Positions 1 to 64,000 of a stretch of DNA of 64,000 bases are shown here, in pieces. Position 1 is the stretch's first letter. Every line of letters starts with the position of its first letter. The DNA comes from Candidatus Magasanikiibacteriota bacterium (GTDB lineage: Bacteria; Patescibacteriota; Patescibacteriia; Magasanikbacterales; GWA2-37-8): contig JBAYNU010000002.1 of assembly GCA_041678665.1 (NCBI GenBank), forward strand, positions 5,039 through 69,038, given 5' to 3'. Under the pieces are notes generated by a model. That model made no database searches, was not told where the DNA came from, and was given only the letters and a program-made list of their open reading frames with translations. A program made the translations under genes and the position numbers.

Positions 1-1359
1 TTGCCCAGAGCCAACAATTGGTGGGGGCCAGCGGGACAAACCGGACCATGCGGGCCTGATACGGAGATGTTTTATTGGAAAGGGGATACCGAATTTCCGC
101 CGGAGAATAGCAATCCCCAAACCGATGAAGATAATTGGTTGGAAATTTGGAACGATGTTTTCATGGAATATAATAAAACTGCGGATGGAAAGTATGAATC
201 ATTGGCAAAAAAGAATGTTGATACCGGCATGGGCTTGGAGCGAACTTTGGTGGTATTGAATGGTTTTGTTGATGTCTTTCAAATTGACACTTTTTGGCCA
301 TTGATTCAGAAAATTGAAGAAGTTTCCGGGCGTGAATATATTGAAAATATCAATATTACCAAGGCTATGCGTGTAATTGCCGATCATATTCGCACTGCCA
401 CCATGATTATGGGTGATGATCGCAAAATCGCGCCGTCCAATGTTGACCAGGGCTATATTGTGCGTCGGTTGGTTCGCCGCGCCGTGCGTTATGGCCGCGA
501 ACTGGGGCTTAAAGAAAATTTTTGTTCGCAGGTAGCCGAAGAAGTCATCAAAATTTTTGCCGATGTTTACCCGGAAATAGAGCGCAACCGCGAATTTATT
601 TTGGTAGAAATAGCCAAAGAGGAAAGTAAGTTTAGAAATACTTTAGAAAAGGGAATTAAAGAATTTGACAAATTAACAATTAACAATAAACAATTAACAA
701 TAACGGCAACGCAGGTTTTTGATTTGTATCAGAGTTATGGTTTTCCAGTTGAAATGACAGTGGAGTTGACCGAAGAGAGGGGATTGAAAGTAGATGTAAA
801 GGGATTTAAAGAAGAAATGAAAAAACACCAGGAACTATCCCGTGCCGGAGCTGAACAAAAATTTAAAGGCGGTTTGGCTGACCACGGCGAGATGTCAGTG
901 AAGTATCATACTGCTTGTCATTTGTTACTGGCGGCTTTGCGAGCGGTATTAGGCGAGCATGTAATACAGCGGGGGAGTAATATTACTGCCCAGCGCCTGC
1001 GTTTTGATTTTTCTCACCCGGAGAAAATGACCGATGATCAAAAAAAACGTGTAGAAGAGTTGGTTAATTATGCTATTACTCATGATTATCCGGTGGATTG
1101 CGCGGAAATGACCGTGCCCGAGGCCAAAACACTCGGCGCTATGGGCGTATTTGAAGATCGTTATGGCGCTAAGGTAAAAGTATATTCGGTGGGTGACCCC
1201 CAAACCGCGCCCGCCGCTCATGAAAATTCTCTCACTTTTTCCAAAGAAATTTGCGGCGGACCCCACGTAGAGCATACCGGCGTGTTGGGTAAATTTAGAA
1301 TAAGTAAAGAAGAATCCGTAAGCGCGGGAGTGCGGCGCATTAAAGCGATTTTAGAATAA
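1..1359 (+). CDS. alaS: alanyl-tRNA synthetase, C-terminal part (5' end outside window)
   Basis: ORF open at window start; GPCGPDTEMFYW class-II core end, editing-domain HxxxH/CGGPHV motifs. Confidence 0.85.
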   Translation: MPRANNWWGPAGQTGPCGPDTEMFYWKGDTEFPPENSNPQTDEDNWLEIWNDVFMEYNKTADGKYESLAKKNVDTGMGLERTLVVLNGFVDVFQIDTFWPLIQKIEEVSGREYIENINITKAMRVIADHIRTATMIMGDDRKIAPSNVDQGYIVRRLVRRAVRYGRELGLKENFCSQVAEEVIKIFADVYPEIERNREFILVEIAKEESKFRNTLEKGIKEFDKLTINNKQLTITATQVFDLYQSYGFPVEMTVELTEERGLKVDVKGFKEEMKKHQELSRAGAEQKFKGGLADHGEMSVKYHTACHLLLAALRAVLGEHVIQRGSNITAQRLRFDFSHPEKMTDDQKKRVEELVNYAITHDYPVDCAEMTVPEAKTLGAMGVFEDRYGAKVKVYSVGDPQTAPAAHENSLTFSKEICGGPHVEHTGVLGKFRISKEESVSAGVRRIKAILE

Positions 1360-1370
1360 TTTTTTTTAAA

Positions 1371-1820
1371 ATGTTTTCAAAGTTACTTGATTTTTTTTGG
1401 TCTTTGCGGAAACAGTTTTTAAAGTACGCCATTACTGGCGGGTCGGCGTTTATTTTGGACATGGGTACTTTGGTACTGTTTAAAGAAATATTTCATCTGC
1501 GTCCGGTGGTGGCGGTAATCATAAATCAGCCGATTGCTTTAATTTATGTCTTTCTTTTAAATAAATTTTGGACTTTTAAATCATCAGGGAAAATTCACCA
1601 TCAAGTTATCAAATTTCTCGCGCTCTACGCCGGTAATTACTTGTTTGCTATCATTTGGATGTGGTTATTTTCGGAAAAATTAGGATGGCATTATCTAGCA
1701 ATACGCATGGCTAATATCATTTTAGCGGTTAGCTGGAATTTTCTTTTATATAAGTATTGGATCTATCGAGAGACCCCTGTTAATAACCGAGCGTTTATAC
1801 CTATTGACAAAATAATTTAA
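1371..1820 (+). CDS. GtrA-family small polytopic membrane protein
   Basis: 149 aa, 4 predicted TM helices, N-terminal YAITGGSAFILD motif typical of GtrA-like proteins. Confidence 0.6.
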   Translation: MFSKLLDFFWSLRKQFLKYAITGGSAFILDMGTLVLFKEIFHLRPVVAVIINQPIALIYVFLLNKFWTFKSSGKIHHQVIKFLALYAGNYLFAIIWMWLFSEKLGWHYLAIRMANIILAVSWNFLLYKYWIYRETPVNNRAFIPIDKII

Positions 1821-1852
1821 TTTAGGTATTATATACCGCATAACATTTTATC

Positions 1853-2071
1853 ATGGTTAGTAAACAAGACATCATCGAACTTAAGGGTAAAATCACCGAG
1901 CTTTTGCCGGCTGGGACGTTTCGAGTGGAGCTCGAAAGTGGACAAGCAATTGTTGCTCATTTATCGGGTAAAATGCGTCTCAATAAAATTCGGTTATCAA
2001 TTGGAGACCAGGTAAAAGTAGAAATGACGCCTTACGATTTAACCAAAGGGCGAATAAATTATCGGTTCTAA
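1853..2071 (+). CDS. infA: translation initiation factor IF-1
   Basis: 72 aa S1-like OB fold; full-length match to IF-1 family. Confidence 0.9.
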
Positions 2072-2253
2072 CAAATTATTTAACACAATATCAACCAGTG
2101 CGGTGTAGTCTCAATTTAGGGCCTTATGTCCAAGCGAGACGTGGATATCGCGGCAGTGGTTGGTGTTTTTTGATTACAATAATGCTAATAGCTAATAATT
2201 AACGTACTTATTAGTTTTGTACCATTAAATAATAAGTATAATTCTCGCATTTT

Positions 2254-2367
2254 ATGAAAGTTCAAGCATCTGTAAAAAAGATTTGCGCCAAGTGCCAAGT
2301 AGTGCGCCGCCAAGGTCGGGTGCGTGTTATTTGCGTTAATCCCAAACACAAACAAAGACAAGGATAA
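2254..2367 (+). CDS. rpmJ: 50S ribosomal protein L36
   Basis: 37-aa [40 protein letters not shown] with CxxC...CxxxxH zinc ribbon. Not in ORF track because shorter than 60 aa. Canonical position between infA and rpsM. Confidence 0.85.
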
Positions 2368-2395
2368 AAATTCTAATCTATAAATTTTCAATATT

Positions 2396-2782
2396 ATGCG
2401 TATTGCTGGTATCAACATTCCTAAGGAGAAAAAAATCTTATATTCTTTGCCTTATATTTACGGTATTGGGCCAACTTTAGCCGCCAAAGTTCTTAAAGCT
2501 GCCGGCCTTGATGGTAATATCCGCACCAAAGATCTAAGTAGCGAGCAGGAAGATAAATTACGCGCTATTGTAGAAAAAGGCTACAAAACTGAAGGCGACT
2601 TACGTCGTGAAATTATGGCTAATATTAAACGGATGAAAGATATTAAATGCTATCGTGGTGTTCGTCACATGAAGCATTTGCCGGTACATGGTCAGCGTAC
2701 CAAAACCAATTCACGCACAGTGCGTGGTAACGTGCGCAAAACTGCCACTTCCGGTAAAAAATTGTCTACTCAAAAAACCTAG
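2396..2782 (+). CDS. rpsM: 30S ribosomal protein S13
   Basis: MRIAGINIP...YGIG... S13 signature; operon context. Confidence 0.95.
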   Translation: MRIAGINIPKEKKILYSLPYIYGIGPTLAAKVLKAAGLDGNIRTKDLSSEQEDKLRAIVEKGYKTEGDLRREIMANIKRMKDIKCYRGVRHMKHLPVHGQRTKTNSRTVRGNVRKTATSGKKLSTQKT

Positions 2783-2827
2783 CATCACGATTTTTTATAC
2801 TAATCATACGAACCAATTAATAAATTT

Positions 2828-3259
2828 ATGACAGAAGAGCAAAAAAAACCAAATGAGCCCATCGTCAAAAAAGAGGCTGAAGTAAAAACTAAAAAGAAAA
2901 AAGTTGTTAAGCAAATACCCCGTGGCAACGCCTATATTCAAGCTACTTATAACAACACCATCGTTACTATTACCGATCCCAATGGCAATGCTTTGGCTTG
3001 GTCTTCAGCCGGCATCGCCGGTTTTAAAGGACCAAAAAAGGCTACTCCTTATGCGGCTAGTATGGTGGTCAAAGCGGTGGCAGATAAAGTAGCTCCTTAT
3101 GGAATCAAAGAAGTTTGCGTATTTATTAAAGGTATTGGTGGCGGGCGCGAGGGAGCGATTCGTGCTTTTAATATTAATGGTTTAAATGTGGTGGCTATCA
3201 ACGAAGTTACGCCGATCCCGCACAATGGTTGTCGACCGCCCAAACGTCGTCGCGTATAA
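2828..3259 (+). CDS. rpsK: 30S ribosomal protein S11
   Basis: S11 family signature; operon order S13-S11-S4. Confidence 0.95.
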
Positions 3260-3277
3260 AGTTATAATTATTTTATT

Positions 3278-3904
3278 ATGTCTAAAGTTTACGATTCAAT
3301 TTGTTCTCAATGCCGCCGCGCCGGTCAGAAGTTATTTTTAAAAGGAGAGAAGTGTTTAGGGCCAAAATGTCCGATGATTAAAAGAAATTTTATTCCCGGA
3401 CAGCATGGTCCGACCGCCAGAAATAAAAAGTTATCTGGCTACGGCAAACAACTCCGCGAAAAGCAACAAGCCAAAAAAATGTATGGCTTGCGCGAAAAAC
3501 AATTTGCCAATTACGTATCCGAAGCTTCGCGAAAAACCGGTGATACCAGTAAATATTTTGTTACTTATTTGGAATCACGTTTGGACAATGCGGTATTTCG
3601 CATGGGCTTGGTAACGTCTCGTTCAGCTGCGCGCCAATTGGTTAGCCATGGCAATATCACTGTTAACGGTAAAAAAGTAGATATTCCATCTTACCGTGTT
3701 TCCGTCGGAGAAGAGATTGCCCTCAAAGAAAGCATGAAAAGCAGAAAATTGTTTGAAAATATTTTTGAACGACTGTCTAAGATAGAAGCGCCGTCATGGA
3801 TGCATGTTGATGCTAAAAAGGTATCTTTTAAAGTGTTAAATACCCCAACTTTAGATAGCGCGCCATTTAACTCCAAAGCCATCATCGAGTTTTATTCTCG
3901 TTAG
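3278..3904 (+). CDS. rpsD: 30S ribosomal protein S4
   Basis: N-terminal C4 zinc ribbon (CSQCRR...CLGPKCP), S4 domain. Confidence 0.95.
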   Translation: MSKVYDSICSQCRRAGQKLFLKGEKCLGPKCPMIKRNFIPGQHGPTARNKKLSGYGKQLREKQQAKKMYGLREKQFANYVSEASRKTGDTSKYFVTYLESRLDNAVFRMGLVTSRSAARQLVSHGNITVNGKKVDIPSYRVSVGEEIALKESMKSRKLFENIFERLSKIEAPSWMHVDAKKVSFKVLNTPTLDSAPFNSKAIIEFYSR

Positions 3905-4013
3905 TAATTTTCGCTTTTTTGTGGATCAATTTTGTCAATATATCTAAAGATATATACTCATTCGTTCGGAAAAGATTAAACACATTTAATCTTTTCTCTC
4001 ACTTATATCGTAT

Positions 4014-4853
4014 ATGGAAAACCTGCTTCTGCCATCCAAAGTGGAATTTATGGAGGGGGCCACTCCAAATTCCAGCACGGTAATTATCACTCCGTGTTTT
4101 CATGGTTACGGCACCACTTTAGGCAACAGTTTGCGCAGAGTTTTGTTGTCTTCTTTACCGGGAGCAGCCGTTGAAGCTTTCAAAATTAAAGGCGTACAGC
4201 ATGAGTTTAGCACTGTAGAAGGTGTTAAAGAAGATTTGGTAGAAATAATGTTGAATCTCAAGCAAATGGCTGTTAAGGTTTTTACTGATGAGCCGGTAGT
4301 CATTTCTTTAACTAAAAAAGGACCGGGCAAAGTTACTGCTAAGGATTTTGCTCCCAATGCCAATGCTGAAATTTTTTCCAAAGATTTGGTAATTGCCAAT
4401 TTAACTTCCAATAAAACTTTAGAAATGGAAATAATTGTAGGTAAAGGACGAGGATTTAGACCGGTAGAAGAGAAGGACCGTAAAAATTATGATTTAGGCA
4501 CTATAGTAATCGACTCTATTTATACTCCAATTCGCGACGTCGGATATAAGGTAGAATATACCCGCATGGGCGATATTACTAACTACGAAAAACTAGTTTT
4601 GAATATAGAAACCAACGGCACTATTTCGCCTTCCGAAGCCTTGCATCAAGCCACCCAAATTTTAATGGATCATTTTACTATTGTTTTGGATTCGGTAAAA
4701 GATAACATTACCACCGCAAAATTTAACACTGTTAAAGAAGCAAAGGTAGTAGTTGAGAATAATGTGGAAGAAAAAGAGGAAAAAGTTTCCAAAGCTAAAA
4801 TCAAAAAAGAAAAAATCATTAAGGAAAAAGTTAAAAAATCTAAGAAAAAATAA
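4014..4853 (+). CDS. rpoA: DNA-directed RNA polymerase alpha subunit, N-terminal domain only, with K/E-rich tail in place of the alpha-CTD
   Basis: alpha-NTD dimerisation domain through about residue 230, then 45-aa lysine/glutamate tail. No HhH alpha-CTD detectable. Confidence 0.85.
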   Translation: MENLLLPSKVEFMEGATPNSSTVIITPCFHGYGTTLGNSLRRVLLSSLPGAAVEAFKIKGVQHEFSTVEGVKEDLVEIMLNLKQMAVKVFTDEPVVISLTKKGPGKVTAKDFAPNANAEIFSKDLVIANLTSNKTLEMEIIVGKGRGFRPVEEKDRKNYDLGTIVIDSIYTPIRDVGYKVEYTRMGDITNYEKLVLNIETNGTISPSEALHQATQILMDHFTIVLDSVKDNITTAKFNTVKEAKVVVENNVEEKEEKVSKAKIKKEKIIKEKVKKSKKK

Positions 4854-4876
4854 TTGTAAAATAATATTTTTGTATT

Positions 4877-5227
4877 ATGAGACATCAAATGAAGAAAGTT
4901 ACTCTGGATCGTAAAGCTGCGCCGCGTCGAGCTCTTCTTTGTGGTCTGGTGTCCAGTTTGGTTTTATACGAAAAAATTACTACTACCAAAGCTAAAGCTA
5001 AAGCGATTAAACCGCTTATAGAAAAAGCAATTACCAAGGCTAAGAAAAATGATCTTGCGAATCGCCGTGCTTTATTGGCTCAACTGCATGCTAAAAATGT
5101 AGTTAGTAAACTCATAGAGGTTTTGGGGCCACGTTATACCACTCGTCAGGGTGGTTATACCCGCATTGTTAATTTGGGTAATCGCAAAGGCGATGGCGCG
5201 CAAGAGGTGGTAATAGAATTTGTTTAA
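4877..5227 (+). CDS. rplQ: 50S ribosomal protein L17
   Basis: L17 family signature; follows rpoA as in the alpha operon. Confidence 0.9.
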   Translation: MRHQMKKVTLDRKAAPRRALLCGLVSSLVLYEKITTTKAKAKAIKPLIEKAITKAKKNDLANRRALLAQLHAKNVVSKLIEVLGPRYTTRQGGYTRIVNLGNRKGDGAQEVVIEFV

Positions 5228-5245
5228 AAGGGTAAATTTAATCTT

Positions 5246-5596
5246 ATGTCAAAACGAAAAACCATAAAAATTGATGCCCTCGGTCAAGTGCCGGGTAGGT
5301 TGGCCACTCAAATCGCCACTATTCTTATGGGCAAAGACAAAGCAACTTATGCCCCGCATCTTGACGCAGGTAGCATCGTAAAAATTGCCAACGTTGGTAA
5401 AGTAAAATTTACCGGAAAAAAGATAGATCAAAAATTATATCGTCATCACTCCAATCATCCGGGTGGTCTCAAAGAGATTCCCGCTAAAAAAATGTTGGCT
5501 GAAAATCCAGAGCGTATTATTATTAGAGCAGTGGAAAAAATGTTGCCAAAAAATAAATTACGCGATCTTAGAATGGCACGCTTAAAATTTGAATAA
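5246..5596 (+). CDS. rplM: 50S ribosomal protein L13
   Basis: L13 family; L13-S9 pair. Confidence 0.85.
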   Translation: MSKRKTIKIDALGQVPGRLATQIATILMGKDKATYAPHLDAGSIVKIANVGKVKFTGKKIDQKLYRHHSNHPGGLKEIPAKKMLAENPERIIIRAVEKMLPKNKLRDLRMARLKFE

Positions 5597-5626
5597 ACCA
5601 TTTTATTTCACTCATTCATTTCGACT

Positions 5627-6034
5627 ATGACTAAAATAAATAAGAACCCGTCAGTTTTTAGAGCCGTGGGACGACGTAAAACCGCCAGTGCTCGTGTTAA
5701 AATTGACAAAGGCAGTGGTAAAATCATCGTCAACGGCGTAGATTACAAAATATATTTTCCTCATTTTGAGCTGAATGAGTCAGTGTTGGCTCCTTTGAAG
5801 GCGGTAGGAAAAGAAAAAGATCTAGATGTGTCAGCAAAAGTTTCTGGCGGTGGCAAGAAAGGTCAAGCCACTGCTGTTCAACATGGGATTGCGCGTGTTT
5901 TGGTGATTTGGAATGATGAATTTCATAAGACTCTCAAAACACAAGGGTATCTTACTCGCGATCCTAGATCAAAAGAACGAAAGAAATTTGGTCTCAAAAA
6001 AGCCCGACGCGCACCACAGTGGTCGAAGCGGTAA
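5627..6034 (+). CDS. rpsI: 30S ribosomal protein S9
   Basis: C-terminal ...KKARRAPQWSKR S9 signature. Confidence 0.9.
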   Translation: MTKINKNPSVFRAVGRRKTASARVKIDKGSGKIIVNGVDYKIYFPHFELNESVLAPLKAVGKEKDLDVSAKVSGGGKKGQATAVQHGIARVLVIWNDEFHKTLKTQGYLTRDPRSKERKKFGLKKARRAPQWSKR

Positions 6035-6050
6035 AAAATATTTTCAAATT

Positions 6051-6075
6051 CACCCCTTACCAAAGGGGTGTTTTG
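6051..6075 (+). terminator. intrinsic terminator after rpsI
   Basis: CACCCCTT-acca-AAGGGGTG stem followed by TTTT. Confidence 0.6.
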
Positions 6076-6155
6076 ATATTGACATGCGGTTACTTTCGTG
6101 CTACTGTATTTTTGGTTTCTTTCGATACTAACTTTGAAAAATCATGGAGGGTGTT

Positions 6156-6599
6156 ATGAAACAACAGCTGTTGATTCTGACGACGGCAGAGGAGAAGGCT
6201 GATCGGTTGAACCCCTTTCTCGGCTACTTGGCGAGATTCTTTGAGAGGCTGATATTTGCTTACGAAGAAGATGCCGCCAAGATTTCCCTGGCCGAGCGGC
6301 CGGATATGGTGTTATTTTTCTTCTTTGAATCCTCGCCGTACCAGGATCCCGAGTTCGCTCAAGGATGGAAGTGGCATACCATCGACCTGCTGAGGTGGAT
6401 ACGGAAGGGAGAGCAAGGGGAATGGGGACTCCATGTCCCTGTAGCCGTGATTAGGCACGAGGCCGGTCACGACCGGTGGGAAGATCAAATCACGGGAGAA
6501 TTGGGAAACTTTCTTCCCCCCGGGTTTATTCTCACCACCTCCGCTGGAGGGAACACGGCAGAAGAAATTCTTGCCATGCTGAATTCAATCCTCAAATAG
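6156..6599 (+). CDS. hypothetical protein encoded on a GC-rich island (about 50% GC versus under 40% in flanks)
   Basis: ORF 6144..6599. GGAGG SD is 4 nt before the second ATG at 6156. No recognisable family. Flanked by terminators. Confidence 0.5.
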   Translation: MKQQLLILTTAEEKADRLNPFLGYLARFFERLIFAYEEDAAKISLAERPDMVLFFFFESSPYQDPEFAQGWKWHTIDLLRWIRKGEQGEWGLHVPVAVIRHEAGHDRWEDQITGELGNFLPPGFILTTSAGGNTAEEILAMLNSILK

Positions 6600-6623
6600 C
6601 AAGTACACGGTGATTGCCAGCCA

Positions 6624-6651
6624 CCGGGCGTTCATAGCGCCCGGTTTTTTT
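6624..6651 (+). terminator. intrinsic terminator after GC-rich ORF
   Basis: CCGGGCG-ttcata-CGCCCGG perfect 7-bp stem followed by TTTTTTT. Confidence 0.7.
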
Positions 6652-6652
6652 G

Positions 6653-6681
6653 TTGTCAAAATAGCGGAAAAAAGGTATAAT
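6653..6681 (+). promoter_or_regulatory. sigma70-like promoter (TTGTCA-17-TATAAT) 6 nt upstream of the flippase ATG, implying a leaderless or near-leaderless mRNA
   Basis: TTGTCA at 6653-6658, TATAAT at 6676-6681, ATG at 6688. Confidence 0.4.
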
Positions 6682-6687
6682 TTTATC

Positions 6688-8118
6688 ATGTCCTACACCG
6701 TCGCCCAAAACACCTCCTTTCTAACCATTGCTTCGGTTTTACAAAAAGCCATTTCTTTTGTTTATTTTACCATCATCGCACGCCTGATTGGAGTAGAGAA
6801 CACCGGCGTGTATTTTTTTGCCATTGCTTTTACCAGTATTTTTTCCGTGGTGGCGGATTTTGGTTTGGCTTCGGTGCTCACGCGCGAACTGGCCAAAGAC
6901 CAAGGGCGTTCGCAATCGTATATCAATACCATCCTTTGGTCAAAAATTATTTTTGGTTTGGTGGCCTACGCGCTCATAGCGGTGGCCGTCAACATTTTAA
7001 ATTATCCCACTATCCTCAAAGACCTCGTTTACCTGTCCGGCATTACCATGTTTTTTGACAACTTGCACATGGTGTTTTACAGCGTATTTCGAGCGCACCG
7101 CAATTTGGTTTATGAAGCCATCGGGCTGGTCGGATCGCAAGTACTCACTCTCGTTATCGGTACGGTGGCGCTATTTGGCGGGGGAGCACTCTACTGGCTT
7201 ATTTTGGCCTACACCATTCCCGCCATCATCAACGCCGTTTATTCCGGATTTTTCGCGCGCCGCAAATTCGCGTTGCGTTTCAGTTTTTATTTTGACCGCG
7301 CCGTATTCAAATTATTTTTTCTCATGGCCGTGCCGTTTGCCTTAGCCGGCATCATCACACGTCTGTATGCGTACAGCGATTCGCTTATCATGTCCAAATT
7401 GCTTTCCGCCCGAGAGCTGGGGTATTGGAGCGTGCCGTACAAAATCACTTTCGCCTTTCAATTTATCCCTATGGCGTTATCTGCCAGTATTTATCCGGCT
7501 TTTAGCGCGTTTTTCTTACATTCTCCTCATAAAATTTCCGATTTATTCGCCAAATCTTGGCGCTACCTGTTTACTATTGTTTTTCCATTAGTTATTGGCA
7601 TTATTGTTTTGGCCAAGCCGACAATTCATTTACTTTATACCCCAAGCTATAACGCGTCTGTTCCGGTTTTACAAATTTTAGTGGTTGGTTTAGTTTTTAT
7701 TTTTCTTAGTTTTGTTACCGGTGCTTTTCTCAACGCCACCAATCGCCAATCCATTCAGACTGCTTTGATGGCCATCGCTTTAGCCATCAATTTAGCTAGC
7801 AATATTATTTTGATTCCACGTTTTGGAATTATCGGCGCCGCCATCTCCGCTTTAATTAGTAATTTAATTTTGTGGTTAAGCGGGTATATTATCGTTCAAA
7901 AAATAGCCCGTATTAATAGCGGTGAAATTATAAAATATTTTTTACAAACATTTATTCCGGCGGTAGTAATGGGAACGGTGGTATATTATTTGAGTGCGCG
8001 CATCTATTTTATTTGGACCATACCGATAGGAGCGGTGGTATATTTTATATTACTGTTCTTAACCGGTGGAATAAATATTGGATTATTAGTAAAAAAGTTC
8101 AAAGATATTAAGTCTTAA
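6688..8118 (+). CDS. polysaccharide biosynthesis protein / oligosaccharide flippase (MOP/Wzx-like)
   Basis: about 14 TM helices, polysaccharide-biosynthesis-protein family architecture; start chosen at MSYTV (ORF track begins at 6610). Confidence 0.7.
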   Translation: MSYTVAQNTSFLTIASVLQKAISFVYFTIIARLIGVENTGVYFFAIAFTSIFSVVADFGLASVLTRELAKDQGRSQSYINTILWSKIIFGLVAYALIAVAVNILNYPTILKDLVYLSGITMFFDNLHMVFYSVFRAHRNLVYEAIGLVGSQVLTLVIGTVALFGGGALYWLILAYTIPAIINAVYSGFFARRKFALRFSFYFDRAVFKLFFLMAVPFALAGIITRLYAYSDSLIMSKLLSARELGYWSVPYKITFAFQFIPMALSASIYPAFSAFFLHSPHKISDLFAKSWRYLFTIVFPLVIGIIVLAKPTIHLLYTPSYNASVPVLQILVVGLVFIFLSFVTGAFLNATNRQSIQTALMAIALAINLASNIILIPRFGIIGAAISALISNLILWLSGYIIVQKIARINSGEIIKYFLQTFIPAVVMGTVVYYLSARIYFIWTIPIGAVVYFILLFLTGGINIGLLVKKFKDIKS

Positions 8119-8121
8119 ATT

Positions 8122-9255
8122 TTGATTATGAAAACGCTCATTGTTACTTTGGAATACCCGCCTACGATTGGCGGAATTGCCAGTTATGCTTATAATTTTG
8201 CCAAACATCTTAACTCCGCCGAAACTATAATTTACGCCCCCCTAATTCAAGGAGCGAAACAGTTTGATGCGCAAAGTTCGCTTACGACTTATCGTCGTCG
8301 TCCTTTTTTTTGGATTATTTGGCCTCACTGGTTAAAATCTTTATGGCAAATTTGGCGGATTGTCAAAAAAGAAAAAATTGAAATAATCCACGTTCACCAT
8401 GTTTTACCGATGGGTTATATTGCTTATCTAATAAATAGATTTTTAAAGATACCTTACATTATTTTTTTGCATGGCAGTGATTTGCGTTTTGCCACCAGTA
8501 GTCAATTTAAACGAAAAAAATTTGGTTTTTTGTGTCGATCTGCTCAAAAAATTGTGGTTAATAGTCAATTTTCAGAAGCTCTGTTGAAATCCCTGGTAGA
8601 ACAATTGCCGACAGTGGAAGTGCTGTATCCTTGTCCAAGCGATGATTTTGTTGCTGCCACTTATTTGCCGGAAGAAATTAATAAAATAAAATCCCAGTTG
8701 GCTTTAAATGGAAAAAAAGTTATTATTTCCACCGCGCGTTTGGTAGAAAGAAAAGGGCATGCGTTGTTTATTCCGGCATTAATAAAAATTATTAAGGAAG
8801 TTCCTAACGCAGTTTGGTTAATAATTGGCGACGGTCCAGAAAAACCAACAATTGTTAGTTTCATTCAAAAAAATAATTTGCAAAGCGTGGTGCGTTTTTT
8901 ACCAAGTCAGCCACCTTCGGAAGTGGTCAAATTTTATCATTGCGCCGATGTTTTTGTTTTATTGACACACCAAGATAAAGACGGAGTGGACGAAGCTTGG
9001 GGGATAGTGTTTATGGAAGCCGCAGTCAGCGGATTGCCGGTGGTAGCCGGAAAATCAGGGGGGGTAGGGGAGGCGGTAGCCCATTTGTCTACCGGGTTAG
9101 TAATAGACGCTCACAATACCAATCTGGTAGCTACTTCAGTTATTGAATTGCTAAAAAATCCTGACTATGCCCATCAGATGGGGTCGGCCGGAAAAGAGCG
9201 AGTAAAAAATGAATTTACCTGGAAAAATCAAATGAAGAATTTCATTGAAAATTGA
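8122..9255 (+). CDS. glycosyltransferase family 4 (GT-B, GT1 clan)
   Basis: C-terminal E...GLPVVAG...GG motif typical of GT4 enzymes. Confidence 0.85.
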   Translation: MIMKTLIVTLEYPPTIGGIASYAYNFAKHLNSAETIIYAPLIQGAKQFDAQSSLTTYRRRPFFWIIWPHWLKSLWQIWRIVKKEKIEIIHVHHVLPMGYIAYLINRFLKIPYIIFLHGSDLRFATSSQFKRKKFGFLCRSAQKIVVNSQFSEALLKSLVEQLPTVEVLYPCPSDDFVAATYLPEEINKIKSQLALNGKKVIISTARLVERKGHALFIPALIKIIKEVPNAVWLIIGDGPEKPTIVSFIQKNNLQSVVRFLPSQPPSEVVKFYHCADVFVLLTHQDKDGVDEAWGIVFMEAAVSGLPVVAGKSGGVGEAVAHLSTGLVIDAHNTNLVATSVIELLKNPDYAHQMGSAGKERVKNEFTWKNQMKNFIEN

Positions 9256-9367
9256 GACTGTTTTATCGCGACCAATCTTATCCACAGGTTAAAATTGACC
9301 TAGATTTATTATGTGATATACTAAATTATAACTCACACGCGAGTTGTTTTTATTTGATTTATTTTTT

Positions 9368-9835
9368 ATGCAAGACGATCCCCAATATTTATCTGTTGAT
9401 AGTTTAGAAAATTTAAAGAAGGAGTATGAGCTTTTAAAGGTAAAAACTTTACCCGAAATTGCCAAGCGTATTGATGAAGCCAAGCAACAAGGCGATCTTT
9501 CGGAAAACGCCGAATATCATCAGGCGCGTGAAGATATGTCTTGGGCTAAAGGGCGTATGGATGAATTGGAATCTATCATCAATAACGCTCAAATTATCAC
9601 CAAAAGTTCTCAAAAACAGGGTAAAATTAATGTCGGTAGCACCATAGATATAAAAGTAGGTGACAACGAAAGAAAATACACGATTGTAGGGCAGCAAGAG
9701 GCCAACCCGTCCAAAGGCCTGATTTCCAATGAATCTCCCTTAGGAAGGGCATTTTTAGGCCATGAAGCAGGTGACGAGGTGGATGTGGTGGTCCCGGCAG
9801 GCAAGCAGACGTATCATATTATCAAAGTAAGCTAA
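9368..9835 (+). CDS. greA: transcription elongation factor GreA
   Basis: N-terminal coiled coil with DLSENAEY acidic tip, C-terminal FKBP-like domain; start at MQDDPQ. Confidence 0.9.
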   Translation: MQDDPQYLSVDSLENLKKEYELLKVKTLPEIAKRIDEAKQQGDLSENAEYHQAREDMSWAKGRMDELESIINNAQIITKSSQKQGKINVGSTIDIKVGDNERKYTIVGQQEANPSKGLISNESPLGRAFLGHEAGDEVDVVVPAGKQTYHIIKVS

Positions 9836-9850
9836 AAGAGATTTTCTTTG

Positions 9851-9877
9851 CCGCCCTTTTGATAGGGCGGTTTTTGT
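9851..9877 (+). terminator. intrinsic terminator after greA
   Basis: CCGCCC-ttttgata-GGGCGG stem followed by TTTTT. Confidence 0.7.
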
Positions 9878-9978
9878 TGAAAAAAAATGTTATTTATGAT
9901 AGGATATAAAGAGAAGAGACATTTAAACTATTTAGAAATTAAAACAAATTTCATTGTTTTTTAGTATTTTTATAAAAT

Positions 9979-11436
9979 ATGGCTTATTTAAAAGAAGACG
10001 CCGTGCGCCTGCAACATTTAGAAAATTTACGCGCTCAAAAAATTAATGTTTTTCCGGCTAATGTTACTACCAAACAAACATTGGCTCAAGCAAAAGATAG
10101 TCCTGTTGGTGGCGCTGTTCAAGTTGTTGGACGGTTAATATCCAAAAGAGAAATGGGCAAGATAGCCTTCTCTCATCTTAAAGATTTTAGCGGTCGGCTA
10201 CAAGCTGTATTTTCAGAAAAGGAGTTAGGCAAAGAGCAGTACAAATTATATGCCAAAGATATCGATGTGGGTGACTTTGTTTCTGTTGAAGGAGAAAATT
10301 TTGTTACTAAGGCCGGGGAAATATCTATTTTAGTAAAAAAGTTTTTAATTATTGCCAAAGCTTTATTACCACTTCCGGAGAAGTTTCACGGCTTAAATGA
10401 TACTGAAATTCGTTACCGTCAGCGCTATTTAGATCTTCTGGCTAATGAAGAATCAATGCAGATTGCTAAAACCCGTAGTTTATTGGTGCGTGAAATTCGT
10501 AATTATTTTGACAATCATGGTTTTTTTGAAGTAGAAACGCCAATTTTACAAACTCTTTATGGTGGCGCCAACGCCCGGCCGTTTGTCACCCATCATAATG
10601 CGTTAGATATTAATTTATATCTGCGTATTGCCCCCGAATTATATTTAAAGCGTTTAATTGTGGGCGGGTTTGAAAAGGTTTATGAAATTGCCAAATGTTT
10701 TCGTAATGAAGGTATTGATCAAAATCATAATCCTGAATTTACTCAAATCGAATTCTATTGGGCCTACGCTAATTACACCCAATTAATGGATTTAATGGAA
10801 GATTTATTGCCTAGATTAATTACTGCTGTAGGATTACCTACAAAATTTAATTCTGACGGTCAAGAAGTTGATTTTACTCCGCCTTACCCACGCGTTACCA
10901 TGCGTGAAATTATTAAAAAATACGCCGGCATTGATATTGAAGATTATTCAGATCAAGCGAGCATGCTAAAAGTGGCTCAAAAATTGAAGGTGGATGGAGT
11001 TGATAAAACTACCGGAAGAGGAAAACTGATTGATGAAATTTACAAAGCTTATGCTCGACCCAAAATTGTCAATCCGATGTTTATGATTGACCATCCGGTA
11101 GAGTTGTCACCTTTGGCTAAAAAGAAAGCTGATAACCCTAATTACGTAGAACGAATGCAACTTTTATGTGTTGGCGGTAATGAATTATGCAATGCTTTTT
11201 CCGAGTTGAACGATCCAATTGATCAAGAAAATCGGTTTCAAGAGCAGGATCGTTTGGCCAAGGGAGGAGACCAAGAAAGTATGCCTTACGACGAAGATTT
11301 CATTATTGCCTTAAAGCACGGCATGCCGCCTACCGCTGGACTCGGGATGGGTATCGACCGGTTGGTTAAACTACTGGTGGGGGCGCAAAATTTAAAAGAA
11401 GTTATTCTTTTTCCTACTTTAAAACCAGAAAAATAG
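9979..11436 (+). CDS. lysS: lysyl-tRNA synthetase (class II)
   Basis: N-terminal OB anticodon-binding domain plus class II catalytic core motifs. Confidence 0.95.
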   Translation: MAYLKEDAVRLQHLENLRAQKINVFPANVTTKQTLAQAKDSPVGGAVQVVGRLISKREMGKIAFSHLKDFSGRLQAVFSEKELGKEQYKLYAKDIDVGDFVSVEGENFVTKAGEISILVKKFLIIAKALLPLPEKFHGLNDTEIRYRQRYLDLLANEESMQIAKTRSLLVREIRNYFDNHGFFEVETPILQTLYGGANARPFVTHHNALDINLYLRIAPELYLKRLIVGGFEKVYEIAKCFRNEGIDQNHNPEFTQIEFYWAYANYTQLMDLMEDLLPRLITAVGLPTKFNSDGQEVDFTPPYPRVTMREIIKKYAGIDIEDYSDQASMLKVAQKLKVDGVDKTTGRGKLIDEIYKAYARPKIVNPMFMIDHPVELSPLAKKKADNPNYVERMQLLCVGGNELCNAFSELNDPIDQENRFQEQDRLAKGGDQESMPYDEDFIIALKHGMPPTAGLGMGIDRLVKLLVGAQNLKEVILFPTLKPEK

Positions 11437-11488
11437 CGTGCTCTCAGAATACGATGGCTGACGAGCGATTGTAAAAAAGTAAATTATT

Positions 11489-11881
11489 ATGACTAAAGTA
11501 ATGGTGTTTGGCACTTTTGATATTATTCATCCTGGACATATTCACATGTTTAAAGAAGCCAAACAGTATGGTGATTATTTGGTGATAGCGGTGGCACGCG
11601 ATCAAACCGTCTGTGATATAAAAGGAAAAACCCCCAAATATAACGAGAATATTCGCTTGCAAAATGTGTTAGAATTACACTTGGCCGATAAAGTTCGCCT
11701 GGGTTGTTTAGAAGATAAGTATCAGGCCATTCGTGAGGAAGACCCGGATATAATTGCTTTGGGGTATGATCAAAAAGCGTTTGTGGATAATTTGGCATTG
11801 GTGATTCGTCCTGATGCCAAAATTGTGCGTTTGCAACCGTATTTACCGGAAATTTATAAAAGTTCCAAAATGATTAAATAG
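11489..11881 (+). CDS. cytidylyltransferase-like nucleotidyltransferase (TagD/RibL-type HxGH fold)
   Basis: GTFDIIHPGH motif at N-terminus, about 130 aa. Confidence 0.65.
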   Translation: MTKVMVFGTFDIIHPGHIHMFKEAKQYGDYLVIAVARDQTVCDIKGKTPKYNENIRLQNVLELHLADKVRLGCLEDKYQAIREEDPDIIALGYDQKAFVDNLALVIRPDAKIVRLQPYLPEIYKSSKMIK

Positions 11882-11886
11882 TAATT

Positions 11887-12912
11887 ATGCAAAGGATCCT
11901 TATTGCTACCACTAATCTCGGTAAGTTTAATGAAATCATTTCTGAATTTGCGGATTTACCCTTTAAATTTGTAAGTTTGCGAGATTTAAAAATGGACAAA
12001 ATTGATTTGGTCGAACCTTATCAGACTCTTTGGGAAAATGCTATATATAAAGCTAAATTTTTTGGCAAAAAAAGCGGATTGGTAACCATTGCGGAGGATA
12101 CGGGGTTTTTTATTAAAGCTCTAAATGGTAGTCCGGGTATCGCACCCAAACGATTTGCTGCCACCGAAGAAGAAAGAATTAATAAAGTCCTCAAAATTTT
12201 ACGCGGTATTCCCCAAAACAAACGCCAAGCATATTTTCAGACCGAAGCTTGTTTGTATGATCCCAAAAGCGACAGCTTTACAATTTTTACCGGTAAAGTT
12301 AGTGGCCTAATAACCGAAAAAGTTTTTGGAAAAGCCAGTCCGGGGTTAGATTATGATGCCATTTTTTATTATCCGCCCTTTAAACAAGTTTTCGCCAAAA
12401 TATCGTCAGAGCAAAAAAATTTAGTTAGCCACCGCGGTCAAGTAGTTCATCAAATAAAATATTTTTTAGTTAAAAATTATGCTTTGCGTCATATTGTGGT
12501 GGCAGTGGGAATATTGGTTAAAGATAAAAAAATGCTCATCACCAAACGCCGTGATTCTCGACCGCAATTTAACAATCGTTGGGAATTTCCCGGTGGGGCG
12601 GTGGATGACGGTGAAAATTTAGAGTCTTGTCTTAAGCGCGAAATCAAAGAAGAGACCGGTTATCAAATAAAAATTTTAAAACAACTTCCTGACTTAATAG
12701 TGCGTTCGGAAAGTAAATATGGCTACCAAGTTTTTCTATGTGTTTTTATCGCCGCACCCATTTCCGGCAGGTTGCAAATTTCAGCCAACGAAAATACCGC
12801 TTCGCAGTGGGTATCGTTACAACAATGTTTAAAAAAGAAATTTTTACCACTTAATAAAATGTTTATTAAGAAAAATTTTAATATTTTAAAAGAGTATGTT
12901 AAAATAAAATGA
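11887..12912 (+). CDS. fusion protein: non-canonical purine NTP pyrophosphatase (RdgB/Ham1) N-terminal domain plus NUDIX hydrolase C-terminal domain
   Basis: ATTNLGKFNE, EDTGFF and SHRG Ham1 motifs; C-terminal GGAVDDGENLESCLKREIKEETGY NUDIX box. Confidence 0.8.
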   Translation: MQRILIATTNLGKFNEIISEFADLPFKFVSLRDLKMDKIDLVEPYQTLWENAIYKAKFFGKKSGLVTIAEDTGFFIKALNGSPGIAPKRFAATEEERINKVLKILRGIPQNKRQAYFQTEACLYDPKSDSFTIFTGKVSGLITEKVFGKASPGLDYDAIFYYPPFKQVFAKISSEQKNLVSHRGQVVHQIKYFLVKNYALRHIVVAVGILVKDKKMLITKRRDSRPQFNNRWEFPGGAVDDGENLESCLKREIKEETGYQIKILKQLPDLIVRSESKYGYQVFLCVFIAAPISGRLQISANENTASQWVSLQQCLKKKFLPLNKMFIKKNFNILKEYVKIK

Positions 12913-12913
12913 T

Positions 12914-14167
12914 ATGTTAGATATTAAATTCATCAAAGAAAATTTATCATTAGTAAAAACCAATTGTCAAAATCGTGGCGTCCAAGTGGATGTCGAAAAA
13001 ATATTGGAATTGGATGGTCGCCGTCGAGAAATTTTGAAATTAGCAGAAATTTTACGGGCACAGCGCAAGCAAACTTCCAAAAGCAAGCCGAGTGAAGAGG
13101 AAATAATTAGAATGCGCGCCATTGGCGACGATATTAAAAAGCACGAGGCAATTTTAGCCGGGGTTGAAAGTGAGCTTAATGAATTAATGCTTAAAGTGCC
13201 CAATTTAACTCATCCTGACAGTCCGATCGGGGGAGAGGAGGATTTCAGAGTTGTTTACCAGAATAAAGCCCCGAAATCCTTTAAATTTACGCCTACAGAT
13301 CATGAAACTTTATTGCTAAAAAACGACTTAATAGACGGCGAACGTGGCACCAAAGTATCAGGGGCGAAATTTTTCTTCTATAAAAATAATTTGGTACGAA
13401 TGAATCGAGCGCTAATTAATTATGGCATTGACATCGTAACAAAACGCGGCTATATGCTTATGGAAACGCCGGATGTAGCTAAAGATTTAATTTTGACTGG
13501 CGTGGGATTTAACCCACGCGGACCAGAGACGCAAATTTATTCCGTAGAAAATAGCGACTTGAGCTTGGTCGGCACGGCCGAAATTACTATGGGGGGTTAT
13601 CACGCCGGTGAAATTTTGGATCTATCCAAAGGTGCCAAAAAATATGTAGCCCTATCACATTGTTTTCGTACCGAAGCCGGCGCTTATGGCCGAGAAAGCA
13701 AGGGGCTATATCGTGTTCACCAATTCACCAAATTAGAAATGTTTGTATTTTGTAAACCGGAAGAAAGCGAAAAATATCACCAAGAAATTTTAGATATTGA
13801 AAAAGAAATTTCTGATGGTCTAGGGTTATTTTATCGTGTAATTGACATTCCAACCGGTGATTTAGGTGGTCCGGCTTATCGTAAATATGATATTGAAGGT
13901 TGGATGGTAATGAAAGGAGAAAGGGGGTCGCAAGGCGGATTTGGAGAAATCACTAGCTGTAGCAATTGTACCGGCTACCAAGCGCGCCGGCTTAACATTC
14001 GCTACCGCAAAGATGACGGATCGACTGATTTTGTTCATACCTTAAATGGAACGGCAGTCAACAATAGTCGTTGGCCATTAATTATCGTTGAAACTTATCA
14101 AAATGAGGATGGCACAATTTCCGTGCCCAAAGTCCTACAAAAATATTGTCACCTAAAAAAATTATGA
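12914..14167 (+). CDS. serS: seryl-tRNA synthetase
   Basis: N-terminal coiled-coil arm plus class II core. Confidence 0.95.
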   Translation: MLDIKFIKENLSLVKTNCQNRGVQVDVEKILELDGRRREILKLAEILRAQRKQTSKSKPSEEEIIRMRAIGDDIKKHEAILAGVESELNELMLKVPNLTHPDSPIGGEEDFRVVYQNKAPKSFKFTPTDHETLLLKNDLIDGERGTKVSGAKFFFYKNNLVRMNRALINYGIDIVTKRGYMLMETPDVAKDLILTGVGFNPRGPETQIYSVENSDLSLVGTAEITMGGYHAGEILDLSKGAKKYVALSHCFRTEAGAYGRESKGLYRVHQFTKLEMFVFCKPEESEKYHQEILDIEKEISDGLGLFYRVIDIPTGDLGGPAYRKYDIEGWMVMKGERGSQGGFGEITSCSNCTGYQARRLNIRYRKDDGSTDFVHTLNGTAVNNSRWPLIIVETYQNEDGTISVPKVLQKYCHLKKL

Positions 14168-14595
14168 TTAAACAATTGACATCTAAACAATTCAAACAAA
14201 TATTTAGTGCTGTTCCACGATTATGTGTTGAGGTGATTATTCAAAGTAACAAAGGAGTAATTCTGACCAAAAGAACCATACCTCCGGCCATAGGTTTTTG
14301 GCATGTACCTGGAGGTACAGTATTAAAAGGTGAGAAATTGGAAGCCGCTGTCGTACGGGTGGCCAAAAGCGAGCTTGGATTAAAAGTAAAAGTCATTAAA
14401 TTTTTGGGGGTTATACAATACTCATTCAAAAATTATTTTGGCTCTCCCGTGGGCTTGGCATATTCTGTAAAAATTATTGGCGGAAAATTTAATTTCGATA
14501 AAAAAGTCGCCAGTGACGCTAAATTTTTCAAAAAATTACCCAACAATACTATTCCAGAGCAAAAAAAGTTTATTACTAAACATATCAAGCTGTAA
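14164..14595 (+). CDS. NUDIX hydrolase
   Basis: GGTVLKGEKLEAAVVRVAKSELGL NUDIX box; ATG overlaps the serS stop (ATGA). Confidence 0.7.
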   Translation: MIKQLTSKQFKQIFSAVPRLCVEVIIQSNKGVILTKRTIPPAIGFWHVPGGTVLKGEKLEAAVVRVAKSELGLKVKVIKFLGVIQYSFKNYFGSPVGLAYSVKIIGGKFNFDKKVASDAKFFKKLPNNTIPEQKKFITKHIKL

Positions 14596-14596
14596 T

Positions 14597-15712
14597 ATGC
14601 TCTCATGGGTAGAAATTGATTCTAAAGCTATCAAATACAACCTAAAACAATTCCGGCGCCTGATCGGACCCAAGGTGCTTTTAATGCCGGTGATAAAAGC
14701 CAATGCCTACGGGCATGGATTTTTAGAAATTGCCAAAATATGCGCAGAAAATAAGGATGTGGATAGAATTTGCGTGGTCAATTTAGACGAAGCGGTGGAG
14801 CTAATAAAAAATAAAATTAAAAAATCAATTCAAATTTTAAGTTTTTATGAATTAGATAATAAAAAAATTTATCTGGCCGTAAAACACAATGTTATTTTTC
14901 CGGTTTACGATATTACCCAAGTAAAATTTTTGGATCGAGTAGGGGAAAGGTTAGAAAAAAACATAAAAGTTCACATTAAAGTGGATACTGGGGCCGCTCG
15001 GTTAGGCATATTACCTAAACAAGTAATAGATTTCGTTAAAAAAATAACTAAATTTAAAAACATAAAAATAGAAGGAATTTTTAGCCACTTTGCTTCCAGC
15101 GAAGATGATAAAATTTATACCGAACACCAGTTAAATATTTTTAATAAAATCACTGAGAAGCTTAAGCAAGATGGTATAAACATACCTATTAAACACTTTG
15201 CTTGTTCAGCTGCTGGTATTTTGTATGCGCAGAGTCGTTTTAACGCTATCCGAATAGGTGTAAGCATGTATGGGTTATACCCCGACGAGCTATCTCGCAA
15301 AAAATTGCATCTTAAGCCGGCCTTATCTTGGTTTACCACCATAATACAAATCAAAACCGTTCCCGCTTGGACGAAAATTGGCTACGGCGGCTCTTTTACT
15401 ACCAAAAAAATTACTAAATTAGCAATTATTCCAGTTGGATATTGGGACGGTTACGATCGTCGTTTGTCCAATAATTCCGAAGTAATAATTAAAGGCAAAA
15501 AATGTCCGGTGCGGGGTAGGATTTGCATGAACTTAACCATAATAGATGTTTCGGCTGTAAAAAATATTAAGATAGGGGAAAGAGTAATATTAATTGGTGG
15601 CAAAAAAAATTGCTCTATAACCGTCGATGATATTGCCCATCATGCCACCACCATTAATTACGAGGTGGTTGATCGTATCAACCCACTGCTTATTAGAGTA
15701 ATAAAAAAATGA
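14597..15712 (+). CDS. alr: alanine racemase
   Basis: VIKANAYGHG PLP-lysine motif; start at MLSWVEID (ORF track begins earlier at 14477). Confidence 0.85.
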   Translation: MLSWVEIDSKAIKYNLKQFRRLIGPKVLLMPVIKANAYGHGFLEIAKICAENKDVDRICVVNLDEAVELIKNKIKKSIQILSFYELDNKKIYLAVKHNVIFPVYDITQVKFLDRVGERLEKNIKVHIKVDTGAARLGILPKQVIDFVKKITKFKNIKIEGIFSHFASSEDDKIYTEHQLNIFNKITEKLKQDGINIPIKHFACSAAGILYAQSRFNAIRIGVSMYGLYPDELSRKKLHLKPALSWFTTIIQIKTVPAWTKIGYGGSFTTKKITKLAIIPVGYWDGYDRRLSNNSEVIIKGKKCPVRGRICMNLTIIDVSAVKNIKIGERVILIGGKKNCSITVDDIAHHATTINYEVVDRINPLLIRVIKK

Positions 15713-16764
15713 GATATTTTCGTTCACAAGGAGTCCATCGGCAATTCGCCCCTTACCAGAGTAGTTGGCGTCGGTTTTTGAATAATCTACGCAAAAGAAA
15801 CAGAGTGGGCGCTGTGCCACAAAATGAAACCCGCACCAGACGTAATCCCTTTCGCCCAGCAGCCAAACGATCGTCTGTTGGTTCTAGAATAAAATTATCT
15901 ATTTTCTTAGCTTTAATTATATTTATAGGTTGGATAAGCGTGTTGGTTTATTTACCTTATTTTACTATCAACAAAGTAGAATTTAGCGGATTAAAAATAA
16001 TAAAACAATCAGAAATTGAGCAGGTTATGAAAGACGAATTTTTAAGCCCGAATAAATATTGGCCACGTAGTAACTATTTCATTTTACGCAACAAAAAAGT
16101 AGCCGCCGTTTTATCTCAGCATTATTCACTAAGTTCTGTTAACGTTACAAAAATTTTCCCTAATCAATTGAATATTTACTTGGAAGAAAAAATCTCCACT
16201 GTTATTTATGATAATGGTAAAGAATACGTAATGTTAGATCAAGAGGGGGGGATAATTAAGTACCTAACCAAAGTAGAAGATGATGAAATAATAAGCCGAA
16301 ATGTGGAATTAAATGCAAGCACAACTCCATTAGCTACTTCGTCAAATTTTAATTCAATTGCGTTAGATTCTGCGACCGCATCATCATCGCCGCCAGTTAT
16401 TGAGCTTGTACACATTCCTAATTATAAAAAAATAAAAAGTGAATTTGGGTCATATCCAATAATTTATGATACCCTGTCCGTTAGCAACCCTAGTTCCACG
16501 ATAGTTTTGCCTCCAGAGGTGATTGCGGGAGTAATAAATTTCTACACTCAAATTGAGAAGCAGGGGATAGGCCAGATTAAGTATATTATTAAAAGCAATC
16601 TGTTAGCTGGCATGCTGGCGAAGACAGATAAAAAATGGGATATTTATTTTAAACCCACCCAAAGTATTTCTGAGCAGATTAATAATCTTAAACTGATATT
16701 ACGCGAAAATAAACCCACTGCCTATATTGATCTACGTTACGGGGGGAGAGTGTATTGGAAGTAG
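15709..16764 (+). CDS. FtsQ/DivIB-like cell division protein (single TM plus POTRA-like domain), tentative
   Basis: basic N-terminus, one TM helix, extracytoplasmic domain with POTRA-like start; near the alr/ddl cell-wall genes. Confidence 0.45.
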   Translation: MRYFRSQGVHRQFAPYQSSWRRFLNNLRKRNRVGAVPQNETRTRRNPFRPAAKRSSVGSRIKLSIFLALIIFIGWISVLVYLPYFTINKVEFSGLKIIKQSEIEQVMKDEFLSPNKYWPRSNYFILRNKKVAAVLSQHYSLSSVNVTKIFPNQLNIYLEEKISTVIYDNGKEYVMLDQEGGIIKYLTKVEDDEIISRNVELNASTTPLATSSNFNSIALDSATASSSPPVIELVHIPNYKKIKSEFGSYPIIYDTLSVSNPSSTIVLPPEVIAGVINFYTQIEKQGIGQIKYIIKSNLLAGMLAKTDKKWDIYFKPTQSISEQINNLKLILRENKPTAYIDLRYGGRVYWK

Positions 16765-16873
16765 TGGTATAAGATTTGACATAGTATTAAGGGTAATATA
16801 TAATTGAGTATAATAACTCTTACACTCAATTATAGTACTCAAGAATTAAGTCAAAATAGTATTTTTACCAGCT

Positions 16874-17815
16874 ATGCACAGATTACCCTATCAGGACGAC
16901 TTTATTTTAAACCTGCGAGCAAACAACTTTTCCGAAGAAACCGCCTATAATTACGAGCGTGATTTGAATACTTTTGAATCTTTTCTTAATAACGATGTTA
17001 AAAAACCGTTTGAGGATGCTACCAAAACCGATATTTTGCGTTTCAAGGCCTATCTATCTTCCACTGACCGCAAAACTGCCACTGAACATCGTTCTAAACA
17101 AAAGCTAGGTAGTTTTTCTATCAACCGTATTTTATCGGCTCTGCGATCGTATCTAAAATTTTTAGAAGATATGGATCGTAAACCGCCCGTATCTTCGGCT
17201 ACGGTCAAATTATTAAAAACCGAGAAAAAGAACGCTCGAGTGCCAGAATTTGAGGAAATTATAAAAATAATCGAAGCGCCAACTAAGTATGAGGACGATG
17301 AAAAAGTCGCCCTACGTAATCGCGCCATGCTTGAGACACTTTTTGCTACCGGTATGCGCATTTCGGAGCTTTTATCGCTTCGGGTGCGTCAAATTGACCA
17401 AACCGGACGGGTATATATCATGGGAAAAGGGAAAAAACAACGATTTGCGTATCTCACTCCACGCGCTTTAGCCCATGTAAAAAATTATATCATCAAGCGC
17501 AACAGCACTTCGGAAATGTTATTTGTTCCCTACCGCGGACGAAATAGTCAAGAAAAGGACAAAAAAATCTCCGCCAATTATTTACAATTCAAAATAAAAC
17601 GTTACCGAGAATTGTTGGATGTAAATATTCCGGTGAGCGCACATACTTTACGCCATGCCTTTGCCACTTTTATGGCAGAAAAAGGCGCCAATCCGGCCGC
17701 TATTCAAATTTTGCTTGGTCACGAGTCTTTGGATACCACCACGCGCTATGTTCATGCTTCCGACAGATACGCGGAAAAAACTCACCACGAATTTCATCCA
17801 TTATTTAATAAATAA
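16874..17815 (+). CDS. xerD: tyrosine site-specific recombinase XerC/XerD family
   Basis: R...HxxR...Y catalytic motifs (LRHAFATFM...LGHESLDTTTRYVH). Confidence 0.85.
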   Translation: MHRLPYQDDFILNLRANNFSEETAYNYERDLNTFESFLNNDVKKPFEDATKTDILRFKAYLSSTDRKTATEHRSKQKLGSFSINRILSALRSYLKFLEDMDRKPPVSSATVKLLKTEKKNARVPEFEEIIKIIEAPTKYEDDEKVALRNRAMLETLFATGMRISELLSLRVRQIDQTGRVYIMGKGKKQRFAYLTPRALAHVKNYIIKRNSTSEMLFVPYRGRNSQEKDKKISANYLQFKIKRYRELLDVNIPVSAHTLRHAFATFMAEKGANPAAIQILLGHESLDTTTRYVHASDRYAEKTHHEFHPLFNK

Positions 17816-18096
17816 AAACAAAATTTGTAAAAAATTATCTTATAAAATATACTATCCGGTGAAATAAGAAAGGGTGGTAGATTCTATGAATGACAAAAAC
17901 CTGACCGAAAAAGGTCAGGACATGTTGCAAATCGCCTATCTTACAACAACCCGTCGCAACCCGTGGCCCGGAAGCTGGCGGGGTAGCAAACCAATGGGAG
18001 GGCGGTATCTCTTTGATCCGCCATCACCCAAACGCTCGCCCCCCGTCAAATCAAACAATGGAGGAACAACCAATTTCGAAGGAGAGGAATAAATTC
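17816..18096 (+). ncRNA. candidate structured non-coding RNA (class unknown), GC-rich, terminated by the hairpin at 18097..18140
   Basis: local GC well above the genome average, perfect hairpin CCTGACC-gaaaaa-GGTCAGG and other stems; the only ORF is a low-complexity P/G-rich 72-aa frame. Confidence 0.3.
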
Positions 18097-18140
18097 AAGT
18101 GGGTACACAGATTTCACCGGCTGTTTACCCACTTTTTTAT
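18097..18140 (+). terminator. strong intrinsic terminator (possibly bidirectional, lies between convergent xerD-side transcript and ddl)
   Basis: AAGTGGGTAcACAG...CTGTtTACCCACTT, about 13-bp stem, followed by TTTTTTATTTT. Confidence 0.75.
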
Positions 18141-18141
18141 T

Positions 18142-19122
18142 TTACAAACTCGCTTTTATAATTAAATCAAGCATCTCCGTAAAGTTAATCCCCGCCTTAC
18201 TAGCCGCCTCGGGAAATAAAGATGTTTGGGTCATGCCAGGGATGGTATTTGTTTCTAAAATATACAGATTGCCATCATCGGCTACAAAAACATCAGTTCG
18301 CGACATACCGCGACAGCCGAGCGCAATATGACATTTGATAGCTAACTCTTGGATAGCGTGATTAATTTCGTGAGGAAAATCCGCCGGACAAACATGAGTT
18401 GAGCCCCCGGCGGCATATTTTGACTTGTAATCGTAGAATTCTCCTAAGTTGGGCAGAATATGCGTTGGTGGCAGGGGTATCAACTTACCTTCTTTTTCAA
18501 TCACACCACAAGTTGCCTCTTGACCACGGATAAATTTCTGCATCATGAGCCACGAGTGCTGCTTGATGGTTTTCTCAATGGCCTTAATCATCTCTATTTC
18601 GGTTTTAACAATACTGACTCCCACAGCCGATCCTTGATCAACCGGTTTGACTACGCATGGCAATCCGATTCTTTTTTTGGCATCAGACAAAATCTTTTCT
18701 CGGGATTCTTTCCAATTGCGTTTTTTGAAGTGGATAAACTGAGGAAATGGTAAACCATTAGCAAAATATATTTGATTGGCAAAAACTTTGTTCATGGCTA
18801 GGGCGCTCGACATAACTCCGCATCCGGTATATTTAACCCCCAAAGCCTCAAGTAATCCCTGTACTCCCCCATCTTCGCCAAAAGTTCCATGTAAAGCAAT
18901 AAAAACAATATTTATTTTTTTACTTAGATCATACAAATTTAGCAGCTTACGTTTTTTATTTTTTAATAAATAAAATTTGTGATCTTTTCCCATTTCTATA
19001 GATAAAATGTTATACTTTTCTTTGTTTAAATTGTCACAAATCGCCTTGCCGGTAATCAAAGATATCGCTCGTTCAACTGACGCCCCGCCCATTATTATTG
19101 CAACTCTTAATTTTTTAGGCAT
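18142..19122 (-). CDS. ddl: D-alanine--D-alanine ligase
   Basis: ATP-grasp fold, N-terminal IIMGGASVERAIS motif. Confidence 0.9.
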   Translation of the reverse strand: MPKKLRVAIIMGGASVERAISLITGKAICDNLNKEKYNILSIEMGKDHKFYLLKNKKRKLLNLYDLSKKINIVFIALHGTFGEDGGVQGLLEALGVKYTGCGVMSSALAMNKVFANQIYFANGLPFPQFIHFKKRNWKESREKILSDAKKRIGLPCVVKPVDQGSAVGVSIVKTEIEMIKAIEKTIKQHSWLMMQKFIRGQEATCGVIEKEGKLIPLPPTHILPNLGEFYDYKSKYAAGGSTHVCPADFPHEINHAIQELAIKCHIALGCRGMSRTDVFVADDGNLYILETNTIPGMTQTSLFPEAASKAGINFTEMLDLIIKASL

Positions 19123-19164
19123 AAAATTTAATTAAGTTACTACATCACTTTTTGTTATTACCCG

Positions 19165-20403
19165 TCAAGAGTTAATTAAATAATTCATTGGATCAACCGG
19201 AATGCCGTTTAAACGTGTTTCAAAATGAAGATGTGGTCCGGTAACAAACGGTCCAGATCCAATCTTGCCCGGTGTGCCGCCGGAATAACCGATGATGTCT
19301 CCTTTGCCCACAAATTGATCCTCAGAGACGTTGAGACTACTCAAGTGCCCATAAAGAGTAGACAGGTCGCCGGAATGTACTAAAAGGATGTAGCTATAAC
19401 AGGACGCAGTAGTGCACTTTTTTGCTCGCCCCACGTATCCAGCCGCAGCCGCATGTATTGCTGTTCCTTGCGAAGCGCGAATATCTATACCACTATGTTC
19501 AAATACATTACGAAACGGGTAGTCCGGTTCGTGAAAGGTAGCGGTAATATAATGACTAGGTACAGGCCAAACAAAGTTAACCGAATCGGACTCGTTAATT
19601 TTACTTTGCTGTTCTAATTTTTTTCTCACTTGGTCCTCATAATTTCTCACTTCATTTTCGATTGATTTATATTGCTGCTTTAAGCTTTCTAATAAAGTTT
19701 TATACTTTGCTTCGGATGATTGGGTTTGCACCAAAAGTATCTTTTTGTTTCCAGTTTGTTCACCTAAAGTTTTTCTTTTGTTTTCCAATTCTATTTGTAA
19801 ATTTTCATGAGTTTTTTTGCGTTCATTAACTTGCGCTTTTTTATTATCCAAATCTTCTTTAATTAAACGTAAATTTTTAACTGATTGACCCAGATCGGTA
19901 TAGATATTTTCCAAATATTGAACTTGATTATAAAAATCTGAAAAGCTATTATTAGTAAACATTATTTCTAAATATTGTTTTTGATCTTCCGCGTAGACCC
20001 CGCGAATAATAGCGGCAATGATATCTTTTTGTTTGTCTATTACCGCTTTTTTGTCGTTAATAGATAATTGTAAAGCCTCGATTTCAAGTTGGGCTTTATT
20101 AATTTCGGTTTGGGTAAGTTCGATATCAGCATCGGTTTGGGCAATACGATTATCCAGAATACTTAATTGATTTTTAAGTGAAGTCGTTTCCAGCTGTTTT
20201 TGATTAATATTGCTTTGATATTTAGCAATAGTTTCTTCCAATTGTTTAATAGTTTCTTTACGCTTAACTATTTCTTCGTTTAGCCCTGCTATTTCTTCGG
20301 TATTACCACCAATTTCAGCCTGTGCTAAATTAATTTGATAAAAAACAAAAAATAGAGTAAATAATAACCCGGATAATATTACCAATGAGTCTCCTTTTTT
20401 CAT
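19165..20403 (-). CDS. M23 family metallopeptidase with long N-terminal coiled coil (EnvC-like)
   Basis: C-terminal HxxxD...HLHFE M23 motifs; signal/TM followed by about 250 aa coiled coil. Confidence 0.8.
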   Translation of the reverse strand: MKKGDSLVILSGLLFTLFFVFYQINLAQAEIGGNTEEIAGLNEEIVKRKETIKQLEETIAKYQSNINQKQLETTSLKNQLSILDNRIAQTDADIELTQTEINKAQLEIEALQLSINDKKAVIDKQKDIIAAIIRGVYAEDQKQYLEIMFTNNSFSDFYNQVQYLENIYTDLGQSVKNLRLIKEDLDNKKAQVNERKKTHENLQIELENKRKTLGEQTGNKKILLVQTQSSEAKYKTLLESLKQQYKSIENEVRNYEDQVRKKLEQQSKINESDSVNFVWPVPSHYITATFHEPDYPFRNVFEHSGIDIRASQGTAIHAAAAGYVGRAKKCTTASCYSYILLVHSGDLSTLYGHLSSLNVSEDQFVGKGDIIGYSGGTPGKIGSGPFVTGPHLHFETRLNGIPVDPMNYLINS

Positions 20404-20405
20404 TT

Positions 20406-21980
20406 TTATGATATTAATTTTTTAATAGCTATTTTGATTCTGTTTATAGTTTCGTCTTTTTTCAGAACTTCAGCAATTTCAAATGGCCCCGGTGATTTAT
20501 CTTGTCCAGACAGGGCAACTCGCAGAGGCCATAAAATCTCTCCGTTATTATAATTATTTTCTTTAATCCACTCCCCTATTTTAATTTCTAAATCACTCTT
20601 ATTCCAAGATTGAACACTAAAAGTATTCAGCAACTCTTCTAGGCCCGGTAAAACTTTTGTCACAGTCTCCATATTACTCTTTTTCCATACCAAAAGCGAG
20701 CTGTCATATTCTGGTAATTCAAACACAAATGCTAATGCTTTCGGCAGCTCCGCGAGTGTCGCGACTCTTTCACGCTCCAATGGTAACGCCTTTGTTAGTT
20801 GTTCATTATTAATTGTTAATTTACTGGTTTTAAAAAAAGGTACCACTCTTTCCACTAAATTTTCTAACGGCAGGCGTTTAATATACTCTTTATTAAACCA
20901 ATCCAATTTTTCCAAATTAAATACCGCTCCGGATTTATTTACTTTGGCAAAATCAAATTCTTTAATCAAATCCTCTAAAGTAAAAAGCTCGCGATTGTCT
21001 CCCGGATTCCAACCTAAAAATGCTACAAAATTTATAACTGCTTCCGGCAAATAACCTTTTTTAATATAATCCTCCACCGCCACATCACCCTGGCGCTTGC
21101 TTAACTTGGATTTGTCGAAATTCAAAAGCAGGGGCAAGTGAGCGAATTCGGGCGGCTGCCAGCCGAAATATTTATAAAGCTGTAAATGTTTGGGAGTGCT
21201 GGAAATCCACTCTTCGCCACGACTGGCGACGGTAATCCCCATTAGATGATCGTCCACTACTACGGCCAAATGGTAAGTGGGAAAGCCATCGGATTTAATA
21301 ATTACCTGATCATCAACCAGCTCATTTTTTATTCTGATTTCCCCACGAATTAGATCATTAAAAACCGTTTCGCCGAATTTTGGCATTTTCATGCGAATAA
21401 CATGCTTTTCGCCGCCCGCGATACGTTTTTTGGCTTCCTGAGGATCAATGCCGGCGCATAAACCATCGTATCCGGTTGGTATTTTATTTTTCTGCTGCTT
21501 TTCTCGTAATTCCATTAAACGCTCCGATGAACAAAAACAATAATAAGCGTGACCTCTATCTAATAATTCCTGGGCATATTTTTGATAAATTTCCAAACGT
21601 TCAGACTGTATATATGGTCCACGTTTACCCACCTGCGCCACACAATTGTCATTCTGAGGCGCAGCTGAAGAATCCTTTTGGCTTTCAGGTGACAAGAGAT
21701 CCTTCCCTGAAGGGGTCCCTTTGGGATGCCCGCTCAGGATGACATTATCAGCGCTCTTTTTTAAAACTACGCCCTCATCTGGAACCAGGCCGGCCCAAAC
21801 TAAGGAATTTAAAATATTTTTTACGCCATCCTCGACAAATCGCTCGCGGTCGGTATCCTCGATACGCAACAAAAACTGTCCGCCGTGTTTCTTGGCGTAA
21901 AGATAGGCATACAAAGCCGTGCGCAAACCGCCAATATGCAAATAACCGGTGGGACTAGGAGCAAAACGAGTTCTAATCAT
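20406..21980 (-). CDS. gltX: glutamyl-tRNA synthetase carrying an in-frame insertion of about 33 aa derived from a palindromic repeat
   Basis: HIGG and KMSK class I motifs; 524 aa; insertion ...SPESQKDSSAAPQNDNCVAQVG... is encoded by repeat 21646..21745. Confidence 0.9.
   Translation of the reverse strand: MIRTRFAPSPTGYLHIGGLRTALYAYLYAKKHGGQFLLRIEDTDRERFVEDGVKNILNSLVWAGLVPDEGVVLKKSADNVILSGHPKGTPSGKDLLSPESQKDSSAAPQNDNCVAQVGKRGPYIQSERLEIYQKYAQELLDRGHAYYCFCSSERLMELREKQQKNKIPTGYDGLCAGIDPQEAKKRIAGGEKHVIRMKMPKFGETVFNDLIRGEIRIKNELVDDQVIIKSDGFPTYHLAVVVDDHLMGITVASRGEEWISSTPKHLQLYKYFGWQPPEFAHLPLLLNFDKSKLSKRQGDVAVEDYIKKGYLPEAVINFVAFLGWNPGDNRELFTLEDLIKEFDFAKVNKSGAVFNLEKLDWFNKEYIKRLPLENLVERVVPFFKTSKLTINNEQLTKALPLERERVATLAELPKALAFVFELPEYDSSLLVWKKSNMETVTKVLPGLEELLNTFSVQSWNKSDLEIKIGEWIKENNYNNGEILWPLRVALSGQDKSPGPFEIAEVLKKDETINRIKIAIKKLIS
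21646..21745. repeat. palindromic dispersed repeat, family A copy (TGTCATTCTGAGG...CTCAGGATGACA), in-frame inside gltX
   Basis: terminal inverted repeats plus internal GAAGAATCC core shared with copies at 44400, 45579, 47714, 55814, 57744. Confidence 0.7.
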
Positions 21981-22734
21981 AATATTTTGATTTTATCACC
22001 AACCAAGTAAATACTATGGTAGCATTTATTATTCTAATTAATCTCTTAGGCTGAATAATTAGTCGATACATCCATTCTAACCCAATTCGGCGTAAAAATA
22101 AAGGGGCGCGCGGCACGGCACCGGAAATATAATCAAATGACCCTCCTACCCCCATTGCAATTTTAACCTTAGGGATTTTAGCTAAATTTTCGTGGATCCA
22201 TTTTTCTTGCTTACTCATACCAAAAGCAACGAAAAGAATATCCGTACTAAAATTATTTATTTTATTTAAAATTGTTTCGTTATCAGCGATTATTAATTCG
22301 TAGTTATTAATTCGTAGTTCTTCAATCTTCGGGCCCTTGTTGTATCCCGCGATTTTTAAATTCGGAAATTGCTTCTGTAAATTTTCCGCTGTTTTTTTGA
22401 CCACATCCTCACTGCCTGAACCAAGCAAATATATACTTTTTTCCTGTTCTGCCGCTAATTTACAAATATCCAGCATAAAGTCTACGCCGGTCACACGCTT
22501 TAAATTAAAAAACAATTTTAACCCAAATCCATCGCAGGTATTAACATCGCCAGTATTTAGTACTTGTTTAAAATATTCGTCTTTCTGCGCGCGCACGATC
22601 ATTTCGGGATTAATGGTGTAAATTTTAGCCTGCTTTTCGGAGTGCAAAAAATCTTTCGCTACGTTAATAGCTCCATCTTTGGTATAACTTTCCACTTTTA
22701 CCCCAAGCGCAAACATGTAATTATTTTTTTTCAC
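21973..22734 (-). CDS. WecB/TagA/CpsF family glycosyltransferase (GT26)
   Basis: CDGFGL, RVTGVDFM, YLLGSG motifs. Confidence 0.75.
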   Translation of the reverse strand: MKKNNYMFALGVKVESYTKDGAINVAKDFLHSEKQAKIYTINPEMIVRAQKDEYFKQVLNTGDVNTCDGFGLKLFFNLKRVTGVDFMLDICKLAAEQEKSIYLLGSGSEDVVKKTAENLQKQFPNLKIAGYNKGPKIEELRINNYELIIADNETILNKINNFSTDILFVAFGMSKQEKWIHENLAKIPKVKIAMGVGGSFDYISGAVPRAPLFLRRIGLEWMYRLIIQPKRLIRIINATIVFTWLVIKSKYYD

Positions 22735-22975
22735 CTTTAATAATATATAAAGAAACCATCACTACCAAAATCGTTAGAATTAAAGCATACAATAATTTAG
22801 CCAATGCTCCGTCACCGCTAGCCAACGGAAAATATTTTTCAATCAAGGACTTAACGGCTTCGTTCCATGCCAGAGATACTATCAAGCCAAGGCCAGCCAT
22901 GATGTAAGTGCCGATTTTGTGTTTTACCTCCAAGCGTACCTTTTGGGCTTCGGATTTAATGTCGATAGTGGGCAT
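22721..22975 (-). CDS. hypothetical small membrane protein
   Basis: 84 aa, two hydrophobic helices. Confidence 0.4.
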   Translation of the reverse strand: MPTIDIKSEAQKVRLEVKHKIGTYIMAGLGLIVSLAWNEAVKSLIEKYFPLASGDGALAKLLYALILTILVVMVSLYIIKGEKK

Positions 22976-22977
22976 AA

Positions 22978-23457
22978 TTACTTTAATTTAAATACATTAA
23001 TTAATTTTTTGATTTGCCTAACAAATAAAACATTGAGAACATTGGGAACAAATTTATAATAAGCGATATTTAGTAAAATTAAAATTACAATCACTATCGC
23101 ATCGTAGCTCTGGCGCATCCAATAATTATCTTCAAGTCGCACCCACATGCCGAATTCATCAAAAGTCAAGCCCAAGCCGACTCCATAAAAAAGTGCTGAC
23201 CAACGAAAAGCATCTGATTCTGCCGGCGGACGACGTAAAAGCAGATACAGACCAACTATGCATAAAATAACCACACCGTAAGTAAAATGATGAATGTGGA
23301 CACCTTTAACAGTGAGAAAAAGATTGGGCATTAAATGGCCAAGCACCAAATATACCACCAGACGCGAGGCGGCGAAGGTAATCAAAAACGCAAAAGCAAC
23401 CAAACCAATGATGCGCTTGGAGGTGATTGACTGATTTTGAGTAACGAAATTCTTCAT
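22978..23457 (-). CDS. hypothetical 4-TM membrane protein
   Basis: 159 aa, 4 predicted TM helices. Confidence 0.45.
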   Translation of the reverse strand: MKNFVTQNQSITSKRIIGLVAFAFLITFAASRLVVYLVLGHLMPNLFLTVKGVHIHHFTYGVVILCIVGLYLLLRRPPAESDAFRWSALFYGVGLGLTFDEFGMWVRLEDNYWMRQSYDAIVIVILILLNIAYYKFVPNVLNVLFVRQIKKLINVFKLK

Positions 23458-23702
23458 AGAAATAATGCCTACATTATACTAGATTTTTTATAAAAAAACA
23501 ACCCGATTTAGTAAAGACTAAAGCGGGTTGGAAAGCTTCTTAGAATTAACACCCAAATCTGTAAAGCCAGTATACAATACCGGCGACGACTGGAACTAGC
23601 AAAAGGCCTGCAAGCCTACTTTTCCAATGGCGTTCTCATACGTGCCTTCCTTTCCATAAAAAGAACGACTTTTTCGATATTTGTGCTATAATACTAGTAT
23701 AC

Positions 23703-23730
23703 TTGACATATTTGTTCAGTATGGTAAAAT
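23703..23730 (+). promoter_or_regulatory. sigma70-like promoter for clpB (TTGACA-16-TAAAAT)
   Basis: TTGACA at 23703-23708, TAAAAT at 23725-23730. Confidence 0.5.
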
Positions 23731-23731
23731 A

Positions 23732-23758
23732 TTATCACTCTCAGTGGTAGAGTGATAA
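23732..23758 (+). promoter_or_regulatory. CIRCE-like inverted repeat (HrcA operator-like) immediately downstream of the clpB promoter
   Basis: TTATCACTC-N9-GAGTGATAA versus CIRCE consensus TTAGCACTC-N9-GAGTGCTAA. Confidence 0.55.
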
Positions 23759-23835
23759 ATCCAAAACGTTTTGAATTTTGATATTTATATTTTAAATTTA
23801 TTTAGAATTTGTAATTTTGAATTTATAATTTAAAT

Positions 23836-26466
23836 ATGCCTCCTCAAAATTTTACCAATAAATCCCAAGAAGCCATCCAGCGCGCGGCACAGATCGCCAC
23901 TCAAAACGGCCAATCTCAAGTTGATCCGCCACATTTGTTTTTCGCGTTTTTAGACGACGAGGAAGGCGTGGTGGTTTCTATTTTGCGCAAACTCAATGCC
24001 AACCTTATTTCCATCCGCGCCGGTATTCAAGCGCTCATCGACCAAATGCCCAAAGGCACTTCCCTGCCTCAAGGCGGTGTTGGTCAAATCATGCTTGGCC
24101 AGGCGATGTTATATATTTTCAATACTGCTGGACAAGAAGCCCAACGTATGGGTGATGAATTTATCAGTTTGGAACATTTATTTTTGGCGTTTCTTACCGG
24201 CAAGAATCCCATCAGCGAGCTTTTAAACAAACATAATGTTAATTACGATCAAACCTTAAAAGCTCTGTCATCTATTCGAGGCACACAAAAAGTGGATAGC
24301 CCGGAGCCAGAGGCCAAATATAATTCTTTAGAAAAATATGGTAAAAATTTGACTGACTTGGCACGGAAAGAAAAAATTGATCCGGTAATTGGACGTGATG
24401 ACGAAATCCGCCGTGTCTTGCAAATCCTTTCTCGTCGCACCAAAAATAATCCAGTATTAATTGGCGAACCTGGCACCGGTAAAACTGCCATTGCCGAAGG
24501 ATTGGCCCAAAGAATTGTGAACGGTGATGTGCCAGAATCGTTAAAAAATAAGGAAATAATCGCTTTGGACATTGGCTCGCTTTTGGCCGGCACTAAGTTT
24601 CGCGGTGAATTTGAAGATCGTCTTAAGGCCGTGCTAAAAGAAATTAATGCTTCAGGCGGAAAATTTATTTTATTTATCGATGAACTACACACCATCGTAG
24701 GCGCGGGCGCTACCGAAGGCAGTATGGACGCGTCCAACATGCTTAAACCAATGCTCGCGCGCGGTGAGCTACATTGTATCGGCGCTACTACTCTTAAAGA
24801 ATACCAAAAATATATCGAAAAAGACGCGGCCTTGGAACGCCGTTTCCAACCGGTAATGGTTGCCGAGCCTTCGGTGGCCGATGCTATCGCCATCTTGCGG
24901 GGCATCAAAGATAAATATGAAATTCACCACGGTGTGCGCATTACCGACCCGGCCCTACTCGCGGCGGTAAAACTTTCCGACCGTTATATTAGCGATCGCT
25001 TTTTGCCGGACAAAGCGATAGATTTAATAGACGAAGCGGCCAGCGCTCTGCGCCTAGAAATTGACTCCATGCCCGAGGAACTAGATAAAATGAAACGCCA
25101 AGAAATTAAATTTGAAATCGAAAAACGCGCTCTCAAAAAAGAAACCGACGAAGATTCCAAAGCGCGCCTCGCCAAAATAGAAAAAGAGTTGGCGGACATG
25201 AAAGAAAAATCTTCAGAACTCGAAGCTAAATGGAAAAATGAAAAAGAAATTATTACCAGAATTCACGACCGCAAAAAGGAAATTGATACCTTTAAACAAC
25301 AAGCAGAAATTGAAGAACGTAGAGGCGACTTGCAAAAAGTAGCCGAAATTCGGTATGGTAAAATTCCTTTATTGGAAGGAGAAAATCGCGTTGATGAAAA
25401 AAAATTAATTGAGTTACAAAAGAATCGTGGAATTTTGAAAGAAGAAGTCTCGGAAAGAGATATCGCCGAAGTAGTGGCACGCTGGACTGGCATTCCCACC
25501 TCCAAAATGTTACAAGATGAGTTAACCAAACTTACCGAAATGGAATCAACGTTGGAAAAAAGAGTGGTGGGGCAAAAAGAAGCCCTTAAATCAATGGCTA
25601 ATTCGATTCGGCGCAGTCGCGCTGGCATTTCTGACCCCAAACGCCCAATGGGTTCGTTTATCTTTCTTGGGCCAACCGGTGTGGGAAAAACCGAACTGGC
25701 CAAAGCGCTAGCGGAATTTTTATTTGATACCGAAGATGCGCTGGTACGCGTGGATATGAGTGAATATATGGAAAAACATGCAACGTCCAAAATTATCGGA
25801 TCTCCCCCCGGCTACGTCGGCTTTGAAGAAGGCGGACAACTCACTGAAATAATTCGCCGTCGACCTTACGCCGTAGTATTATTTGATGAAATTGAAAAAG
25901 CGCACCCGGATGTCTTTAATATCCTTTTGCAAATTCTTGATGACGGTCATATTACTGATGCCAAGGGACGCATCGTGAACTTCAAAAACACTGTAATTAT
26001 TATGACCAGTAATATTGGCAGCCAGGAAATTTTGGATTTCAATAAAAAGGGTGAATTGGGCTTTGGTAAAAGTCATGCTGGTAAAAAACAAAATGAAGAC
26101 GAAATTAACAAACGAATGATGGATTTGTTACGCGAACGCTTTAAACCAGAATTCATCAACCGCGTGGATGAAATTATTGTTTTTCATTCTTTAAACGAAA
26201 AACAAATTGAAGAAATTGTAAACATACAATTAACACAAGTGCAAAAACGATTGGATGATAAAAAAATAACTTTGAACGTGGATGAAGCGGCCAAAAAACA
26301 TCTAGCCAAAGAAGGCTATAATCCGGACTTTGGCGCGCGTCCACTAAAACGGCTCATCCAAAGCGAAATTTTGGATGAACTGGCTTTGCGGATTATCGAA
26401 GGCAAAGTGAAAGATGGGCAAACAGTGAAAGTGGGTATGGAAAAGGGTAAGATTGTGGTAAAGTAA
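23836..26466 (+). CDS. clpB: ATP-dependent chaperone ClpB
   Basis: Clp N domain, two AAA+ modules with Walker A/B, middle coiled-coil domain, 876 aa. Confidence 0.95.
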
Positions 26467-26541
26467 ACTCTATTAAAATACAGGAGGGACTTTTCTACTG
26501 TGACAGACGTTGGTGTGAAAAAGAAAAAAATATAATAAAAA

Positions 26542-26580
26542 CGAGCAGTTTTAAGTCATGCTCGGGACTTTTCTCATTTC
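26542..26580 (+). terminator. putative terminator hairpin in convergent intergenic region after clpB
   Basis: CGAGCA-N11-TGCTCG stem followed by T-rich tract. Confidence 0.4.
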
Positions 26581-26841
26581 TTACACAGCATGGCGATAAA
26601 TCTCATTAATAATCTCATAAAGATGCCGGGCTTCTTCGGCATCCTCTGCCGCTTTTTTTATAGCGGCATAGTTTTTTGCCGCTAGATTCTTCAGAATTTC
26701 CCCAGGGGACATCTTAATATTACGATCGTTATTGAGCATCGTCAAGATGAATGTGTCCCCTTTCTCCAGTTTTTGCCGCAAATATGGCAAATCTGTATAT
26801 AGCTCACAAGCCCTATTTATAAACTCTACTGGAAATTTCAT
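26581..26841 (-). CDS. hypothetical protein
   Basis: 86 aa ORF, no recognisable motif. Confidence 0.4.
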   Translation of the reverse strand: MKFPVEFINRACELYTDLPYLRQKLEKGDTFILTMLNNDRNIKMSPGEILKNLAAKNYAAIKKAAEDAEEARHLYEIINEIYRHAV

Positions 26842-27039
26842 TTTCTCCTCCTTTAATGTTAATAGACCCTAATAACATTATACAGATCCCAAACCAATTG
26901 TCAAGGGGGTTTATAAAATAACTACGGGGGAAATAAGTATAATAATTTTGTTAATCAAAAAAATACTATAAAATCTTGGTTTTTTGTTAAAAACATTGTA
27001 TAATACTGATAGTAAATAAAAAATCAAGTTAAAAATAAT

Positions 27040-27444
27040 ATGCTCCAAATAACTCCCTACGATCCATGCGGCCATACAAAATTAGCGGTTTCTGATTTTA
27101 AAAAAAGCTATACTTTTTATAAAGAAATTTTTGATGAGCTCGAATACCAACTGGTTTCAAATAAAGATGACCACGCTACTTGGGCTAGCCCAGATGGATA
27201 CGCTATTTTAATAACGCAGGCCAAAATAACCAACTACCCATACAAATTTGGCGCTCCCGGACTGCACCATCTTTGTTTAAAAGCCCATTCAGCGGAATTA
27301 GTGGATAAGATATACCAACTTTTACGGAAAAAAGGTGTTTATATATTTGACACCCCTCAAAAATATCCGGATTATACGGACAAATATTACGCTGTATATT
27401 TCGCTGATCCAGACGGAATAAAATTGGAAGTAGCTTATTATTGA
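27040..27444 (+). CDS. VOC (glyoxalase/bleomycin-resistance/dioxygenase) family protein
   Basis: 134 aa, paired beta-alpha-beta-beta-beta module pattern; TTGGTT-17-TATAAT promoter upstream. Confidence 0.5.
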   Translation: MLQITPYDPCGHTKLAVSDFKKSYTFYKEIFDELEYQLVSNKDDHATWASPDGYAILITQAKITNYPYKFGAPGLHHLCLKAHSAELVDKIYQLLRKKGVYIFDTPQKYPDYTDKYYAVYFADPDGIKLEVAYY

Positions 27445-27480
27445 ATTCGTATATTCAAAACCTATAATATTAAATTTTAT

Positions 27481-28005
27481 ATGGATATCAAAACAGCCAT
27501 CGCTCAACGCCGCAGTATTCGAAAATACCAAGACAAAGAAGTGCCCAATGATTTGATTGAAGAAATTATAGACGCCGCACGTTTGGCGCCGTCGGGAAAA
27601 AATTCTCAACCCTGGCGATTTTATATTGTTAAAGATCGCAAAATTAAAAACGAGTTCAAAGCTAATAAAATTTTTACCCGGGATTTCGTATATAATTCTC
27701 CCGCGTTTATTATCTGCTGTGCTGATCCGAATGTCTATCAGCACCACCCCGAAGAATTTGATAATCAAAATGACATTCGCGCCAACCGCGATCTAGCTAT
27801 TGCGTCGGCATTTTTGATATTACGCGCGACCGAATTAGGGCTTGGCACTTGCTATATCGGCTCAGTAAATCGAGATAAAATTAAAAATATTTTAAATATC
27901 CCCTCTTCCTATCTGGTTCCCTATGTTATTACTGTGGGCTACCCAAATGAAAACCCCCAACCAACGCCGAGAAAAAAACTGGAAGAAATTGTATTATTAT
28001 CATAA
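27481..28005 (+). CDS. nitroreductase family protein
   Basis: RRSIRKY...APSGKNSQPWRF nitroreductase signature. Confidence 0.8.
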   Translation: MDIKTAIAQRRSIRKYQDKEVPNDLIEEIIDAARLAPSGKNSQPWRFYIVKDRKIKNEFKANKIFTRDFVYNSPAFIICCADPNVYQHHPEEFDNQNDIRANRDLAIASAFLILRATELGLGTCYIGSVNRDKIKNILNIPSSYLVPYVITVGYPNENPQPTPRKKLEEIVLLS

Positions 28006-28014
28006 AAACTAATT

Positions 28015-29064
28015 ATGTCTTTGGTCCCCTACACAAAAATCGAAATAAAAGAAAATGGCGAACCGATGGTTGACTTGGATAAGTATGATTTTTTATTAGA
28101 GCCAAAATATTTTCAACAAGAACTTTCCCCTACCCCCAAAATGTATTTACGCGAGGGGGTGGCTCAAAAATTGTTAAAAGTACAAAAATCTTTAAGCCCA
28201 CTACGCCTAAAAATTTGGGATGCGTTTCGATCGCGTGATGTACAAAATAATATTTACCAAAAATACTGGCAAGAATTTAAAATAGCTCACCCCGAGTGGG
28301 ACAATCTTACTCTGGAATTAGAAGTAGGTAAATTTGTTTCACCTCCATACCAAACAGAGAGAATTCCTCCGCACGCTACCGGCGGCACGGTGGATTTAAC
28401 TTTGGCTGATGAAAATGGCCACGAACTGGACATGGGGACAATATTTGATCATTTTGGACCCGAAGCACAACCGGAGTATTTTGAGACACATGCCGGCAAT
28501 CCAACGGCCGCAAAAAATAGAAAAATTCTGCGAGAAGCCATGAAAGCCGAGGGTTTTACAACGGATCAAGACGAGTGGTGGCACTTTGATTATGGCAATC
28601 AAATGTGGGCGCTAAAAAGCGACCGGTCACCAGCGTTTTATGGAGAAGCAAATATATCAAAAATGCTTCAAGAAATTAGCGCTGGCGGAGTGGTGGTAAA
28701 CAATGATAAGGTGCTGGTTGTTTTTCAGGACAAAACTCAAACTTGGGCCTTGCCCAAAGGACATATAGATGAAGGAGAAACACCAGAAACCGCCGCCCGC
28801 CGAGAAATTTATGAAGAAGCCGGCATCACCGACCTAATTTTTATCAAAGAGCTAGGTTCTTACACTCGTGGCACCAAAAAACATCCGGATATCAAAAAAT
28901 TTATTACGATATCACTGTTTACCACCAATCAAAACGCACTGCAACCACTTGACATAGAAAATTCTGCAGCCAAGTGGGTGGATATCGAAGAAGTAGCTGA
29001 TTTATTGAGCTACAACGAAGATAAAAAATTCTTTTTGAAATTTAAAGACTCGCTTGATAAATAA
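28015..29064 (+). CDS. fusion protein: VanX/DdpX-type D-Ala-D-Ala dipeptidase (M15D) N-terminal domain plus NUDIX hydrolase C-terminal domain
   Basis: HATGGTVDLT and EWWHFDYG M15D motifs; C-terminal PKGHIDEGETPETAARREIYEEAGI NUDIX box. Confidence 0.75.
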   Translation: MSLVPYTKIEIKENGEPMVDLDKYDFLLEPKYFQQELSPTPKMYLREGVAQKLLKVQKSLSPLRLKIWDAFRSRDVQNNIYQKYWQEFKIAHPEWDNLTLELEVGKFVSPPYQTERIPPHATGGTVDLTLADENGHELDMGTIFDHFGPEAQPEYFETHAGNPTAAKNRKILREAMKAEGFTTDQDEWWHFDYGNQMWALKSDRSPAFYGEANISKMLQEISAGGVVVNNDKVLVVFQDKTQTWALPKGHIDEGETPETAARREIYEEAGITDLIFIKELGSYTRGTKKHPDIKKFITISLFTTNQNALQPLDIENSAAKWVDIEEVADLLSYNEDKKFFLKFKDSLDK

Positions 29065-29124
29065 AGCTTGGTTCTTATCTCAAAACATGGTATAATAAAA
29101 TCGGACTTATTTAATCCGGTTTTT

Positions 29125-31299
29125 ATGTTTAAACGAATATTAATTGCCCTATTTTGTCTGTTGTTTCCGGTCTTGACGTTGGCCCAGTCTGATTTCAACC
29201 CCAACTTCATTATTTCGGATACTGAAACGCAAGATAGCAATTGCTGGACCCGCAACGATGTCCAGCAATTTTTAACTGCACGTGGCAGTTTTTTGCGTAA
29301 CTATACTTGCGCCGATGCCAGTGGCACCACCAAAACAGCGGCCGATATTATTTACGAAGCGGCACAAACTTATAATATCAACCCTAAATTTTTATTGGTA
29401 ACCCTGCAAAAAGAACAAAGTTTGGTAACCGATGACTCGCCTTCGCAAAAACAATTGGATTGGGCGACTGGGTATAGTGTGTGCGATTCATGCTCAATGG
29501 ACGACCCGAATTTACAAAAATTCCGCGGATTCGGTAAGCAAGTGGATAACGCGGCGGGCTTAATTCGCTGGTATTACGACAATAAAGACAATAAAAGTTA
29601 TATTAAGAAAAAAGACGCGCCCGTAATGATAGATAATACCCAAGTAACCCCGGACAGTTGGGCTACGGCATTTCTTTACACCTACACCCCTCACTTGCAC
29701 GGCAACAAAAATTTTTGGCGCATTTGGGAAACATGGTTTGGCCAAGTTTATCCCAATGGCACTATTTTTAAAACAGCATCATCGAGCGAATACTGGATGT
29801 TGCAAGACGGTAAGTTAAGAAAATTCAAAAATACCACCGCGCTCATTACCCGCGCCGACCCCAAAATGGCTGTGCCTATTTCTGAAACGGATCTATCCAA
29901 TTACCCAGCTGGTTTGGAAATTTCTTTTCCCAATTATTCTTTGCTAAAAACTTCGTCTTCATACTATCTGCTTGACTACGACACCTTGCGTCCGTTTGAA
30001 AGCGAAACAACGGTGTTTAAACTTGGCTTTAACCCGCAAGAAGTAATTGATGTAACCGAAACGGATTTAGCTGGATATTTGGTCGGTGCCACCATCACCG
30101 CGTCTTCCACCGCTCCCACCGGTATTATTTATTATGTGCCGGAATTAAAAGAACCCTACTATTATATCAAGGATGGGGTGGCGCGAGTGATTATTGACAA
30201 GCGCGTGGTAGAAGTCAACTTTAAAAAACTTAAAGTGGAAAAACGCGCGATTAAAGATTTACGCAAATTTACTTTGGCTAATGATTTAATAAATTTTAAA
30301 GACGGTATATTACTAAAAGCTAAAGAATTTAAATCCATCTATGTAATTGAAGACGGCCAGGCGCGCGCCATTGCTGATAATGATACCTTCAACGCCCTAG
30401 GATATAAACACGAAAATATTATCACTGTCCCACTCACAACTCTTATGGCCCTGCCTCAAGGCGAGCCGTTATATTTAAATACTTCCCTACTCTCTAAAAC
30501 TGATAAATTTCTAGGTGATTCCGAGGCAAACGTTGATGATTTGTTTGGATCCAAACTGCCGGTGTATTTAATTGCCGAATATCCCAGCGGTCGTATTATT
30601 TCCGGGAAAAATATTGATACTCAACGGCCAATTGCTTCAATTGTAAAAATTCTTACGGCTTATGAAGCTTTAAATCAAAGTTTTGATTTGAAAAAAACCA
30701 CTGTCTATAAATCCAAACTTTACGCTTCCGAAGGCAACCCGCTCAAATTTAAAGATGGACAGAAAATTTCCAATAGTGATATTTTTGCCTCCATGCTGGT
30801 AATTTCAGCTAATACTTGCGCGCGTATAGTGGCGCAAACTAGCGGGTTAACTACAGAAGAAGGTTTTATCCATGCCATCAACAACCGTTTAGCTGACTGG
30901 GGAGCAGATAATTCCAAAATGGTCGAGCCAACCGGCCTTGATCCAAACAATGTTTCCACAGCCCGAGATTTACTTAAGATATTTGTCAAAATCCTTAAAA
31001 ATGATATAATTAAAGACAGTCTAGATGACGTCAATTACAAGCTAAATACTATATTTTCCGGCAAAACTAGACGAACCATTACTAACACCAATTTACTTTA
31101 TCAACAAAAAAAACTACCTTATAAAATTTTAGCCAGTAAAACCGGCTACATTGACGAATCGGGTTCGAATTTAATAATACTTATCGAAGATCCGAAAACA
31201 AAAAAACAATATGTAATCATCACTTTAGGAGAATCAAATTATGCCAATCGCTTTGTCGAGCCGGATAAAATGGCCAAATGGACCATCAATCAAAAATAA
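29125..31299 (+). CDS. secreted protein with large N-terminal domain of unknown function and C-terminal S11 (PBP5-type) D-alanyl-D-alanine carboxypeptidase domain
   Basis: signal peptide MFKRILIALFCLLFPVLTLA; SIVK (SxxK), SAN (SxN), KTG motifs in the C-terminal 250 aa. Confidence 0.7.
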   Translation: MFKRILIALFCLLFPVLTLAQSDFNPNFIISDTETQDSNCWTRNDVQQFLTARGSFLRNYTCADASGTTKTAADIIYEAAQTYNINPKFLLVTLQKEQSLVTDDSPSQKQLDWATGYSVCDSCSMDDPNLQKFRGFGKQVDNAAGLIRWYYDNKDNKSYIKKKDAPVMIDNTQVTPDSWATAFLYTYTPHLHGNKNFWRIWETWFGQVYPNGTIFKTASSSEYWMLQDGKLRKFKNTTALITRADPKMAVPISETDLSNYPAGLEISFPNYSLLKTSSSYYLLDYDTLRPFESETTVFKLGFNPQEVIDVTETDLAGYLVGATITASSTAPTGIIYYVPELKEPYYYIKDGVARVIIDKRVVEVNFKKLKVEKRAIKDLRKFTLANDLINFKDGILLKAKEFKSIYVIEDGQARAIADNDTFNALGYKHENIITVPLTTLMALPQGEPLYLNTSLLSKTDKFLGDSEANVDDLFGSKLPVYLIAEYPSGRIISGKNIDTQRPIASIVKILTAYEALNQSFDLKKTTVYKSKLYASEGNPLKFKDGQKISNSDIFASMLVISANTCARIVAQTSGLTTEEGFIHAINNRLADWGADNSKMVEPTGLDPNNVSTARDLLKIFVKILKNDIIKDSLDDVNYKLNTIFSGKTRRTITNTNLLYQQKKLPYKILASKTGYIDESGSNLIILIEDPKTKKQYVIITLGESNYANRFVEPDKMAKWTINQK

Positions 31300-31363
31300 T
31301 TTTTTCAAAATCTGTTACCCAAAACCTGCCGGCAGGCAGGGCTAACAGCTATTAACTAAACAT

Positions 31364-32161
31364 ATGTCTCTCGTTTTCGCCGCTATTGCGCCTCATCCGC
31401 CAATCTTAATACCCACTATCGGCCAAGAAGCATTGAAAAAAATTAACAAAACCAAAAGAGCTCTTGAACAACTGGAAGAAGATTTATATTTGAGCAAACC
31501 CGATATATTATTGGTAGTTGCTCCTCATAATAATTTGATGACCGATGCTTTTACTCTCAATGTTTGCACGGAATACGAAACTGACTTACGCGATTTTGGT
31601 GATTTATCTACCCGTCTTAAATTTAAAGGTGATATTGGCTTGGCCACCAATATTTTGGAAGCCAGCAAGGATACCAACGTCCCCACGGTAATGTTTAGTG
31701 AAAGATTAATTGATCACGGGGCAACAGTGCCACTTTTTTGCCTAGCCAACCATATTACCAATGCCAATATAATTCCGGTTGGATTCGCGACAGATTTGGG
31801 TTGGAAAAAACATGTTGATTTTGGTACGTTGATAAAAGATCAAATCATGAACACCAACAAGCGGGTGGCGGTAATTGCTTCGGGTGATTTATCGCACGCC
31901 CTCACCTCTGATTCACCAGCTGGATTCAATACCGCCGGCGTGGAATTTGATACTAAAATTCAAGAATTTCTACCCAATAAAAATTTAGTAGGCATGATGC
32001 AGTGGGAAGAAAAATTTATCAAAAATGCAGCCGCCGATGCTGGTTTTCGTACCATTCTTATTCTTATGGGAATTTTACATGATGTTAACTATACCTACAA
32101 ATCCTACTGCTACGAAAATCCGTTGGGGGTGGGATATTTAACAGCGAATTTTGTGTTATAA
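31364..32161 (+). CDS. class III extradiol dioxygenase-like (LigB/DODA/Memo superfamily) protein
   Basis: N-terminal AIAPHPP and VVAPHNN motifs resembling the HGSP and SAHW motifs of the LigB family. Confidence 0.5.
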   Translation: MSLVFAAIAPHPPILIPTIGQEALKKINKTKRALEQLEEDLYLSKPDILLVVAPHNNLMTDAFTLNVCTEYETDLRDFGDLSTRLKFKGDIGLATNILEASKDTNVPTVMFSERLIDHGATVPLFCLANHITNANIIPVGFATDLGWKKHVDFGTLIKDQIMNTNKRVAVIASGDLSHALTSDSPAGFNTAGVEFDTKIQEFLPNKNLVGMMQWEEKFIKNAAADAGFRTILILMGILHDVNYTYKSYCYENPLGVGYLTANFVL

Positions 32162-32269
32162 AAACACTACTCCCTCCCCTCTTAGGGGAGGGATAAAGGG
32201 CGGGGTATTTGGTTGGCCTTTATACCCCCACCTCTATCCTCCCCTTAAGAGGGGGAGGAAAACTACTCT
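32162..32269 (+). other. GC-rich triple-hairpin intergenic element
   Basis: TCCCTCCCCT/AGGGGAGGGA, GGGGTAT/ATACCCC and CCTCCCC/GGGGGAGG stems within about 105 nt in an AT-rich genome. Confidence 0.4.
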
Positions 32270-32560
32270 ATGGACGGCATTAGAAACATCTTGACAAAAC
32301 AGGCAAAAGATGCTATTAAACCCAATAAAAACATCCACTCCGAGGCTCATTATTGGGCCGACGTAATATCTTCGGCTTTTGGGGAACGCAAAAAATTCGG
32401 AATGTATTTAGGGATAATTAAACGAATTGGTGTGTCAGAAGCGCGCCGAATTTTTTCAGAAATTAATGACAGCCATGTGGCCAGCCCAGCCAAATTATTT
32501 TTATGGAAAGCGAGCAAGAAAAGTTTGGAGTCAACAGTTCAGAGCCAACAAAAAATATGA
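32270..32560 (+). CDS. hypothetical protein
   Basis: 96 aa ORF; stop overlaps def start (ATGA). Confidence 0.4.
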   Translation: MDGIRNILTKQAKDAIKPNKNIHSEAHYWADVISSAFGERKKFGMYLGIIKRIGVSEARRIFSEINDSHVASPAKLFLWKASKKSLESTVQSQQKI

Positions 32561-33045
32561 TTCTAAAAATCACCACCGAACCCAATCCAATTTTGCATAA
32601 AGTCGGCGCGCAAATAGCCCCGACTAATTTAATATCGGGAAAATATAATCAATTAATCGTCGACATGGTCGAAACAATGTATGCCGACGATGGTGTTGGC
32701 ATCGCCGCACCCCAAGTTGGCCAGTCTATTCAATTATGCGTGATTGCTAAACAATATAACCCAATTGATGCTAAACAAGACTTAATTTTAATTAATCCGG
32801 TCTGGGAAAAACTATCCATTCTCAAAAAAACTGATGAGGAAGGTTGTTTGTCTGTCCCTAATATTTACGGCAAAGTTAAGCGCTATACAAAAATTAGAGT
32901 GAAAGCGTTTGACCAGGCCGGTAAACCCATTAGTTTTATTGCCAAAGACTTCCCTGCTCGTATCATTCAACACGAAGTCGACCATCTCGATGGAATTTTG
33001 TTTATTGAGAAAGCAAAAAATTTACATAAAATAGAGAAGGAATAA
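32557..33045 (+). CDS. def: peptide deformylase
   Basis: GVGIAAPQ, EGCLSVP and HEVDH motifs. Confidence 0.9.
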   Translation: MILKITTEPNPILHKVGAQIAPTNLISGKYNQLIVDMVETMYADDGVGIAAPQVGQSIQLCVIAKQYNPIDAKQDLILINPVWEKLSILKKTDEEGCLSVPNIYGKVKRYTKIRVKAFDQAGKPISFIAKDFPARIIQHEVDHLDGILFIEKAKNLHKIEKE

Positions 33046-33051
33046 TCAGTT

Positions 33052-33888
33052 ATGTTTTTGTCTTTTACCATCATCGCTATTGGTTCGGCCTTTTTTGCCG
33101 CTATCGCAAACATCATAGCACGATCCTTGTTAAAAAATTTGAGTTCGCGTGATTTTGTTGGAATAAATTTTTTAACAATGGGCGCAACCATGGTATTGGT
33201 CTCGCCTTTTTTTTATCATTTTCAAGCGACCATTTGGTTAATAATTATCTTGGCCGGAATGGCGCTCGTCGACACGCTCGCTAATTATCTTTATTTTAAG
33301 ACCTTCGAAAATACCGAAGCCATCATAGCCACCCCCATTCTTTCTCTAATCCCGGCATTCACTTTTTTCTTTAGTTGGATTATCTTAAAAGAAAACACTG
33401 GTTGGCAAACTTATTTAATTTGCTTAATTATAATTTTGGCGGTGGTATTTTTTTCCGTTGACTTCAAAAATTTTTCACAATTTAAGAAATTTACACTCGT
33501 ACCAGCCATTTCCTCGGCTATTTTATTTGGTCTTACTGCCATCCCACTAAAAATACTTCTAAGCAGCGGCGCTATTAACTCCCCCACTCTTTATATGTAT
33601 CGCGCCGGCTTCATTGCTCTGTTCTCTTTGTTGTTTTTCAAATTTCCGCTACGAGATATTTCCACCAAACAATACTGGACGATATTTGCTCGTGGCCTGT
33701 TCGTCATCGCCCAATATATATTATTATATTTTGCCATCAACCAAGGTAACACTGGTGTGGCGCTAACCTTGGGTAATATTACTCCGGTTTTTGTATTTAT
33801 CTTGGGGATCATATTTTTACACGAAAAACCAACTATTAAAAAAGCTCTAACGGCTACCCTTATTTTGATATTATCTTTAATTATATGA
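33052..33888 (+). CDS. EamA/DMT family transporter
   Basis: 10 TM helices in two EamA-like halves. Confidence 0.75.
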   Translation: MFLSFTIIAIGSAFFAAIANIIARSLLKNLSSRDFVGINFLTMGATMVLVSPFFYHFQATIWLIIILAGMALVDTLANYLYFKTFENTEAIIATPILSLIPAFTFFFSWIILKENTGWQTYLICLIIILAVVFFSVDFKNFSQFKKFTLVPAISSAILFGLTAIPLKILLSSGAINSPTLYMYRAGFIALFSLLFFKFPLRDISTKQYWTIFARGLFVIAQYILLYFAINQGNTGVALTLGNITPVFVFILGIIFLHEKPTIKKALTATLILILSLII

Positions 33889-34901
33889 AAAAAATACTTG
33901 TACTATTTTGCGGCGGCACAATAGCTATGCACAAAAGTAAAACCACTGGAGCGTTAGATGTGCAAAACAAACAGATATCTGATTGGCTTTTAAAATTGGA
34001 GCCGCGTTTGGCTGATATCGCTAAAATTACCACTGAATTTATTGATAATATCGATAGCACTAATATCACCCATGTACTTTGGGAAAAATTGGTGCAAAAA
34101 ATTAATGATAACTATACCAGATATGATGGCTTCCTAATAACGATGGGTACTAATACCTTGGCCTATGCTTCAAGCGCTCTGTCATTCGCTTTATTAAAAA
34201 TAGGAAAACCAGTGGTATTAACTGGCGCCCAAATACCCGCTGAAGGAATAAGTTCGGATGCTCATAATAATTTAGTAAACGGAGTGCGAGTAGCCAGCAT
34301 GAAGTTAGGTGGCGTATTTGTAGTATTTGGCAGTAAAATTATTTTGGGTTGTCGTGCGAAAAAAATTAGCGAATCTGATCTTGATGCTTTCAAAACATTC
34401 AACAACCGTGATTTTGGGGAGATTTCTATTGGAATAAAAATTAATGACAACAACCACCTTGGCCACACCAAAAAATTTACACCCAAAAACGGATTTGATG
34501 ATAATGTTGTTTGTCTAACTTTAATTCCTGGGCTAAAAAATGAACATATTATAGGTATTATAAACAACGGGGTACGTGGTTTGGTTATTCGCGCCTATGG
34601 CTCCGGTGATATTCCATATGATTTATTGCCATCTTTAGAATATGCTAGAAATAAAAAAGTGCCAGTGGTGGTAACAACGCAATGCCCCGGTGGAGCAACT
34701 ATTATGGGATTAAATGATGTTGGGTTAAAAGCTCTTCATACCGGCGTTATTCAAGCATTCGATATGAGTATGGAAACAATGTCAACCAAACTAATGTGGT
34801 TACTAAAACAAAAAACGCCTTACGAAAAAATTCAAATAAAAATGCACGAAAATATGTGTGGTGAAGTGGATATAAACCGAGCAAAAGTATTTCTCAATTA
34901 A
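33885..34901 (+). CDS. L-asparaginase (type I) / GatD-like amidohydrolase
   Basis: N-terminal LFCGGTIAM threonine-containing motif. Confidence 0.8.
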   Translation: MKKILVLFCGGTIAMHKSKTTGALDVQNKQISDWLLKLEPRLADIAKITTEFIDNIDSTNITHVLWEKLVQKINDNYTRYDGFLITMGTNTLAYASSALSFALLKIGKPVVLTGAQIPAEGISSDAHNNLVNGVRVASMKLGGVFVVFGSKIILGCRAKKISESDLDAFKTFNNRDFGEISIGIKINDNNHLGHTKKFTPKNGFDDNVVCLTLIPGLKNEHIIGIINNGVRGLVIRAYGSGDIPYDLLPSLEYARNKKVPVVVTTQCPGGATIMGLNDVGLKALHTGVIQAFDMSMETMSTKLMWLLKQKTPYEKIQIKMHENMCGEVDINRAKVFLN

Positions 34902-34910
34902 TTTTACCAA

Positions 34911-35657
34911 ATGCCTGAGTTGCTACAAACAATCGGATTATTGCTTATTGGCTGTTTAGCTAGTTTTATTGGCTCAATGGTCGGCGGTGGCGGATTGATC
35001 AATATCACACTGTTAATTTTAGTAGGGGTACCGCCAAGTGTAGCGATTGCCACTAGTAAATTTGCCGGTGTGGCGTCGGCGGGCAGTTCTTTTACAAAAT
35101 ACGCAAAAGATAAGCAGATTGTTTGGAAATATGTTGCGATTTTGGTCATTCTAAGTCTACTGGGTGCCGTCATTGGCTCTGAGCTTCTGATAGTGACCGA
35201 CGCTAAAATACTAAAAGCCATTGTTACAATTCTTCTATTAATTCCTATTCCTTTAATCTTATTTAGTAAAAAATCGGGACTTAATATTATTACTACCTCG
35301 ATATTAAAAAAAATTATCGGGTCGCTATTATATTTTGGGGCGGGTATATATGGTGGTTTCTTTGGTGGCGGTTCTGGTATTCTAACAATTTCATCTCTCG
35401 TTTTTGGCTACGGACTAACTTACGTCAAAGCTTCGGCCACAGATGTTTTGCCTTGGCTAATATCGTCGATTATATCTTGCGTTATTTTCTATCAACATGG
35501 ATTAATTAATTTCCAATACGGTATTATCCTATTTATAGGATCTATACTGGGAGGATATCTAGGCGCCAAAACTGCCGTTCTCAAAGGTAACCGTTGGGTA
35601 AAAATAATTTTTCTATTTATGACTGTAGCTTTAGTGTTTAAATTAATCTTTTCCTAA
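34911..35657 (+). CDS. TSUP (TauE/SafE) family membrane transporter
   Basis: 248 aa, 8 TM, GGG-rich loops typical of DUF81/TauE. Confidence 0.75.
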   Translation: MPELLQTIGLLLIGCLASFIGSMVGGGGLINITLLILVGVPPSVAIATSKFAGVASAGSSFTKYAKDKQIVWKYVAILVILSLLGAVIGSELLIVTDAKILKAIVTILLLIPIPLILFSKKSGLNIITTSILKKIIGSLLYFGAGIYGGFFGGGSGILTISSLVFGYGLTYVKASATDVLPWLISSIISCVIFYQHGLINFQYGIILFIGSILGGYLGAKTAVLKGNRWVKIIFLFMTVALVFKLIFS

Positions 35658-35661
35658 TTCT

Positions 35662-36615
35662 GTGATTTCTGTAAATTTTTTTGGCACACATGATTTTGCG
35701 GCGGGAATTTTACAGGCGCTAATTGACAGCGCTGATTTTGAAATTAAAACCGTTTTCACGGTGCCGGATAAACCGATTGGTCGCCATCAGGAAATACAAA
35801 AATCTTCGGTAAAAATTTTGGCGGAAAAATATGGATTAAGAGTTGAACAACCGGAATCTCTACAAAATTTTTCCTTACTCCTTACTCCTTACTCCTTAAA
35901 CATCGTCTGCGATTACGGTTTGCTGATACCGAAAAACATTATTGATGCCCCGGGTCATGGCTCTCTCAATGTCCACCCTTCTCTACTCCCAAAATACCGC
36001 GGAGCGACACCTGTTCAGACGGCTTTAATGAATGGTGACAGCGAAACCGGTGTGACAATAATGCTGATGGATGAGAAGCTGGATCATGGCCCGATTTTGG
36101 CGTGGAAAACGATCAAAATTGATCCGACCGACAATTACACATCTTTGAGTGAAAAACTTCTAGAAACGGCCAAATCTTTGCTTATAGACACTGTCCAAAA
36201 GTGGGTTTTAGGGCCAAAAATGCCCCCCCAACCCCAGGATGACTCCAAGGCGACTGTTTGCCACGAATTGACTCGCGCTGATGGCCAGGTGGACTTCTCC
36301 GGTCAAACCGCCCAGCAGGTTTATAATCGCTTCCGCGCCCTTACCCCTTGGCCGGGGGTGTGGACGATGCTGGGTGGAAAACGGGTAAAACTACTATCTG
36401 TCATTACCGCCATGCCTACCGGCAGGCAGGCGAAAGCAGGAATCTGTGGCAGATCCCGGGTCAAGCCCGGGATGACAGCTATTGCGGATAATCAAATATT
36501 TTTTACCTGCGCCGATGGTAATCCAATCGAAGTATTAGAACTCCAAATGGAAGGAAAAAAACCAATGACTGCCAAAGAATTTATTAACGGATATAAAACA
36601 CTTCTCCATGCATAA
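35662..36615 (+). CDS. fmt: methionyl-tRNA formyltransferase (contains two short repeat-derived segments)
   Basis: formyl transferase N domain (NVHPSLLPKYRGATP) and C-terminal domain; tandem CCTTACTC x3 at 35872-35899 and a family-A-variant segment at 36410-36480. Confidence 0.9.
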   Translation: MISVNFFGTHDFAAGILQALIDSADFEIKTVFTVPDKPIGRHQEIQKSSVKILAEKYGLRVEQPESLQNFSLLLTPYSLNIVCDYGLLIPKNIIDAPGHGSLNVHPSLLPKYRGATPVQTALMNGDSETGVTIMLMDEKLDHGPILAWKTIKIDPTDNYTSLSEKLLETAKSLLIDTVQKWVLGPKMPPQPQDDSKATVCHELTRADGQVDFSGQTAQQVYNRFRALTPWPGVWTMLGGKRVKLLSVITAMPTGRQAKAGICGRSRVKPGMTAIADNQIFFTCADGNPIEVLELQMEGKKPMTAKEFINGYKTLLHA

Positions 36616-38041
36616 CTTGTCCAATCGCGCTTTAATTTTTGGACTAATTACGATCTACGCGCTTATCCGCGTGGCTTCTTTTTTGACCTACGGAGAAACT
36701 GGCGCGCAAGAAATAATTTCTATAATCCTTGCCACAATTTTTGTATTTTTTTGTATAAAAAATATTTCATGGGCGTGGACTATCCTGATTGGAGAAATTT
36801 TACTTGACGGCGCCGGACATTTTTTTGAGTTAAAAAGTTTAATCCTACGCATCTGGTTTTTGGGGATTTTTACAATTATTTGGTTGATACAAAAAATCAG
36901 CGCGCGGGAAAAATTAAACCTTCCGCCCAAAAATGTGCTGATTGGCATGGTAACATTTGGTCTTTTTCTTTTTTATGCAATTGCCAACGGGCTAGCCCTG
37001 CGGCACTCCCCTATTTTTATCGCTCAGGACGCAATTTTATATTTATTTATTCTTCTGATTTTTCCCGCATTTGATTTTAAAAAATATTTTTTGACTCCTT
37101 ACTCAGTTATCGTTAAAACCTTCATCGTGGGTTCAGTAATATTTTCTCTAGTTACATTATTTTTATATTCCAGTGGACTGGCGATTTTAACCGATCCTTA
37201 TTATCATTGGTTTCGTAATATTGCTGCCGGAAAAATCACCGATCTGGGGCAAAATTTTTTTCGCATTGTTTTACCCGAACATTTATTTATTATTCCAATT
37301 ATTTTGGTGGTTGCGGCCTGCCTTATGCGTCAGCCAAAAAAACCCAGCCTTTGGATTTTAATGATTTGCGCTATTATAATTTTGGCGCTTAATTTTACCA
37401 GAATTTATATTTTGGCAATGATTGTTGGTTTGGTTGTTCTTTTTTACCGCGAAAATTTTAAAAAATGGTTCGCTGTATCAGTCGTCGCTTTGATAAGTTT
37501 GCTAATTATTTTTTGCTCGCTCCATCTTGTTGCTAGTCGCGGACAATCACTTGGTCTGGAACTGCTCGGCGTGCGAATGACCGGCATCCAAACGCCCGTT
37601 TCCGACCCAAGCGGAGCGATTCGCCTGGCGCTTTTACCGGATATTTTTCGGACAATAAAAAATAACCCACTGCTGGGCTCGGGTTTGGGTACGACTGTAA
37701 CTTATGTTGACCCCGCGACCAAAGAAACTCAAACTCGCACGCAATTTGACTGGGGATATTTGGAAATGATTGCTGAGTTGGGAATTATAGGTACACTTGC
37801 CTATTTGTCGCTTTTGGTTATAATCATTTTAAATTTATTTCGCGCGACTTATTCCATTGACGCGGAGAAAAATTTGCAACCTCTGCGCCGGGGACTATTC
37901 GCCGGGGCGATAGCATTGTTTTTTATCAACATTACTACGCCGGCGCTATTTCAAGGATTTGGCGTAATTTATTTTGTTTTGCTTATTTTAGCAAGTGATG
38001 TTTCCGCAAAATTGTCTCCCGCGCCACCTCGTATCTCTTAA
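36608..38041 (+). CDS. O-antigen ligase / Wzy-like polytopic membrane protein
   Basis: about 12 TM helices with large periplasmic loop near C-terminus. Confidence 0.5.
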   Translation: MHNLSNRALIFGLITIYALIRVASFLTYGETGAQEIISIILATIFVFFCIKNISWAWTILIGEILLDGAGHFFELKSLILRIWFLGIFTIIWLIQKISAREKLNLPPKNVLIGMVTFGLFLFYAIANGLALRHSPIFIAQDAILYLFILLIFPAFDFKKYFLTPYSVIVKTFIVGSVIFSLVTLFLYSSGLAILTDPYYHWFRNIAAGKITDLGQNFFRIVLPEHLFIIPIILVVAACLMRQPKKPSLWILMICAIIILALNFTRIYILAMIVGLVVLFYRENFKKWFAVSVVALISLLIIFCSLHLVASRGQSLGLELLGVRMTGIQTPVSDPSGAIRLALLPDIFRTIKNNPLLGSGLGTTVTYVDPATKETQTRTQFDWGYLEMIAELGIIGTLAYLSLLVIIILNLFRATYSIDAEKNLQPLRRGLFAGAIALFFINITTPALFQGFGVIYFVLLILASDVSAKLSPAPPRIS

Positions 38042-38687
38042 CCGACTTCGTTTTCCATGGTAATTTATACATAAAACTGGGCAGCCAATTACTTATCCCC
38101 ACTCGCCCCCCCACGATCGCTTTAAACAAAACTTCCGGCACAAAAACGCCGGTTTTATTTTGCTCTAACATAGTAAGCCATAAATCCCAATCTTGGAACC
38201 TCTTTAGTAGTTCATCCCAGACAGGGCAATCAACACGCTTAATAAGCGAGGTACACATAATATAATTAACTCTTTTTAATAAATCGGCGTCAAAAAAATT
38301 ACTCTTAATTTTTTTCCAACCAAATTGAAATTGCGAATAAGCATAACTAACTTGCGAATTATTCTTTAAAGCCGCCAACATTTTTGCAAGCATATCGGGC
38401 TTAGCAACCACGTCTGCATCCCAAAAAATTATGTAATCACCGTGAGATTCTTTGAAACCGCGATTGCGCGCCGCCGGAGCGCCTTTATTCTCTTGATTAA
38501 TTAATTTAATATTTAAAGATAATTTAATATTTTTATAAACTCTACTAAAATTATCGGTACTGCCATCATTGACCACAATTACTTCAAGCGGCCGATGGGT
38601 TTGACTTGCAACTGAACATAAACATCGCTCCAGGGTGTGGGCATGATTGTATACAGGAATAATTACGCTTATTAATTCATTGTCCAT
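37983..38687 (-). CDS. glycosyltransferase family 2
   Basis: VIIPVYN...VNDGSTD GT-A motifs. Confidence 0.8.
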   Translation of the reverse strand: MDNELISVIIPVYNHAHTLERCLCSVASQTHRPLEVIVVNDGSTDNFSRVYKNIKLSLNIKLINQENKGAPAARNRGFKESHGDYIIFWDADVVAKPDMLAKMLAALKNNSQVSYAYSQFQFGWKKIKSNFFDADLLKRVNYIMCTSLIKRVDCPVWDELLKRFQDWDLWLTMLEQNKTGVFVPEVLFKAIVGGRVGISNWLPSFMYKLPWKTKSVKRYEVARETILRKHHLLK

Positions 38688-38703
38688 AAATCTTAAATTA
38701 TTT

Positions 38704-40704
38704 CTATTTTAAATATTTAGCTCCCCACCACTTTAAAAAATCTCGCGCAATCGGCATCGCGGCAGTACTACCTTCGGTTCCCTCCTCGACTAAAATAGAA
38801 ACAACGATACGTGGATTGTCATAAGGGGCAAAACTGGTAAACCAGGCGTGGGGAGCCTTGTTGTTCACCCACTGAGCGGTGCCGGTCTTGCCGGCGGTGG
38901 TAAAAGGCAAAGTTTTTAAAAGCTGACAGCTACCGGTCAATACACATTCACGCATACCTTGACGCACAACATCCATAGTTGATTGCGAAACTAAATTTTT
39001 CTTTTTAATGGGAAAATTCAATTTATTAATCTGCTTATTCACGGCATTCTGAAAATAATCTGCCAAATGCGGTACAATTATTTTACCGCCATTAGCGAAA
39101 GCCGATGTCCACATAGCCAACTGGATTGGGGTAACCAAAAGTTCGCCCTGACCGATTGACAAATTATAAGTATCTCCTACATACCACGCTTCGTTTTTGG
39201 TTTCTTCTTTCCAAGTGGGTGATGGCACAAAACCATCTTGTTCACCGGGTAAATCTACGCCGGTAATTTGTCCCAAGTTAAACAACAGCAAATATTTAAT
39301 TAACTTCTCCGCGCCCAATCCGACAAAATTACCATAGCCTCCACCAATATAATAAAAGAAAGAATTCACCGACCAAGCAATTGCTTTGGTTACATTAGTA
39401 ATACCGTGACCACCGATTTTCCAATCCCTGAATGTCCATTTACCTACTTGGATACTGCCTACACTATTAATTGCAGTATTTTTTGTAATTATTTTTTCTT
39501 CCAGCGCCGCTGCTGCAATCACCGGCTTAATAGTAGATCCGGACGGATAAGACCCACCAATAACGCGATTAAATAAGGGCTTATTAATATCGTTGAGATA
39601 TTTTTGATAATTTATTTTACTAATGCCTCCAGAAAAATCATTATTATCAAAAGTCGGCAAACTTACTAGCGCCAATACGGCCCCGGTCTCAGGATCTAAT
39701 GCCACTCCGGCCGCCCGTTTTAAGCCAAGTTCACCAAGTCTCTTGCTTATAATTGTCTCAAAAACAGCTTGAGCCTCGGCATCAATGGTCAAGTATAAGT
39801 TTTGACCAGGAATAGGCGGGTCTTCGGCTAACACATTTTGCGCTCGTCCCATTGCATCTACCTCTATTTTTTGACGACCATACTGCCCACGCAATGATTT
39901 TTCGTATTGTTTTTCTAGACCGGTTTTGCCAATGTCATCGGAAGAAAAATAACCATCAGACTGTAACAAGTGTAAATCATTAATATTGAGTTTGCCGACA
40001 TAACCAAGAAGATGCGAAAAACTTAATGCTGTTGAAGTCACGCCAAGTATACCTGAATTGATAAAACCGGTATTAATATAGTTTCTTTTGGTACCACTTT
40101 CAATAGCTACGCCTGGCAAATCGGTGTTCTGTAGGTAGAGTCGCAAAGCAGTGGTGTGATCTAAATTTTCTTTAACTACCAGCGACTCGTAACTGTAAGA
40201 CTGGTACTGCCTCAATAAATCTATAATTTGCTGATAAGACATTCCTACCATAGCGGCTACCTTTTGTAAAACCATCTCCCGCTTATCGGAATCGCTAGGT
40301 AAATCGCGTGGTACAATATTTAAAGAAAAACTAGGCACATTTTGTACTAACTGCCGAGCATGGTTATCGTAAATTATCCCTCGCTCCGCCGAAATCGGAC
40401 GCATTCTAATACGATTACCTTCCGCCAAAATACGGTAATCAGACCCCTTAATCACTTGCAAATAAAATATCCGTCCTAAAATTATACTAACACCAAAAAA
40501 AATAATCAACAAAAATAAATTTATTATTTTTTTACTGATGCTTACCCCTAAATGATTACGCTTAGAAGAAGGCGGCGAAATGCCAAAATTATCTAAATAT
40601 AAAGATTCCTCCACCCACTTTTTAGAGTAGCGGCCTGATAAATCCCCCATCTTCTTTTTATCATCGGTAATGTAAAAAAGTTTTTTGTCGGCCATAATGC
40701 TCAC
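38704..40704 (-). CDS. mrdA: penicillin-binding protein 2 (elongasome transpeptidase)
   Basis: SxxK (STIK), SxN and KTGT motifs; sits in an mreBCD-pbp2 cluster. Confidence 0.85.
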   Translation of the reverse strand: MSIMADKKLFYITDDKKKMGDLSGRYSKKWVEESLYLDNFGISPPSSKRNHLGVSISKKIINLFLLIIFFGVSIILGRIFYLQVIKGSDYRILAEGNRIRMRPISAERGIIYDNHARQLVQNVPSFSLNIVPRDLPSDSDKREMVLQKVAAMVGMSYQQIIDLLRQYQSYSYESLVVKENLDHTTALRLYLQNTDLPGVAIESGTKRNYINTGFINSGILGVTSTALSFSHLLGYVGKLNINDLHLLQSDGYFSSDDIGKTGLEKQYEKSLRGQYGRQKIEVDAMGRAQNVLAEDPPIPGQNLYLTIDAEAQAVFETIISKRLGELGLKRAAGVALDPETGAVLALVSLPTFDNNDFSGGISKINYQKYLNDINKPLFNRVIGGSYPSGSTIKPVIAAAALEEKIITKNTAINSVGSIQVGKWTFRDWKIGGHGITNVTKAIAWSVNSFFYYIGGGYGNFVGLGAEKLIKYLLLFNLGQITGVDLPGEQDGFVPSPTWKEETKNEAWYVGDTYNLSIGQGELLVTPIQLAMWTSAFANGGKIIVPHLADYFQNAVNKQINKLNFPIKKKNLVSQSTMDVVRQGMRECVLTGSCQLLKTLPFTTAGKTGTAQWVNNKAPHAWFTSFAPYDNPRIVVSILVEEGTEGSTAAMPIARDFLKWWGAKYLK

Positions 40705-41245
40705 CGGGTACTAAATTAATATATTCGGGACGAAACTTTTTTATTAATAATAATGTTATTAAATAACTAATCACTAAAACCGAAGCGGTCAAAACAGACT
40801 CATAAAATAAATTACTTAATAAATTTTGACTTGACCAAATAATACTTGCACTTGCATCACCAAAAATTAACAAACCAACAAAAAATAAAACCCGATACAA
40901 AACAACAGATATCAGACCGGATAAGAAAACAATCAAAGGAGAACGGTTGGTAAACACTGACGACAATACCCAACCGACAATTGCCAAGCTGATTACTAAT
41001 GCACTAATAATAATTCCGAAACTTTCGGCGCTAAAAATTTCTAAAAAAAATGCTACCGGGATCACCAAAAATAATATTTGTAAATCTAAACTAAACATTA
41101 AATACCATAACACCGCAACCACCGCTATGTTGATTGCGCTGAGAGGAAATGGCAAAAAATTAATAACAAAAATTTGAGTTAACACAATAACAGCTACAAA
41201 AAAAATGATTTTAATAAACTGCCATAATCTTTTTAAAAAAATCAT
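40661..41245 (-). CDS. mreD: rod shape-determining protein MreD (by position and topology)
   Basis: 194 aa polytopic membrane protein between mreC and pbp2. Confidence 0.55.
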   Translation of the reverse strand: MIFLKRLWQFIKIIFFVAVIVLTQIFVINFLPFPLSAINIAVVAVLWYLMFSLDLQILFLVIPVAFFLEIFSAESFGIIISALVISLAIVGWVLSSVFTNRSPLIVFLSGLISVVLYRVLFFVGLLIFGDASASIIWSSQNLLSNLFYESVLTASVLVISYLITLLLIKKFRPEYINLVPGEHYGRQKTFLHYR

Positions 41246-41249
41246 AATA

Positions 41250-42041
41250 TTACTTAGCTAAAACACTGACCACGTTTAAACGCGCCAAATCCAAAGCGGG
41301 AGTTAATACTGCTTGCTGAAAAGGTTTATATGCTTCGTTTTCCACCACTGCCACACTGCCAACCAAAAGCCCAAGTGGACACTCCGTTTCTAAGCCGCCA
41401 GTAACGACGGTATCCCCCACAACCACTACCTCATTACGAGGAATAAATTTGAGACGTAAAGATAGCCCATAACCACCCTCTACTATCCCCAGGCTATTTG
41501 ATTTATTTATTATCATGCCTGATATATTAAATTGGCCATCACTTATTAATCTCACCACGGCGATGTCGTTCTCAGTCTTAATAATCTTACCGACTAATAT
41601 ACCTTTACCGGCAATAACCGGCTGATTAACTTTTATCCCGTCATTAGTACCGCCTCTAATTATGATGGTTTTTTCCACCCCATCTAAACTACGCCCCAAA
41701 ACAGCGGTAGTTATCCAACGCTGGGGATTTCCAGCTTTAAAATCAACTTGCTCTTTTAATTGTTTGTTTTCATTTTCTAAATTTTTAACCTGTGCGCTCA
41801 ACAAGACTATCTGCTGTTGATTATTTTCGCACCATGCGGTAGTGGAAGCTGCTTCGCTATTTGAAAAATTAGAATTATTTAAATTAACTTTAAAATCATA
41901 TAAATTAGAAATTATCGGGACAATAAAAGATCTACCAGCATATTCTAAAGGACGCAAAATTCCTAAATAATGAAAACTTATTACTAAAAATAAGAAAAAA
42001 CCTAAATAATAGTAGGTTTTTCGATTACGAGTATATAACAT
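41250..42041 (-). CDS. mreC: rod shape-determining protein MreC
   Basis: N-terminal TM, coiled coil, beta-rich C-terminal domain; follows mreB. Confidence 0.75.
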   Translation of the reverse strand: MLYTRNRKTYYYLGFFLFLVISFHYLGILRPLEYAGRSFIVPIISNLYDFKVNLNNSNFSNSEAASTTAWCENNQQQIVLLSAQVKNLENENKQLKEQVDFKAGNPQRWITTAVLGRSLDGVEKTIIIRGGTNDGIKVNQPVIAGKGILVGKIIKTENDIAVVRLISDGQFNISGMIINKSNSLGIVEGGYGLSLRLKFIPRNEVVVVGDTVVTGGLETECPLGLLVGSVAVVENEAYKPFQQAVLTPALDLARLNVVSVLAK

Positions 42042-42050
42042 AAAACTAAC

Positions 42051-43085
42051 TTAACTAGATAAGACACCTACTTCATCAAGTAAATCTTGGTCATCTAATA
42101 ACGCTCCAGAACCGCGCACCACCGAAGTAAGCGGATCATCGGCAATACGCACTGGGATTTCGGTAGCTCGAGAAATTAACTGATCCATACCCCGCAGTAA
42201 AGCACCGCCACCTGACAACAATAGTCCGCGCTCGTGAATATCGGCCACCAATTCCGGCGGCGCCACTTCCAAGGTGGCTTTAATATTGTCAACAATCGTT
42301 CGTAGCGATTTGATAATTGCTTCACGCACCTGCGCGTCGTTAATCATTATTTCTTTAGGTAACCCGGTTAATAAATCTCGTCCTCGCATTGGATATTCCA
42401 TAGTTTCTGACATTTCAATCGCCGATCCAATGCGAATTTTTATTTCTTCTGCCTGCCGTTCACCTAAAAGCAAATTAAAACTATCACGTGCATACTGCAC
42501 AATATTACGACAAAGTTCATCCCCAGCAACCTTAATTGATTTCCAAGTAACTACCCCTCCTAAAGAAATAATGGCTATCTCGGTTGTGCCACCGCCAATT
42601 TCTACAATAAAGTTGCCCACCGGTTCCTTGACCGGCATGCGACTCCCGATCGCGGCGGCCATTGGTTCTTCTACCACCCACACTTCCCTAGCACCAGCGT
42701 TTTTTACTGCGTCAGCCACTGCTTTACGTTCTACCTCGGTAATTTCAAGCGGAACACCGATAACGGCACGCGGCCGAGATAAAAAATTAAAACTTTCTTC
42801 AAAAACCTTACCAATAAAATAACGAAGCATCTTTTCAGTTACTTCAAAATCAGAAATAATTCCGCTAGTTAAAGGACGAGTGGTAGCAATATGGGGCGGG
42901 GTTTTGCCTAACATATCTTTGGCTTCGTTGCCCACTGCCAAAATTTGTTCAGTGCGCATATTTACCGCCACCACACTAGGTTCATTTATCACAATCCCTC
43001 TACCCTTTACATAAAAAAGAGTATTGGCTGTTCCCAAATCTATAGCTATTTCTTTTCTAAATCTACTGCCAAATTTTTTTAACAT
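42051..43085 (-). CDS. mreB: rod shape-determining protein MreB
   Basis: actin-fold ATPase, full-length MreB similarity. Confidence 0.95.
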   Translation of the reverse strand: MLKKFGSRFRKEIAIDLGTANTLFYVKGRGIVINEPSVVAVNMRTEQILAVGNEAKDMLGKTPPHIATTRPLTSGIISDFEVTEKMLRYFIGKVFEESFNFLSRPRAVIGVPLEITEVERKAVADAVKNAGAREVWVVEEPMAAAIGSRMPVKEPVGNFIVEIGGGTTEIAIISLGGVVTWKSIKVAGDELCRNIVQYARDSFNLLLGERQAEEIKIRIGSAIEMSETMEYPMRGRDLLTGLPKEIMINDAQVREAIIKSLRTIVDNIKATLEVAPPELVADIHERGLLLSGGGALLRGMDQLISRATEIPVRIADDPLTSVVRGSGALLDDQDLLDEVGVLSS

Positions 43086-43091
43086 AATACC

Positions 43092-43544
43092 TTAATATTC
43101 TAAATTACTATAACGTCGATTGGTAAAAATAACCGCCTCTAAAATAACAAATAAAACTACTAAAATTATTCCGTTCCACCAAGTTAACAATTTTTCTTGT
43201 AATAAAAACAAGGCAAAAATAATCAAGGTGGTAAAAATAACACTTTGGCGAAAAGTCTTTTTTACATGACGAAAAATAACCTCATCATTTTTTACAATCG
43301 CTCGCCGCACCAAAAATACTATTACCGAAAATGTACCGACTAACGCCAAAAATAAACTCAAATAAAAGAAAGCCAAGCCTAATGTCCCGGCGCTATTGGG
43401 ATCTAAACTCAAAATTACAAATACCCAAGTTCCCCAGCAAATCAAAGTACCTAGCGACATCAAAATTAAATATTGACGGAGGGTCATATGACATTGTTTA
43501 GTAAACTGTATTTTATCCCAAAATACCTTATTTGGCAAGACCAT
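43092..43544 (-). CDS. hypothetical membrane protein
   Basis: 150 aa, 3-4 TM helices. Confidence 0.4.
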   Translation of the reverse strand: MVLPNKVFWDKIQFTKQCHMTLRQYLILMSLGTLICWGTWVFVILSLDPNSAGTLGLAFFYLSLFLALVGTFSVIVFLVRRAIVKNDEVIFRHVKKTFRQSVIFTTLIIFALFLLQEKLLTWWNGIILVVLFVILEAVIFTNRRYSNLEY

Positions 43545-43567
43545 TAAATCACTCTAAATACTTACCG

Positions 43568-46500
43568 CTAAGCCCTAAATTCGCAAATATCCCTAAAATC
43601 ACATCGTCCACAAATAAATTGACTGGGGGTGGCGGCAAAATCACGAGCGTGAATACGCTGGATAGTTTCAAGCATTTTTTCTTGCACTGCGACAATTTCT
43701 TTTTCAGAACCAAAAAATGATATCTGGGAATTTTGGTTGAGATAATAAAAAGTTAATTTACTAACAACACCAATATGATAATATTCTGGAAGCGTTTTTA
43801 CAGCCAACTGGTAAATTAATAGCTGATTTTTGTCGTCGCTCGATAATTTTTCTTTACCTTTGCCGGTTTTGTAATCCACGATATGCAATGAGCCATCGGG
43901 TAATTGATCAATACGATCAATGCGACCGCTTACCGTGAACCCGCCAATTTTTATACGAAATGACCCTTCAAGTGTAACCGGAACTGTCCAGCCATTTTTT
44001 TCATTTTCTTCATAAAATTTTTTGAGCACTTCTTTGCCTTCGGTATAATAAGTGTCACGCTGACCCTTGCTTTCGTACCAATCATCAATCCAGTGTTGAT
44101 CGTAAATTTCCAACAATTCTTTAATTTCGGGTATTTTTAGGTTACCGGATTTTTTTAAGATCGTAATCGAACTGAACAATGAATCTTGGGTGGCGCTATT
44201 TAAAACGCGCGCGCGTTCATAAAATGCCTGTAAGGTTCCATGCATGCTTTGGCCAAAACTGAAATTAGCATTACCTTTGGTGGGTATGCCGACAACATTG
44301 GCCAGCTTGTATTGATACGGACAGGTAGAATATGAATTAAGCTGTGAATAAGAAAATCGTTCGGGGAGATGATAAATTGAATCAGAACGAACTTGATCAT
44401 TGTCATTCTGAGCGGAGCGAAGCGAAGTCGAAGAATCCTTTAAACTTTGCAATCGAAGGGATTCCTCCGCTCGCCCTGCGGGCTCGGTCGGAATGACAAA
44501 TTCACTTACTCCTTTTTCCTTGCTCCTTAATCCTTTCGCCTCGTATCCGAGCTCGCTCAAAAACCGACTGTTTTTTTTCTGTCGACTGCCACCATAATCA
44601 TCAGCACTGGTTAGATATAACTTTTCCTTAGCGCGGGTCATCGCCACATAAAACAACCTTCGTTCTTCTTCGATATGCTCGTCGCCTTCCGGTAATTGCT
44701 CTTTGATTAATTCAAAAGGAATTTCAATCGCTTCGGATCTCGCGCGCGATGGAAAACGTTCTTCCACCAAATTTACTACAAACACGTATTTAAATTCCAA
44801 ACCCTTGGAGCCATGAATAGTTAAAATATTCACCGAGTCAGGGGTATCCACCATTTGATGTAATGATCCCTTGTCGCCTGAATCCACAATGTAATTAAAA
44901 TGTTCCAAAAATCCAGATACGGTCGCGCCGGCTTCGGCGGTTTCATAAGCCGAAATATATTCCAAAAATTGCTTAAGCTGGTGAATTTGTCGAATGGCGC
45001 CGCGATTACCTGCTTCTTCTTGTTTTATTAAATAACTAAAATATCCACTTTCTTCCAACCACTCCACCAAAAGCGTGGTTGGTTTGCTATTACCAACCTT
45101 GGTTTGTCCAGTTTTAATCCAAGAAGTAATTTTTTGAGCAAGTTCAAATCCAGCAACGGATAAATATAATTCCGAAGCGCGCCTAAGCGACTCGAAATAG
45201 GAAACAGATTTCTTTTTGGCAAAAGAAGTTATTTTTTGGATATCCTCGGCTGGAAATTGTAAAAACGACAAATTTAACAAACGGAATATCGCGGTTGATT
45301 CGTGGTGATTATCTAATAATTTAAGAAAGTTGATACAGTCCAAAACAATGGGCTGACGATAAAGCCCGGCTGAAGCGATAAATTCGTATGGTATCCCCTG
45401 TTTTTCCAAAGCATTAATAAACGGATCGGCATGCGCGTTGGCTCTCACCAAAATGGCAAAATCATCCCAGGTCGCGCTTTCGTTGATGGTTCTGAGCCGC
45501 GCGATTTCGTCAACCACGCTTTTTACTTCTTCATCCAGTGTGGTAGAGTGAATGTGACAGACGCTCGCCGTTCGCGCGTTGTCATTCTGAGGCGTAGTCG
45601 AAGAATCCCTTCTACTTCGAACGTTAAAGGATCCTTCGCTTCGCTCAGGATGACAATTTGCGGTGAGTCGCTTATTTATTTTGAGCTTCACCTCCAACCG
45701 ATCCGGATTATTATTCTGAATAGATTTATATGCCAAATCCAAAATTTCCTGGCAAGAACGATAATTTTCATTAAGAACAATTTCTTTGGCCTGCGAATAG
45801 TCTTCTTTAAACCGTAAAATATTATTCACGCTGGCACCGCGAAAAGCATAGATTGACTGGTCATCGTCGCCAACGACGGTAAGCTGGTTTTCTTCGCCTG
45901 CAATCATTTGTACCAACTGGTATTGCGCCCAGTTCACATCCTGAAATTCATCCACCAAAATATATTTATAACGCTCGCGTAATAATTTCAAAATATTCGG
46001 TCGTTCACGCAATAATTTTATGGTGTAAAAAATCAAATCGCCAAAATCAAGCGCGCTGTTATCAAGAAGTAATTGATTATACGCGTGATAGGCGTTGGCG
46101 ATTTCGGAAAGGCGTTTAAAATCGACGGCGGCATTACTGTCATTCCCGTGAAAACGGGAATCCGCGACTTCTGGGGCAGATCCCCGCTTTCGCCTGCCTG
46201 CCGGCAGGCATGGCGGGGATGACAATGTAGAATCGCTGTCCAACTTCATCCCTTCCGCATACTCCAAATATTCTTGCGGTGTAATAAGTTCATCTTTACA
46301 TTTAGAAAAATGTTTTAAGAGTTCGTGAATATGCTTGGCTGGGTTTCCCAAAGGTCGATAATAATCCAAATCAAATTTATCTAAATTGCGCCGCACCAAA
46401 AGCCAAGCGTCGGTTTCGGTAAGTAATTTAAATTGATTAGGTAGACCAATGTCCAATCCATGATTTTCCAAAATCCGCTGGCAAAAAGCATGGAAGGTGG

Positions 46501-46756
46501 AAATTTGCATATCCACATATCCGAGCTCAAGCATTTCATCCACGCGCGTTTGCATTTCTCCGGCTGCCTTTTCCGTAAAAGTCAACGCCAAAATTTGCTC
46601 GGGAGTAGCGAGTTTATTTTCTATTAAATGTGTAATTTTTTGCGTAATTACCGTGGTCTTACCGGTACCGGCGCCCGCCACAATCAAAAGCGGGCCGGAG
46701 GCATATTCCACGGCCTGTTTTTGCGCGGGGTTGAGAGGGTATTTTGGCATAATCAT
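43568..46756 (-). CDS. UvrD/PcrA-family SF1 DNA helicase fused to C-terminal Cas4/RecB-type PD-(D/E)xK nuclease domain with Cys4 cluster; carries three in-frame repeat-derived insertions
   Basis: GAGTGKT Walker A; C-terminal GRIDRID, VDYKTGK, QLLIYQLA nuclease motifs and STCPY...CGRCDFRDIC cysteines; 1062 aa. Confidence 0.85.
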   Translation of the reverse strand: MIMPKYPLNPAQKQAVEYASGPLLIVAGAGTGKTTVITQKITHLIENKLATPEQILALTFTEKAAGEMQTRVDEMLELGYVDMQISTFHAFCQRILENHGLDIGLPNQFKLLTETDAWLLVRRNLDKFDLDYYRPLGNPAKHIHELLKHFSKCKDELITPQEYLEYAEGMKLDSDSTLSSPPCLPAGRRKRGSAPEVADSRFHGNDSNAAVDFKRLSEIANAYHAYNQLLLDNSALDFGDLIFYTIKLLRERPNILKLLRERYKYILVDEFQDVNWAQYQLVQMIAGEENQLTVVGDDDQSIYAFRGASVNNILRFKEDYSQAKEIVLNENYRSCQEILDLAYKSIQNNNPDRLEVKLKINKRLTANCHPERSEGSFNVRSRRDSSTTPQNDNARTASVCHIHSTTLDEEVKSVVDEIARLRTINESATWDDFAILVRANAHADPFINALEKQGIPYEFIASAGLYRQPIVLDCINFLKLLDNHHESTAIFRLLNLSFLQFPAEDIQKITSFAKKKSVSYFESLRRASELYLSVAGFELAQKITSWIKTGQTKVGNSKPTTLLVEWLEESGYFSYLIKQEEAGNRGAIRQIHQLKQFLEYISAYETAEAGATVSGFLEHFNYIVDSGDKGSLHQMVDTPDSVNILTIHGSKGLEFKYVFVVNLVEERFPSRARSEAIEIPFELIKEQLPEGDEHIEEERRLFYVAMTRAKEKLYLTSADDYGGSRQKKNSRFLSELGYEAKGLRSKEKGVSEFVIPTEPAGRAEESLRLQSLKDSSTSLRSAQNDNDQVRSDSIYHLPERFSYSQLNSYSTCPYQYKLANVVGIPTKGNANFSFGQSMHGTLQAFYERARVLNSATQDSLFSSITILKKSGNLKIPEIKELLEIYDQHWIDDWYESKGQRDTYYTEGKEVLKKFYEENEKNGWTVPVTLEGSFRIKIGGFTVSGRIDRIDQLPDGSLHIVDYKTGKGKEKLSSDDKNQLLIYQLAVKTLPEYYHIGVVSKLTFYYLNQNSQISFFGSEKEIVAVQEKMLETIQRIHARDFAATPSQFICGRCDFRDICEFRA
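44400..44499. repeat. family A palindromic repeat copy, in-frame inside the helicase gene
   Basis: TTGTCATTCTGAGCG...GAAGAATCC...CGGAATGACAA. Confidence 0.7.
45579..45656. repeat. family A palindromic repeat copy, in-frame inside the helicase gene
   Basis: TTGTCATTCTGAGGCG...GAAGAATCC...GGATCCTTC...CGCTCAGGATGACAA. Confidence 0.75.
46138..46225. repeat. family A variant copy (TGTCATTCCCG...CGGGGATGACA, internal GCCTGCCGGCAGGC palindrome), in-frame inside the helicase gene
   Basis: terminal IRs; related fragments at 36410-36480, 31320-31345, 46763-46790. Confidence 0.65.
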
Positions 46757-46892
46757 TACCTATCATTCCGATGAAAATCGGGATCTTTTACTATCGTATT
46801 TTACCCTACTTTCCGCTCATTGACAAGAAAACATTTTTATGCTAAAACAATACTATGTTTTCTAATCCAAACATCCAAGCAAGGAGAGAAAA

Positions 46893-47183
46893 ATGAAACA
46901 CAACGAAAGAGTCATCAATGCCGTGGTAATAGGGGCATTGATACTGGTATTCCTCCTGTGGTGGGGGCTAGCCAATGACTACGCGTCTTTTAAAAAGATG
47001 TGCGCGTTGTCAGAAGAAGCAGCTTGTCGTGAGGCAGGTTATGCTCCGCCCATCGTATGGAGCATGAATGAGAAAGCGCTCTTTTGCCATGACGACAAAG
47101 GGCTAAAACACCAAATAAAGATTCCAGCCTGCAACTGCAAGTTGGACCCTGGAGCGAAAGAATGCCGCTTCTTGAAAAAGTAA
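46893..47183 (+). CDS. hypothetical small secreted or membrane-anchored Cys-containing protein
   Basis: 96 aa, N-terminal hydrophobic helix, 6 Cys; strong AAGGAG SD; elevated GC. Confidence 0.5.
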   Translation: MKHNERVINAVVIGALILVFLLWWGLANDYASFKKMCALSEEAACREAGYAPPIVWSMNEKALFCHDDKGLKHQIKIPACNCKLDPGAKECRFLKK

Positions 47184-47186
47184 AAC

Positions 47187-47227
47187 AGACCGTGCAATCA
47201 GGGAGGATTGCACGGTCTCTATTTTTA
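47187..47227 (+). terminator. intrinsic terminator (copy 1 of a duplicated 52-nt segment)
   Basis: AGACCGTGCAATC-agggag-GATTGCACGGTCT 13-bp perfect stem followed by TATTTTTAT. Confidence 0.8.
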
Positions 47228-47303
47228 TATGATGGATCCTTTGTTTTACAATTTCTGACAATCAATATATAATATACTAAGCTCAAAATCATAGGAGGAA
47301 ATC

Positions 47304-47636
47304 ATGAAAAAATATAAATGGGCAGTAGTATATTTATTTTTGGTCTTGCTCTTTTGGCAACTCGGCAATTTATTAAATGCCCACACCGAAAAGCTCAAAG
47401 CAGGTTTCATACTTTCGCAAGAAGCTTTATCGCTCTATTGCTATCATCGCTTCGGCGATGAAAGTGAAAAAGTAATGATAACAATAGGCGACACACAGCT
47501 GGAAAAAAAAGATTATACGATGTGTTTTGTCCCGCGAGAAGGGGCTCTCTACTTTATTGTGAGCCTAAATCAATGTACGAACACGCAGGACTATGACGAC
47601 TGCATGTTCCTCACCGGGGCGGCGGAAGAATTTTGA
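47304..47636 (+). CDS. hypothetical small secreted or membrane-anchored Cys-containing protein
   Basis: 110 aa, N-terminal hydrophobic helix, 4 Cys; AGGAGG SD. Confidence 0.5.
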   Translation: MKKYKWAVVYLFLVLLFWQLGNLLNAHTEKLKAGFILSQEALSLYCYHRFGDESEKVMITIGDTQLEKKDYTMCFVPREGALYFIVSLNQCTNTQDYDDCMFLTGAAEEF

Positions 47637-47650
47637 GCATAGCTTCAAAC

Positions 47651-47692
47651 AGACCGTGCAATCAGGGAGGATTGCACGGTCTCTATTTTTTA
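47651..47692 (+). terminator. intrinsic terminator (copy 2, identical to 47187..47227)
   Basis: same 13-bp stem followed by T-run. Confidence 0.8.
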
Positions 47693-47713
47693 TATGATGG
47701 GTCATCTTCTCAA

Positions 47714-47796
47714 TTGTCATTCTGAGGAAGTGAAACGACCGAAGAATCCCTTAAATCACAAAGTCAAAGAGATCCTTCGCTTCGCTCAGGATGACA
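47714..47796. repeat. family A palindromic repeat copy (intergenic)
   Basis: TTGTCATTCTGAGG...GAAGAATCC...GATCCTTCGCTTCGCTCAGGATGACAG. Confidence 0.7.
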
Positions 47797-47948
47797 GACG
47801 GAGATGTCTCATATTATTTCGAAGTGGCATTTGTCATTCACTCCTAAAAGCTATCAGCTACAAGCTGTAAGCTACTGGATAAGGGCTTCGCCACATATAA
47901 ACATCGCTCGCTCAAAAATAAAAATAAATTTTTATTTTACTCACTCGC

Positions 47949-49733
47949 TTAGTTTATGAACCCGCCCGCCTGAATACTCCAAAGCTTCTTGTAAACACCA
48001 GAAGTTTTTTTGACCAAATCCGCGTGCGTCCCCTCTTCAATAATTCCGCCTTCGCCAATCACAATAATTCGATCCATTTTCATGATAGTAGATAAACGGT
48101 GCGCCACGGTAATCACAGTTTTGTTTTTCATTAGATTGACAAGCGCATCTTGAATCAGATGTTCGGATTCAGAGTCCAAACTGGAAGTGGCTTCGTCCAT
48201 AATAAGAATCGGCGCGCCCCGTAAAATCGCGCGCGCAATCGCCACGCGCTGACGCTCACCGCCGGAAAGTTTTACTCCCCGCTCTCCCACAAAAGTATTA
48301 TATCCTTCGGAAAATTCGGATATAAACTCGTGACAATGCGCGAGCCGCGCGGCTACAAATACTTCTTCGTCGGTCGCGTCAAATTTTCCGTAACGAATAT
48401 TTTCCATTAAACTGCGATGAAATAAAATTGGATCCTGGGGCACATAGCTTACTGCCGCCCACAAACTTTCCAGTTTAACATCGGTGATATCATTCCCATC
48501 AATCAAAATCCGACCGCTGTCAATATCATACAAGCGCAACAATAATCTGGTAATGGTGGTCTTGCCGGCTCCCGACGGCCCCACAAACGCTACCTTTTCA
48601 CGCGAACTAATAGTCAAAGAAAAATCATTCAACACGCGCCGAGTTTCATTATAGCTAAAACAAACCTTATCAAAAACCACTTTCCCGTCTGTCGCTTGTA
48701 AATTTTTCGCTCGCGACTTATCCGCCACACCGTGCGGGGTTTTGAGAATTTCGGTCATCTCTTCGGCGTCGGCCATTTCTTGAAAAATATGGCGCATCAC
48801 CTTGCCGAAATCCCAAATCTTCATAAAAACGATAATCACATAGGATTGCAGTAATACAAAATCGCCAATTGTAAATTGTCCGGCTTGCCATAATTTTAAT
48901 CCATAGTAAAAAGCCACAAATTCCAAAATAAAAATCAAAAAACCCTGAACCGCTTCCACAGTATTATTGATATTCCAAGAGAACTTGCGCAAACGACGTA
49001 ATTTATCCAGCGCTACATCAAATAGACTGGTTTCTTTATTATAACCACCAAATAATTTTACATTGGTTTGGTTGGTAATGGTGTCTGCCAAAATAGCGGT
49101 AGTGGCCGACTCGGCTTCACTGCGTCTGATATCATAGGGCATCTTGAACTTAATCAATAGCCAATTGACGGTAAAAAATAAAGCTAACCACGCCAACATA
49201 ATATAACCCAAAAGATGACTCTTAAAAAATAACACCGCGATGACGACTGACAAGTTTATTACCAAAGGCAAAAGATTATATACCAGTCGATCCGCCAAAC
49301 CTTCAAACGCGCGTGTAAACCAATTAACCCGTTTTACCAAAGAACCCACAAAACTGCTGTTAAAAAAAGCGTAGGAATGCAAATGAAGATACCTAAAACA
49401 GGTATTGGCCAAATCCTTGAGCATCCAACTCTCCAAACTTACCAAAGTAAAAGTTTGGATGCGCCAAAACGCCCAATGTGTGAAATTGAGCGCTAAAATA
49501 ATAAGCAAAACAAACAATAAGGCATCAATAGAATTATTTTGACCAATTGATAAAATATCAAAGAATTTCTTGTAATACAGTGGAATAATCACATCAAATA
49601 CCGAAGCAAAAATTGTAGACAAAAATACCACTATCCCAAGCCAAGGATAGCGTTTTAGATGCTGCCAGTAAATTTTCATTGTCAATTTAGTATTATTTTG
49701 CATAAAATTTAGGAAAACACGACAAATCCGCAA
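47949..49733 (-). CDS. ABC transporter, fused permease/ATPase exporter (MsbA-like)
   Basis: 6 TM N-terminal domain; Walker A GPSGAGKTT, LSGGERQRVAIARA signature, Walker B ILIMDEATS. Confidence 0.9.
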   Translation of the reverse strand: MRICRVFLNFMQNNTKLTMKIYWQHLKRYPWLGIVVFLSTIFASVFDVIIPLYYKKFFDILSIGQNNSIDALLFVLLIILALNFTHWAFWRIQTFTLVSLESWMLKDLANTCFRYLHLHSYAFFNSSFVGSLVKRVNWFTRAFEGLADRLVYNLLPLVINLSVVIAVLFFKSHLLGYIMLAWLALFFTVNWLLIKFKMPYDIRRSEAESATTAILADTITNQTNVKLFGGYNKETSLFDVALDKLRRLRKFSWNINNTVEAVQGFLIFILEFVAFYYGLKLWQAGQFTIGDFVLLQSYVIIVFMKIWDFGKVMRHIFQEMADAEEMTEILKTPHGVADKSRAKNLQATDGKVVFDKVCFSYNETRRVLNDFSLTISSREKVAFVGPSGAGKTTITRLLLRLYDIDSGRILIDGNDITDVKLESLWAAVSYVPQDPILFHRSLMENIRYGKFDATDEEVFVAARLAHCHEFISEFSEGYNTFVGERGVKLSGGERQRVAIARAILRGAPILIMDEATSSLDSESEHLIQDALVNLMKNKTVITVAHRLSTIMKMDRIIVIGEGGIIEEGTHADLVKKTSGVYKKLWSIQAGGFIN

Positions 49734-49761
49734 AGGCGGATCGTTATATAATTATATAATC

Positions 49762-49986
49762 TCATTCGCTCAGAAATGTCTTTGTAAACAAAGCCACTTC
49801 TTCGCTCACTGCTATTATAGATGACGCGATAAACAAAAAAATGTTACAGTGGTAACATAAAAATTTGGACGCTAATCCATTCTCAAGACAAAGTTTATTA
49901 TTTTTCGCTGCAACCGCACCCGCAGCCATTGCCGCACTTGCAACAATGATAGCACACCGACTCTTGACAAGCGCAGCGGTCATCAT
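49762..49986 (-). CDS. ORF of 74 aa (Ala-rich N-terminus, hydrophobic C-terminus). Frame is ambiguous with the Cys-rich 42-aa ORF at 49898..50026.
   Basis: listed in ORF track; its third-codon-position composition fits the genome better than the alternative frame does. Confidence 0.2.
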   Translation of the reverse strand: MMTAALVKSRCAIIVASAAMAAGAVAAKNNKLCLENGLASKFLCYHCNIFLFIASSIIAVSEEVALFTKTFLSE

Positions 49987-50026
49987 CTTTTTCCAGAGGC
50001 ATGTTGCATTCTACGCATTTTTCCAT
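49898..50026 (-). CDS. alternative-frame 42-aa Cys-rich peptide MEKCVECNMPLEKDDDRCACQESVCYHCCKCGNGCGCGCSEK (11 Cys)
   Basis: hand translation of minus strand; overlaps the 74-aa ORF in another frame; no clear SD. Confidence 0.25.
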   Translation of the reverse strand: MEKCVECNMPLEKDDDRCACQESVCYHCCKCGNGCGCGCSEK

Positions 50027-50169
50027 ACAAAGAAGGAATAAAGAATAAGGATTAAGGAATAAACGAACACAAAATATATTTACTCCTTAATTTTTATTCC
50101 TTACTCATTATTATACCACAACCAAAAAACCCGGCAATACAACCGGGCTTTCGTGTCAAGTAGGGTAAA

Positions 50170-50604
50170 TTATTGGCTCTTGGGGAGACGCTTGTACTTC
50201 TTTCCAACATTAATGCGGTTCATTTCGCGATCAATCACGGCTTGTAAACGGGCATAATCCACATCTTGAACATTTTTGATTTTTTCCATTTGTTCCTGTG
50301 CTCTTTTATGGGCTTCCTGCGCCCTCGCGACATCAATTTCTTCTACCCGTTCAGCATTATCGGCCAAAATAACAATTTCGTTATTACCGCGCACTTCCAA
50401 AAATCCACCGGCCACGGCAATTGGATGATCCCCCGCTTTATCCACAATACGCATCTCCCCGGCTTTGAGAACGGAAACAAGCGGAATATGATTGGGCATA
50501 ACCGTAATTTCACCGTCCATGGTGGGGATGGTTACTTGCGTTACTTCGGTATTTTCGTAAACCACCTTTTCGGGGGTCGCTATCTTAAATCTTAGATTTG
50601 ACAT
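50170..50604 (-). CDS. atpC: F1 ATP synthase epsilon subunit
   Basis: beta-sandwich plus C-terminal helices; last gene of the atp operon. Confidence 0.85.
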   Translation of the reverse strand: MSNLRFKIATPEKVVYENTEVTQVTIPTMDGEITVMPNHIPLVSVLKAGEMRIVDKAGDHPIAVAGGFLEVRGNNEIVILADNAERVEEIDVARAQEAHKRAQEQMEKIKNVQDVDYARLQAVIDREMNRINVGKKYKRLPKSQ

Positions 50605-50673
50605 ATTTATTTACGATACACGATACATGGAAAATGATACATTTGTATATTATTCCATGTATTTTGCATGCTG

Positions 50674-52065
<1,392 letters not shown>

Positions 52066-52434
52066 TTAAGAGTTGGTTTTAAGATAATTAATAATATGAT
52101 CTAAAAATAATTTTCCTTTCTCGATATCATCATCTGTAGTCCGATCTGGATCGCGCTTAGGCATCGCTTGGACAAACTCGATAAAATTTTCACACTCACT
52201 TCGTATTTCTGTGCTAAGTGTTTGGTCCCTTCTTAATAGACTTACTATTTCTGACGCAATACTCGAAAACCAAGCACCACGACATCTATAATTATAATAA
52301 TTAGGATGGTCTGGTTTTAAAATCTCCGACGGTATATCATCTGTCCACTTTCTGTCATCCCGTAACTCTAGGATATTCTCCAAAACTTGTTTTCTGATTA
52401 ATTCGACCGGGTATCCTTGGGTTTCTGTGCTCAT
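52066..52434 (-). CDS. hypothetical protein inserted between atpG and atpD
   Basis: 122 aa, acidic, no recognisable family; not a canonical atp operon member. Confidence 0.5.
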   Translation of the reverse strand: MSTETQGYPVELIRKQVLENILELRDDRKWTDDIPSEILKPDHPNYYNYRCRGAWFSSIASEIVSLLRRDQTLSTEIRSECENFIEFVQAMPKRDPDRTTDDDIEKGKLFLDHIINYLKTNS

Positions 52435-52439
52435 AAACG

Positions 52440-53399
52440 TTATTCCAACGCCGCCGATCCACCGGCGATTTCCGCAATTTCTTGCGTGATGCCGGCCTGG
52501 CGGGCTTTGTTAAAATTCAAATTTAATTCTTTGATCATATCGGTGGCCGCTTCAGACGCGTTTTTCATGGCCATCATGCGGGCGCTGTGTTCGCTGGCGG
52601 ACGATTCCAAAAGCGCTTGAAAAATTTGCGTTTCTACCAAACGCGGTAAAATAATTTTTAAAACCTCGGTACGATTTGGTTCAAATAAATATTCGCCTAG
52701 TTCGATTTTTGGTTCGCTTACTCCTTGTTCCTTATTCTTTATTCCTTCATTATCCCCGATCATCTTTTCCAAATCCACTTCCGACACCGGCAAAACCTGT
52801 CTTAACTTAGCCACCTGCGCGATGGCCGATTTAAAATCGGTGTAAGCCACTACCACCTTGTCGTATTTGCCGGATTCGTAATCCGCAATTATTGTACGCG
52901 CAGCCGGCAAAATATCTTTGAGCCCGGGAGTATCTGGCAGTCCGGTATAAGACGCGGTTAAATTGTATTTCATTTTTTTGGCAAATTCGGCGCCTTTTTT
53001 TCCAATTCCCAAAACATCCACCTCAATATTATCGGACGGCTCTACTACTTTTCCGGCCACGCGCTGGCGACTAATATTTTTGGGATCCTGGAGTTGCGCC
53101 GCCGTCTTGCGAATGATATTGGCATTGAAACTGCCGCACAGCCCGCGATTGCTGGTAATCAAGATCACTAATAATTTTTTCACCGGCCTAATATCCATAA
53201 GAGCAATGCCTTCGCGCTCGCCTTTGGAAAGATTTACCAAAAGATCCCAGGCCATTTTGGCATAGGTGCGCGTGTTTTGCGCCGCTTCCACCGCTTTTCT
53301 CATCTTGACGGCGGACATCATTTCCATGGCTTTGGTAATCTTTTTGGTATTACCCACGGATTTGATGCGACGTTTGATTGCTTTGGTATTTACGGCCAT
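52440..53399 (-). CDS. atpG: F1 ATP synthase gamma subunit (contains a family-B repeat-derived segment)
   Basis: N-terminal IKRRIKSVGNTKKITKAMEMMSAVKMRKA; start taken at MAVNTK (ORF track extends to 53408 with a non-ATG start). Confidence 0.9.
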   Translation of the reverse strand: MAVNTKAIKRRIKSVGNTKKITKAMEMMSAVKMRKAVEAAQNTRTYAKMAWDLLVNLSKGEREGIALMDIRPVKKLLVILITSNRGLCGSFNANIIRKTAAQLQDPKNISRQRVAGKVVEPSDNIEVDVLGIGKKGAEFAKKMKYNLTASYTGLPDTPGLKDILPAARTIIADYESGKYDKVVVAYTDFKSAIAQVAKLRQVLPVSEVDLEKMIGDNEGIKNKEQGVSEPKIELGEYLFEPNRTEVLKIILPRLVETQIFQALLESSASEHSARMMAMKNASEAATDMIKELNLNFNKARQAGITQEIAEIAGGSAALE

Positions 53400-53425
53400 A
53401 CTTAACAATATACAAAATACATGGA

Positions 53426-53797
53426 TTACGATACACTTTCTATTTTTTCTTCTAATTTATCTATTGTCACCCAAATCATTTTTCCTATTTCATTAGACAT
53501 TTCCAAACCGACATTATATTCATCTTTACTAATCCAGTTCTGAATAAACGCGAAATATATTATATACTTACATTCTTGCGACGAACCATGTGATATCTCA
53601 TAAAAATTTAACTTAACTTTGTCTCGCCTACGCGCGTATCCCTCAACATAATTCAACATTATAGACATTGATGCTCGGCGCAACTGCGAACTAACGCCAT
53701 ACAATTCATTACTTGGAAAATTTTTCACTATCTGATAACAGTATAAAACGAATCTATTAATTTTATTTTTCAACAATACATGAAATTTTCCCTCCAT
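53426..53797 (-). CDS. four-helix-bundle protein (23S rRNA intervening-sequence protein family) inserted between atpA and atpG
   Basis: LRRASMSIMLNYVEGYARR...HGSSQECKYIIYFA core matches the TIGR02436-type four-helix-bundle family; flanked by inverted repeats. Confidence 0.75.
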   Translation of the reverse strand: MEGKFHVLLKNKINRFVLYCYQIVKNFPSNELYGVSSQLRRASMSIMLNYVEGYARRRDKVKLNFYEISHGSSQECKYIIYFAFIQNWISKDEYNVGLEMSNEIGKMIWVTIDKLEEKIESVS

Positions 53798-53828
53798 ATA
53801 AATTTGTATATTTTTCCATGTATATTGT

Positions 53829-55319
53829 CTATTGTTTCACAAACTCTTCACAAGCCCCCTTCAATTCCGCTTCAATCTTTTCATCCCAATCCGCTTTGGC
53901 GATTTTGCTCAAAAGCGCGGATTTGGAACGATTGAAAAATTCATGAAATTTATTTTCCCATGTTTGCATCCCGGCTACCGGCACGTTATCGGCAAAACCA
54001 TTGGACACGGCGTAAATAATTGCCACTTGGTTGGCCACATTCATCGGCTGATATTGCGGTTGTTTGAGCACTTCCACTAAACGCTGGCCCAAATCAATTT
54101 GTTTTTTGGTGGCTGGATCAAGGTCGGACGCAAACTGGGCAAACGCTTCCAACTCACGGAACTGGCCCATGTTTAATTTTAATTTGCCAGCGACTTTTTT
54201 CATGGGTTTAATTTGAGCATCACCACCTACACGCGACACGGATAAGCCCACATTTACGGCCGGGCGAATACCACGGAAATACAAATCCGATTCCAAAAAT
54301 ATCTGACCGTCGGTAATGGAAATTACATTGGTAGGAATATAGGCGGTCACATCACCGGCTTGAGTTTCGATAATTGGTAAAGCGGTAATGGATCCACCGC
54401 CGGCTTCTTTATTGCGGCGACAAGCGCGCTCCAAAAGACGAGAATGAAGATAAAACACATCACCCGGATAGGCCTCGCGACCCGGTGGGCGACGCAGTAA
54501 AAGCGAAATTTCACGGTAAGCCCAAGCCTGTTTAGATAAGTCATCATACACGCAGAGCACATCTTTACCTTGGTCCATAAAATATTCCGCCATGGCCACA
54601 CCGGCATAGGGCGCAATATAAGAAAGTGAAGCGGGCTGCGACGCGCCAGCCACCACGACGATTGTATAGTCCATAGCGCCATGTTCTTTGAGTTTAGCTA
54701 CAATACGCGCGATCTTGGATTCTTTTTGACCGATGGCCACATACACACAAATCATGTTCTGACCTTTTTGATTGATAATTGTATCAATGGCCAAAGCAGT
54801 TTTCCCAATCTGGCGATCGCCAATGATAAGTTCGCGCTGACCGCGCCCAATTGGAAACATAGCATCAATAGATTTAATGCCGGTCTGCACTGGTTGGTTA
54901 ACCCGTTCGCGCTTCATTACACCTGGAGCAATTTTTTCGATTGGATAAAACTTTTCGGTTTTAATTTCCACACCGCCATCAATTGCTTTGCCCAAAGGAT
55001 TTACCACACGACCAATAAGTTGTTCACCTACTGGAACAGATAAAATGCGACCAGTGCGCTTAACAGTATCACCTTCTTTAATATGGGTATATTCACCCAA
55101 AAGCACCGAGCCAACGGTTTCTTCCTCGAGGTTTAAGGCCACACCATATGTACCGCCAGAAAACTCAAGCATTTCGCTGGCCTGACATTGCGAAAGTCCA
55201 CTCATACGAGCAATTCCGTCGCCGACTTCGATTACTTTTCCCACTTCTTCCACTTCTACTTGTTTTTCAAAAGCGGAAATATTTTTGCGCAGTTCTTCTA
55301 CTATGGAATTGATAGACAT
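53829..55319 (-). CDS. atpA: F1 ATP synthase alpha subunit
   Basis: GDRQIGKT P-loop; start at [10 protein letters not shown]. Confidence 0.95.
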
Positions 55320-55324
55320 AATAA

Positions 55325-55403
55325 ATTTAATTAACAATTAACAATAAACAACTAACAAGTCAGCATACCGATTTGTTAATTGCTAATTGTTAGTTGTTAA
55401 TTT
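55325..55403. repeat. AT-rich inverted repeat built from AATTAACAA units (family C), atpH-atpA intercistronic
   Basis: AATTAACAATTAACAATAAACAACTAACAA ... TTGTTAATTGCTAATTGTTAGTTGTTAATT; same unit string at 671-704 inside alaS. Confidence 0.5.
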
Positions 55404-55406
55404 GCT

Positions 55407-55799
55407 TTATGATAATTTTTGTTTTAATCGCGCTAATTGTCTTTTTACACTCGCATCAAAAATAACTTCATCGGACTTAACTACTACTCCGCCAATAATA
55501 TCTTTATCTACAATCGGTGTAACTTCGCCTTGACTGGAAAAAACATCACCAATTTTAATTAATTCCTTATCGCTCATGCCACGAGCCGTTACCACATCCA
55601 AAGACACTATCCCCTGTTCTTTTTTGGCGTATTTTACAAATTCAGCAATTACCCGTTCGGCTTGTTTTAATTTATGCGCGCGCGCCAAAATTTTTACAAA
55701 TTCCGCGAGGATAATATGTAATTTTTCACCCTTCAAATCTTTGGTCAGCTCATACAAAGCTTTGGCGTATTGGGTTGTAGTGGTTTTCTTTTTGGGCAT
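55407..55799 (-). CDS. atpH: F1 ATP synthase delta (OSCP) subunit, short form
   Basis: OSCP-like helices; start placed at MPKKK because the 28 codons upstream are the translation of repeat 55814..55915. Confidence 0.7.
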   Translation of the reverse strand: MPKKKTTTTQYAKALYELTKDLKGEKLHIILAEFVKILARAHKLKQAERVIAEFVKYAKKEQGIVSLDVVTARGMSDKELIKIGDVFSSQGEVTPIVDKDIIGGVVVKSDEVIFDASVKRQLARLKQKLS

Positions 55800-55813
55800 A
55801 ATTGTTTTCGTTG

Positions 55814-55915
55814 TTGTCATCCTGAGTGAGCGAAGCGAATCGAAGAATCTGTGATTATTCGCCGATAAATTCTTCGACTTCATTCACCTTTGGCTCATTT
55901 CGCTCAGAATGACAA
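55814..55915. repeat. family A palindromic repeat copy, atpF-atpH intercistronic
   Basis: TTGTCATCCTGAGTGAGCGAAGCGAATCGAAGAATC...GAATTCTTCGAC...CGCTCAGAATGACAA. Confidence 0.7.
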
Positions 55916-55927
55916 ACGTATTACTGC

Positions 55928-56485
55928 TTACTTCTTTACACTATCAAGCATCTCCTCAATAATTTTCTTGTCCTTTTTCTCATCAATTTTTTCACTCAAA
56001 ATCTTTTCCAGGGCAGACACAATTAATCCAGCGGTTTCTTCTTTTAAATCCTTAACCATACTTTCTTTCTCGGTTTTAATATTGCGTCTGGCCGTTTCTA
56101 CTAATCCTTCAATCTCTTTTTTGGCTTTTACTTTTAATTCTTCCGACATTTTACCGGCTTCAACATTGGTCTTTTCCAAAATTTTGTTGGCTTCCACTTT
56201 GGCGGTGTCGATACGCGCTTGATAATCGCGCTCGCCACGACGCAAAGTTTCTTCAACTTTTTTGGAATTTTCGATACTATCATCAATCATTTTCTGACGC
56301 TCGACCATCTTCTTGGTGATTGGTTTTAGTATCAAATACCAAACCACTACCATTACAATGGCAAAATTAATGGCTTGAAATACAAATAATTGGCCATTAA
56401 TGCCAAGCGATGCCAAAACACCGGTATCGGCGGTCACCTCTGTGTGTTCGCTGGTGGTTTCTAAATTAATTTGTTCCATAATCAT
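55928..56485 (-). CDS. atpF: Fo ATP synthase b subunit
   Basis: single N-terminal TM followed by long charged helix. Confidence 0.85.
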   Translation of the reverse strand: MIMEQINLETTSEHTEVTADTGVLASLGINGQLFVFQAINFAIVMVVVWYLILKPITKKMVERQKMIDDSIENSKKVEETLRRGERDYQARIDTAKVEANKILEKTNVEAGKMSEELKVKAKKEIEGLVETARRNIKTEKESMVKDLKEETAGLIVSALEKILSEKIDEKKDKKIIEEMLDSVKK

Positions 56486-56502
56486 GAAATGTTAAATTAT
56501 CA

Positions 56503-56545
56503 AACTGTTAAATTGTCACAAAAGCAATTTGACAATTTAACAGTT
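56503..56545 (-). promoter_or_regulatory. perfect 16-bp stem-loop between atpE and atpF (candidate mRNA stability/processing element)
   Basis: AACTGTTAAATTGTCA-N11-TGACAATTTAACAGTT, 18 nt upstream of the atpF start codon. Confidence 0.5.
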
Positions 56546-56604
56546 TAGCAATTTAGCGCAAACGATCTGATTTGACCAGACCAAAATTGATCCAGTCAAT
56601 CAAA

Positions 56605-56826
56605 CTATTTGAGGGTGAAAACGACAACCAACGCGTAGATCGCGATGGCCTCGGCAAACGCGGCACCGAGTAACATTGGCACAAATACCTTGCCCGAAGC
56701 CTCCGGATTGCGTCCGATGGCTTCCATAGCCTTGGCGACTAAACGACCAATAGCCAAAGCCGGACCAATACCGCCAATGGCGATAGCCAAGGCCTTAGCT
56801 AGGGCCAACACTGATGCGTGTTCCAT
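56605..56826 (-). CDS. atpE: Fo ATP synthase c subunit
   Basis: 73 aa helical hairpin with GRNPEA loop and carboxylate-bearing second helix. Confidence 0.9.
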   Translation of the reverse strand: MEHASVLALAKALAIAIGGIGPALAIGRLVAKAMEAIGRNPEASGKVFVPMLLGAAFAEAIAIYALVVVFTLK

Positions 56827-56959
56827 ATTTTTAGACCTTTACGACACAACTTCGACGAAGGGAAAATATTTTTTACTTCGCAAAGTTACATCTTTATTAA
56901 AACATTAAAGCATGAAAACATTAAAACAAACTGTTTTTATGTTCTCGTGTTCTGGTGTT

Positions 56960-57736
56960 TTAATGTTCGCTTTCGCCGTGCGGCGCCGTGGTCATTACTG
57001 TGAGATATACCAAGGTCAACATGGTAAATACCGCCGCTTGAATCAAACCGACTAAAATTTCCAAAAGCATAAACGGGGTTGGTACAAATAACCCTACCAA
57101 ACTACTCATCACTGTCATTAAAACTTCGCCAGCAAAAATATTACCAAATAACCGCAAAGATAAAGATAATACTTTGGCCATTTCCGAAATAATTTCCAAA
57201 ATCCCCACGAATAATTCAATAAAAGCGGTAAATATAGCGATCGGTCCCTTTTTTAAACTTTTAATAAAACTGCCGATTTGAATAAATTTGTTTAGATGAG
57301 TAAAAAGACCCACGGTAATAAAACCAAACAAATGTGAAACCACTACCGATGTCAAAGCCATGGCTACAGTAAGATTAAGATCGGTGTTGGCCGGACGCAA
57401 TAACATTTTACCGCCCCAAGTAATGGAACCGGTACCAGGAATAAGACCGAGCCAATTGGAGAGTAAAATAAAAAAGAAAACCGAACCGACGATGGGCAAA
57501 AAACGCATAGTCTTTTTTCGATCTCCGGTTACTTGATCAAAATATCCCAATAAAATTTCTAAAAAATATTCAATAAAATTTTGTAATTTTTTGGGGCGAA
57601 GCGAAATTGACTTGCGTAAAATAATACCTAACACCAAAAAAATAATCAAAGCAATCCAAGTATTCAGCATGGTATTGGTGATAGCGAAGCCTCCGATGGT
57701 AGTGAGTGTATCCGGTGCTAATGTCGGTATGTGCAT
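56960..57736 (-). CDS. atpB: Fo ATP synthase a subunit
   Basis: 5-6 TM, conserved Arg-containing helix (LSLRLFGNIFAGE). Confidence 0.9.
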   Translation of the reverse strand: MHIPTLAPDTLTTIGGFAITNTMLNTWIALIIFLVLGIILRKSISLRPKKLQNFIEYFLEILLGYFDQVTGDRKKTMRFLPIVGSVFFFILLSNWLGLIPGTGSITWGGKMLLRPANTDLNLTVAMALTSVVVSHLFGFITVGLFTHLNKFIQIGSFIKSLKKGPIAIFTAFIELFVGILEIISEMAKVLSLSLRLFGNIFAGEVLMTVMSSLVGLFVPTPFMLLEILVGLIQAAVFTMLTLVYLTVMTTAPHGESEH

Positions 57737-57743
57737 AATTGGT

Positions 57744-57801
57744 TTGTCATCCTGAGTGAAACGAAGGATCTAGATTCTTCGACTACGCCTCAGAATGACA
57801 A
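57744..57801. repeat. family A palindromic repeat copy (short form), exactly fills the atpZ-atpB intercistronic gap
   Basis: TTGTCATCCTGAGTGAAACGAAGGATCTAGATTCTTCGACTACGCCTCAGAATGACAA. Confidence 0.7.
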
Positions 57802-57802
57802 T

Positions 57803-58090
57803 TTAATTTAATTTATTATACTGATCCCCGTAGCGCTTGGCCTTTTTTTGTATAATGCGCACAGTAGCGGCAAAGGCTAAAACCAAACAAATTATTAAAA
57901 AAAGAGGATATTTATCAAATTTATTATCTAACCAATTTCCTAATAATACCCCCAACACCGCCGGTACAGCAATAGCTATCCCAAAATCCCCTACGATCCG
58001 CATTGCGAACATATAATAAGCTCGATCGCTGGTTTTTCTTTGCTCGCCAGAGCCTTGACGAAGGCGAGTTTTGTCCGATTCTTCATTCAT
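57803..58090 (-). CDS. AtpZ/AtpI-like small membrane protein preceding the atp operon
   Basis: 95 aa, two TM helices, position upstream of atpB. Confidence 0.55.
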   Translation of the reverse strand: MNEESDKTRLRQGSGEQRKTSDRAYYMFAMRIVGDFGIAIAVPAVLGVLLGNWLDNKFDKYPLFLIICLVLAFAATVRIIQKKAKRYGDQYNKLN

Positions 58091-58172
58091 ACAATATATT
58101 TTTGGACGCCCATATTTTACAGGATTTACTGAAAAAGGTCAAGGGATTTTTAAAATTAATATTGGGGATAAC

Positions 58173-59021
58173 TCAAATCATGTTAGTAAACAACCTTTTA
58201 GCATTTTCGTCGGCCATTTTTACTACTTCCTCCATGCCCAGACCTTTCAACTCAGCAATCTCTTTTGCCACTTCTTTTACCATCCACGGCTCACAACGCT
58301 CGCCACGATATTTTTGCGGTGCGAGATAGGGCGCGTCAGTTTCAATCAAAATTCTGTCTAACGGACATTTGTTTACTACCTCCAATAAATCCTCGGTTGG
58401 CTTAGGGTTGGTTTTACGGGCAGGAAAAGTGATCACACCGGTAAAGCCAATATAAAATCCCATGTCTAAAAATTGTTGAGCTTGCTGCCAATTGCCGGAG
58501 AAGCAGTGAATTGTAGCTTTTAGCTTATAGCTTTTAGGTGTTAGGTTTTGTAATACGCTGATTGTTTCATTATAGGCATCTCTGATATGGATGACCAACG
58601 GCAAATCATGTTTGCGCGCAAAATTAATCTGCTGTAAAAAAATCCCAGTTTGTTTTTTGAGGATTTCTTCTTTATCCGCCTCTGGCGGTAAATGAAAAAG
58701 CTCAATGCCGCATTCCCCTACCGCGATCACCTTTTTTGACTTAGCCAATTCATCATAATACGCTTCATCAAAATCTTCTTCGCGCGACTTAAAAATTATT
58801 TCTTCTTCATCAACTTCGGTGGAAGTAATGTGAATGGGGTGAAGCCCGATAGTCGCGTACAATCCGTCATATTTTTCCGCCAACTCCACCGCCGCCTTGC
58901 TGGTATCTTTTTGTGTACCTACAATATTACATTGCACACCTTTTTCTAGACAACGTTTAATCACGACCTCGCGATCGTCTTTATAGGCATTGAATTGTAA
59001 GTGACAATGAGAATCAATCAT
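58173..59021 (-). CDS. TatD family metal-dependent hydrolase/DNase
   Basis: IDSHCHL N-terminal motif, TIM-barrel metal ligands. Confidence 0.85.
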   Translation of the reverse strand: MIDSHCHLQFNAYKDDREVVIKRCLEKGVQCNIVGTQKDTSKAAVELAEKYDGLYATIGLHPIHITSTEVDEEEIIFKSREEDFDEAYYDELAKSKKVIAVGECGIELFHLPPEADKEEILKKQTGIFLQQINFARKHDLPLVIHIRDAYNETISVLQNLTPKSYKLKATIHCFSGNWQQAQQFLDMGFYIGFTGVITFPARKTNPKPTEDLLEVVNKCPLDRILIETDAPYLAPQKYRGERCEPWMVKEVAKEIAELKGLGMEEVVKMADENAKRLFTNMI

Positions 59022-59038
59022 AAAAATAGCTTATAATT

Positions 59039-60157
59039 TTAGATATCAGATTGTAACATGCTGATTGTCAAGGTGTTAAAATTATCAAAATTATACCCAT
59101 TAAGTCGACTACTGGCAACCCACGTTTCAAAAAACTTATTAGAAATTGACGAAGTCATGAGTTGGGGTTGACTTAAAATGGATTGGAGAAAATAAATATG
59201 TGCAAACAATGATGATGAGTTCGCTGTTTCTTTATTCGAAACCGTAACTGGCAAAAACGACAGTTCAATCGCCAGCCCTTGCTGAGTTTCTTTGGAAAAA
59301 TATTGATCAAATACAAAATTACCGAGCGAATAAAAAATTGGACGATTCTTATAAATTTCCATTTCCTGTACCACGTGCGGATGATGCCCGATAATAACAT
59401 CCGCACCGGCATCAATCATTAGATGAGCGATCGCTCGCTGACGAATGTTAGAAATTGTTTTGTACTCCTCACCCCAATGAATATTAACAATTACTTTATC
59501 CGACTGCTCGACCGCTTTTTTAACTATCGCTTCTATTTTTTTATTTTCTAAACGAAAATAAGTATCATTCAAACCAACAAAAGCTAGTTTAATTCCGTTG
59601 ATTTCTTTAATTTTTATCGCTTCATCGCTGATACCGTAGCCATCACCGTAAAAATCGATACCCGCAGCCGCTAAATTTTGGGCGCTTTCTTTTAGCCCGG
59701 CACTACCCATATCCAAACTGTGATTATTGGCCACCGTAAAAATATTAAAATTATATTTTTGTAATGTTGGAATCAGCGCCGGATCAAATCGAAAAGCAAT
59801 CTCTTTGGTAGTTGATCGGCGTTTATCGGCAAAAGGACCTTCTAGGTTGGCGTGGACAATATTCGATGTAAATAAAGTGCTCGATGTTTCGTCGTATAAT
59901 TTTTGAAAAATCCAGTCCGCACCATTTTTATCAATTTGTTTTTTAACATTACGATCAAGCATCATATCGCCAAAAAACGTTAATTTAATCGTGTCAGTGG
60001 CAATAACTTGCCCTTGATCTTCGTAAATAACTTTGGAAGGTAGGTCTCCCAACACCAAAGGTGTTAATATGACGCCATTTTGGCTATCACCAAAAACCAC
60101 CGGCCCACAGCCGGTGATAAATAATAAACCAAAAATTATTAAAACAAATTTTTTCAT
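59039..60157 (-). CDS. CapA/PgsA-type metallophosphatase lipoprotein (poly-gamma-glutamate/capsule synthesis family)
   Basis: lipobox ITGCG, GDMM, VANNHSLD (GNHD/E-type) metallophosphatase motifs. Confidence 0.65.
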   Translation of the reverse strand: MKKFVLIIFGLLFITGCGPVVFGDSQNGVILTPLVLGDLPSKVIYEDQGQVIATDTIKLTFFGDMMLDRNVKKQIDKNGADWIFQKLYDETSSTLFTSNIVHANLEGPFADKRRSTTKEIAFRFDPALIPTLQKYNFNIFTVANNHSLDMGSAGLKESAQNLAAAGIDFYGDGYGISDEAIKIKEINGIKLAFVGLNDTYFRLENKKIEAIVKKAVEQSDKVIVNIHWGEEYKTISNIRQRAIAHLMIDAGADVIIGHHPHVVQEMEIYKNRPIFYSLGNFVFDQYFSKETQQGLAIELSFLPVTVSNKETANSSSLFAHIYFLQSILSQPQLMTSSISNKFFETWVASSRLNGYNFDNFNTLTISMLQSDI

Positions 60158-60176
60158 AAAATTTTAATTCTCCCGT

Positions 60177-60701
60177 TTAGATCAATCCTTCAATCGTGCT
60201 ACGCAGGGCCTTGAGCGCCTCGGGGATTAAAGGCAAAAATACTCCGGCCAAAGTTACTGTGTGAGGCACAATCACTGAATTAGCAACCCAACCCATAAAA
60301 GTTTCACCTACTGGAAAACGCGCGATAAAATAAAAAATCACACCCAAAGTCAAGGCGCCCTCCACTGCTCCAAACACGAAACCGGTTAACCGATCCAACC
60401 CGCGAATAATCGGCAAATGCGTAATGGCCGTGAGCGCTTTATTGATAAACCAAAAAATTAACACTACTAGACGATTGATGACAATAAAAGAAATTACAAA
60501 AATTATAACTTTGGAAATGTTGGGCTGCCAGCCAGTAACGGCGATGAGCCAATTGGCCCCCACATCATAATAACGCACAGCCAAATATACCGACGCTATC
60601 ATACCCACGAGTGAAATTATCACGTAAACGATGCCACGCCACAAACCATAAAGACCAAATGCGGCGATGATGACGATAAGCGCGATGTCAAAGGGGGTCA
60701 T
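60177..60701 (-). CDS. cvpA: CvpA family membrane protein
   Basis: 174 aa, 4 TM, N-terminal FDIALIVIIAAFGLYGLWRG. Confidence 0.7.
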   Translation of the reverse strand: MTPFDIALIVIIAAFGLYGLWRGIVYVIISLVGMIASVYLAVRYYDVGANWLIAVTGWQPNISKVIIFVISFIVINRLVVLIFWFINKALTAITHLPIIRGLDRLTGFVFGAVEGALTLGVIFYFIARFPVGETFMGWVANSVIVPHTVTLAGVFLPLIPEALKALRSTIEGLI

Positions 60702-60752
60702 ATGTTAAGGATTAAGGAATAAAGAGTAAGGAATAAATTATTTAGTCCACTA

Positions 60753-62276
60753 CTATCCCAGCCGAGGAAATAATGCCTCAGATTTTTTGATTTTTGTTCC
60801 CGGCTTCAATCCGCCCCATTTGGTCGCGCCTTCCCAATCAAATTTTTTCCAGTCAACTTTTATACCAAACTGCGAGAGAATCTTTTCGGCGGTAGTAGGC
60901 ATGATCGGAAGCAGAGCAACGCCGATGTGACGAAGGGCTTCGGCTAATTGATAAAGCAGACCGGAAATGTCTTCGCCTTTTTTGGCTTTTTCCCAGGGTT
61001 TTTGTTCGGAAATCAAATGGTCTGCGATAGCCACGATGCCACCAATCATATTTATCACTTGACCAAAATTATAATTATCTACCAACGAAGGTAGTTTCTT
61101 CCAAAAATCAGTAGTCCAATCAATGGTAATTAAATACTTCTTATTCTCCGGAATCTCTCCATCGCAATAATTCTCCAACATGGTTAAAATCCGCGAATTT
61201 AAATTCCCAATCCCATTCGCCAAATGCGCACCGTAAAATTCTTTAAATTTTTCATCGGTAACATCGCCATCATCATAGGCGGGCAAAGCTCCAAGTAAAT
61301 AATATCTCAAAGAATCGGTGCCAAACTTTTGCACCATTTCAAACGGATCAATTACATTGCCCAGCGACTTACTCATTTTTTGCCCACCAGAAGTAATAAA
61401 TCCGTGAATAAAAACTTGTTTTGAAGGCGGCAAGCCGGCCGACATTAACATCGCCTGCCACATTGCGCTTTGCTGACGAAGATTATCTTTACCGGCCACT
61501 TGATATCCGGGCCAAAATTCTTTAAATTTCTTGCCCTTAGGCCAGCCGAGAGTAGAAATATAATTTACCAAAGCATCAAACCATACATACATCACCTGAT
61601 CTTCATCGCCCGGCACCGGAATTCCCCATGGCATTTTAGATTTAAGGCGCGAAACAGAAAAATCTTGCAGACCACTAGCAACAAAATTACGAATTTCTAG
61701 CTGGCGATTTTTTGGCACCACAAAATCCGGATTCTTGTCATATAAATCCAACAATGATTGCTGGTATTTGGAAAATCGAAAAAAATAATTTTCTTCATCA
61801 ATCAACTCTAATTCCAAATTCGGATGCACCGGACATCTGCCATCCACTAATTCGGAATCAGTTTTTTCTAATTCGCACCCCACACAATATTTAACCTGAT
61901 ATTTCTTTTTATAAATATCACCATTTTTTTCGCATAGTTTCCAAAATTCCTGCGCCGCCTTCATGTGGTCGGGATCGGTAGTGCGAATAAATTTGTTATA
62001 ACTTAAATTAAGCGCTTGTTTTAAAGCATCAAACTTGCCGGCGTATTCATCACAATACGCCTGCGGATCTTTGCCTTCTTCTTGCGCTTTGCGATAAATC
62101 TTGATCCCATGTTCATCGGTGCCGGTATTAAAAATCACCTCATCGCCTTTTAGCATGTGATACCGCGCCAAAACATCGGCCTGAATAATTTCCAAAGCAA
62201 ACCCAATATGCGGTTTGGCATTCACATATGGCAAGGTAGTGGTGAGGTAATATTTCGACATAAAATCAAATCTCAA
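60753..62276 (-). CDS. metG: methionyl-tRNA synthetase (short form)
   Basis: HIGF (HIGH-type) and KMSKS motifs, CxxC zinc knuckle. Confidence 0.9.
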   Translation of the reverse strand: MRFDFMSKYYLTTTLPYVNAKPHIGFALEIIQADVLARYHMLKGDEVIFNTGTDEHGIKIYRKAQEEGKDPQAYCDEYAGKFDALKQALNLSYNKFIRTTDPDHMKAAQEFWKLCEKNGDIYKKKYQVKYCVGCELEKTDSELVDGRCPVHPNLELELIDEENYFFRFSKYQQSLLDLYDKNPDFVVPKNRQLEIRNFVASGLQDFSVSRLKSKMPWGIPVPGDEDQVMYVWFDALVNYISTLGWPKGKKFKEFWPGYQVAGKDNLRQQSAMWQAMLMSAGLPPSKQVFIHGFITSGGQKMSKSLGNVIDPFEMVQKFGTDSLRYYLLGALPAYDDGDVTDEKFKEFYGAHLANGIGNLNSRILTMLENYCDGEIPENKKYLITIDWTTDFWKKLPSLVDNYNFGQVINMIGGIVAIADHLISEQKPWEKAKKGEDISGLLYQLAEALRHIGVALLPIMPTTAEKILSQFGIKVDWKKFDWEGATKWGGLKPGTKIKKSEALFPRLG

Positions 62277-62331
62277 AAATCAAAAATTCTAATTTTTTAA
62301 TGTTTAATTTTTATTGAACAAACAATAAATT

Positions 62332-63357
62332 TTATATTTCCTCGCCGTCCTCTACGTCATCACCATCCAAAAAATCATTGTCATCACTTCTTAAGTTGGG
62401 CAAATAACCCATACCGGAATCGGCCAGAATTAGTTTTTTAATTTTTTCGACATATCTACCGTTTCTGTCCCCTTTTAAAAAATAAAAATTCTCGTTCAAT
62501 TGATCGGCTTGACCTAAAATAAACTCTAAATAGTTGATTTTATCCGTGATAAATTCATCATCGGTTTGGTTTTTTGCCTGACGATATTCTGCTAATATAT
62601 TTTGCATTTCTTTTTTAGCCACTTCTCTATCTCGATTAATTTTTTCACTTTTTTTAGAACTGTCGCCCCAAACGCTTCTTCTAAGATCACTAATTCTTCT
62701 GGGGAAATTAGGAAATTCTTTAATTAAGTCACTCTCTACAATATTATTGTATATTTGACTAATTCTCGAAGGATCCAGCTGGTGATCCGTTAATTTTTTA
62801 TTAAATAATTGACCGACTATTTCTTCAGCGGTAAAACCAATTGTAATACCCAAAATAATTATTTTAAAAATTTCTCTATCTTGACCATCTTTAATTTTAG
62901 CTAAAATACGCGATAAATCATGCCAAGCCTCAACATTTCCAAAATTATTATCATCCAACGGTATTTCCGGAACTGCATCTCGATTATCTTCGCCATTACC
63001 TTCTTGATTGGAAGAAAAAGAAATCTCTCTCAATTTCGGCCGCTTAGACTCATTGCGAAAAATATCAACAATCTTATTATGATAAACTGTCCTACGAAGC
63101 GAACTACTATTTAGAAAAAAATTAAGCCAGTCTAAATCATTACAACCAATCATAAATTCCTCAATATCTCCCCTGGTCTCTTCAATCATATAGTCAACTC
63201 CACTGGTATAATTCATGCTAAAATTAAATGATGTTAAGATATTCTTCATCATCTGCGCTTCTTTTTCTGAAAACAAAATCTTATGAATTTTATTTAATAA
63301 CTCTTCTTTGTTCCCCTCTAATTTATTCTCTGGATTATATTTTCCAACCTCGTTCAT
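62332..63357 (-). CDS. hypothetical acidic protein with possible HTH segment
   Basis: 341 aa, D/E-rich C-terminus, segment DREIFKIIILGITIGFTAEEIVGQLF resembles a sigma-70 region-4-type HTH. Confidence 0.4.
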   Translation of the reverse strand: MNEVGKYNPENKLEGNKEELLNKIHKILFSEKEAQMMKNILTSFNFSMNYTSGVDYMIEETRGDIEEFMIGCNDLDWLNFFLNSSSLRRTVYHNKIVDIFRNESKRPKLREISFSSNQEGNGEDNRDAVPEIPLDDNNFGNVEAWHDLSRILAKIKDGQDREIFKIIILGITIGFTAEEIVGQLFNKKLTDHQLDPSRISQIYNNIVESDLIKEFPNFPRRISDLRRSVWGDSSKKSEKINRDREVAKKEMQNILAEYRQAKNQTDDEFITDKINYLEFILGQADQLNENFYFLKGDRNGRYVEKIKKLILADSGMGYLPNLRSDDNDFLDGDDVEDGEEI

Positions 63358-63360
63358 ATA

Positions 63361-64000
63361 TTAATTAATTACTACCACAAACTCTCCTCTTTCGTCGATT
63401 GGTTGTTCCAAAATTTCGGAAATGGTGCCACGGTAAATGGTTTCAAACATTTTGGTGAGTTCGCGCGCGACCACTAGCTCGCGTTTGGAATCCAAAACTT
63501 GTGATAACTCTTGCAAACATTTGGTAATACGGTGACCCGATTCATAAAAAACCACAGTATGTTTTTGTTCGGTGACTTCTTTGAAAAACTTCTGGCGTTT
63601 ATTTTTGTGAGGCGGGAAACCCATGAAGACAAATTTGTCGGTGGGAAAGCCGGAAATGGACAGAGCCGTGATGAGCGCGCAAGGGCCTGGGATGGGGATA
63701 AAATTGTTAAATTGTTGAATTGTTAAATTGTTAATTAGTAAATTTCCAGGGTCACTTATTCCTGGGGTGCCGGCGTCGGTCACTAGCGCCAAATTTTTGC
63801 CTTCGGCTAATAAATTTTTAATTTCACGAATTTTTTTGCCATCACTATGATGGTGATAACTGATAAGCGGTTTCTTGATACTGTAATGCGCGAGCAGCTT
63901 ACCACCCTCGCGCGTATCCTCGCACAAAACCAAATCTACACTTTTTAAAACTTCTAAAGCGCGCAAAGTGATGTCGCCGAAATTACCAATAGGCGTGGCA
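63361..64000 (-). CDS. rsmI: 16S rRNA (cytidine1402-2'-O)-methyltransferase RsmI, N-terminus beyond window end
   Basis: tetrapyrrole-methylase fold motifs (ATPIGNFGDITLRALEVL continues into the last bases of the window); contains an AATTGTTAA repeat tract encoding NLLINNLTIQQFNN. Confidence 0.8.
   Translation of the reverse strand, partial: ATPIGNFGDITLRALEVLKSVDLVLCEDTREGGKLLAHYSIKKPLISYHHHSDGKKIREIKNLLAEGKNLALVTDAGTPGISDPGNLLINNLTIQQFNNFIPIPGPCALITALSISGFPTDKFVFMGFPPHKNKRQKFFKEVTEQKHTVVFYESGHRITKCLQELSQVLDSKRELVVARELTKMFETIYRGTISEILEQPIDERGEFVVVIN

Follow-up and report, generated by a model that had tools for sequence, protein, structure and literature searches.

The window, that is, the whole stretch of 64,000 nucleotides (64 kb) analysed here, comes from a candidate-phyla-radiation (CPR) bacterium in which a gene of the rRNA 'intervening sequence' (IVS) kind stands between two ATP synthase genes. 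The operon order, on the minus strand, is atpA, a gene for a 123-residue four-helix-bundle (4HB) protein (positions 53426–53797, minus strand) and atpG. The upstream neighbour atpA (F1 alpha; 53829–55319, minus strand) ends with a TAG stop at 53829–53831, and the downstream neighbour atpG (F1 gamma; 52440–53399, minus strand) starts with the ATG at 53399. Profile searches match the 4HB ORF to PF05635, 23S_rRNA_IVP (E value of 1.5e-26; 93.1 bits against a cut-off of 33.8), and to TIGR02436 (91 bits against a cut-off of 24, above the curated threshold), that is, to the S23p or '23S rRNA IVS protein' family, in full agreement with the coordinates and identity that an earlier note had read from the sequence of this DNA. 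The solved structural relative of the protein is 2GSC (XCC0516; E value of 4.3e-8) and, to our knowledge, PF05635 has no known catalytic motif. The GC content of the gene is 0.32 as compared with 0.45–0.50 in the atp genes. Seventy-seven homologues were found, many of them shortened to 75–85 residues, and an alignment of 41 sequences has 25 invariant columns. The 4HB protein is clearly under purifying selection (pN of 0.16–0.28 against pS of 0.63–0.85, pS being saturated). Scans of the operon region gave no excess above chance of either promoter-like sites (27 versus 19.6 ± 3.7 expected) or terminator-like sites (13 versus 10.1 ± 3.5 expected), and none of these has a position that would convincingly account for the start or the end of 4HB transcription. 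The atpG–atpD junction holds another inserted gene, of 122 residues, which the earlier note had overlooked.

Inverted repeats flank the 4HB gene, as had been noticed, but they are longer than reported. The two half-sites described earlier, TATACAAAATACATGGA at 53409–53425 and TCCATGTATATTGT at 53815–53828, are present at these positions, and an inverted-repeat search extends them to 32-nt arms that are 81% complementary. The upstream (5′) arm (53805–53836, minus strand; sense AACAATAGACAATATACATGGAAAAATATACA) overlaps the last atpA codons and the TAG stop. The downstream (3′) arm (53404–53435, minus strand; sense TGTATCGTAATCCATGTATTTTGTATATTGTT) takes in the final three codons of the 4HB gene with its stop codon and finishes 4 nt ahead of the atpG ATG. 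In the minimum-energy fold of the 451-nt region the two arms form a closing stem of ∼26 bp, and the 4HB gene, oriented as the atp operon, is placed in the loop of this long stem. The terminal stem alone is exceptional, the fold of the entire region being no more stable than that of shuffled sequences (z=−0.7). Terminal inverted repeats of this type correspond to the long stem of IVS-type elements as well as to the terminal inverted repeats (TIRs) of a transposon or MITE, and an S23p-family ORF in the loop is what distinguishes the ORF-bearing subclass of IVSs. The 9-mer TCCATGTAT or its complement occurs four times in the 64 kb, against 0.45 expected by chance (four are reached in none of 100 shuffles). 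Its occurrences are confined to the atpA–atpG and atpD–atpC loci, at variance with a general ribosome-binding context repeated before atp genes, the explanation against which the earlier note had cautioned.

The second of these loci is the spacer between atpD (F1 beta; 50674–52053, minus strand) and atpC (F1 epsilon; 50170–50604, minus strand), two junctions away from the 4HB gene and its arms, named here the 4HB cassette. It holds an ORF-less hairpin copy (50613–50671, minus strand) in which both arms of the cassette are joined head to head at the apex. The outer stem consists of AUACAUGGAA/UUCCAUGUAU; the inner stem is AUAC/GUAU in the minimum-energy fold, with ATACA/TGTAT complementary in the sequence. 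That two half-sites adjoin here without a gene had been proposed and holds true, including the spacing in ATACATGGA-N22-TCCATGTAT. The hairpin folds at −20.1 kcal/mol (z=−5.3; none of 200 shuffles equally stable) and aligns in register with gene-bearing elements. In these two sites the earlier note had seen what looked like the occupied and the empty site of a mobile cassette. The cassette is indeed portable, with the same arms and gene in non-homologous contexts (see below), but atpD–atpC is not an empty target: it carries a complete ORF-less copy in which both arms are joined. The two copies of the arms in the window are 76% alike, which is not more than copies from different genomes, and hence do not point to a recent move within the window genome. 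The presence of a gene-less copy of the hairpin two junctions away indicates that elements of this type are portable and can reside outside rRNA.

Comparison of related atp operons confirms that the atpA–atpG junction is normally gene-free. The gap has a median of 13 nt in 73 related operons and reaches at least 250 nt in only five, and none of the 73 has a 4HB gene at this junction, which is occupied only in the window genome; the occupancy that the earlier note suggested comparing is thus not shared by relatives. A profile HMM built from 4HB homologues detects the gene in only one of 80 related atp loci, at another junction. At atpD–atpC, the site of the bare hairpin in the window, three relatives (L004, L089 and L090–92) carry arms and gene. 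Other relatives, for example locus L003, have naive junctions with no hairpin at all. Three states can therefore be distinguished at atpD–atpC: no hairpin (L003), hairpin only (the window) and hairpin with gene (L004, L089 and L090). Vertical inheritance combined with a single relocation could account for the occupancy in the three relatives.

The association of arms and gene extends beyond the atp operon. At least 10 homologues from other CPR genomes, 57–73% identical, carry the same arms, with the core ACATGGAA/TTCCATGT. Arms of the ACATGGAA type together with the gene are found in five unrelated contexts: atpD–atpC, Na/Ca exchanger–AdoHcy hydrolase, hypothetical–methyltransferase, hypothetical–mnmA and DAG kinase–tRNA-Leu. 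The inverted repeat is perfect over 30 nt in locus L083 and over 24 bp in locus L090. In every CPR context the 4HB gene has the orientation of at least one neighbour, and in six of eight that of both. In locus L106 a frameshifted 4HB gene, seen on at least 24 contigs, stands inside intact arms. Two 4HB genes may also bracket other genes, as in the 4HB–cyclophilin–4HB arrangement of L004 and in L106. The second 4HB gene of L004 has beside it a heptamer-family hairpin that contains no gene, and an in-frame hairpin lies inside atpG of the same locus.

Both the sequence and the pairing of the arms are conserved. Eleven elements (that of the window and 10 others) aligned in register have 81.8% of cells paired, against 31–53% in slid registers. 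Pairs changed on both sides number 14 as compared with 8.5 ± 1.7 in shuffles (reached by 1 of 500), and the covariation score is 0.182 against 0.116 (reached by none of 500 shuffles). Compensatory changes, exemplified by ACAGGTA/TACCTGT in L089 and by GAGACA...CGAGACA on both arms in L090, could arise from concerted evolution rather than from selection for pairing. Between elements the arms are 72–79% identical and the outer flanks 32% identical; the arms are also far better conserved than the synonymous sites of the 4HB gene, which are saturated. The stems show no excess of G·U pairs over A·C mismatches (17 versus 13, P=0.58), so that the constraint on pairing could concern DNA and sense RNA alike. 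The arms are degenerate tandem heptamers (lag-7 autocorrelation of 0.49 versus 0.345 expected, z=8.8), each ∼30-nt arm comprising about four degenerate heptamers of the form nnnnACA, with TGGAAnA as the third heptad.

Complementary flanks are a feature of the wider 4HB family. Flank-to-flank complementarity with z<−3 is seen for 11 of 15 CPR 4HB genes and for 2 of 68 control atp genes (Mann–Whitney P=6e-7). Distant CPR 4HB genes whose arms are of unrelated sequence still pair, as in L102 and the second gene of L106 (z of −3.3); at L004b a short repeat is visible, with a flank complementarity of only z=−1.8. Inverted heptamer arms, differing in sequence from those of the window, also surround 7 of 11 4HB genes of cyanobacterial plasmids. 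At these loci 3 of 16 neighbouring non-4HB genes have complementary flanks as well, which rejects an exclusive link with 4HB genes and leaves an enrichment. Some of the heptamer-flanked cyanobacterial-plasmid 4HB genes are wedged into cas operons.

Taken together, the feature is probably an rRNA-IVS-type hairpin-loop cassette residing in a protein-coding operon, and the bare hairpin a derivative of it that lacks the ORF. Such a cassette, devoid of its own promoter and terminator, would be read through within the atp transcript, and its arms would pair in the RNA as a ∼26-bp duplex around the 4HB cistron. RNase III may then cut the stem, by likeness to the 23S rRNA IVS of Coxiella. Cleavage would free the 4HB mRNA and leave the operon RNA in two pieces, atpBEFHA and atpGDC, with half-stem ends. 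Over evolutionary time the cassette is portable, and in the lineage of the window its main location is atpD–atpC. In the window genome the atpD–atpC copy would have lost its ORF, giving the bare hairpin, with the intact copy at atpA–atpG. The ORF probably moves or disappears at the hairpin apex through recombination using the arms, and the 4HB protein itself might have a role at these arms. A tblastn search with an approximate E. coli Rnc sequence found no rnc in either the 64 kb or the fetched loci, which are small parts of their genomes.

The closest known counterpart of this proposal is the 23S rRNA IVS of Coxiella burnetii, in which a 28-bp terminal-repeat stem encloses an S23p ORF, GACAGAT heptamers lie ahead of the ORF and excision by RNase III is proven (PMC4990558). 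ORF-bearing 23S rRNA IVSs also occur in Leptospira, according to work cited there (PMC4990558). The atp cassette shares with 23S rRNA IVSs the PF05635 family, the location of the ORF in the loop of a terminal-repeat stem of ∼26–30 bp, the tendency of the ORF to decay while the stem persists and, probably, the dependence on host read-through transcription; heptamer repeats beside the ORF are common to it and the Coxiella element. However, its host RNA is the mRNA of the atp operon and not a 23S helix; the window contains no rRNA, and no Rfam family reaches its gathering score anywhere in it, which places the cassette outside the rRNA insertions to which IVSs belong. It also differs from 23S rRNA IVSs in the clear purifying selection on its protein, in the recurrence of its arms in several protein-coding contexts together with an ORF-less copy, and in that RNase III cleavage is here only presumed.

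Native hairpins of the operon offer a different origin for the structure. The heptamer hairpin would be a regulatory element of the host, acting in mRNA stability or translational coupling, and the 4HB gene an incidental passenger of its loop, an idea close to the alternative of the earlier note that an intercistronic hairpin had captured a gene. All other atp spacers indeed hold a long, significantly stable and ORF-less hairpin with repeat-built arms: atpH–atpA (−31.6 kcal/mol, z of −8.2), atpE–atpF (z of −4.2), atpB–atpE (z of −5.3) and the one following atpC (z of −7.0). Almost all long hairpins of the 64 kb are within the atp operon, and relatives have ORF-less hairpins at atpA–atpG (L003, −37.6 kcal/mol) and at further junctions. 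There is also a precedent in the short tandemly repeated repetitive (STRR) sequences of cyanobacteria, whose 7-bp tandem repeats form hairpins between co-transcribed genes, for example hupS–hupL, with a proposed role in transcript stability or translational coupling (PMC2670836). The atp hairpins resemble STRRs in their tandem-heptamer arms, intercistronic site and hairpin potential, and differ from them in that one hairpin family has a gene in the loop and in that the host is a CPR bacterium rather than a cyanobacterium, so that the likeness is one of kind and not of shared ancestry. Capture of a gene by a hairpin therefore keeps the abundance of ORF-less heptamer hairpins in its favour, but the ACATGGAA-type arms travel with the 4HB gene into contexts unrelated to atp, and inverted repeats also enclose those 4HB genes whose arms differ. 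The latter observation ties the coupling of gene and arms to the gene family and not to the atp operon. A purely native hairpin with a passenger gene is thus an improbable account of the cassette.

Similarly doubtful is a DNA-level origin, in which the cassette would be a non-autonomous, MITE-like transposon with cargo, its arms serving as TIRs for a transposase encoded elsewhere, the RNA stem being a by-product and the bare atpD–atpC hairpin a miniature derivative. Several properties are those expected of such an element. The terminal repeats keep their core sequence and not pairing alone, presence or absence is polymorphic between genomes, the lack of a G·U over A·C bias is compatible with a constraint on DNA, and the paired 4HB genes around other genes in L004 and L106 are reminiscent of a composite arrangement. 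Yet none of 12 elements inspected has a direct repeat outside the arms that could represent a target-site duplication, and no transposase is encoded within the element or the fetched flanks of any CPR locus. Moreover, the orientation follows the host operon in every CPR context (at least one neighbour), and the arms consist of tandem heptamers with no unique terminal sequence. Relatives on viral contigs are likewise lacking: a protein-pattern scan found no 4HB relative, and a pattern scan gave two matches, both due to chance, inside coding sequence and without a 4HB gene. REP/RAYT systems (REPINs) combine a single gene between inverted palindromic repeats with gene-less intergenic copies in the same genome, and the cassette gene is similarly flanked by an inverted repeat that also stands gene-less in a spacer. 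The encoded protein is, however, a four-helix bundle of ∼120 residues and not the HUH/Y1 transposase that defines a RAYT gene, and there is only one gene-less copy in 64 kb.

The distribution of the gene largely refutes the view that it is an ATP synthase accessory gene passed on by vertical inheritance, such as one for an assembly or regulatory factor, with repeats that would serve only translational coupling. The purifying selection on the protein, and the fact that atp junctions make up four of the nearest homologous contexts, would agree with such a function. However, 78 of 80 related atp loci lack the 4HB gene, the junction differs between genomes, members of the same subfamily are found in operons of other kinds and the family is represented elsewhere by rRNA IVSs and by Avd, the accessory protein of diversity-generating retroelements (DGRs), which makes this function very improbable. 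That the protein is itself an Avd, which binds nucleic acid and reverse transcriptase, hardly deserves consideration: the shared four-helix-bundle fold and weak matches to bAvd PF22296 (31.9 bits) and NF033474 (31.6 bits) point to a distant homologue, but the scores are under the curated cut-offs (40 and 80 bits, respectively) and the neighbours are atp genes, with no reverse transcriptase or template/variable repeat nearby.

An integron gene cassette was also considered and rejected, there being repeats on both sides of the ORF and no integrase among the called genes of the operon locus. In the searchable literature no account was found of 4HB cassettes that are bounded by repeats and lie outside rRNA, nor of 4HB genes tied to heptamer arms.

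The IVS-type cassette of the atp operon may belong to a larger group. It is conceivable, although we hold it only tentatively, that PF05635 4HB genes and tandem-heptamer hairpins constitute one widespread and previously unrecognised class of semi-autonomous elements, which would embrace 23S rRNA IVSs, the heptamer-flanked 4HB genes of cyanobacterial plasmids and the operon cassettes of CPR bacteria. In such elements the heptamer arms, either in RNA form or as folded DNA, would be recognised by their cognate oligomeric 4HB protein, which, by analogy with RAYT and REP, would help them to spread, to be maintained or to be processed. The non-autonomous progeny of the class would be heptamer hairpins that lack an ORF, among them STRRs and in-frame hairpins within genes such as atpG of L004.

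The ORF of rRNA IVSs was described in the early 1990s and has lacked an assigned function ever since, and the heptamer repeats of cyanobacteria have stood unexplained since 1990. At the locus described here, a gene and its repeat-built arms form one conserved and portable unit in an ordinary mRNA operon, and the ORF-less sister copy, together with the intermediates in relatives, detaches the phenomenon from ribosome biology. It also provides material for experiments, namely an RNA of ∼450 nt whose stem is defined, a 14-kDa protein that is soluble and the arms cognate to it, with about four heptads each. CPR operons for highly expressed complexes thus carry hairpin cassettes of a selfish or regulatory nature, which may fragment CPR mRNAs, with consequences for the annotation of these genomes and for the reading of CPR transcriptomes.

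The atp operon occupies the minus strand of the window and comprises an atpI-like gene (58090–57803), atpB (57736–56960), atpE (56826–56605), atpF (56485–55928), atpH (about 55802–55407), atpA (55319–53829), the four-helix-bundle (4HB) gene (53797–53426), atpG (53399–52440), a 122-aa open reading frame (orf122; 52434–52066), atpD (52053–50674) and atpC (50604–50170). Consistent with the family assignment of the earlier note, a profile search shows that the 4HB product is a clear member of PF05635 (93 bits) and TIGR02436 (91 bits); the sole solved structure related to it by sequence is XCC0516 (2GSC). The window is part of a metagenome contig of Candidatus Magasanikbacteria (CPR/Patescibacteria); NCBI labels the 4HB protein Magasanikbacteria, and an identical copy is encoded on ENA contig ERZ27247350 k141_1703092 (94.6 kb) and on one Logan contig. 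Both inserted genes are far AT-richer than the atp genes (GC of 0.32 for the 4HB gene and 0.34–0.37 for orf122 versus 0.45–0.52). The second of them, orf122, is separated from atpG by 5 nt and from atpD by 12 nt; searches of Pfam and NCBIfam gave no match for it, its flanks show no strong repeat (z −2.1), and all 80 related atp loci lack it.

The 4HB feature is real and well defined. The inverted pair of flanking repeats described in the earlier note exists, but its arms are longer than claimed, at 32 nt each (53404–53435 and 53805–53836; 81% complementary). The atpA stop codon lies within the upstream arm, and the downstream arm covers the final 4HB codons and stops 4 nt short of the atpG ATG. 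In the predicted fold of the 451-nt sense RNA, the arms form the closing stem, made of 7, 4, 9 and 6 bp interrupted by single-base bulges and one small internal loop. The 9-mer TCCATGTAT occurs four times in 64 kb, counting either strand (0.45 expected by chance), nowhere but at the atpA–atpG and atpD–atpC sites, the two junctions where the earlier note had placed the half-sites. One side of the atpD–atpC spacer aligns to the upstream arm and the other to the downstream arm, and folding of this ORF-less region (50613–50671), a check that the earlier note called for, yields a stable two-tier hairpin (−20.1 kcal/mol, z = −5.3).

In 73 related atp operons collected by an AtpG search, the atpA–atpG spacer has a median length of 13 nt and reaches at least 250 nt in just five. 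A profile built from 4HB homologues detects a 4HB gene in only 1 of 80 other loci (L004) and never at atpA–atpG, in agreement with the view that this junction is normally gene-free. L004 is the nearest genome in the collection (AtpG 71%, AtpD 84–85% identity to the window). Its atpD–atpC junction contains a 4HB gene, a lipoprotein cyclophilin gene and a second, distant 4HB gene (L004b). The first of these 4HB proteins is 73% identical to that of the window, the best match among 5.8 billion proteins, and its gene is flanked by the window's arms, ACAATATACATGGAATAAAATACAAAATTT upstream and AAATTTGTATATTAGTCCATGTATTTTGTAT downstream. Homologues at L089 and L090–92 (64–65% identical) likewise lie at atpD–atpC. 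Because arms and gene recur there in L004, L089 and L090, three states of this junction can be distinguished among relatives: a 22-nt spacer devoid of hairpin (L003), a bare hairpin (the window) and a hairpin with 4HB gene (L004, L089 and L090). The proposal that the window's atpD–atpC hairpin represents the empty site is thus not borne out, the hairpin-free spacer and the occupied hairpin both existing at that same junction.

Pairs of 4HB genes enclose other genes at L004 (7470–8991, the cyclophilin arrangement) and at L106 (3001–5695), where a frameshifted 4HB gene is followed by an NTP-transferase gene, a pilin-like gene and another 4HB gene; such arrangements may be composite units, or no more than a consequence of how densely these cassettes occur. 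Unrelated genes also lie between atp cistrons in a minority of CPR atp operons (L046, L068, L021, L076, L029, L090 and L004), including CYTH, YbaK-type editing domain and C39-like peptidase genes (L046), a CdiI_5-like gene (L090) and a 348-aa membrane-anchored ORF (L004). Several metagenome-assembled genome records (third-party annotation; L004, L006, L007 and others) are titled 'uncultured Gammaproteobacteria' or 'Bdellovibrionales' despite clear CPR-type atp operons, and these taxonomic labels should not be trusted.

The cassette, that is, the arms with their gene, is portable. Further 4HB homologue loci, retrieved singly, all carry the arms (L083, L086, L089, L090–92, L093, L095, L096, L101 and L110). 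The gene is found between a hypothetical gene and a methyltransferase gene (L083 and L101), between Na/Ca exchanger and AdoHcy hydrolase genes (L086), upstream of mnmA (L093 and L095), between DAG kinase and tRNA-Leu genes (L096) and at a convergent junction (L110). At L083 the arms form a perfect 30-nt repeat, AAAATACAAAATACATGGAATAAAATACAA and its exact complement. In every CPR context the 4HB gene is co-oriented with its operon (at least one neighbour). This agrees with operon transcription; another possible cause is that insertions in the antisense direction are selected against.

Eleven elements, aligned without gaps on the core of their arms, show that the pairing of the arms and their sequence are both constrained. 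Over a 33-pair helix, 81.8% of cells are standard pairs, versus 31–53% when the 3′ partner is shifted by 1–3 columns; both partners have changed in 14 pairs (8.5±1.7 in shuffles, 1 of 500 reaching 14), and the covariation score is 0.182 (0.116 in shuffles, none of 500 reaching 0.182). The core is altered in both arms of L089 (ACAGGTA/TACCTGT), and two heptads are rewritten in both arms of L090 (GAGACA, CGAGACA) while its 24-bp stem stays perfect. Mean pairwise identity is 72% in the arms, 79% in the inner 24 columns and 32% just outside. For the enclosed gene, pS is saturated (0.63–0.85), pN is 0.16–0.28 and dN/dS, where computable, is about 0.1–0.2; together with arm conservation, these values show that purifying selection acts on both protein and arms. 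The arms themselves read as tandem heptamers, as in the upstream arms of L083 (AAATACA AAATACA TGGAATA AAATACA) and L090 (GGATACA CGAGACA TGGAATA CGAGACA); across all 22 arms, autocorrelation at lag 7 reaches 0.494 versus 0.345 in shuffles (z = 8.8; z≤2.4 at all other lags).

The atp operon accounts for nearly all of the window's long hairpins; in it, repeat-armed hairpins occupy all other atp spacers except those of atpG–orf122–atpD. Their arms are tandem 7–8-mers: TTAACAA at atpH–atpA (55329–55402; −31.6 kcal/mol, z −8.2), CTAAATTG at atpE–atpF (56470–56562; z −4.2), AACAnnAG at atpB–atpE (56896–56967; z −5.3) and AAGGAAT after atpC (50030–50112; z −7.0). Hairpins of this kind also stand at different atp junctions in relatives, and L004 atpG contains a full in-frame one, (ACGACGA)x4–loop–(TCGTCGA)x4 (about 5640–5720; −48.9 kcal/mol, z −4.6), whose heptamers are of the family flanking L004b. 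In at least two genomes, those of the window and of L004, the arms of a 4HB gene thus belong to a hairpin family that exists without the gene. An ORF-less hairpin also lies 1 kb downstream of the L083 cassette (5405–5520; −40.6 kcal/mol, z −6.6), with GAAACA-type heptads and only its core, ACATGGAAAC/GTTTCCATGT, shared with the cassette arms. At the place of the L004 in-frame hairpin, window atpG (52705–52751; peptide NEGIKNKEQGVSEPK) holds in-frame AAGGAAT-type heptads, 85% complementary to one arm of the post-atpC hairpin (50029–50075); these in-frame repeats are reminiscent of the palindromic elements within Rickettsia genes. Hairpins upstream of atpB (57736–57764) and in the atpF–atpH spacer (55895–55923) are built from a further repeat family, TGTCATTCTGAG...CTCAGGATGACA, which adds a spurious N-terminal extension (MKSKNLSANNHRFFDSLRSLRMTT...) to the atpH ORF.

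For each gene, the best RNA duplex that its 100-nt upstream and 100-nt downstream flanks can form was scored against shuffles, and by this measure association with arms is a property of the 4HB gene family. Values of z<−3 are obtained for 11 of 15 CPR 4HB genes but for 2 of the 68 atp genes scored at those loci (Mann–Whitney p = 5.6e-7). The positive cases include L102 (54% identical), ahead of ruvA with GC-rich, quite different arms, and the distant second 4HB gene of L106 (z −3.3), also with different arms; in L004b (37% identical), a short CTAACGACGA/TCGTCGATAG repeat can be made out by eye, but the score is only z −1.8. On cyanobacterial plasmids, 7 of 11 4HB genes have z<−3, with arms of inverted tandem heptamers (GGGTGTA/TACACCC, GGGAACA/TGTTCCC, CAGGAGT/ACTCCTG and GGGAAAA/TTTTCCC). 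In Picosynechococcus, GGAGATAA/TCTCCTTA flank a 4HB gene between cas10 and cmr3, short of the threshold (z −1.9 to −2.5), and in the Pseudanabaena plasmid (L120) the heptamer runs are direct, not inverted. Since 3 of 16 neighbouring non-4HB genes also have z<−3, the link in cyanobacteria is an enrichment and not exclusive. Heptamer-flanked 4HB genes lie inside cas operons on plasmids of Picosynechococcus (L113), Anabaena sp. 90 (L118) and Pseudanabaena (L120), in the orders cas10–4HB–cmr3 and cas6–4HB–cas4–cas1, which probably explains the appearance of 23S_rRNA_IVP in surveys of cas-associated genes.

Beyond the anatomy, conservation, portability and family-wide arm–gene link that these comparisons establish, the direction of change can be proposed. 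One 4HB gene of L106 is frameshifted, as seen on at least 24 contigs, with its inverted arms retained, and about 12 homologues in the protein search are truncated to 75–85 aa. In L004, AAATTT, its own reverse complement, directly abuts the ORF on both sides; deletion between the two copies would yield ATACAAAATTTGTAT, and the apex of the window's bare hairpin is ATACAAATGTAT. Taken together, these features suggest that the atpD–atpC hairpin is the remnant of an ORF-bearing copy and that the atpA–atpG copy may have relocated. At 76% identity, the two copies in the window do not stand out as similar, which argues that the events are old. No target-site duplication or transposase was seen at the elements inspected, and viral-contig scans found no phage link; gain and loss at the apex through recombination between homologous hairpin arms would fit the data best. 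Given the precedent of rRNA intervening sequences (IVSs), and because a signal scan found no clear dedicated promoter or terminator for the cassette, we infer that it would be transcribed within the operon, that its arms would pair in the operon RNA and that RNase III may cut the paired stem. A comparison of G·U with A·C pairs (17 versus 13) does not favour RNA over DNA.

The element is neither an integron cassette nor a MITE bearing target-site duplications, and its protein is not the Avd of a DGR. In REP/RAYT systems, too, a gene lies between copies of a palindrome that is also dispersed elsewhere, but the 4HB protein is no transposase. Cyanobacterial 7-bp tandem-repeat (STRR) hairpins (PMC2670836) are similar in arm structure and position. 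In its working the cassette is like an ORF-bearing rRNA IVS but differs in location, the defining feature; as the window contains no rRNA, the cassette is not filed as an IVS. 23S_rRNA_IVP ORFs are on record in CPR rRNA insertions (PMC11270868), and tables for Flavobacterium list 4HB genes between housekeeping genes (PMC5524665); no paper in the literature searched describes 4HB cassettes bounded by repeats within mRNA operons, or a link between 4HB genes and heptamer arms. The element is best classed as a 4HB hairpin cassette of IVS type located outside rRNA, with a putative mechanism, the bare hairpin being classed as its ORF-less derivative. That the association of arms and gene extends across phyla opens the function of the IVS ORF to experiment.
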